20,000 nt of DNA, from IMG/VR virus record IMGVR_UViG_3300045180_000051, one strand, 5' to 3'. Of the stretch, positions 1-20,000 are shown piece by piece; positions within the stretch are counted from its first letter, which is position 1, and the number at the start of each line of letters is the position of its first letter. The notes beneath the pieces are model-generated. The model made no database searches and was not told the origin of the DNA. It saw only the letters and a program-made list of their open reading frames with translations. Position numbers and translations under genes: made by a program. Source of the stretch: an uncultured virus (IMG/VR IMGVR_UViG_3300045180_000051). Taxonomy: Duplodnaviria > Heunggongvirae > Uroviricota > Caudoviricetes.

Positions 1-2
1 CA

Positions 3-308
3 GGCGGATACACTGTTCAGCTAACAGGTGTTGTTCCGGGTTTGCAGTTGATGGACGGTGATATGTTCTCACTGAAGAGCGGTGATTACCGTCAGTTCTT
101 GCAGGTGGCATATGGTGGCGGCGCAACAGCTGTCAGCACGACGATCACTGTTAAGGTGGATCAGCCGATTGCGTCTTATATCGCAACCGGCGCAACGGCT
201 CGTTTCAAGCAGCCAGAAATGAATGCCCGACTTGTGAGAGACAGCTTTCAGATGTCGAAAGGTCCGCGCCCGACTGCATCTTTCCAGCTGATCGAGGTGC
301 CGAAGTGA
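3..308 (+). CDS. Phage tail protein, 3' part (5'-truncated by window edge; possibly distal tail protein)
   Basis: The frame of ORF 42..308 is open back to position 3 (GGYTVQLTGVVPGLQLMDGD...). It lies directly before the tail-tip genes. Confidence 0.6.
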   Translation, partial: GGYTVQLTGVVPGLQLMDGDMFSLKSGDYRQFLQVAYGGGATAVSTTITVKVDQPIASYIATGATARFKQPEMNARLVRDSFQMSKGPRPTASFQLIEVPK

Positions 309-329
309 TGGACGACTTGTAGAGCCGTA

Positions 330-503
330 TCAATGATGAGATTTGCTGATCGATCCAGTAATTGTCCGGTCGATCGCAACAGTCATGCGGCTATCGGAGC
401 CGTACGCCGAATAGACAGCAAGCATTGCCAGAACCATTGGTGTGGCAAGGATGGCGCTTCTGATTGCGGTTTCTGCGATTGGTGAGCGGGATCGTTTTCT
501 CAT
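330..503 (-). CDS. Small (57 aa) exported or membrane protein, moron inside the tail operon
   Basis: Hand translation: MRKRSRSPIAETAIRSAILATPMVLAMLAVYSAYGSDSRMTVAIDRTITGSISKSHH. It has a basic N-terminus, a hydrophobic segment and a DxxxTGSI motif common in rhizobial exported proteins. Not in the ORF track (below the 60 aa cutoff). Confidence 0.6.
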   Translation of the reverse strand: MRKRSRSPIAETAIRSAILATPMVLAMLAVYSAYGSDSRMTVAIDRTITGSISKSHH

Positions 504-605
504 GATCTTTTAATGTCGGATTTAGCTTAAAGCTAAGTAAAACGGTGTGGTTAATCATCTGTATCCTTCACTAAAGCCAGCCCACAGTTATCATTAGGAG
601 GCTTC

Positions 606-1172
606 ATGGCTTTCCCAACTCGTCTACAGCAATTGCTGGAAGAGGGGCGCATTGTTGTGCGCTCTCTTGGCGAATTCCAGTTCGGCACGGGCTTCTGGTA
701 TATGTGGAACGGCTCGTCCGAGTTCACTTGGAATGGCAACACGTACATTCCAAACCAGCTGATTGCGATTGAAGAACCGCCTTATCAGATGGGCGCCGAA
801 GCACTGCCGATCACCATCACCATGCCGACCGCTGCGGATTACGGTGTGACGCCAGATAAGCTCGCCCAGATCGAAAGCGTCGATTACAAAGGCCGCACGG
901 TTATTCTGTCGGATGCCTACTTTGATCCAGACACGCGCGAACTGCTTCACGTCGAGCCGATGTATCGAGGTTTTATCGACACCATCGATCACGAAACGGA
1001 TGGCGGCGAAATGGTTCTCAAAGCCAACGTGGAGACGTCAGCTTTGGAAAATCACCGTGACGGCTATCGCACCGCCTCGCACGAAGATCAGCAGCTCATT
1101 TCACCGGGCGACAAGTTCTTCGAATATGCCTCAGTGGTGAAGCGAGAGAATTTCCACATCACAGCACCGTAA
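606..1172 (+). CDS. Phage minor tail / tail-tip hub protein (DUF2163-like)
   Basis: 188 aa with AGGAGG RBS. FTWNGNTY near the N-terminus and a C-terminal 'DQQLISPGDKFFEY' segment are typical of this tail gene. Located before the NlpC-like and tail-tip genes. Confidence 0.7.
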   Translation: MAFPTRLQQLLEEGRIVVRSLGEFQFGTGFWYMWNGSSEFTWNGNTYIPNQLIAIEEPPYQMGAEALPITITMPTAADYGVTPDKLAQIESVDYKGRTVILSDAYFDPDTRELLHVEPMYRGFIDTIDHETDGGEMVLKANVETSALENHRDGYRTASHEDQQLISPGDKFFEYASVVKRENFHITAP

Positions 1173-1180
1173 GGATCGCC

Positions 1181-1573
1181 ATGCGACATCCGGAATGGGA
1201 AAAACGCCTCGTGGCCGTCACGGAGGCGCACATAAACACGCCTCTGGTCTGGGGAAAGTCTGATTGTCTTCTCACCACATCCGACGCGATTGAAGCGGTT
1301 ACGGGCATCGATCCTGCATCTGAAGTGCGAGGCAAATACAAAAGCCGCGCAGGTGCCTATCGCCTAATTAAACAGCGGGGTTTTTCCAGCTTAAGCGCCG
1401 TTCTGGCTGATCATTTCGAGGAAACGCCTGTTGCGATGGCGCAGCGGGGTGACGTTGGTATTTTTGAGAAAACTGTTGGCTACTTCTGTGAATACGGCTT
1501 CGCGGTGAAAGGCGAGGACGGTTTGCGCTTCCTGCCACGCACAATGGCCGAGAGGGCCTTCAAGGTTTCCTGA
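1181..1573 (+). CDS. Tail-assembly protein, NlpC/P60-like (DUF6950-like)
   Basis: 130 aa with 'WGKSDC' and 'AQRGDVG' motifs; overlaps the next start codon (TGATG). Confidence 0.7.
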   Translation: MRHPEWEKRLVAVTEAHINTPLVWGKSDCLLTTSDAIEAVTGIDPASEVRGKYKSRAGAYRLIKQRGFSSLSAVLADHFEETPVAMAQRGDVGIFEKTVGYFCEYGFAVKGEDGLRFLPRTMAERAFKVS

Positions 1574-4194
1574 TGTTTTACATTCTGGCGATTTTATTCG
1601 CGCTGTTGGCAACACCAGCGGCGGCGGACCCTGTTTCTATTGTGACAGGTCTTGTTGGCCTTGGCTCGTGGCTGTTCGGCGGTACTGTCCTTGCAAACAT
1701 TGTGCTTGGCGGACTTCTGGTCGCCGCAAAATACGCGCTCACGTCAATCTTTCAGCAGACGCCCAAGTCTTCGGCATCTGCCACAGAAACCAAATATGGT
1801 GAAAATCTCGTCCGTGAAGTCGGCCTCGGCGTATTTGGCACAATGGGGCATCACGTCTATCGCAATGCATTCGGTAAGGGCAACCGAATGGTGCAGGACG
1901 TGTTCAAGCTTTCCGACTTCCGCTGTGTTGAGCTTTTGCGCGTGCAGATGGATGGCGAGTGGAAGAGCCTTAGTCCAACCGATCAAACCTATGGACGTAA
2001 ACTTCTTAACGTCCACGAAGGTGGCGAAGTCTGGGTTCGCTTCTATCAGGGAACGATGCAGCAAGCTGCCGACCCTCAGCTAATTGCGAATTCTAATCCT
2101 TCGGGACGTTGGACTTCTGCGCATCGTGGGGCAGGTATCTGCTACGTCGTGGTTACGTCCCGCATGGAGGCCGATAATCTGACTTCGCCGCCGAGCCTTA
2201 TGTTCGAGGTTCGTGGCGCTCCATTGTATGACCCGCGAAAAGACAGCACGGTTGGTGGATCAGGAACTCAGCGCAGAAACAATCAGGATAGCTGGGCTTT
2301 CTCCGATAATCCTGCTGTCATGATGTATAATCTTGAACTAGGCATCTACAACGGCACGGAAAAGATCGTTGGTCGAGGCGTTGCGCAGAGCCGTTTGCCT
2401 TTGTCTGAATGGTTCACCGCGATGAATATCTGCGATGAAGCCATGTCAGACGGTAGCAAGCGCTATACGGCAGCATTGATTGCTTCATCTGGCGACGGGG
2501 TTACGCACGAAACCAATATGACGCCACTGCGCGAAGCTTGTGCAGGATCTTGGATTGAAGGCGTGACAGGTGAGTATCCAATCGTCGGCGCTAATCAGGC
2601 AGTCGTTGCGACGATCACTGATGACGATATCGCTTGGGAGAAGTCTTTCCAGCTGTCGTTAACGCGCACCCGGACTGATCTGGTCAACACTGTTGCGGCT
2701 TCTTATGTCAGCCCAGACTTGTTTTATGAAACCACGTCGCTCACCACGCGCGTTGATGCAGCTGCATTGGCTCAGGATCGCGAGCGACTGGCTTCCAAGG
2801 TGGATTACACTGCCGTCACTGATCCGCGAGTAGGCGACCGTCTGGCAGATATCGCGATCCGGGCCTCACGCTATCAGGCGAACGGCAACTTTACCGTGCA
2901 TCCGAAGTTCCTTGGACTGCAGGTTGGCCAGTGGGTTCAATGGGTATCAGCTCGCTATAACCGCACGATCAAGTTTCAGGTTCATTCGAAAGCCCTTGGC
3001 GCAATGGGCAGCGACAGTGTTCGCGATGTTTCAATCTCGTGGCAGGAGGTTGGCGACGGTATCTTTGATCCGACAGCTTATGCAACAAATCCGCCTGTTC
3101 CAACGCCGAATGGCGATCCGGATTATCTTGCTGAGGTCCAAAACTTCAACGCCGTCGCTAACAAGGTAATTGGCGCTGATGGTCAAGAGCATCCCGGCAT
3201 TCGGTTGTTCTGGGATGCGATTGACGACATCACTGTCGAAGGTGTTGACATCCAGTATTGGCCCGACAATGACCCGTCACAGGTATTCTCGTCGTTCGTG
3301 ACCAAAGATGTAACCGTCTTTCAGATCGTGAATGGTCTGACGAGCATCACTGATTGGTGGGTTAGAACAAGGCTTAGGGTGGCTTCGGGCACTCGTCCTG
3401 TGGCTTGGTCTGCTGCAGTCAAGGTGGCAACTCTCGACGCTCGACGCGAGGACAGCCCTGTCGATTTTCCGCGACTGGATGACGATGTCAAAGGCCTCGT
3501 TAACTACATGACAGATGACTTGCGTGAGTTCAAAAGGCAGGCGCAGGAAAACGCAACAACGTCGGCAAGTGGACTATTGGATGCGTATTCTAATGTCCAG
3601 ACAATCAGACGTGAGCTTACGAACACGTTTGGAACGGCTAAAGCATCATGGCAGGAAGATATCTTAACTGCCACAGGCCCAAACAGCGCCATTGGGCAGC
3701 AACTAACGCAGATCAATGTAAGCCTTGGCACGAAGGCCGATGCAAGCACTGTTGTACTTCTTCAGAGCCGAGTTGATGGCGTCCAAGGCGATATGACTGC
3801 CATTTCCAATGCGCTGACTGAGGTCAATGCGTCGGTCAACGATATCAACGCGAATGGATCTCTGCGCTTTACGGCCACGTCGGGGAGCGGCGGGGCTTCA
3901 AGTAGAATTGCTGCGTTAGCACGGGTTGGGATCGGTGACAGTTGGAAGCAAGCCGGTTGGTTCGTAAATGTTACTCAAACTTCGAGCCAGTTTGTTGTCA
4001 TTGCCAATCAGTTCGCCATCGCAGATCCGAATACTGACGGCAGCTTCACGTATCCGTTTGTTGTCGAGAATGGACGTGTCGTGATGGAAAATATCGTTGT
4101 AGGGACCGTGAAGTTTAAACGGCTTCAGTCCGATAACAACAAATTCGACGCACGCGGCGATGGAAACAATGCGTATCTGAGGATTATCGTTTAA
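1573..4194 (+). CDS. Tail tip / host-specificity protein (lambda gpJ-like central fibre)
   Basis: 873 aa; motifs 'HRGAGICY', 'VRGAPLYDPR' and 'SDNPA'; FnIII-like middle region, coiled-coil region and a gpJ-like C-terminus (ANQFAIAD..PFVVENG). Confidence 0.85.
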   Translation: MFYILAILFALLATPAAADPVSIVTGLVGLGSWLFGGTVLANIVLGGLLVAAKYALTSIFQQTPKSSASATETKYGENLVREVGLGVFGTMGHHVYRNAFGKGNRMVQDVFKLSDFRCVELLRVQMDGEWKSLSPTDQTYGRKLLNVHEGGEVWVRFYQGTMQQAADPQLIANSNPSGRWTSAHRGAGICYVVVTSRMEADNLTSPPSLMFEVRGAPLYDPRKDSTVGGSGTQRRNNQDSWAFSDNPAVMMYNLELGIYNGTEKIVGRGVAQSRLPLSEWFTAMNICDEAMSDGSKRYTAALIASSGDGVTHETNMTPLREACAGSWIEGVTGEYPIVGANQAVVATITDDDIAWEKSFQLSLTRTRTDLVNTVAASYVSPDLFYETTSLTTRVDAAALAQDRERLASKVDYTAVTDPRVGDRLADIAIRASRYQANGNFTVHPKFLGLQVGQWVQWVSARYNRTIKFQVHSKALGAMGSDSVRDVSISWQEVGDGIFDPTAYATNPPVPTPNGDPDYLAEVQNFNAVANKVIGADGQEHPGIRLFWDAIDDITVEGVDIQYWPDNDPSQVFSSFVTKDVTVFQIVNGLTSITDWWVRTRLRVASGTRPVAWSAAVKVATLDARREDSPVDFPRLDDDVKGLVNYMTDDLREFKRQAQENATTSASGLLDAYSNVQTIRRELTNTFGTAKASWQEDILTATGPNSAIGQQLTQINVSLGTKADASTVVLLQSRVDGVQGDMTAISNALTEVNASVNDINANGSLRFTATSGSGGASSRIAALARVGIGDSWKQAGWFVNVTQTSSQFVVIANQFAIADPNTDGSFTYPFVVENGRVVMENIVVGTVKFKRLQSDNNKFDARGDGNNAYLRIIV

Positions 4195-5735
4195 TGGTCA
4201 GTTGGTTTGTAGGTTGGAAACCGGGCGTGGGCGCGGTGATGAAAGTCAATAAATATGACAGTGATTGGCCGTTAGACGTCCCGAATGATGCTCATAACCG
4301 CTTCTATTTCAACTCGGAGGCAAGCAATCTTTCGTATGTTTTTCGCCATTTCCAGACAGCAAAACGGCTAAACAAAGCAGACTATCCCAACGGGAACTAC
4401 GGTTTAGTTTCTAATTCCCTTAGCGATGCATGGGTAATGCAGACGACGACAGGTTCATTCGATGTCAACGAATATCGGATCTACGGCTGCATAGGAAGGA
4501 TGCCAGACCTCGGCGGGATAATACCGTTCGCCGAGTGCAAGTTTATATCCTCAGATGGAACTGCTCGCGTCCTTTACAATAACAAGCCGAGCAGTTCCGG
4601 CGCATATTATCAGTCTGTCACCAACTCAGCTATTACAGCGAACGTCTATCCAGAAGCGCACCAAGGCAAATTCGGTTATCAGGATATTCCCGCGGCGCTT
4701 GGTTATTCAGGTTGGGCAATCAGACCGACCAATCAAGCGGCCGGGATTGTTGCCTACATCGGCGGCGACCAGGAGTTCATGACGTCCATGATCTGGGATC
4801 TACCTTGCAATAATGTGCCGATACCCAGACCGAGCGGAACGCCTGTGAGCGGGCAAATCATGTTTGAAGCATCGCCCACTCGAATAAAGCTGGCAAGGCC
4901 GGGGTTTTCCATCGACACGGCTACGGGCCGACAACTGATCATGGATAGCGACAGAACGCCGATCAAAGTGATCATGATGGGGACCACGGGAGCGGTGCAG
5001 CCCGGCACAAGTTTGTTTGTTCCGAAGCCATCCTCAATCGACTTCGATCTCTCGCCATCGATGGTCTGTGACACGATCTGCAGCCTGAATGGTTGGGATT
5101 TTGCAATCCCTCCAGTCAACCTCAATAGCGGGCTAAACGAGGAAAGAACGTGGGTTGACTATCGTGTTGAGCTCGGTGGCATTCGTTTCTTTGTGACGGG
5201 AACGCACGCTGTTTCCATCAAATATATGCTCTATGCGACCGGGTTGCAGGGGTATTCATCTGGGGGCAGCGCTATAATCCGGAAGGTCGAAGGGCAATAC
5301 CTGCAGATCAAACGACCGGGTTCGAGCGATGTGGCGCCCGGCTATAACGATATCCTTCTTGATACTCGCTTCGCAGCCGTTACCGTTCTCGCTGAAAGTT
5401 ATGTACCAACGTCAAGCTTTACTGAAAGCGCTTCGGTGCATTGGCGATATGGCAAGGTTGGTCATCGGATAAACTTCGATCCTCAAGGCCTCTTTATCTT
5501 CCCGAAGGTCATTTATGATTTCGGCAATTTCTACCGCAACGGCACGCATGACATGTATATCACGCCGGGGAGTGGAGCTGTCGAAGCTTTGCGATACTCG
5601 ACTTCAACCGTTGTGCGTGACGATCACATCATCATGCATATGAACCCCGGAAACTCGTCGGGGCCAGTCAACAGCAGCGGTTTCCCTGAACCCGTCGGCG
5701 CTCGTTATTTCATCCTCGGAGCTGCAACGCTCTAA
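4194..5735 (+). CDS. Putative tail receptor-binding / baseplate-associated protein
   Basis: 513 aa, coupled to the tail-tip gene (TAATG). Rich in aromatic and beta-forming residues, with an internal degenerate repeat (IKLARPGFS..LIMDS / LQIKRPGSS..ILLDT). Confidence 0.55.
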   Translation: MVSWFVGWKPGVGAVMKVNKYDSDWPLDVPNDAHNRFYFNSEASNLSYVFRHFQTAKRLNKADYPNGNYGLVSNSLSDAWVMQTTTGSFDVNEYRIYGCIGRMPDLGGIIPFAECKFISSDGTARVLYNNKPSSSGAYYQSVTNSAITANVYPEAHQGKFGYQDIPAALGYSGWAIRPTNQAAGIVAYIGGDQEFMTSMIWDLPCNNVPIPRPSGTPVSGQIMFEASPTRIKLARPGFSIDTATGRQLIMDSDRTPIKVIMMGTTGAVQPGTSLFVPKPSSIDFDLSPSMVCDTICSLNGWDFAIPPVNLNSGLNEERTWVDYRVELGGIRFFVTGTHAVSIKYMLYATGLQGYSSGGSAIIRKVEGQYLQIKRPGSSDVAPGYNDILLDTRFAAVTVLAESYVPTSSFTESASVHWRYGKVGHRINFDPQGLFIFPKVIYDFGNFYRNGTHDMYITPGSGAVEALRYSTSTVVRDDHIIMHMNPGNSSGPVNSSGFPEPVGARYFILGAATL

Positions 5736-5758
5736 CAATCCGAAAATCGGAGAATATA

Positions 5759-6943
5759 ATGGCTGTTTTGTCAGATTACACCTCTGGCAGGATTTCGCTC
5801 GCCAACGGTTCGGTTACTGTTACCGGCACCGGAACGCTGTTTAATGTTGCGAAATTCCGTGAAGGCGACACGCTACAAATTCAAAACCTGACAGCGGTCA
5901 TTGCGAGTGTGAACAGCGATACCTCGCTGACGCTTACAGCGCCGTGGACGGGGACAACTCTCACCAATGCTGTATATCGCGCTCGCTATCTTCCTGACGG
6001 TGCTCGTGTGACCGCCCAGGCAACAACTCTTATTGAGCTTCTTGGGAATGGCAACCTGCAGTCGCTAGCTGGTCTGACGGGAGCCGCGGACAAAGGCATC
6101 ATGTTCACAGGCGCGGGAACTGCCGGAACGTTTGATCTAAGTGAAATTGGACGGAGAATTGCGGCAATTACCGATGGCGTTTCATCGCAAATCATTCAGG
6201 GAGATGGAACGCGGGTTGCTAAATCATCTTTGCCAATTAGCGCTGCTACACAAACTGCCCTTGATGCTAAGGCACCGATAGCTACCCCTGTTTTTCAAGG
6301 TCAAACGGATATCTTGAGGGGTAGTTTACGTTTTCGTGGCGACCAAAACGTCAATCAAAATCTTATTGTTGTTCAGGAGTTTGGCACTCAACGATGGGGA
6401 ATAGATTACGTCTATACTGACCAGTCTCTCCGAATTCAAGCTTTTACGGGAGGCACTTGGACGGGTGAAGCGGTCATTTTCAGACCCAACAAAAGTGTAG
6501 CTTTTCTTGGAACAATCTCAAAGGCTGGCGGCACTTTCGAAATTGATCACCCGTTGGACCCCTTCAACAAAAATCTGCGCCATGGATTTGTTGAAAGTAC
6601 GGAATATGTGAACATTTATCGCGGTATGGTCGATCTTGTTGATGGGCGAATGTCTGTCGATATTGATGCTGCTTTCGGCATGACGGATGGAACCTTCGCA
6701 GCGCTCAACGCTGACGTGATAGTTTCATCATTGCAAAACCAGTATGGGCCGGATCGCGTATGGGTCGAGGCTCCAGCCGACAGCGGCAAATTCACCATTA
6801 TCTGTGAAGATACGGAAAGCACGGCAACTATCGCTTGGATGGTGACTGGACGCCGTAATGATGCCTTTGTGCGTTCTGATCTCGATCCGAATACCGACAG
6901 TGAAGGCCGGTTCATTCCAGAGTTTGACAAGGAGGATGCATAA
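5759..6943 (+). CDS. Tail fibre protein
   Basis: 394 aa with GGAG RBS. N-terminal 'GSVTVTGTGTLF..SLTLTAPWTG' anchor, then 'PISAATQTALDAKAP', then a C-terminal 'FEIDHPLDP..LRHGFVES' domain found in fibres. Confidence 0.8.
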   Translation: MAVLSDYTSGRISLANGSVTVTGTGTLFNVAKFREGDTLQIQNLTAVIASVNSDTSLTLTAPWTGTTLTNAVYRARYLPDGARVTAQATTLIELLGNGNLQSLAGLTGAADKGIMFTGAGTAGTFDLSEIGRRIAAITDGVSSQIIQGDGTRVAKSSLPISAATQTALDAKAPIATPVFQGQTDILRGSLRFRGDQNVNQNLIVVQEFGTQRWGIDYVYTDQSLRIQAFTGGTWTGEAVIFRPNKSVAFLGTISKAGGTFEIDHPLDPFNKNLRHGFVESTEYVNIYRGMVDLVDGRMSVDIDAAFGMTDGTFAALNADVIVSSLQNQYGPDRVWVEAPADSGKFTIICEDTESTATIAWMVTGRRNDAFVRSDLDPNTDSEGRFIPEFDKEDA

Positions 6944-7425
6944 TGTCCGTAACGCAGCAGGTTCCAGACTTGTCAGGTCTGGGAAAAAAAGGTCTGCCGA
7001 TGCATTACCAAGCGTTCGGTATCGAACCGCCTATGAAGACCGTTCCGGTTGAAGATGGCGAACCTGTCACCGACAACCCCGGCATGACGATACCAGAGTA
7101 CGTAGCGGCAAAGCGCTGGGAGGCAGAGGTCGGTGGAATTGAGGTTGATGGATTGCTCATAGCTACCGACGATCGCTCAAAGATGATGATCTCAGGCGCT
7201 CGCGTTGCTGCACAGGGAAATCCAGAATTTTCCACTCAATGGAAAACGGCGACGGGAGAGTTTCTTATGGTCGACGCTGCAACAATCATCGCAGTTAGCG
7301 ATGCTGTTCTCGATCATGTCGCCCAGTGCTTTGCTGTTGAAGCTTCAATCACAGCAGATATTAAAACGGGCGTCGATTTCACGTTCGCGGATATTGATGA
7401 AATCTTTGCTCGCCATTTTCCCTAA
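6943..7425 (+). CDS. Tail fibre assembly protein (DUF4376-like)
   Basis: 160 aa with 'AAKRWEAEVGGI..TDDRS..WK..G.F..HVAQCFAVE' pattern; follows the fibre gene. Confidence 0.8.
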   Translation: MSVTQQVPDLSGLGKKGLPMHYQAFGIEPPMKTVPVEDGEPVTDNPGMTIPEYVAAKRWEAEVGGIEVDGLLIATDDRSKMMISGARVAAQGNPEFSTQWKTATGEFLMVDAATIIAVSDAVLDHVAQCFAVEASITADIKTGVDFTFADIDEIFARHFP

Positions 7426-7437
7426 CTGACAGACCGC

Positions 7438-7457
7438 ACCGCCCTTGAGGCGGTTTT
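7438..7457 (+). terminator. Rho-independent terminator of the tail operon
   Basis: ACCGCC-CTTGA-GGCGGT followed by TTT, just after the stop codon at 7425. Confidence 0.7.
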
Positions 7458-7555
7458 CACACCCTGCGCCATATCCAAAAGCAGAGAGCAAGAGCAAGTA
7501 GCGCTATAATCGCCAGCAGCGCGATGTTGTCTTCCATAACGTCAATCAGAAACAT
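7457..7555 (-). CDS. Small hydrophobic single-TM peptide (32 aa)
   Basis: Hand translation: MFLIDVMEDNIALLAIIALLALALCFWIWRRV. RBS GGAGGGG just upstream and a TATACT -10-like hexamer at 7579-7584. Confidence 0.65.
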   Translation of the reverse strand: MFLIDVMEDNIALLAIIALLALALCFWIWRRV

Positions 7556-7597
7556 TTGCCCCTCCACTTATCGCGCTAAGTATAACGGGCAATTGTG

Positions 7598-7672
7598 AAA
7601 GAAAAACCCCAGACACCGGCGGGGGGGCTGGGGTTGCACCGCCTCTATAGCCCCCGCAAGGCGAGTGCAACC
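7598..7672 (-). ncRNA. Putative sRNA unit 1
   Basis: Stems AACCCCAG(7605-12)/CTGGGGTT(7628-35) and TGCAC-CGCCT/AGGCG-A-GTGCA (7635-7669). A-tract at 7598-7606 gives a U-tail on the minus strand. Confidence 0.6.
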
Positions 7673-7727
7673 GTCCTTTACCATAAGGTAAAATATTAAC
7701 AGTCCCTACTTTGTGATTAGATCTCAC

Positions 7728-7799
7728 AAAAAAACCCCGATCTGCTTGGGGGCTGTACCGGGGTCTGCGCTTTGTTGCCTTTGGGGTGCAACATTGCGC
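7728..7799 (-). ncRNA. Putative sRNA unit 2
   Basis: Stems ACCCCG(7734-39)/CGGGGT(7759-64), extended by a G:U pair only on the minus strand, and GCGC-tt-TGTTGC/GCAACA-tt-GCGC (7767-7799). A7 tract. Confidence 0.6.
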
Positions 7800-7825
7800 C
7801 TGTTCATCATTTCAGAATGTGGCGG

Positions 7826-7911
7826 AAAAGAAAAGCCCCGGCATGTGGAATGAAGGATAGCACGAGCCGGGGCTTGCGCATCAACGGGCATGCAGTTGTC
7901 TCAGCGCGCAA
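7826..7911 (-). ncRNA. Putative sRNA unit 3
   Basis: Stems AAGCCCCGGC(7833-42)/GCCGGGGCTT(7866-75) and TTGCGC(7874-79)/GCGCAA(7906-11). Upstream on the minus strand, TG-C-TATTGA resembles an extended -10. Confidence 0.6.
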
Positions 7912-7933
7912 TCTCAATAGCAAAAAATGCAAG

Positions 7934-8009
7934 AAATAAAACCCCGGCAGGATCGCACAACCATGCCGGGGTTGCGTTCAAAAGCAATTATCAGGACCCG
8001 TTGAACGCA
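7934..8009 (-). ncRNA. Putative sRNA unit 4
   Basis: Perfect stems AACCCCGGCA(7940-49)/TGCCGGGGTT(7964-73) and TGCGTTCAA(7973-81)/TTGAACGCA(8001-09). Upstream on the minus strand, TG-C-TAATTT resembles an extended -10. Confidence 0.65.
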
Positions 8010-8034
8010 GCCTCTAAATTAGCAACGGCTATAC

Positions 8035-8150
8035 AAAAAGAAAAGCCCCAGAGGCGCTTGAAATCTCTGGGGCCTGACCCGGCAGGCGGGCAGCCATGAA
8101 CCGGGGTTACTCACGTTACATTCAAGCGGGGGCTGTGATGCCGTGAATAA
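8035..8150 (-). ncRNA. Putative sRNA unit 5 (three hairpins)
   Basis: Stems GCCCCAGAG/CTCTGGGGC (8045-73), CCCGG/CCGGG (8078-8105) and TTACTCACG/CGTGAATAA (8107-50; G:U on the minus strand). Candidate promoter TTGACG-N16-TAATTC at 8183-8156. Confidence 0.65.
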
Positions 8151-8155
8151 GCAAC

Positions 8156-8184
8156 GAATTAGCGCCCATGTTTTCAACGTCAAG
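8156..8184 (-). promoter_or_regulatory. Sigma70-like promoter for unit 5
   Basis: CTTGACG-N16-TAATTC on the minus strand, close to the alphaproteobacterial CTTGAC-N17-CTATAT consensus. Confidence 0.5.
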
Positions 8185-8189
8185 GGCGG

Positions 8190-8274
8190 AAAAATAAAAC
8201 CCCAGCTCGTGGGTAATCATTCCGAGCTGGGGCTTATCACTGGTGCAACACGAGCAACTGCTTCGATACAGTGA
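8190..8274 (-). ncRNA. Putative sRNA unit 6
   Basis: Stems CCCCAGCTCG(8200-09)/CGAGCTGGGG(8223-32) and TCACTG(8237-42)/CAGTGA(8269-74). Candidate promoter TTGCCT-N16-TAGTTT at 8310-8283. Confidence 0.6.
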
Positions 8275-8318
8275 ATGGTTAGAAACTAGGGCGGAAAAAT
8301 GATGAGGCAAGATCAGAT

Positions 8319-8392
8319 AAAAACCCCGGCCAGCGGGGGCTGAACCGGGGCCGCGCACCGGGATTGAAGCTGAGGAGCTCGGGACGGCGCGC
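8319..8392 (-). ncRNA. Putative sRNA unit 7
   Basis: Minus strand reads GCGCGCCG..CGGUGCGC (with G:U), then GGCCCCGGU-U-CAGC-CCCC-GCUG-GCCGGGGUUUUU. Upstream TG-T-GAGAAT resembles an extended -10. Confidence 0.6.
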
Positions 8393-8433
8393 AGGCAAAT
8401 ATTCTCACAACCTTATGAAAAGGCAATGCTTCG

Positions 8434-9099
8434 CTAGAACTTGTAAGCAATGCCGAGTGTAGCGGTATGTTGGCTTAGACGGCGAGCCCAATCCCTAACA
8501 AGATCTTGTTTGCCGAAGTCGTTGTAACGATATGCAACGCGACCGATGATGTTTTGTGTGATTGCCCAATCCGCTCCAGCGCCAATGTTCCAGCCATTTC
8601 TGTCTATATCTGACTTGGCGTATGAAGAAAGATAACCCGGAGTGACGGCATCGCTCATTAGGCTAAACCAGCCCCGTGAGTATCCAGCAGTGATGTAGGG
8701 CAGATACTGTCCGAAGGCGTAGCCAAGGCGTCCATTGACCGACGCTGTCGCTTTTGACCGAAATCTCTCTTGGAAATAAGCATCGTCACTTGCGGTGTTT
8801 AACACCCAAGGAAGTTTGTCAGCTTTGAATTCGCCGCCTGTGAATTCTACGGAAACTTCTGGACCGAATACCCACTGGCCATGTTGGAAATTGTATCCGA
8901 CATAGCCGCCACCTGTGACGTTAGCGCCGTCCGCACTGTAATATTGGTTCCAAATATCAAACGGTGTGTCTGTCTTCGCTTTAGACCATCTCGCACCGAT
9001 GCTCACGCCCCCATAGATGCCGGACCAGTCAAATGTCTCGGCAACAGCGGTGTTCGTCCACGCGGCAGCGACAACGGTAACAATAAGTAAATGCTTCAC
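8434..9099 (-). CDS. Outer-membrane beta-barrel protein, Omp25/Omp31/RopB family
   Basis: 221 aa; GTG start with GGGGAG RBS; signal peptide; motifs 'FDWSGIYGG', 'GGYVGYNFQ', 'GRLGYAFG..LPYITAG' and 'GWNIGAGADWA'; C-terminal YKF BamA signal. Confidence 0.9.
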   Translation of the reverse strand: MKHLLIVTVVAAAWTNTAVAETFDWSGIYGGVSIGARWSKAKTDTPFDIWNQYYSADGANVTGGGYVGYNFQHGQWVFGPEVSVEFTGGEFKADKLPWVLNTASDDAYFQERFRSKATASVNGRLGYAFGQYLPYITAGYSRGWFSLMSDAVTPGYLSSYAKSDIDRNGWNIGAGADWAITQNIIGRVAYRYNDFGKQDLVRDWARRLSQHTATLGIAYKF

Positions 9100-9177
9100 A
9101 GAAATCTCCCCAAGCCTGCCCAGCGCGGAGAGTATGACGAGAATTTCAAATCTGCAACTCTAAGAAAGTAAATCGAA

Positions 9178-9258
9178 AAGGCTGCCGTCACTAAAGCGAT
9201 ACCGCATGTCTTCACGGATGAAGGCGACTACGTTTACAACCCGAAAGACCCGGGCGGC
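9178..9258 (+). pseudogene. Remnant N-terminus of a GH108-family lysozyme
   Basis: The frame from 9181 reads AAVTKAIPHVFTDEGDYVYNPKDPGG, matching the GH108 EGGY(V/S)xxPxDPGG motif. There is no start codon (TAA at 9169-71), and similarity ends after DPGG. Confidence 0.7.
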
Positions 9259-9302
9259 GTAGTGCCCGGCTGCACAATCTTCTTTTTTGTCTTAGCGAAA
9301 AA

Positions 9303-9662
9303 TTATTCGCACTGATACCGGGCCTCATACTGCGGCTCGAAGACAAGAGAAATGTCGTTAACCCGACAGGTGCGGCCCTTTGATGCTAGGAATGCTTCTG
9401 CCGCATCACGGTAGACCACTTCGGCGTTCATTGGATTGTAGGCTCCGAACGTTGCTCCTTTAACAACTCCACCTCCAAAGGAAGCGCCTAAGGTGGGAGT
9501 TATCATTAAGCGGTTTTCAGTCGGCTTATCGTAAATCCGATATCCAGTGCCTGATGGCGCTGTATACGACACCGGCTTAACGCTCGAATAGTGCTGCATA
9601 GCATAGTTCGCACCTGCGCATCCCGTCAGCGCTAGCAGCGCCACAATTCCCAAACGTTTCAT
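9303..9662 (-). CDS. Lipoprotein moron (119 aa)
   Basis: Likely start MKRLGIVALLALTGC (lipobox LTG-C) at 9662 with GAGGGCGGGA upstream. The longer ORF-track start overlaps the endolysin gene. Confidence 0.75.
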   Translation of the reverse strand: MKRLGIVALLALTGCAGANYAMQHYSSVKPVSYTAPSGTGYRIYDKPTENRLMITPTLGASFGGGVVKGATFGAYNPMNAEVVYRDAAEAFLASKGRTCRVNDISLVFEPQYEARYQCE

Positions 9663-9703
9663 TCCCGCCCTCACAAGTTGTGGCGGCAATCTAGGACAAT
9701 CAA

Positions 9704-10567
9704 ATGAACAAAACAACGTTCTTCGCGTATGCGAGGCGCGCGCCTTTTGGCGGCCGTTTGAGCCAGGCTCAGGTTGATGGCACATCGGCTATCTTGGCCG
9801 AAGCCGAGCGCCGCAATTTACCCGACGAGCAGACCGCCTATATCCTTGCGACTGTCTTTCATGAGACTGGCGGCAAGATGCAGCCGGTCATCGAGAATCT
9901 GAACTACACCAGTGCGGCGCAAATTCGGAAGACATGGCCAAAGCGCTTTTCGTCAATCGCATCGGCCCAGCCATATGTTCGCCAGCCTCAAAAGCTCGCT
10001 AATAAGGTCTATGGCGGCCGCATGGGTAACGACAGCGTTAATGACGGCTGGACTTATCGCGGGCGAGGCCTGCCTCAGATTACAGGCGAGGACAACTACA
10101 AGAAGTTCGGTATTGCCGATGCGCCAGAGAAGGCGCTGGAGTTAGCCACGGCAATCCGTATCCTCTTTGAAGGCATGGTGCTGGGCAAGTTCACTGGGCG
10201 CAAGCTGAGTGACTTTTTCGGCAAGGGCAAAACAGATCCTGAAGGCGCGCGTGTCATCGTCAACGGCACCGACAAGGCCACGCTGATCTCCGGCTATTAT
10301 CGCAACTTCCTAGACAGCCTGATTGCTGCGCGGGAAATGAAGGCCGCTGCTCCTGATGACGCCAAGCCTGACGACGTGCCTTTGCTCAAGGATAAGACGG
10401 TGCAGACCATCGTCGCAGCTGGTGGCGGTACGTTCTTGACTGGCCTTATCAGCGCCGTGTCGAACCCGTGGGCATTCTTGACAGTCGCACTAGTGCTCGT
10501 CGCCATCGGTGGCGGTTTCTGGCTCTGGCATACAGACAGGCTCGAACTGAAGAGGGTGGCGGCGTGA
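9704..10567 (+). CDS. Endolysin, glycoside hydrolase family 19 (chitinase-like), with C-terminal hydrophobic segments
   Basis: GH19 motifs 'YILATVFHETG', 'ENLNY', 'ANKVYGGRMGN', 'YRGRGLPQITG' and 'VNG'; AGGA RBS. Confidence 0.9.
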   Translation: MNKTTFFAYARRAPFGGRLSQAQVDGTSAILAEAERRNLPDEQTAYILATVFHETGGKMQPVIENLNYTSAAQIRKTWPKRFSSIASAQPYVRQPQKLANKVYGGRMGNDSVNDGWTYRGRGLPQITGEDNYKKFGIADAPEKALELATAIRILFEGMVLGKFTGRKLSDFFGKGKTDPEGARVIVNGTDKATLISGYYRNFLDSLIAAREMKAAAPDDAKPDDVPLLKDKTVQTIVAAGGGTFLTGLISAVSNPWAFLTVALVLVAIGGGFWLWHTDRLELKRVAA

Positions 10568-10746
10568 GGATCGTAATTGATTACGATGCTGATGCGCAGA
10601 CTGCTGAAGTCGCGATTGGCGAAAAGGTCCAGTGTTGGACCGGTGTGCACCTAACGCTCGCGCAAGGCATCACCGAAACTCGCGATGGGTATCTGATCCG
10701 CCGCGAATGCGACGGTTCGAAGTCCTTGCTTCTTACAGGAGAGTAA
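10564..10746 (+). CDS. Hypothetical phage protein (60 aa)
   Basis: GTGA overlap with the endolysin stop; MRIVIDYDADAQTAEVAIG...; abuts the next gene. Confidence 0.55.
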   Translation: MRIVIDYDADAQTAEVAIGEKVQCWTGVHLTLAQGITETRDGYLIRRECDGSKSLLLTGE

Positions 10747-10748
10747 GC

Positions 10749-10985
10749 ATGACCTTCCTCCTAGCACTTCGCTCCAAGTTGACAGGCTACGCCGTTGCTC
10801 TGAGCGCGGCGTTGGCCGTCCTTGTCAGCGCGTACCTCAAAGGCCGGTCCGACAGCAAAACAGCTCAGGCCGCGCGCGAAGCACAATCGGCAACCAAAGC
10901 ACGGAAGATAGAAAATGAAGTCAGCCGTCTTGATGACAGCGCTGTTGACGCTCGGCTTGCTAAGTGGATGCGCGACAAGCGGTAA
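10749..10985 (+). CDS. Inner-membrane spanin (Rz-like)
   Basis: AGGAG RBS and ATG at 10749; N-terminal TM followed by a helical periplasmic domain; overlapped by a lipoprotein gene. Confidence 0.65.
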   Translation: MTFLLALRSKLTGYAVALSAALAVLVSAYLKGRSDSKTAQAAREAQSATKARKIENEVSRLDDSAVDARLAKWMRDKR

Positions 10986-11100
10986 CTATTGCGATGTGGC
11001 GGGGGTGATCTACGCCAGCCACGACGACACGTCAGAAACCAAGCGCCAGATCCTGGCCGAGAATGAGAAAATGGAAAAGCTGTGCGGGGTACGGCCTTGA
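10915..11100 (+). CDS. Outer-membrane spanin lipoprotein (Rz1-like)
   Basis: Lipobox LSG-C with additional Cys residues; overlaps the 3' end of the i-spanin in another frame. Confidence 0.7.
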   Translation: MKSAVLMTALLTLGLLSGCATSGNYCDVAGVIYASHDDTSETKRQILAENEKMEKLCGVRP

Positions 11101-11102
11101 GG

Positions 11103-11285
11103 TCAGTTGCCCAAAGGCTCAGTCACTCCCGGGGTTTGCTCTTTCGGCATGAACGCCCGTCTCTCTTCGTATTTCACGATGAAGACTATAGCTGCCAGTG
11201 CAACAATCACCGGCACCGCGATGCATAAAACCCGCAGAACCGCACCGAAGATTTCTCCAATCAAACTGTTCGATACCTGTCTCAT
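11103..11285 (-). CDS. Small membrane protein (60 aa), moron
   Basis: Long hydrophobic segment (IFGAVLRVLCIAVPVIVALAAIVFIV); fills the gap between two + strand genes. Confidence 0.5.
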   Translation of the reverse strand: MRQVSNSLIGEIFGAVLRVLCIAVPVIVALAAIVFIVKYEERRAFMPKEQTPGVTEPLGN

Positions 11286-11364
11286 GCCGCAATCATATCA
11301 GCAAAGACCTTAAGCGAACACAAAGGGGCACATTAACTATGTTTAATCTAAAGAGAAACGAAGC

Positions 11365-11700
11365 ATGACCGGACCTGAAATCATGGGCGTTGTCGGCTTC
11401 ATCGTGATGCTCTTTGGCTTTTTGTTTGGCCTTTGGAAGTACGTCGACAGCAAGATCAACGCTGCGAGAAATGAAACGGCCGCCAAAGCCGAAGCAGCCA
11501 CAGCGCTCGCCGCACTGACGCGGCAGGAGCTGTCAGACTATAAGCTACGTGCGGCTGAGACCTTCGCCACAAAGGCCGGGATGCAGGAACAGACCTCGCA
11601 GATCATGCGCGCCATTGAAAGCGTCGCAAACCGCATCGACGGACTCACCGAGCGCATGGATCGTGTGTTTGAGCAGAAGACAACGCGGGCTAGGGGGTGA
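11365..11700 (+). CDS. Phage membrane protein with one TM and a coiled coil (possibly holin or antiholin related)
   Basis: N-terminal TM (VVGFIVMLFGFLFGLW) followed by heptad-like helices; adjacent to the lysis genes. Confidence 0.6.
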   Translation: MTGPEIMGVVGFIVMLFGFLFGLWKYVDSKINAARNETAAKAEAATALAALTRQELSDYKLRAAETFATKAGMQEQTSQIMRAIESVANRIDGLTERMDRVFEQKTTRARG

Positions 11701-11705
11701 GCGAT

Positions 11706-12470
11706 TCAGTTGGGCGCGGTAAAACGACGGAAGGATGGCGTCACATGATCTTCGCGATCCTTCTCAAGCATTCGCAACATGTTTTCACCGTACCCTGGCA
11801 CCGCATAAACACTTATCGTTCTAATATTGTTCTTCCCCAGTCCAGTCTTTAGGTAGTGCTCACTAACAGCTGTCGGACGTGGAGGACGTGGCGACAGTAT
11901 TTCAATAAAGCAGCCTCCGAACATAAACGTAAGGTTTACGCCATTCTTGTTTCGGAGGATGCGTGGCGAAAGCATTATCTTTGCTAAATTGACGTCATTG
12001 CCGTGAATATGATCAAATAATCGGCTTATTCTCACGGCATAATGAGCCAATGACTTGTGTGAATTATCCGAAAAAAGAGATTTGATTTGATCCTCGTGAT
12101 GACGGGATAATTTGAAATTCTGATAAAACTCAGCGTCACTTTTACTGGCTCGCCAAGCAACTGATAACATTGCACGAGAAATTGAACGAGCGTCGTTAGC
12201 ACATATAGTTCGTTGTCTATCTAATTTTTCAATAATTTGCTGCAGTGGTATATCAAAATTGACATTGAAATGGCTCTCACATTCAGCGCAGAGCATCGGG
12301 CAGTCACCGCTAGCTTGCGTTACGCTATTTGGAGAGTTGTCAGTTTTATATTTTACTGCCTGACCATTACTCTTTGCGGATCGAAAATAGCTGTTGGGAA
12401 TTGCATGTGATCTGGAGAGCTTTTTCTCTTGCTGGCAAAATGCGCAAACTCCGATTGTCGCCTTCGACAT
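11706..12470 (-). CDS. HNH-like Zn-binding putative nuclease (AT-rich moron)
   Basis: CAFC..SHAIP..LCAECESHFN pattern (CxxC/H/CxxC). Visibly lower GC than its neighbours and antisense to the flanking operons. Confidence 0.6.
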   Translation of the reverse strand: MSKATIGVCAFCQQEKKLSRSHAIPNSYFRSAKSNGQAVKYKTDNSPNSVTQASGDCPMLCAECESHFNVNFDIPLQQIIEKLDRQRTICANDARSISRAMLSVAWRASKSDAEFYQNFKLSRHHEDQIKSLFSDNSHKSLAHYAVRISRLFDHIHGNDVNLAKIMLSPRILRNKNGVNLTFMFGGCFIEILSPRPPRPTAVSEHYLKTGLGKNNIRTISVYAVPGYGENMLRMLEKDREDHVTPSFRRFTAPN

Positions 12471-12511
12471 GCAAATCCCCCCCCCCGAATCCTAAATTTC
12501 ACCCATCATAC

Positions 12512-12539
12512 TTGACGCCCCTTTCACTTCCACCACAAT
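12512..12539 (+). promoter_or_regulatory. Sigma70-like promoter for the rightward accessory operon
   Basis: TTGACG-N16-CACAAT upstream of 12590. Confidence 0.45.
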
Positions 12540-12545
12540 GACAAA

Positions 12546-12585
12546 TTGCGGGCCACCAACCCGCAAACCAATCAACACGAGGAGA
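12546..12585 (+). promoter_or_regulatory. Leader element copy 1: hairpin with CCACCAA loop followed by CAACACGAGGAGA RBS
   Basis: TTGCGGG-CCACCAA-CCCGCAA, then CAACACGAGGAGA; repeated at 15140-15180. Confidence 0.6.
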
Positions 12586-12589
12586 CTGT

Positions 12590-12874
12590 ATGTCCGAACA
12601 GGCACAGGGCGCGGGTGCGCGCGTAAATACGGGTGGGCCTGCCCATCCATTCCTTACATGGCAAAATCCGCAAGGGTTCCGTATAGGCAGTCTTCATGAA
12701 GGTCTGACGATACGTGATCATTTTGCGGGGCAGGCGTTGCAAGGTCTTATTGGCGGATCGCACCATGAGATGGCGACCTTCGCAGAGACGAACAATACAA
12801 CAATCGTAAAGGTGGCCGCCTCGTTAGCTTACGCATACGCCGACGCCATGATCGTTGCCAGAGGTGCCGCGTGA
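12590..12874 (+). CDS. Conserved hypothetical phage protein
   Basis: 'GGPAHP..GLTIRDHFAGQALQGL..AYAYADAMI' is a common phage small-protein pattern; GAGGAG RBS. Confidence 0.75.
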   Translation: MSEQAQGAGARVNTGGPAHPFLTWQNPQGFRIGSLHEGLTIRDHFAGQALQGLIGGSHHEMATFAETNNTTIVKVAASLAYAYADAMIVARGAA

Positions 12875-13584
12875 GTAAGACTTTTGCAGTCGCCGACCTT
12901 CACGGACGATACGATCTATTGCTGGCCGCAATCGAACGCATCGAACAAAGCAGCCACTCTGGTGGCACCATTGTATTCATGGGCGATTACGTTGACCGTG
13001 GGCCGCAAAGCGCACAGGTCATTGAACGACTGATGCAAGGGCCGGATGACCCGAAACGCTGGAAATGGGTATGTTTGCAGGGAAATCATGAAGAGATCAT
13101 GTTGACCTGCCTTTTCGCCACTGGCCTCGCGGGCTCGTATTGGATGCCGAACGGTGGCGGCGCGACACTTCTGTCGTACGGAGCAAAGGAAGGCGGATCT
13201 ATATCCTCAGCGCTCACGCTTGTTCCACAGTCGCACATCGATTGGCTTAAAGCCCTGCCTATGATCCACTTGGATGAGCATCGTGTGTTCGTTCATGCCG
13301 GCGTTGACGAGACTATCCCGCTCGATAAGCAGACGAAACAGACCATGCAATGGATGCTGTATCCAGATGGATATGAAGGCGGGCATCGCGAAAGGCACGT
13401 TGTTCATGGCCATCATCAATTTGAAGATGGCCCGTTGCTATTTTCAGGACGCACTGACCTCGACACCTTCGCTTGGTATACCGGCCGTCTAGTGGTCGGC
13501 GTGTTCGACGACAGTAAGCCCGGCGGCCCGGTCTCCACGATTGAGATCAAAGGCCCGTCAATACACGAGCTTCGAGGACAATAA
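12871..13584 (+). CDS. Ser/Thr protein phosphatase, lambda NinI/PPP-type metallophosphoesterase
   Basis: Motifs DLHG, GDYVDRG, GNHE, VHAG, HGH and DT. Confidence 0.9.
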   Translation: MSKTFAVADLHGRYDLLLAAIERIEQSSHSGGTIVFMGDYVDRGPQSAQVIERLMQGPDDPKRWKWVCLQGNHEEIMLTCLFATGLAGSYWMPNGGGATLLSYGAKEGGSISSALTLVPQSHIDWLKALPMIHLDEHRVFVHAGVDETIPLDKQTKQTMQWMLYPDGYEGGHRERHVVHGHHQFEDGPLLFSGRTDLDTFAWYTGRLVVGVFDDSKPGGPVSTIEIKGPSIHELRGQ

Positions 13585-14838
13585 ATGCTTTCCAAACAAG
13601 AACTAGCCCGCCGTGTTGCTGCATATCAGCAGCACGGCACGATAACGAAGGCTGCGCACGCGTGCGGCGTCAAGAAGTCTGCATTTCACGACAGCATCAA
13701 ACGCGCGGCTGAGCTCGGGCTGATGGGTCCGAAAGAAACGCTGCCCGGTTATACAATCAAAAGCCTGACCGAGACGCCGAACGGCACGTACATGCGCCAG
13801 ACGAAAGAGGCTGGCCCTGTCTACGAAGCGACTGCCGGTCTAGCGGTTAAAGGCAAGACGACGCTCGTTAACAGCGAAGGGCGCATCGTCACGCAGCACA
13901 TCATGGAACGTGCGGACGCCGACCAACAGCGTGCAGCAATCACGGCCATGGTTGAAGCACTAAAAGAAGATTTGCCGCGCGTTTCGATTATGCCGGCGCC
14001 AAAGGGGTGTCGCGAGGATCTGTTGAATCAGTTCACGATCACTGACAACCATTTCGGCATGATGTCGTGGCGCGAAGAAACTGGCAGCGATTACGATCTG
14101 CGGATTGCCGAGCAGCTATTGCTTGATTGGTTCTCTGCGGCTGTGGCACAGGCTCCCGACGCTCACACGGCCATTCTGGCGCAGTTGGGCGACCTTATGC
14201 ATCACGATGCGCTTGAAAGCGTCACGCCTGCCCACAAGCATGTTCTGGACGCTGACAGCCGCCTGCAGAAAGTCATTCGCATTGTGATCCGAACGATCCG
14301 CCGCATCATTGATATGCTTTTGCAGAAGCACGAGCGCGTTCATGTCGTGATGGCTTCGGGGAATCACGACCCGGCCTCATCCGCATGGCTTCGTGAGATG
14401 CTCGCCGTTATGTATGAAGACGAACCTCGCATCACTGTCGATAATTCACCGTCGCTCTATTACGCATTCGAGTGGGGCAGCACGATGCTTGCCTATCATC
14501 ACGGGCACAAGCGAGGAGTCGCAAATATCGAGGGCACGATTGCTGGCATGTTCCGTGGAATGTTTGGCCGCTCGCTACACGCCTACGTGCATATCGGACA
14601 CCGACACAGCGACGATGCCAGAAAAGGCACGCTGATGTATGTCGAGCAGCATGAAACGCTCGCAGCACCAGACGCTTATGCCGCTGGCGGTGGGTGGCTG
14701 TCTGGTCGATCAGCTAAACGGATAACCTATAGCAAGCAGTTTGGTGAAGTCGGTCGCGACATTCTCCGGCCCGAGATGGTCGCAGGGAAGTATGCGGCAT
14801 CTAATGATAATGCGAAAAGTCAAAGGGCTGCAGCCTAA
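13585..14838 (+). CDS. N-terminal HTH plus calcineurin-like metallophosphoesterase
   Basis: HTH-like 'GTITKAAHACGVKKSAFHDSIKR'; motifs TDNHFG, LGDLMH, GNHD, HHGH and GHRH. Confidence 0.8.
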   Translation: MLSKQELARRVAAYQQHGTITKAAHACGVKKSAFHDSIKRAAELGLMGPKETLPGYTIKSLTETPNGTYMRQTKEAGPVYEATAGLAVKGKTTLVNSEGRIVTQHIMERADADQQRAAITAMVEALKEDLPRVSIMPAPKGCREDLLNQFTITDNHFGMMSWREETGSDYDLRIAEQLLLDWFSAAVAQAPDAHTAILAQLGDLMHHDALESVTPAHKHVLDADSRLQKVIRIVIRTIRRIIDMLLQKHERVHVVMASGNHDPASSAWLREMLAVMYEDEPRITVDNSPSLYYAFEWGSTMLAYHHGHKRGVANIEGTIAGMFRGMFGRSLHAYVHIGHRHSDDARKGTLMYVEQHETLAAPDAYAAGGGWLSGRSAKRITYSKQFGEVGRDILRPEMVAGKYAASNDNAKSQRAAA

Positions 14839-14841
14839 CCG

Positions 14842-15078
14842 TCAGCCCTTTTGGGACGCTAGATAGTCTGCAACGGCCGCTCGAATTTCAGTTTCAAGTT
14901 GGCTGGTTTGTGCCAAAATTTCTTTCATGGCTAAATCCTTATTGTCGATGAATGGGGAACGCATCCTTCCGTCTATTGGTGGAGCTATTGGGCCATATTC
15001 CACGACCACCTTCTTGCCGGAGAACTGCACAGTGATGGATGCTGAGTTCCCAACGTACTTGGCGTCTAATATTTGCAT
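14842..15078 (-). CDS. Hypothetical protein (78 aa), moron
   Basis: GGAGG RBS upstream on the minus strand; fills the gap between + strand genes. Confidence 0.65.
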   Translation of the reverse strand: MQILDAKYVGNSASITVQFSGKKVVVEYGPIAPPIDGRMRSPFIDNKDLAMKEILAQTSQLETEIRAAVADYLASQKG

Positions 15079-15139
15079 ATCGGCCTCCCTGATTGTTTAT
15101 CAGTGTAGGCTGGGAAACCGCATCAAGACAATACCAACC

Positions 15140-15180
15140 ACGCCGCCCACCAAGCGGCGTTTCACCACAACACGAGGAGA
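15140..15180 (+). promoter_or_regulatory. Leader element copy 2: hairpin with CCACCAA loop followed by CAACACGAGGAGA RBS
   Basis: ACGCCGC-CCACCAA-GCGGCGT, then CAACACGAGGAGA. Confidence 0.6.
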
Positions 15181-15184
15181 GCAT

Positions 15185-15616
15185 ATGCTTGAAGAAGCAG
15201 AAGACCAAGCCGCACGCGCAGCTGTTGAAGGGCGGCTGTTAAGAACAGGGGTTATAAGGTGCCTGCCAAAACCTTATAACGACAACCGTCAACCACTCTC
15301 CATCATCGAAACACCTTACAGCGGCGACGTGGACGGCAACATAGCATATGCACGAGCGTGCCTCTTAGACAGCCTGCGACGAGGCGAGGCACCGATTGCT
15401 AGCCATTTGCTGCACACGCAAGTGTTGGACGATATGCGGCCCGATGAACGGTCGTTGGGCATTGAGGCCGGTCTTGCCTGGTATCGTGTGGCTACGAAAT
15501 GCGTTGTTTACTCTGATCGTGGTATCAGCGCCGGAATGAAGATGGGCATCGATCGAGCGATGCAGCACGATGTGGCAGTTGAGTACCGAAGCATTGAGAA
15601 TAGGGCAGCGGCATGA
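15185..15616 (+). CDS. Phage protein, DUF4406 / nucleoside deoxyribosyltransferase-like
   Basis: Start reassigned to the ATG at 15185 after GAGGAG; 'IIETPYSGD..N..YARAC..GEAPIASHLL..GISAGM' pattern. Confidence 0.65.
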   Translation: MLEEAEDQAARAAVEGRLLRTGVIRCLPKPYNDNRQPLSIIETPYSGDVDGNIAYARACLLDSLRRGEAPIASHLLHTQVLDDMRPDERSLGIEAGLAWYRVATKCVVYSDRGISAGMKMGIDRAMQHDVAVEYRSIENRAAA

Positions 15617-15810
15617 TGGGCGAAAATATTGCAGCGATTAAACTTGAGCGTCACATCGAGGAGAGAATTGCAGCAGCCGTCCTTGCAGAAAGGCAGCGGT
15701 GTGCTGCGATAGCGATCTGCGTATTCGACGATGAGGATGCGTGGTCGGATATACATAGAATTGCAGGAGGCATTATTGCCGAAGCCATTATTGAAGGAGA
15801 CACAGCATGA
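15613..15810 (+). CDS. Hypothetical phage protein
   Basis: ATGA overlaps at both ends; 'AERQRCAAIA' phage motif. Confidence 0.65.
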   Translation: MMGENIAAIKLERHIEERIAAAVLAERQRCAAIAICVFDDEDAWSDIHRIAGGIIAEAIIEGDTA

Positions 15811-16139
15811 ACCAATTCCATGTTGGGCAAAAAGTGGTCTGCATCGACAGTGCCGTCGGCTTTGAACAGTATCTCGAAATCAAGGAAGGCGAGATTTACG
15901 AGATCTCGTGGATTGGTCCGTTCGAGCATTACACGCAAGGCAGTTTCATCGGCGTACGTCTCAATGGCGTAGATCGCGGAACTTGCCCGCAGTTCGGTTA
16001 TGAAAACCCGCCGTTTGCTGCAAGGCGCTTCCGACCGCTTGTGGAAAATAAGCTGTCAGCATTGCGCGGATTGTTGGCAGGTGGGCCTTTGACTGAGAAG
16101 TTCGAGGAGCCGAAGCGTAAGGTGAGGGAAGAAGTATGA
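15807..16139 (+). CDS. Hypothetical phage protein (SH3-like N-terminus)
   Basis: GAAGGAG RBS; 'FHVGQKVVCID..ARRFRPL'. Confidence 0.7.
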   Translation: MNQFHVGQKVVCIDSAVGFEQYLEIKEGEIYEISWIGPFEHYTQGSFIGVRLNGVDRGTCPQFGYENPPFAARRFRPLVENKLSALRGLLAGGPLTEKFEEPKRKVREEV

Positions 16140-16423
16140 TACGCTATAAAGGACCAGTAACCCGTCTAGGCGACATCACCGTCCACGGCCTTCCTTCAAC
16201 TGTGACCTCCGATGGCGGCTCGACCAGCTATTACGAGTTGCCAGATGGTGCGAGTGAGCTAAACGACCTTATTGAGTACAAAGGCATGTCCTTTGCGCTC
16301 GGCAACATCTTTAAGGCTTGTTATCGTTTTGGCGAGAAGGACGCAGCCAGCCGCCTTTACGATCTGAATAAGATCATATTCTTTGCCGAGAGATTGAAGG
16401 CGATCGAACTGCGCGCGAAGTAA
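16136..16423 (+). CDS. DUF3310-like phage protein
   Basis: 'SDGGSTSYY..DLIE..F.LGNIFKACYR.GEK..YDLNKIIFF'. Confidence 0.65.
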   Translation: MIRYKGPVTRLGDITVHGLPSTVTSDGGSTSYYELPDGASELNDLIEYKGMSFALGNIFKACYRFGEKDAASRLYDLNKIIFFAERLKAIELRAK

Positions 16424-16436
16424 GTCACGACCAGGG

Positions 16437-16513
16437 AAAGCCCCGGCACGAGAGGTGTGATCGGGTTGCCGGGGCTGCGCTTCGCGTGGACCCAGCTTCC
16501 TGTCACGAAGCGC
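16437..16513 (-). ncRNA. Solitary copy of the array-type sRNA unit (unit 8)
   Basis: Stems AGCCCCGGCA(16439-48)/TGCCGGGGCT(16467-76) and GCGCTTCGCG/CACGAAGCGC (16477-16513; G:U on the minus strand). TG-A-TAGAAT extended -10 at 16528-16520. Confidence 0.6.
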
Positions 16514-16593
16514 GGCAAAATTCTATCAAAATGAATTTTCATTGAAAAGTGCATTTTAACTCTGTTGGGTCGCCACAGATGCAATGCCTAGCT

Positions 16594-16621
16594 AAAAATA
16601 AACCCCGCTTTGACGGGTTTT
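16594..16621 (-). terminator. Rho-independent terminator of the small leftward operon
   Basis: Minus strand AAACCCG-TCAAAG-CGGGGTTT followed by ATTTTT, downstream of the stop codon at 16638. Confidence 0.55.
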
Positions 16622-16637
16622 GGTTTGAGGCGTCTTA

Positions 16638-16877
16638 TTATTCCATGTCGGGGATCTCGCCAAACTGGAAAATAATGGCTGGAGGTCCATATTCACCGAT
16701 ATCTGGATCTGCTTCCCGGCTCCAAGCGACAATCCCCGAATGCTTTCCTTCAAGGCTGGTCGCAGCTTTCATTGCACGGCCTTCGGTCTCAAACGACATT
16801 GGATCGAATGCAGGAACGAGCTCACCGTCATCATTCTTATCAAAGGCAGCAACCACGATAAGACGCGCATTAGCCAT
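16638..16877 (-). CDS. Hypothetical protein (79 aa), in a LexA-boxed operon
   Basis: Well-formed ORF MANARLIVVAAFDKNDDGEL...; lies downstream of a LexA box. Confidence 0.7.
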   Translation of the reverse strand: MANARLIVVAAFDKNDDGELVPAFDPMSFETEGRAMKAATSLEGKHSGIVAWSREADPDIGEYGPPAIIFQFGEIPDME

Positions 16878-16882
16878 TCAGG

Positions 16883-17017
16883 TCACTTCCCGTTGGTGTC
16901 TTTGTCGAGATCAGAATTATCGCGGTTCGACGTTCCACCTGCTTTTTTCGAACCTTTGGCTTTACCTGTTTTTGGTTCTACTGGGCGGACAGGGGTGTTC
17001 GTAAACTTAATTGCCAT
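16883..17017 (-). CDS. Small basic, disordered protein (44 aa)
   Basis: Hand translation: MAIKFTNTPVRPVEPKTGKAKGSKKAGGTSNRDNSDLDKDTNGK; sits between the LexA promoter and the 16877 gene. Confidence 0.5.
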   Translation of the reverse strand: MAIKFTNTPVRPVEPKTGKAKGSKKAGGTSNRDNSDLDKDTNGK

Positions 17018-17047
17018 GAGTCTTTCTAATTCGTCTCCGCTTCGGAT

Positions 17048-17082
17048 GTTCCCATAATGTTCTCATTTTGATTGAGAGTCAA
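17048..17082 (-). promoter_or_regulatory. SOS promoter with an alphaproteobacterial LexA box
   Basis: GTTC-CCATAAT-GTTC (17048-62) overlaps the -10 of TTGACT-N17-CATTAT on the minus strand. Confidence 0.8.
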
Positions 17083-17152
17083 TCACCGTTATCATGGTTG
17101 AGGTATATGTGCCTGAGTGACTAATTATTTGCATCGGTTCCTACCGGTGCAG

Positions 17153-17830
17153 TCAAAACAGACTAGTTTGTTCTTCCTTATTGTCATTGCTTGGCGTCAG
17201 GTCGAGCAAGGCCTCATCCGGCAATGGCTTCTGCATTACCTTCGCTTCATCCCATGGCGCACGCAACCACGCGTCAATCTCCTCGGTCGTGCGGAGAATT
17301 ACCGGCATTGCCTTCGGGTGAACTGGCTTTACCACAGCGTTGGGCTCGGTAGTCAGGAAAGCAAAGATATCGACCTCGACGGGGCCTTCTTTCTTCTTCC
17401 TTACACCTTTCCATGTCGTCCAGATGCCAGCAAAGGCAAAGAGCGGCTTTTCTTCGTTTAGAGCGAACCAGTGCAACGGCTTACGTTTCGTCTTTGGATC
17501 TGGCTCTTGTCCATATTCGGAAAATGATGTGGCTGGCACAACGCAGCGGCTTTCAACGCCTTGCCAGCGTCGCCAATGAGGGGAGGTGAGGTTACGAATG
17601 TTTGTTACGCCGCTGTCAGCTTCGCCCTTCACGTACATAGGCGGCGTCGGCATTCCCCACCGAAGATGTGCAAGCTCGTGCTCACCATCTGCCATGTTGC
17701 GCAGGACCGGGGCTGGGTAGTCTGGATAGACATCTAACTGCGGATCAACACGGTTCGTTATATCGCCGAATTTTGGAAACAGACGGCGCATGGCTTCATG
17801 TGTCGTAGTGAGGTTGTAAAGATTGCACAT
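17153..17830 (-). CDS. SRAP/HMCES (YedK-like) abasic-site processing protein
   Basis: N-terminal MCNLY (catalytic Cys2), 'LRWG', 'TNIRN', 'RCVVPATSFSE', 'FAFAGIW' and 'HPKAMPVIL'; AGGAGG RBS. Confidence 0.92.
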   Translation of the reverse strand: MCNLYNLTTTHEAMRRLFPKFGDITNRVDPQLDVYPDYPAPVLRNMADGEHELAHLRWGMPTPPMYVKGEADSGVTNIRNLTSPHWRRWQGVESRCVVPATSFSEYGQEPDPKTKRKPLHWFALNEEKPLFAFAGIWTTWKGVRKKKEGPVEVDIFAFLTTEPNAVVKPVHPKAMPVILRTTEEIDAWLRAPWDEAKVMQKPLPDEALLDLTPSNDNKEEQTSLF

Positions 17831-17865
17831 GCGCTCCTCCTGATCTGATTAGGATAGGGCACCTT

Positions 17866-18048
17866 TCACTTCCGTCCAGCTAGCGCGTCTTCGCCTTGCT
17901 GCTTGTGTTCGTAGCAGAACCACAGCTGCCCAAACTTGGTTTTGTAACCGTAGGTGCCCCAAGCTTCGCATCCGTCCGCGTCACACCAATGCTCAAACCT
18001 TTTACTGCTTGTTCCAGCGACACCGCTTTCAGACTTATATCCGGACAT
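17866..18048 (-). CDS. Small Cys/His putative Zn-binding protein
   Basis: HWCDADGC..WFCYEH; operonic spacing; GAGG RBS. Confidence 0.65.
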   Translation of the reverse strand: MSGYKSESGVAGTSSKRFEHWCDADGCEAWGTYGYKTKFGQLWFCYEHKQQGEDALAGRK

Positions 18049-18050
18049 AT

Positions 18051-18293
18051 TTACCTCGGCGCTCGATAGACTACGAATTCGCTTTCACCCTTCATGGTGC
18101 AATCTTCACAGCGCAGCTTCCATTGATGAGTTTTGAGAAACTCATTGGGTCCGATTTTTCGGCAAATTTCACCAATGTTCAAGTCTCGAACATGACCGCA
18201 TCTAGCGCATAGGCCGCAAAGGACAGCCCAAGGTTCCAAGTCGGCGATGCAAGTGAACTCGCCAATTTTCTCATAAGACGTAGGCCTGGGCAT
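18051..18293 (-). CDS. Small Zn-ribbon protein
   Basis: CARCGH..LRCEDC. Confidence 0.7.
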   Translation of the reverse strand: MPRPTSYEKIGEFTCIADLEPWAVLCGLCARCGHVRDLNIGEICRKIGPNEFLKTHQWKLRCEDCTMKGESEFVVYRAPR

Positions 18294-18298
18294 GCTGA

Positions 18299-18538
18299 TT
18301 ACCGAACGACGATCCGTTCCCAGTTGCCGTCACCAAAAGGCTTGCCACCGTGACGACCCATGAAGACGCTCATGCGCCTTTCTGATGGAAAACTGAACAC
18401 GCAAAAATCCACTCCGGACTTACGCGCCATGCGATGAGGCAGGCGAGCACCAAGCCGGCCGGCATCTCGGTGAACTTCACGTCGAGCGCATTTCAGTGCG
18501 TACGCTTCTGGAAGAGCAACTTGGAATGTTTTCATCAT
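18299..18538 (-). CDS. Hypothetical protein (79 aa)
   Basis: ATGA overlap with the upstream gene; part of the operon. Confidence 0.6.
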   Translation of the reverse strand: MMKTFQVALPEAYALKCARREVHRDAGRLGARLPHRMARKSGVDFCVFSFPSERRMSVFMGRHGGKPFGDGNWERIVVR

Positions 18539-18720
18539 GCGGCCCTCTTGAAAGAACTGCCACGCTGGCCGTGGGTGAGAGCAAGGCGCGAAAGCTCAAT
18601 TTCACGCGCTAGGAAATCTCGGTCTTTTAAAAGCGCTTCAATGGACGCGCGAACGTCGCCCTTGTGGTAGGATAATACCAGATCTATCTCAGCGTCGTAG
18701 TTTCCCGAAACTCCATTCAT
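18535..18720 (-). CDS. Small hypothetical protein (61 aa), first gene of the SOS operon
   Basis: ATG at 18720 after GGAG; 'EIDLVLSYHKGDVRASIEALLKDRDFL'. Confidence 0.65.
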   Translation of the reverse strand: MNGVSGNYDAEIDLVLSYHKGDVRASIEALLKDRDFLAREIELSRLALTHGQRGSSFKRAA

Positions 18721-18754
18721 GGCGCTCTCCATCGTTGAATTGCCACCCGTCAAT

Positions 18755-18789
18755 GTTCTTGTTATGTTCTATTTTTTGTGAGATGTCAA
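18755..18789 (-). promoter_or_regulatory. SOS promoter with an alphaproteobacterial LexA box
   Basis: GTTC-TTGTTAT-GTTC (18755-69) overlaps the -10 of TTGACA-N17-CATAAC on the minus strand. Confidence 0.8.
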
Positions 18790-18803
18790 TAATCCTGGTT
18801 AGA

Positions 18804-18832
18804 TTGCAGCCGTGTGTGCCATGCGGTATCAT
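18804..18832 (+). promoter_or_regulatory. Integrase promoter
   Basis: TTGCAG-N17-TATCAT; predicted +1 near 18838-18839; SD CAGGAG at 18846-51. Confidence 0.6.
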
Positions 18833-18857
18833 GTGACGCGATTATCAGGAGATCATT

Positions 18858-20000
18858 TTGGCTAAAATTAAGAAGCGTTCGTGGGAAAACGCGAGCGGAA
18901 AACACGAAGCGTGGCAGTTAGATTTCACTGACAGGCATGGGAAGCGTCATCGAGAACAGTATGCAAAGAAACGCGAAGCCGAAGCCCGTCTTTCTGACCT
19001 TGTGAGTGCGACAGGTGCCGCGACATACAAAGAAGCAGCTCAAAAGACGACCGTAGCTGACGTATGCGTTGATTACTATGAGGAGATGGAGAAGCGCAAC
19101 AAACGTGGTGAAAGCGTTGTTCAGTCGTATCTCCGCACCACAAAACAGCACATCGATAATTGGATTGATCCAAAAGAGGAAAGCGCTGTCGGCTTCACCA
19201 AAGGAATCGGAACCAAAACACTGTCGGAACTGACGACGGCGGACGTGATAAAGCTTAGGAATGAAATGCGCGATGCTTCAGCCGGAGTTGTCACGACACG
19301 GCGTGTTCTCGGAACGCTGAGTCGTATTCTGAAACATGGCGTTGAGACGGATAAGGTGGGCGTCAATGTCGCAAAAGGTGTTCGAGTTATTGGCAAGCGC
19401 GATGAGGCTGGAGATAAGGTAACACCACCTTCAAAGGTTGATCTCGCTGAGATCCTTAAGAAGGCTGATGACAAATTAGCGCTACGAATCAGGTTCGCTG
19501 CTTCATCAGGCCTGCGAGCTTCTGAGCAATGGGCGCTACGTTGGGTGCATCTCGATCTGAAAAATGGCTTCGTCTCAGTCGAAACGCGCGTGGATGCGTA
19601 CGGTGAATTCGACACGACGAAATCATCTGCTGGTCGTCGCACTGTCCCAATCGGGAAGGCGATGCTTGAGCAGTTAAAATCTTGGAAAGGTGAAACGAAG
19701 CACAGCGCGCCTGACGACTTCGTTTTCACTGACAGCAAGGGCGGCTTTGTACGCCACACCAACTTTATGAAGCGCGATTGGAAACCCACAATTAAGCGCG
19801 CAGAAGTTGAAGATATCGGCTGGCACGCTCTTCGACACTTCGCTATTTCGACTTGGATTGAGGCTGGCCTTACACCCAAAGCTGTGCAGACATTGGCCGG
19901 TCATGCGAGCTATGCCATTACGATGAATCGCTATGGCCATCTCTTCCCCTCAGACGATCATAAAGCCGCGTTCGACAGGATTGCGGAAACACTCGCATGA
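18858..20000 (+). CDS. int: Phage tyrosine integrase
   Basis: 380 aa with a TTG start; arm-binding-like N-terminus; catalytic R (GLRASE), K (TTKS), HxxR (HALRH), H (AGH) and Y (RYGH); stop codon at 19998-20000. Confidence 0.93.
   Translation: MAKIKKRSWENASGKHEAWQLDFTDRHGKRHREQYAKKREAEARLSDLVSATGAATYKEAAQKTTVADVCVDYYEEMEKRNKRGESVVQSYLRTTKQHIDNWIDPKEESAVGFTKGIGTKTLSELTTADVIKLRNEMRDASAGVVTTRRVLGTLSRILKHGVETDKVGVNVAKGVRVIGKRDEAGDKVTPPSKVDLAEILKKADDKLALRIRFAASSGLRASEQWALRWVHLDLKNGFVSVETRVDAYGEFDTTKSSAGRRTVPIGKAMLEQLKSWKGETKHSAPDDFVFTDSKGGFVRHTNFMKRDWKPTIKRAEVEDIGWHALRHFAISTWIEAGLTPKAVQTLAGHASYAITMNRYGHLFPSDDHKAAFDRIAETLA

Follow-up and report, generated by a model that had tools for sequence, protein, structure and literature searches.

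We identified an array of seven head-to-tail units on the minus strand of a prophage of an Ochrobactrum-type bacterium, at positions 7598-8426 of the 20,000-nucleotide stretch of DNA analyzed here (hereafter the window). The array is probably a battery of independently transcribed small RNAs of 75-113 nt, many of them with C-rich apical loops. An eighth unit stands apart at 16431-16526. Each unit is made of a -10-like box, a 5' hairpin, a terminator hairpin of the form CCCC(A/G)G...C(C/U)GGGG, and a U-tract. The existence of seven minus-strand units sharing one architecture had been proposed from the letters of the window, and it was confirmed by a terminator pattern, a stem finder, and folding. 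The array occupies a gap of around 800 bases in a moron slot, where the neighbouring tail-fibre and endolysin genes support the position between tail and lysis genes given in the original prediction. The phage itself is best read as temperate, with a host among the Ochrobactrum-type members of Brucella sensu lato.

The array contains no credible ORF, in agreement with the original prediction: the six mechanical ORFs (54-78 aa) cross terminators and have no Pfam or PHROG match at E<0.1, and ORF remnants were undetectable. No tRNA genes were found. The array is not a set of tandem direct repeats like those of type III antitoxin arrays or CRISPR: mean column identity from unit to unit is 40%, and TRF reports no tandem repeat in 7598-8392 at a score of at least 30. 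Immediately upstream, on the same strand, lies a moron gene encoding an outer-membrane beta-barrel protein (OMP) of 221 aa (8434-9099; PF13505, E = 7.8e-15), whose product is 50% identical to an outer membrane protein of Brucella anthropi. Unit 7 starts 8 nt past the stop codon of this gene and thus also ends its mRNA. Immediately downstream of unit 1, we read by eye a 32-codon hydrophobic-peptide ORF (7457-7555, minus strand) with the ribosome site GGAGGGG, for which no family was found at E<0.1. The hairpin that follows this ORF is common to the end of the tail-fibre operon.

One may ask if the units are a cis-acting leader, i.e., a chain of attenuators gating transcription from the OMP gene into the membrane-peptide ORF (7555-7457). 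The ORF, which shares the strand of unit 1 and comes immediately after it, has a strong ribosome site, and a similar small hydrophobic ORF is found beside the array of another locus (L009). However, the L009 ORF is upstream of its array, not downstream, and most arrays are not followed by one. Furthermore, each unit has its own -10 box and practically no transcription would get through seven full terminators in a row, which makes the leader highly improbable.

The pattern CCCCRG-N5-35-CYGGGGYTTT matches the 20-kb window seven times and always on the minus strand, with six of the matches at 7603-8350 and the last at 16437-16474, when none was expected from 200 shuffles. It misses the terminator of unit 2 (7766-7732) because the 3' arm of the latter is AUCGGGG. 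A relaxed stem finder recovered this terminator as well, resulting in seven minus-strand terminators between 8352 and 7605, with the stems of 8-12 bp and the tracts of T4-7 that are typical of intrinsic terminators. A standard terminator scan, which considers loops of 3-8 nt only, lists just those of units 1 and 7. MFE folding places a 5' hairpin before each terminator. The succession of 5' hairpin, CCCC(A/G)G hairpin, and U-tract that had been ascribed to every unit holds overall, the exception being unit 5 with its three hairpins. When minus-strand folds were compared with shuffles, seven of the eight units (z -2.4 to -5.0) beat all or nearly all of them, and unit 1 was no more stable than its shuffles (z -0.6).

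The original prediction also took G:U pairs as an indication of selection on the minus-strand RNA. This argument turned out to be weak. The sense MFE structures have 22 G:U in 214 pairs, compared with 13 in 197 on the opposite strand. Folding energy does not favor either strand in the 5' hairpin regions of 60 units, the sense strand having the lower energy in 27 of them and the higher in 33. The mean fold z of these regions is only -1.4. A strand test on the terminators, with 139 G:U against 10 A.C, was rejected as biased, because the terminators had been chosen with G:U allowed.

The covariance model R1 was trained on 13 units of other prophages and on no unit of the window. It recovers all eight window units over the full length of the model and on the minus strand, part of the score coming from the terminator and the E-values being rough (and only 0.02-0.03 for two window units). 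It has no other match on either strand of the 20 kb. The common scaffold postulated for the units is thus recognized by a model built from units of other prophages.

The individual units, all on the minus strand, are as follows, starting from the OMP gene. Unit 7 (8318-8426; R1 30.6 bits, E = 2.8e-6; fold z -5.0) has a -35-like TTGCCT (8426-8421), a 16-nt spacer, and a -10-like GAATAT (8404-8399) with a TG upstream. Its predicted RNA (8392-8318) has the 5' hairpin GCGCGCCG...CGGUGCGC, with the apical part GAGCU-CCUC-AGCUU, and the terminator CCCCGGUU-CAGC-CCCC-GCUG-GCCGGGG followed by U5. Unit 6 (8194-8310; 16.8 bits, E = 0.025; z -4.2) has the promoter-like elements TTGCCT (-35, 8310-8305) and TAGTTT (-10, 8288-8283), 16 nt apart. 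Its predicted RNA (around 8277-8194) carries the 5' hairpin CACUG...CAGUG and a 13-bp terminator with a 13-nt loop; this terminator has A-U in the window where loci L002 and L004 have G-C. Unit 5 (8038-8184; 17.1 bits, E = 0.021, aligned to hairpins 2 and 3; z -3.6) starts with the promoter-like CTTGAC (8184-8179), 16 nt, and CTAATT (8162-8157). The predicted RNA (around 8150-8038) has three hairpins, not two: the first has the apical part AGC-CCCC-GCU, the second, CCCGG...CCGGG, has lost its U-tract, and the third, CCCCAGAG...CUCUGGGG, is the terminator. In unit 4 (7934-8037; 26.4 bits, E = 4.5e-5; z -3.6), the -10-like box is TAATTT (8021-8016), the -35 zone lies inside the T-tract of unit 5, and the predicted RNA (around 8011-7934) consists of the 5' hairpin UGCGUUCAA...UUGAACGCA and then the terminator.

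Unit 3 (7829-7933; 23.4 bits; z -2.4) folds better on the plus strand. Its -10-like box is TATTGA (7919-7914), with TGc upstream, where homologues have TATACT or TATTTA, and the predicted RNA (around 7910-7829) has a GCGC-closed 5' hairpin and a terminator with a 23-nt loop. Unit 2 (7724-7828; 19.5 bits, E = 0.004; z -3.6), for which no homologue was found in 55 loci, has either AATGAT (7811-7806) or TGAAAT (7814-7809) as a -10-like box; its predicted RNA (around 7802-7724) has the 5' hairpin GCGC..GUUGC-ACCCCAAAG-GCAAC..GCGC and the terminator loop ACAGCCCCCAAGCAG. Unit 1 (7598-7723; 20.3 bits, E = 0.003), whose fold z of -0.6 is not significant, has the extended -10-like box TGtTAATAT (7701-7693), and its predicted RNA (around 7687-7598) includes the 5' hairpin GGUUGCAC...GUGCAACC, with a loop containing GCGGGGGCU, and the terminator CCCCAG-CCCCCCCGCCGGUGU-CUGGGG. 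Finally, the solitary unit (16431-16526; 28.7 bits, E = 9.8e-6; z -2.6) has a -10-like TAGAAT (16525-16520), a GCGC-closed 5' hairpin, the hairpin CCCCGGCA...UGCCGGGG, and a weak U-tract, CUUUCCC.

At E<=0.05, R1 gives 115 matches in 33 sources, all on the expected strand. In 61 whole genomes, a match at E<=0.001 was found in 3 only, with one R1 match each. The search of related prophages with a covariance model, which the original prediction had called for, revealed at least one unit in 36 of 54 related loci and none in the other 18. The related arrays have up to 10 R1 matches and occupy the same slot, with tail-fibre genes on one side and endolysin genes on the other. Accessory genes turn over at this hot spot, with different protein genes in the related loci, and most related arrays are not adjacent to an OMP gene. 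Among these prophages, 5' hairpins and terminators reassort as whole modules. The proposal of swappable loops is not supported in this respect: the exchange concerns whole 5' hairpins and terminators rather than loops alone.

The recombination of modules, together with the two adjacent palindromes present in each unit of around 100 bp and the 5' hairpin region that folds equally on both strands, is also what one could expect from palindromic repeats at the DNA level (REP/BIME or rhizobial intergenic-mosaic elements) or from recombination sites, which would act as DNA or as mobile repeats. Yet all units have the same direction, their T-tracts and -10 boxes are strand-specific, they are only 40% identical, and TRF finds no repeat among them. 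Their distribution in the genomes and collections sampled points the same way. The array has no blastn match in 401 genomes sampled from the order of the genome of locus L005 (G002), and the tandem pattern is absent from 401 genomes sampled from the family of the same genome. In IMG/VR the pattern matched only 18 stretches, and in the metagenome collection only 29. We regard DNA repeats as very unlikely. The array also has no blastn match among annotated phages.

The original prediction staked itself on covariation among homologues, and the stems do covary in families A3 and A1, with compensatory changes in 9 of 20 and 6 of 22 pairs, respectively. In A3, pairing is kept in 95.0% of the cells, against 88.6% in shuffles (0 of 500 reach the observed value) and 29-46% when the alignment is slid. 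In the U4 family, the six one-sided changes all give G:U on the sense strand. The families that include window units vary little: double changes affect 0 of 25 pairs in A2, 2 of 23 in A6 (both in the terminator), and 1 of 19 in A7.

The -10-like hexamers named in the original prediction were all located ahead of the stems: GAGAAT/GAATAT at 8399-8406, TAGTTT at 8283-8288, TAATTC at 8156-8161, and TAATTT at 8016-8021. In 103 non-redundant units (less than 80% identical to one another), the consensus ahead of the hairpin is T(58) A(81) T(58) n n T(63), 6 nt, G(75), this consensus being anchored on R1 alignments that favor TAA in their first columns. In the same units, the -35 zone overlaps the T-tract of the previous unit's terminator. 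The distance from the end of a terminator to the stem of the next one peaks sharply at 62-71 nt. The spacer has diverged among 7 homologues of unit 5, which conserve CTTGAC-N16/17-CTAnnT around it, in line with the sigma-70 consensus given for S. meliloti in PMC2873474, CTTGAC-N17-CTATAT. In family A1, the TTGTGAGATGAT block is conserved. A sigma-70 scan of the E. coli type predicts no promoter within the array; over 7000-9500 it gives a single site, inside the OMP gene, versus 2.4 expected.

These boxes uphold one half of the claim of independent transcription, namely that units have conserved promoter-like elements of their own; as for the other half, no transcript was seen. The stretch is contained in 22 RNA-labelled ant-metagenome runs, which consist of contigs, and the four that we examined have even depth over all 30 bins of the window. 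Since these contigs cover the tail genes too, at similar depth, they are uninformative as to whether the array is transcribed. At 8078/8114, contigs break and leave loose ends, which only indicates that a second variant of the array coexists in the ant-metagenome samples.

Runs giving no expression signal either way would also suit an array of debris, i.e., promoters and terminators left behind by accessory-gene turnover and serving at most as a stack of terminators that shields the tail operon from OMP transcription. The location in a turnover hot spot and the 18 related loci without units are consistent with it, as is the fact that unit 7 does terminate the OMP gene, and unit 5 resembles a fusion that retained an extra terminator. 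Debris, however, would not maintain the 62-71-nt spacing or a -10 box fixed 6 nt from the hairpin, nor covarying 5' hairpins and conserved loop motifs. A single terminator would be enough for insulation, and turnover left no detectable ORF remnant. Hence, we consider debris an unlikely explanation of the array.

On the sense strand, the loops are rich in C (0.32-0.36, against 0.16-0.23 for G), and among 143 terminator loops CCCC is found in 20 and GGGG in 4. In family A3, the single-stranded GACGYGACUGG is conserved while the stems change, and AGCCCCCGC recurs in hairpins with different stems. The loops had been said to all differ. They are indeed heterogeneous, but several share C-rich motifs: GCCCCCGC has three occurrences, all within the array, where 5 of the 10 C5+ tracts of the window also fall. 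The description of the loops as guide-like found no such backing, as neither the window nor 664 kb of related DNA yielded a target. The results were at chance level for blastn-short of the units against the window, for perfect matches of at least 12 nt between 17 loop segments and the 664 kb, and for duplex energies against 25 start regions. In this last analysis, the exception was the pairing of unit 1 with the G10 leader (12477-12486) of gene 12470(-), which reaches -46.5 kcal/mol when the minimum of shuffles is -44.3, and which we retain as a lead to a candidate target. We also considered pairs of small RNA and sponge, as the unit 1 loop GCGGGGGCU complements the AGCCCCCGC of units 5 and 7. 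This was rejected for lack of enrichment: complementary runs of at least 8 nt between loop interiors occur in 1 of 284 pairs within arrays versus 48 of 6856 between loci.

If transcribed, the units might alternatively be decoys or sponges for a protein, such as an RNA chaperone, an RNase, or a defence protein, instead of pairing with mRNA, in which case the scaffold would be functional and the loops would drift. The conserved part is indeed the scaffold, with its GC-closed 5' hairpin, CCCCRG terminator, and UUUUCUU, the multiple copies suit titration, and the searches above gave no mRNA target. Against this, the conservation of GACGYGACUGG in A3 and of AGCCCCCGC while stems vary is the pattern of a base-pairing seed, and no candidate gene for a partner protein is linked to the arrays. 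Decoys seem improbable to us for these reasons.

We thus favor small RNAs acting in trans. The host sigma-70 RNA polymerase would start at the TATnnT box located 6-7 nt before the first G of the 5' hairpin, sharing the -35 zone with the T-tract of the preceding terminator. Transcription would end at the unit's own CCCCRG hairpin and U-tail, resulting in an RNA of 75-113 nt protected by the 5' hairpin at one end and carrying the terminator and U-tail at the other. A terminator plus U-tail at the 3' end is the usual Hfq-type module. The RNAs may act through their exposed and often C-rich loops (CCCC tetraloops on a GC clamp, CUCCUC, C7), which could pair with G-rich ribosome-binding regions in the mRNAs of the host or of phages and so prevent their translation, like C-rich-loop small RNAs elsewhere. 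We infer this anti-ribosome-binding-site mechanism, as well as transcription and action in trans, from the sequences. The arrays would diversify by swapping whole 5' hairpin and terminator modules at the conserved CCCCGG and TTTTCTT joints.

A bolder reading, which we hold as a rather doubtful speculation, is that the arrays are recombining libraries of riboregulator cassettes in temperate phages of Brucellaceae. Each T-tract would double as the upstream part of the next promoter, modules would be swapped from prophage to prophage at the CCCCGG/TTTTCTT joints, and the seeds, specific to each lysogen, would silence host envelope genes or incoming rival phages (RNA-based exclusion). Such a library would amount to an accessory system that is programmable and needs no protein, with a function parallel to that of gene-cassette arrays. 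If the units are transcribed, temperate phages of Brucella/Ochrobactrum carry up to ten different riboregulator genes in less than 1.5 kb and reshuffle them, which would provide a compact means of rewiring host gene expression or excluding rivals, and the units would be an unrecorded RNA family in a bacterial group where RNA regulation is medically and ecologically relevant. The overlap between a terminator and the next promoter would be a neat design rule for very dense packing of RNA genes. To our knowledge, prophage-borne small RNAs are known singly, nearly all of them from enterobacteria.

We then compared the array with known systems. The original prediction held that the units belong to no described family. 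In line with this, neither the window nor 16 related loci had an Rfam match that reached the gathering score, and the cuckoo loop motif CCUCCUCCC is absent as a shared element. The cuckoo, or alpha-r14, RNAs of Rhizobiales and Rhodobacterales are described in PMC4615179 as 2-4 adjacent hairpins of 24-50 nt with variable stems, each with the loop CCUCCUCCC or a close variant. The same source describes these loops as C/U-rich and anti-Shine-Dalgarno-like, and the RNAs as multicopy, including in Brucellaceae, with some clustered. Like them, the window units form 2-3 adjacent hairpins without multiloops, some with small inner stems, in MFE structures. Unlike them, the units have a promoter-like box and a terminator each, heterogeneous loops, and a prophage location here. 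With up to 2 mismatches, CCUCCUCCC occurs 43 times in the window for 42.4 expected, and only at 8081-8089 in the array, and the alpha-r14 covariance model has no match over 7400-8500 even at E<=10.

Hairpins with apical C-runs that pair with G-rich mRNA leaders are described for sX13 of Xanthomonas (RF02232), GsrN of Caulobacter, and 6C of Actinobacteria, which are presented as single chromosomal genes, unlike the array. The sX13 model gives unit 7 (8318-8442) 15 bits, for a gathering score of 50 (E = 4.5), and there was no other Rfam match here. In Listeria monocytogenes, the multicopy small RNAs LhrC1-5 are reported to have two hairpins and UCCC motifs in the first loop, the linker, and the terminator loop, which bind Shine-Dalgarno regions, so that a terminator loop can be a seed (PMC4132741). 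LhrC is, however, a chromosomal system of a Firmicute, with near-identical copies and one regulon, and we found no sequence or Rfam relation between it and the array.

Among phage-borne RNAs, the Pas small RNAs of lambdoid prophages of pathogenic E. coli are described as lying beside tail or capsid genes, and as spread and diversified by phage recombination, with pasA copies at least 22 kb apart and not in tandem (PMC13192938). Compared with this description, the array belongs to another bacterial class and has up to 10 unlike units at a pitch of 100-150 bp. IpeX, from the cryptic prophage DLP12, is given as a 167-nt small RNA that is made at the 3' end of a porin gene carried by the phage and regulates a porin of the host (PMC12197685). 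Judging from this account, the resemblance is that unit 7 abuts a phage-borne outer-membrane protein gene, and the difference is that IpeX is a single RNA processed from the porin transcript, with no array. In the main text of this 2025 review of phage-derived small RNAs, the words tandem, array, and alphaproteobacteria are absent, and our literature searches for prophage small RNAs in Rhizobiales or Brucella/Ochrobactrum brought up no such array.

The nearest known gene layout is that of NsiR1 in heterocystous cyanobacteria (RF02399), where 60-nt small RNA genes are reported to lie head-to-tail with their own promoters, in 12 copies in Anabaena (PMC4030482). Three window units score 14.2-18 bits with the NsiR1 model, below its gathering score of 39 (E 1.1-8.8). 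As described, the NsiR1 copies are near-identical, chromosomal, and under one developmental type of promoter. The array may have a comparable layout, in which an E. coli-type scan finds no promoters, terminators are clear, and -10 boxes are conserved in position, with units that are 40% identical and borne by a phage.

The minus strand of the window from 8426 to 7598 is a chain of seven units, from unit 7 (first) to unit 1 (last). Every unit ends in a GC-rich hairpin, with the 5' arm CCCC(A/G)G and the 3' arm C(C/U)GGGG, followed by four to seven U, and a further hairpin lies 5' of each of these terminators (two such hairpins in unit 5). A search of the 20-kb window for CCCCRG-N5-35-CYGGGGYTTT gives 7 sites, none of them on the plus strand: six belong to the array, and the seventh (16437-16474) lies within a solitary eighth copy (16431-16526, minus strand). 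None is expected from 200 shuffles of the window. The array of seven stem-loop units described in the original prediction is real and far beyond chance. The terminator of unit 2, whose 3' arm reads AUCGGGG, was recovered by a relaxed stem finder, which places seven stems of 8-12 bp on the minus strand between 8352 and 7605. The predicted RNAs are 75-113 nt long, with fold z-scores of -5.0, -4.2, -3.6, -3.6, -2.4, -3.6, and -0.6 from unit 7 to unit 1, and -2.6 for the solitary copy. The units are not sequence repeats: identity averages 40% per column, no columns other than CCCC.G...GGGG.TTT are invariant, and Tandem Repeats Finder detected no repeat within the array. The earlier view that the region has no credible ORF also holds, since the six mechanical ORFs of the array (54-78 aa) all run across terminators and have no match in Pfam or PHROG at E<0.1. 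No tRNA genes were found.

We scanned IMG/VR with the endolysin and obtained 57 related prophage loci. Strong terminators cluster in these loci just upstream of the endolysin, on the opposite strand, with 0 to 11 per locus, and the distance from the end of one terminator to the next terminator stem peaks sharply at 62-71 nt. A covariance model (R1) trained on a 13-member unit family without any window member recovers 8 of the 8 window units, at full model length and on the minus strand, and has no other match on either strand of the 20-kb window. The scores are 30.6, 28.7, 26.4, 23.4, 20.3, 19.5, 17.1, and 16.8 bits (E 2.8e-6 to 0.025), where the E-values are rough and the terminator supplies part of the score. 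Across 33 sources (267 kb), all 115 matches at E<=0.05 are on the expected strand, as are 23 of the 24 matches in 28 further loci. At least one unit is present in 36 of 54 endolysin-anchored loci and none in the other 18, and the largest arrays have 9-10 matches. Elsewhere the units are rare. Of 61 whole genomes drawn from the family of G002 (the genome carrying one of the related loci, L005), with 70 candidates scored per genome, only 3 have a match to R1 at E<=0.001. A two-unit pattern was found in 18 stretches among 2.9 million viral contigs, mostly of the same phage group as the window, in 29 stretches of a metagenome collection, about nine of which are true arrays, and in none of 401 sampled genomes from the family of G002. 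Searches of the array by blastn gave no hit in a sample of 401 genomes from the order of G002.

The original prediction argued for selection on the structure of a minus-strand RNA. In two families of units from other prophages, compensatory double changes occur in 9 of 20 pairs in one alignment (A3, 13 units) and 6 of 22 in another (A1, 7 units). The families that include window units show little variation: such changes occur in 0 of 25 pairs for the family of unit 4 (A2), 2 of 23 for that of unit 7 (A6), where the two pairs belong to the terminator, and 1 of 19 for that of unit 3 (A7). In A3, where the loop GACGYGACUGG is conserved, 95.0% of the cells pair, against 88.6% in shuffles (none of 500 reaches 95.0%) and 29-46% when the alignment is slid. 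For 124 matches of R1 the values are 95.1% and 76.5% when shuffled, in a model-fitted alignment that leans towards structure. The argument that G:U pairs reveal the strand turned out to be weak, as the sense strand has 22 G:U among 214 pairs and the other strand 13 among 197. All 6 one-sided changes in A2 give G:U on the sense strand. In the 48 nt before the terminator of 60 units, the sense-strand fold is no better (energy lower in 27 units and higher in 33; mean z -1.4). It is the U-tracts and the -10 boxes, rather than wobble pairs, that determine the strand of the units.

Promoter-like signals were analyzed in 103 representatives less than 80% identical in the region before the 5' hairpin. 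Their consensus, whose anchoring depends on the R1 alignments, is T(58) A(81) T(58) n n T(63), followed after six bases by a G (75 of 103) that is the first base of the 5' hairpin. The zone 13-21 nt further upstream of this TATnnT is the T-tract of the preceding terminator. TTTTCTT is conserved after terminators, with C at the fifth base in 13 of 17 representatives. CTTGAC and CTAnnT persist in seven homologues of unit 5 despite divergence of the 16-17-nt spacer, and these elements fit the S. meliloti sigma-70 consensus CTTGAC-N17-CTATAT (PMC2873474). Family A1 retains the block TTGTGAGATGAT. A scan of the array with an E. coli-type consensus found no promoter.

Homologues of units 3-7 occur in L012, L013, L014, L019/L020, L024, L025, and L061, with a distribution that differs by unit, and units 1 and 2 have none among the related loci. 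Depending on the phage, one of three 3' ends follows the 5' hairpin of unit 5. In L013, L014, L024, and L067, the 5' hairpin of unit 6 is joined to the 3' part of unit 5, and the terminator of unit 3 is preceded in L067 by an unrelated 5' hairpin. The modules of the units reassort among prophages. Contigs of the sequencing runs cover the whole prophage evenly, array included. In three RNA-labelled ant-metagenome runs (X2-X4), contigs branch inside unit 5 (loose ends 8078 and 8114) into a match of the mosaic type of L009, a unit 6 hairpin fused to the unit 5 3' part, and two array variants therefore coexist in the samples.

The array lies between plus-strand tail and tail-fibre genes upstream (1573-7425; PHROG 5616 at E 9.5e-196, PHROG 10508) and the plus-strand endolysin gene downstream (9704-10567; PHROG 181), with an integrase gene at 18858-20000. 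The minus strand of this interval carries, in order, the genes 9303-9785 and 8434-9099, the array, and a 32-codon ORF (7555-7457). The first two are envelope morons upstream of the array: a probable lipoprotein, whose lipobox match at residues 45-57 indicates that the true start is probably later, and an Omp25/31-like outer-membrane beta-barrel protein. The probable lipoprotein faintly resembles Cor superinfection-exclusion proteins (PHROG 1119, E 0.14). The endolysin shares 92% identity with a Brucella sp. NBRC 12950 protein and 90% with a B. pituitosa protein, and the beta-barrel protein is 50% identical to a B. anthropi OMP; because of these identities we assign the host to an Ochrobactrum-type member of Brucella sensu lato. 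Directly after unit 1, the 32-codon ORF has a strong GGAGGGG ribosome site and encodes a hydrophobic peptide, MFLIDVMEDNIALLAIIALLALALCFWIWRRV, which matches no family at E<0.1 and may act as a small membrane protein or resemble a toxin. The array of L009 also has a small hydrophobic ORF next to it (about 5720-5627, minus strand), different from this one but likewise with a GGAGGGG site. The inverted repeat TTTGTGA-N7-TCACAAA at 7710-7730, which overlaps the T-tract of unit 2 and the -35 zone of unit 1, resembles the operator of a dimeric regulator.

Sense-strand loops are C-rich and G-poor (C 0.32-0.36, G 0.16-0.23), and among 143 terminator loops CCCC occurs in 20 and GGGG in 4. Five of the 10 C5+ tracts of the window are inside the array, as are all three occurrences of GCCCCCGC (0.76 expected). 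AGCCCCCGCU, which forms a short GC-clamped stem capped by a CCCC tetraloop, recurs in the first hairpin of unit 5 and the terminator of unit 7, and is carried in other phages by hairpins with different stems. In the family of unit 7, the apical loop of the 5' hairpin has C-runs of 6, 6, 7, 6, and 9 in L021, L025, L051, L069, and L084; the run (6-9 nt) is replaced by CUCCUCA in the window and L020. No targets of the units were found in the phage DNA examined, and the sole lead is the C7 loop of unit 1 against a G10 in the ribosome-binding region of 11706-12470 (minus strand; 254 aa, PHROG 7075, function unknown). This G10 run (12477-12486, minus strand) is 6 nt before the ATG, at the expected ribosome-binding position, and the homologue in L056 has G5 in its place. 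The run may be prone to slippage or may serve the C-rich loops as a docking site, and an anti-RBS mechanism of the units is at this stage a tentative idea. Sponge pairs of small RNAs within arrays were tested and rejected, as complementary loop pairs show no overall enrichment. Two neighbouring units of L084 (402-431 and 502-529 of the reverse-complemented locus) have terminator loops, AUGGACCUCCGA and UUCUGGGAGGUC, complementary over 7-8 nt.

The original prediction did not recognise the array as a described family. Rfam searches of the window and of 16 related loci gave no match at a family's gathering score, and at E<=10 there is only noise (NsiR1 at 14-18 bits against a gathering score of 39, sX13 at 15 against 50). 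The constant loops of the cuckoo RNAs are indeed absent from the array, which lacks their defining motif CCUCCUCCC (PMC4615179). Taken together, these results make it reasonably probable that the prophage carries, in this array, a battery of small-RNA genes that belong to an undescribed family and are each transcribed independently, with modules that reassort and loops that are often C-rich. Tandem small-RNA genes and prophage small RNAs are already known; the family and the packing of this array are not. The nearest known layout is that of NsiR1, with 12 tandem copies each having its own promoter (PMC4030482). In likely mode of action, the nearest are C-rich-loop small RNAs such as LhrC, whose terminator loop serves as seed (PMC4132741). 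Nearest in genomic setting are IpeX, behind a phage porin gene (PMC12197685), and the Pas small RNAs, which adjoin tail genes of E. coli prophages and are described in PMC13192938 as not tandem.

What the first reader, a model, noticed from the sequence alone, without database searches (positions are those of the whole stretch)
7613..8384. Array loops are antisense to Shine-Dalgarno / start-codon-like sequences
Seen in sequence: read on the + strand (the target sense), many loops look like translation initiation regions. Examples are CAAGCGGGGGCTGTGATGCC (unit 5), CAGGCGGGCAGCCATGAAC (unit 5), CAGGATCGCACAACCATGCC (unit 4), AACGGGCATGCAG and GAAGGATAG (unit 3), TGAGGAGCTC (unit 7) and TTGGGGTGCAAC (unit 2). 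GGGGGCTG recurs at 7623-30, 7748-55, 8128-35 and 8335-42, and AGCGGGGGCTG occurs twice. Known: anti-SD loop seeds are how AbcR1/2 (alpha-r15) sRNAs repress translation. Inference: each loop blocks ribosome loading on a specific mRNA. Accessory genes in this window use G-run RBSs (GGGGAG before the Omp gene, G10 before the HNH-like gene), so the targets could be horizontally acquired defence genes (RNA-based counter-defence) or genes of competing phages.
Basis: partly seen in the sequence, partly recalled or inferred. Interest (0 to 1): 0.85.

Follow-up and report, generated by a model that had tools for sequence, protein, structure and literature searches.

The report
Prophage array of small-RNA gene cassettes
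Between the tail and lysis genes of a temperate phage of the Brucella/Ochrobactrum group lie seven back-to-back cassettes that look like separate small-RNA genes, and only some of their loops resemble ribosome-binding-site blockers.

Summary
The quoted strings are all present, and GGGGGCTG does recur 4 times (0.53 expected, 0 of 200 shuffles). The "SD plus start codon" look of the + strand is not above chance: 17 sites against 14.9 in dinucleotide shuffles.

The stretch is a minus-strand array of seven units of 100-155 nt, at about 7598-8412. Each unit has a -10-like box, a 5' stem-loop, a 2-4 nt linker and an intrinsic terminator with an unusually large loop. The units share only the terminator arm and T-run. 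The array lies in an accessory island with an Omp beta-barrel gene, between the tail-fibre and lysis genes.

Related Brucella/Ochrobactrum-group prophages carry arrays of up to 10-11 units in the same slot, built from shuffled, conserved unit types. One type shows compensatory changes in its 5' stem. No Rfam family matches.

Exposed positions are C-rich (C 32%, G 14%). Even so, only 67 of 133 related units expose a C/CU-rich 4-mer, and 29 expose an SD-like one. Only 3 of 20 exposed window segments prefer host start regions over shuffles.

Verdict: probably a new tandem array of phage small-RNA genes. Anti-SD action is plausible for a subset. Targets are unknown and expression is unproven.

The parts
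7598..8412 (-). Whole array: seven tandem cassettes (U7 to U1 in the direction of transcription), each 100-155 nt.
   Evidence: Seven same-strand terminator hairpins spaced 100-155 nt. The only shared sequence is the boundary module AAAGAAAAGCCCCRG as read on the + strand. No tandem repeat by TRF, no tRNA, no Rfam family.
8317..8407 (-). U7 (type A). Box TGAGAATAT at 8407-8399. SL1 at 8392-8353 with a C-rich loop holding CUCCUC. Terminator at 8350-8324 with an apical C5. T-run at 8323-8319. Starts 27 nt after the Omp stop codon, so it may instead be the omp 3' UTR.
   Evidence: Fold. Homologues in L009, L219, L220 and, more distantly, L020/L025/L059/L060.
8190..8316 (-). U6 (type F). SL1 at 8274-8237. 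Terminator at 8232-8200 (10-bp stem, 13-nt loop). T-run to 8190.
   Evidence: Six-member SL1 cluster (cluster 3).
8035..8189 (-). U5 (type F, three hairpins). CTTGAC at 8184-8179, a 16-nt spacer, then CTAATT at 8162-8157. SL1 at 8150-8107 with an apical C5. Middle hairpin at 8106-8078. Terminator at 8073-8045.
   Evidence: The same promoter-like pair stands before homologous units in L002, L009 and L043. The unit is a recombinant of two separate L002 units.
7934..8034 (-). U4 (type B). Box GCTAAT at 8023-8018. SL1 at 8009-7973. Terminator at 7971-7942.
   Evidence: An identical 39-nt stretch occurs in two viral contigs. Five-member SL1 cluster whose members carry different terminator loops (cluster 7).
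7826..7933 (-). U3 (type E). Box GCTATT at 7921-7916. SL1 at about 7909-7876. Terminator at 7873-7835 (8-bp stem, 23-nt loop with an exposed UCCU).
   Evidence: Homologue in L025 with a different terminator (cluster 8).
7726..7825 (-). U2. SL1 at 7799-7767 with an exposed ACCCCAAAG loop. Terminator at 7763-7735 with an apical C5.
   Evidence: The exposed segment 7787-7778 prefers host start regions (z -5.3, 0 of 25 shuffles). Only weak homologues elsewhere.
7598..7725 (-). U1. SL1 at 7670-7634, whose loop holds GCGGGGGCU, the complement of the AGCCCCCGC found in U7 and U5. Terminator at 7633-7607 with a C7 run.
   Evidence: Homologues in several genus genomes.
7457..7555 (-). Small hydrophobic ORF of 32 aa, with SD GGAGGGG. 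It is preceded by the same kind of -10-like box (TATACT) about 21 nt after the U1 T-run. It looks like the last cassette of the island, but it is protein-coding.
   Evidence: The same peptide family with the same SD sits beside arrays in L007, L043, L214 and L221.
7439..7457 (+). Short hairpin plus four T just after the last tail gene (stop at 7425). Possibly the end of the late operon, converging on the array.
   Evidence: Read. Not reported by the terminator scan, which needs five T.
8434..9099 (-). Omp beta-barrel accessory gene upstream of the array on the same strand, with SD GGGGAG.
   Evidence: Pfam OMP_b-brl, E 7.8e-15. Start region. Absent from the relative L002, whose array is longer.
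12468..12486 (-). G10 run 6 nt upstream of the ATG of the 254-aa gene (12470-11706). A candidate target of the C-run loops.
   Evidence: U1 against this start region gives duplex E -54.2 v -38.7 +/- 4.4 in shuffles (0 of 100). No homologue of the gene in the other loci, so conservation could not be tested.

Best explanation
The region is a tandem array of seven small-RNA gene cassettes on the minus strand. It sits in an accessory ('moron') island inserted between the tail-fibre and lysis genes of a temperate phage of the Brucella/Ochrobactrum group.

Each cassette has a -10-like box, a 5' stem-loop (SL1), a 2-4 nt linker and a Rho-independent terminator with an 11-23 nt loop. The predicted RNAs are about 65-115 nt. 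The 3' arm and T-run of each terminator form a boundary module shared by all cassettes. That module lies where the -35 region of the next cassette's promoter would be, so the cassettes stack head to tail. They can also be swapped by recombination between related prophages.

Inferred, not shown: the RNAs are made in lysogens from host-type promoters and act in trans by base pairing through their apical loops. A subset with C- or CU-rich tips could occlude G-rich ribosome-binding sites, including the G-run sites of this phage's own accessory genes. Other cassettes carry different conserved seeds with unknown targets.
For: (1) Anatomy. There are seven same-strand GC hairpins with T-runs at 100-155 nt spacing. 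Each is preceded by a second predicted hairpin.

(2) The terminators are not the ordinary host kind. In 400 kb of a related host chromosome only 5 of 185 terminator-like hairpins have a (G)CCCC stem, with loops of 5-9 nt. The window has 7 in 750 nt, with loops of 11-23 nt.

(3) Conservation and mosaicism. Chains of three or more such hairpins lie on the opposite strand 2-6 kb downstream of the J-like tail gene. They occur in 13 of 40 viral loci and 3 of 13 genome loci found with that protein. This is a floor, because the finder needs perfect stems and some loci end early. Across the loci I chose for clustering there are 133 unique units in 71 SL1 clusters. The same SL1 is joined to different terminators, and the reverse.

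(4) Structure is selected. In type D SL1, 91.8% of cells pair, against at most 44.7% when partners are slid. There are 17 double-change cells against 7.8 +/- 2.5 in shuffles (0 of 500). Smaller numbers of compensatory pairs occur in two other types.

(5) Promoter-like signal. TANNNT starts exactly 22-23 nt after the T-run start in 23 of 74 spacers. It is present at +15..32 in 53% of spacers against 31 +/- 5% in shuffles (0 of 500). Four 'long' units have CTTGAC plus a CTAATT-like box.

(6) Unpaired positions are C-rich and G-poor: C 32.4%, G 14.4%.

(7) The array is accessory. The closest named phage (Sinorhizobium phage HMSP1-Susan, 43% identity in the tail protein) has its fibre gene abutting the lysin gene, with no array.
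Against: No transcript evidence. The four RNA-library runs laid on the window are contigs that cover all 20 kb evenly, so they say nothing about expression, ends or strand.

The E. coli-type sigma-70 scan found no promoter inside the array. It found 1 site in 7000-9400, inside omp, against 2.0 expected.

U7 could simply be the omp 3' UTR and terminator.

Covariation is clear for only one unit type, which is not present in the window. Type A (U7) has an almost invariant stem (that alignment also held one wrongly placed row).

No target was identified for any cassette.

Homologues of U2 are weak.
Confidence: 0.55

Rival explanations
1. Every loop is an anti-Shine-Dalgarno/anti-start seed, each blocking ribosome loading on one specific mRNA, with defence genes or competing phages as the likely targets.
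For: C/CU-rich apical tips occur in 6 of 7 window units. Three exposed segments prefer host start regions beyond shuffles: U7 8377-8370, U5 8101-8094 and U2 7787-7778. G-run SD regions occur in 3 minus-strand accessory genes of the window, against 31 of 347 host start regions. U1 pairs with the G10 start region at z -3.5.
Against: The SD-plus-start look is at chance. 17 of 20 exposed segments and 13 of 15 whole loops show no start-region preference over shuffles. 29 of 133 related units expose SD-like rather than anti-SD-like 4-mers, and 42 expose neither. Conserved SL1 loops of types B, C and D are not C-rich. None of the 8 accessory proteins tested hits a defence family. No competing-phage target was found.
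Confidence: 0.12
2. No RNA function. The array is a stack of terminators that insulates the tail operon from leftward accessory-gene transcription, plus scars of lost accessory genes. The shared boundary module is only a recombination hot spot.
For: Every unit ends in a strong terminator. The array converges on the end of the late operon. Units come and go between relatives. No expression data exist. The generic promoter scan found nothing in the array.
Against: One terminator would be enough. SL1 hairpins upstream of the terminators are conserved across phages with compensatory changes. Loop sequences of 16-24 nt are conserved while stems vary. A -10-like box sits at a fixed distance. Terminator loops are far larger than in host terminators.
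Confidence: 0.15
3. The RNAs are antitoxin or immunity RNAs. They would control the small hydrophobic peptides encoded beside the arrays (type I toxin-antitoxin-like), or act as sRNA/anti-sRNA pairs within the array.
For: Small single-helix peptides of 27-40 aa with basic C-termini flank arrays in many loci, often with a GGAGGGG SD. The window's peptide gene uses the same spacer/box layout as the cassettes. Complementary loops occur within arrays: the U1 SL1 loop against the U7 and U5 tips, and a 7-nt loop pair in adjacent L025 units.
Against: There is no extended complementarity between any window unit and the peptide's 5' region. The best is U2, z -2.5, with 3 of 100 shuffles as low. No overlapping antisense arrangement exists. 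Toxicity of the peptides is untested. The 9-nt loop match is within what chance could give among 15 GC-rich loops (my estimate, not computed).
Confidence: 0.08
4. The RNAs are protein-binding decoys. The array would titrate an RNA chaperone or another RNA-binding protein that recognises terminator hairpins or C-rich tips.
For: Many hairpins share a common 3' module (hairpin plus U-tail), and AGC-CCCC-GCU caps recur on otherwise unrelated scaffolds.
Against: No partner protein gene is evident in the island. The SL1 loops are diverse, and each is conserved as its own type, which points to many different partners rather than one.
Confidence: 0.07

Closest known systems
Prophage-encoded trans-acting sRNAs of lambdoid E. 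coli phages (AsxR/AgvB anti-sRNAs, PMC4104026; svsR, PMC12803456; review PMC12197685). I saw only the search listings and the starts of the abstracts.
   Same: Small non-coding RNAs carried in accessory regions of temperate phages, thought to act on host or rival-phage RNAs during lysogeny.
   Different: As far as I saw, those are single genes or scattered loci. Here 7-11 unlike cassettes are packed head to tail with a shared boundary module. The host clade is different and there is no sequence or Rfam relation.
Cuckoo RNA family (CcsR/RSs0680, alpha-r14/SmelC397) of Rhizobiales and Rhodobacterales (PMC4615179; passages read).
   Same: An alphaproteobacterial host range that includes Brucellaceae. 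Modules of adjacent hairpins with variable stems, C-rich anti-SD-like loops, and clusters of up to 9 copies.
   Different: The family is defined by CCUCCUCCC in every hairpin loop. The array has no such motif: the only hit inside it needs 2 mismatches, and window-wide hits are at chance (43 v 42.4 expected). No Rfam match. The units here are unlike one another.
Their properties are recalled, not read here.
   Same: A tandem arrangement of sRNA genes in Rhizobiales, and use of exposed C-rich motifs against ribosome-binding sites.
   Different: No covariance-model match at gathering score or at E<=10. Seven heterologous units rather than two paralogues. Located in a prophage.
NsiR1 tandem sRNA array of heterocystous cyanobacteria (architecture recalled).
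   Same: Repeated promoter / roughly 60-nt RNA / terminator units in direct succession.
   Different: NsiR1 units are near-identical copies. Here only the terminator end is shared. The two Rfam hits to NsiR1 are far below threshold (18.0 and 15.6 bits against 39) and rest on the terminator.
Morons of lambdoid phages, meaning promoter-gene-terminator cassettes added between essential modules (concept recalled).
   Same: Position between the tail and lysis modules, opposite strand, own promoter and terminator, presence or absence varying between relatives.
   Different: The cargo of each cassette is a structured RNA of under 120 nt rather than a protein gene, and the cassettes are chained with overlapping terminator and promoter signals.
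C-rich-loop sRNAs of Firmicutes (LhrC1-5, RsaE/RoxS, RNAIII). RNAIII's UCCC loops are mentioned in PMC4615179; the rest is recalled.
   Same: Apical C-runs presented on hairpins, a design that pairs with G-rich SD sequences.
   Different: Unrelated hosts and sequences. This is only a functional analogy, and it applies to a subset of the units.

Membership tests
AbcR1/2 (alpha-r15, Rfam) | Match to the family covariance model | tested here: not met
   No Rfam family at gathering score in the window or in 8 related loci. Not among the 8 weak matches at E<=10 in 7300-8600.
Cuckoo / CcsR / alpha-r14 | CCUCCUCCC in each hairpin loop of 2-4 adjacent hairpins (PMC4615179) | tested here: not met
   Pattern search with up to 2 mismatches gives 43 hits in 20 kb against 42.4 expected. 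Only one lies in the array (8081-8089, 2 mismatches).
Cuckoo / CcsR / alpha-r14 | Match to Rfam models of the family | tested here: not met
   none.
Rho-independent terminators | GC-rich hairpin followed directly by a T-run | tested here: met
   Seven on the minus strand. Two of them are also found by the stricter tool scan, whose loop limit is 8 nt.
Independent sRNA genes (promoter + structured RNA + terminator) | Own promoter | tested here: inconclusive
   A -10-like TANNNT lies at a fixed +22/23 from the T-run in 23 of 74 spacers (0 of 500 shuffles reach the observed fraction). CTTGAC plus a box stands before U5. The E. coli-consensus scan finds none.
Independent sRNA genes (promoter + structured RNA + terminator) | Conserved secondary structure with compensatory changes | tested here: met
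   Met for type D. Weaker for cluster 2 and type C. Not shown for the window's own U7 type.
Independent sRNA genes (promoter + structured RNA + terminator) | Discrete transcripts | not testable with these tools
   The only runs found are kept as contigs and cover the whole window evenly.
Type III toxin-antitoxin (ToxI-like) or CRISPR-like repeat arrays | Near-identical short direct repeats in tandem | tested here: not met
   TRF reports no array in 7600-8400. The direct repeats are limited to the 15-16 nt boundary module.
Type I toxin-antitoxin | Antisense RNA with extended complementarity to the mRNA of a small toxic peptide | tested here: inconclusive
   A small hydrophobic ORF is adjacent. 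No unit stands out against its 5' region: best z -2.5 among 7 units. Toxicity is untested.

The most novel reading that the evidence does not exclude
Temperate phages of the Brucella/Ochrobactrum group carry a modular, recombining 'small-RNA cassette array'. Up to about eleven different regulatory RNAs are chained so that each terminator doubles as the upstream element of the next promoter, and they are exchanged between prophages through a shared boundary module. The array would be a portable toolkit for post-transcriptional control. Some cassettes would be anti-SD RNAs for G-run ribosome-binding sites, some their SD-like counterparts, and others would have distinct seeds. The toolkit would reprogram the lysogen or exclude rival phages.
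Probability: 0.35. Interest if true: 0.75.

Novelty: new variant of a known kind. Interest (0 to 1): 0.6.

Why it matters
Phage-encoded small RNAs are known mostly as single genes in enterobacterial phages. Here 7-11 unlike RNA cassettes are chained and shuffled among prophages of a soil, insect and animal-associated alphaproteobacterial clade. That would show that accessory 'moron' slots can accumulate whole sets of riboregulators, and it would suggest a mechanism for how they spread (a shared terminator/promoter boundary). It would also supply a set of natural hairpin scaffolds with exchangeable loops for studying how seeds are presented. If the C-tip cassettes do control G-run ribosome-binding sites of the phage's own accessory genes, that would be a compact self-contained regulatory circuit. 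None of this is shown yet, and expression is the first thing to test.

Tried and rejected
- RNA evidence. 22 RNA-library runs hold the stretch. The four I laid are contigs covering all 30 bins of the window at similar depth, so they allow no statement on expression, ends or strand.
- Own genome and relatives. These are not held for this virus record. A family-level DNA search found 0 of 201 genomes, but it scored few candidates per genome and is uninformative.
- Known phages by DNA. No match to 7430-8433 in the phage collection.
- Extended targets of conserved loops. The 18-nt complement of the type D loop with up to 3 mismatches gives no more hits than the backwards control. The 0-1 mismatch hits are the RNA genes themselves.
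- The 10-mer AGCGGGGGCT. It occurs 43 times in 5 genomes, against 31 for the control. One recurrent host hairpin between ABC-transporter genes carries it, but its loop varies freely across 17 genomes and the motif is mostly stem there. I rejected it as chance (no Rfam family).
- Whole-loop duplex scan of the window. It gave long, implausible duplexes and no start-region pattern, apart from the G10 site.
- A scan for complementary matches of 13 nt or more between conserved unit sequences and the phage loci. A first version was not run. The version that ran indexed both strands, so sense and antisense counts are equal by construction (746 each, against 268 for reversed units), and unmasked units dominate. 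It is uninformative, so whether phage genes carry extended target sites stays open.
- Pattern scan CGGTGCGC-N2-4-CCCCGG. It was too unspecific: at least 120 mostly unrelated contigs. Of 25 hits to the 16-nt type C pattern, 9 are true units and 16 are chance.
- Conservation of the U1/G10 pairing. There is no homologue of the 254-aa gene in the other loci.
- Previous notes of this scan. None.
- Literature. Four searches returned no paper describing such arrays in Brucella/Ochrobactrum phages. Subscription journals and supplements were not searched.
Full report
What the window is. Pfam and PHROG scans show a temperate tailed phage or prophage. On the + strand are a J-like tail protein (1573-4194), further tail and tail-fibre genes up to 7425, an endolysin (9704-10567) and an Rz-like spanin (10632-10985). 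Downstream are replication and repair genes and an integrase at 18858 onward. Between the fibre and lysis genes lies a minus-strand island. It holds a 160-aa ORF (9785-9303), an Omp beta-barrel gene (9099-8434), about 1 kb without a credible ORF, and a 32-aa hydrophobic ORF (7555-7457). Relatives of the tail protein lie in prophages of Brucella (Ochrobactrum-type species), Falsochrobactrum, Ochrobactrum, Pseudochrobactrum, Daeguia and Phyllobacterium. The closest named phage is Sinorhizobium phage HMSP1-Susan, at 43% identity. There the fibre gene abuts the lysin gene with nothing in between.

Checking the observation. GGGGGCTG occurs four times, only in this stretch, against 0.53 expected; 0 of 200 shuffles reach four. 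The impression that the + strand 'looks like initiation regions' does not survive a control. SD-like core plus spacer plus start codon occurs 17 times, against 14.9 +/- 4.8 in dinucleotide shuffles. With a strict core it occurs 2 times against 2.7. The strand asymmetry (17 v 6) comes from base composition.

Anatomy. Read on the minus strand, the stretch holds seven GC hairpins, each followed by a T-run, spaced 100-155 nt apart. All stems begin (G)CCCC and the loops are 11-23 nt. In 400 kb of a related host chromosome only 5 of 185 terminator-like hairpins have such a stem, with loops of 5-9 nt. This is therefore not the host's ordinary terminator style. Upstream of each terminator a second hairpin (SL1) is predicted, separated by 2-4 nt. 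The units share only a 15-16 nt boundary module, the 3' arm plus T-run. TRF sees no tandem repeat. There is no tRNA and no Rfam family at gathering score or at E<=10.

Relatives. A near-identical copy (L003, 99.97%) and a diverged one (L002) were found with a 39-nt pattern. L002 lacks the Omp gene. By the terminator splits it carries about eleven units. Some are 97% identical to window units, some are rearranged (the window's U5 is a recombinant of two L002 units), and some are absent from the window. The tail protein served as an anchor for a wider look. Chains of three or more such terminators lie on the opposite strand 2-6 kb downstream of the J gene in 13 of 40 viral loci and 3 of 13 genome loci. 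This is a floor, because the finder needs perfect stems and several loci end early. L025 has ten. In the genus, 13 of 43 scored genomes hold matches to the window's array, some at several loci (13, 7 and 6 matches). Clustering the 62 nt upstream of 133 unique hairpins gives 71 SL1 clusters. The larger clusters are conserved unit types joined to different terminators. RNA-library contigs from mixed samples break inside the array and run on into alternative units (loose ends at 7444, 7938, 8078 and 8114). This fits cassette exchange within populations.

Are the units RNA genes? Three lines say probably.
- Structure. For type D (10 sequences) the SL1 helix is 91.8% paired, against at most 44.7% when partners are slid. 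It has 17 double-change cells against 7.8 +/- 2.5 in shuffles (0 of 500), while the 20-nt loop stays constant. Cluster 2 and type C show 3 and 2 compensatory pairs. Type A, the window's U7, has an almost invariant stem and gives no test. One row of that alignment was also misplaced by me.
- A -10-like box. In 74 spacers that begin at a preceding T-run, TANNNT starts at +22 or +23 in 23 of them. It lies within +15..32 in 53%, against 31 +/- 5% in shuffles (0 of 500). With a 17-nt spacer the -35 position falls on the T-run itself, whose fifth base is C in 54% of spacers. Four longer units instead carry CTTGAC and a CTAATT-like box. That CTTGAC resembles the alphaproteobacterial -35 consensus is my recollection, not a tool result.
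- Loop sequences of 16-24 nt are conserved within types while stems vary.

Against this, the generic sigma-70 scan finds no promoter in the array and I have no transcript data. U7 begins 27 nt after the omp stop codon and may be its 3' UTR.

The anti-SD idea. Positions predicted unpaired are C-rich and G-poor. Hairpin loops have C 35.5% and G 15.4%. Positions with P(unpaired) >= 0.5 have C 32.4% and G 14.4%. The recurrent AGCCCCCGC is a small hairpin cap (AGC-CCCC-GCU) that presents a C4-5 tip with P(unpaired) 0.80 in U7, U5 and U2. U7 SL1 exposes CUCCUC, and U3 and U4 expose UCCU. The same cap sits on unrelated scaffolds in relatives (clusters 2, 4 and 11). It occurs 13 times on the array strand and twice on the other strand in about 900 kb of phage loci, against 3 times in 400 kb of host DNA counted on both strands.

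So a subset of loops has the design of C-rich, SD-pairing RNAs. The generalisation fails, though. Of 133 related units, 67 expose a C/CU-rich 4-mer and 29 expose a G/GA-rich (SD-like) one. Taking one unit per cluster gives 35 and 20 of 71. Of 53 terminator loops, 17 are anti-SD-like and 6 SD-like.

I took 347 heuristically called genes from 400 kb of a genus genome that carries close relatives of the array. I then compared duplex energies with -30..+14 windows and with gene-interior windows. For whole loops, 2 of 15 prefer start regions by more than 2 sd of 8 shuffles. For exposed segments, 3 of 20 do, with 0 of 25 shuffles as low: U7 8377-8370, U5 8101-8094 (which contains the complement of AUG) and U2 7787-7778. 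The C5 tips themselves do not stand out (z -1.4 to -1.8). Caveats: the genome is a surrogate host, gene calls are crude and starts were partly chosen by SD, and the shuffles keep composition.

Possible own targets. In the window, GGGG within -22..-3 of a start codon occurs in 3 of 24 genes, all of them minus-strand accessory genes. They are the 32-aa peptide (GGAGGGG), omp (GGGGAG) and the 254-aa gene (G10). The host sample has 31 of 347. U1, with its C7 run, pairs with the G10 region far better than with shuffled versions: -54.2 against -38.7 +/- 4.4, 0 of 100, the one outlier among 28 unit-target pairs. This is low-complexity pairing and the gene has no homologue in the other loci, so it remains a lead only. 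None of the 8 accessory proteins tested matches a PADLOC family, so nothing here points to defence genes as targets.

Other readings. A pure terminator stack explains the hairpins. It does not explain the conserved, covarying SL1, the fixed box or the oversized conserved loops. A type I toxin-antitoxin reading is prompted by the small hydrophobic, C-terminally basic peptides that accompany arrays in many loci, but no unit shows extended complementarity to the window's peptide mRNA. Loops complementary to each other occur within arrays: U1 SL1 against the U7 and U5 tips, and a 7-nt pair in adjacent L025 units. This suggests RNA/anti-RNA pairs, but I could not show it exceeds chance. A protein-decoy role cannot be excluded.

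Comparison with the known. The array works most like a chain of 'morons' whose cargo is a small RNA. Functionally it resembles prophage sRNAs of E. coli phages (listings and abstract starts only) and tandem sRNA arrays such as NsiR1 (recalled; sub-threshold Rfam hits). It is not a member of AbcR/alpha-r15 or of the cuckoo family, because the defining CCUCCUCCC loop motif is absent and no model matches. My four literature searches found no description of such arrays in this phage group. Subscription journals and supplements were not covered.

Verdict. The object is most likely a new variant of a known kind: a mosaic tandem array of phage small-RNA cassettes. Anti-SD action is plausible for some cassettes but unproven, and it is not the general rule. 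Targets are unknown.

Noticed in passing
window 7457-7555 (-); also L002, L007, L015, L017, L020, L025, L029, L042, L043, L208, L214, L221: Small hydrophobic ORFs of 27-53 aa with basic C-termini lie beside the arrays. The window's 32-aa family recurs in L007, L043, L214 and L221, always with a GGAGGGG SD. They could be small membrane proteins or type I toxin-like peptides. No Pfam family matches.
   Followed up: partly
window 12477-12486: An uninterrupted G10 run lies 6 nt upstream of the ATG of the 254-aa minus-strand gene. A homopolymer of this length could vary by slippage and change translation. It is also the best duplex partner of unit U1.
   Followed up: partly
window 7444, 7938, 8078, 8114: Contigs from RNA-library runs end or run on into other sequence at these places inside the array. 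One continuation matches a unit type seen in L002, so variant arrays coexist in the sampled populations.
   Followed up: no
window 11102-11365: One contig (run X3) replaces 262 nt between the spanin gene and the next ORF with 35 other letters. This is a strain-level replacement variant.
   Followed up: no
window 7644-7657 v 8333-8341 and 8126-8134; L025 adjacent units: Loops within one array are complementary to each other. The U1 SL1 loop (GCGGGGGCU) matches the AGCCCCCGC tips of U7 and U5. In L025 two neighbouring terminator loops share a perfect 7-nt complement (GACCUCC / GGAGGUC).
   Followed up: partly
L279/L284/L288 about 1480-1525 and 14 more genus genomes: A chromosomal hairpin lies between an ABC-transporter substrate-binding gene and its ATPase gene. 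It has a conserved stem and a freely varying loop, in some genomes AGCGGGGGCU. It is preceded by a GCTAAT box and followed by a T-run on the strand opposite to the operon. It could be an antisense small RNA or an intercistronic terminator.
   Followed up: partly
window 8434-9099 (-): The phage carries an Omp beta-barrel gene (Pfam OMP_b-brl) as an accessory gene next to the array. The relative L002 lacks it.
   Followed up: no
L020/L025/L059 (units of cluster 6 and cluster 10): The terminator that closes a protein gene upstream of some arrays reads as a terminator on both strands (A-run before, T-run after). It is conserved together with a type A unit that follows it.
   Followed up: no
window 17153-17830 (-), 12871-13584 (+): An SRAP (SOS-response associated peptidase) gene and a NinI-like phosphatase gene lie among the early genes.
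   Followed up: no
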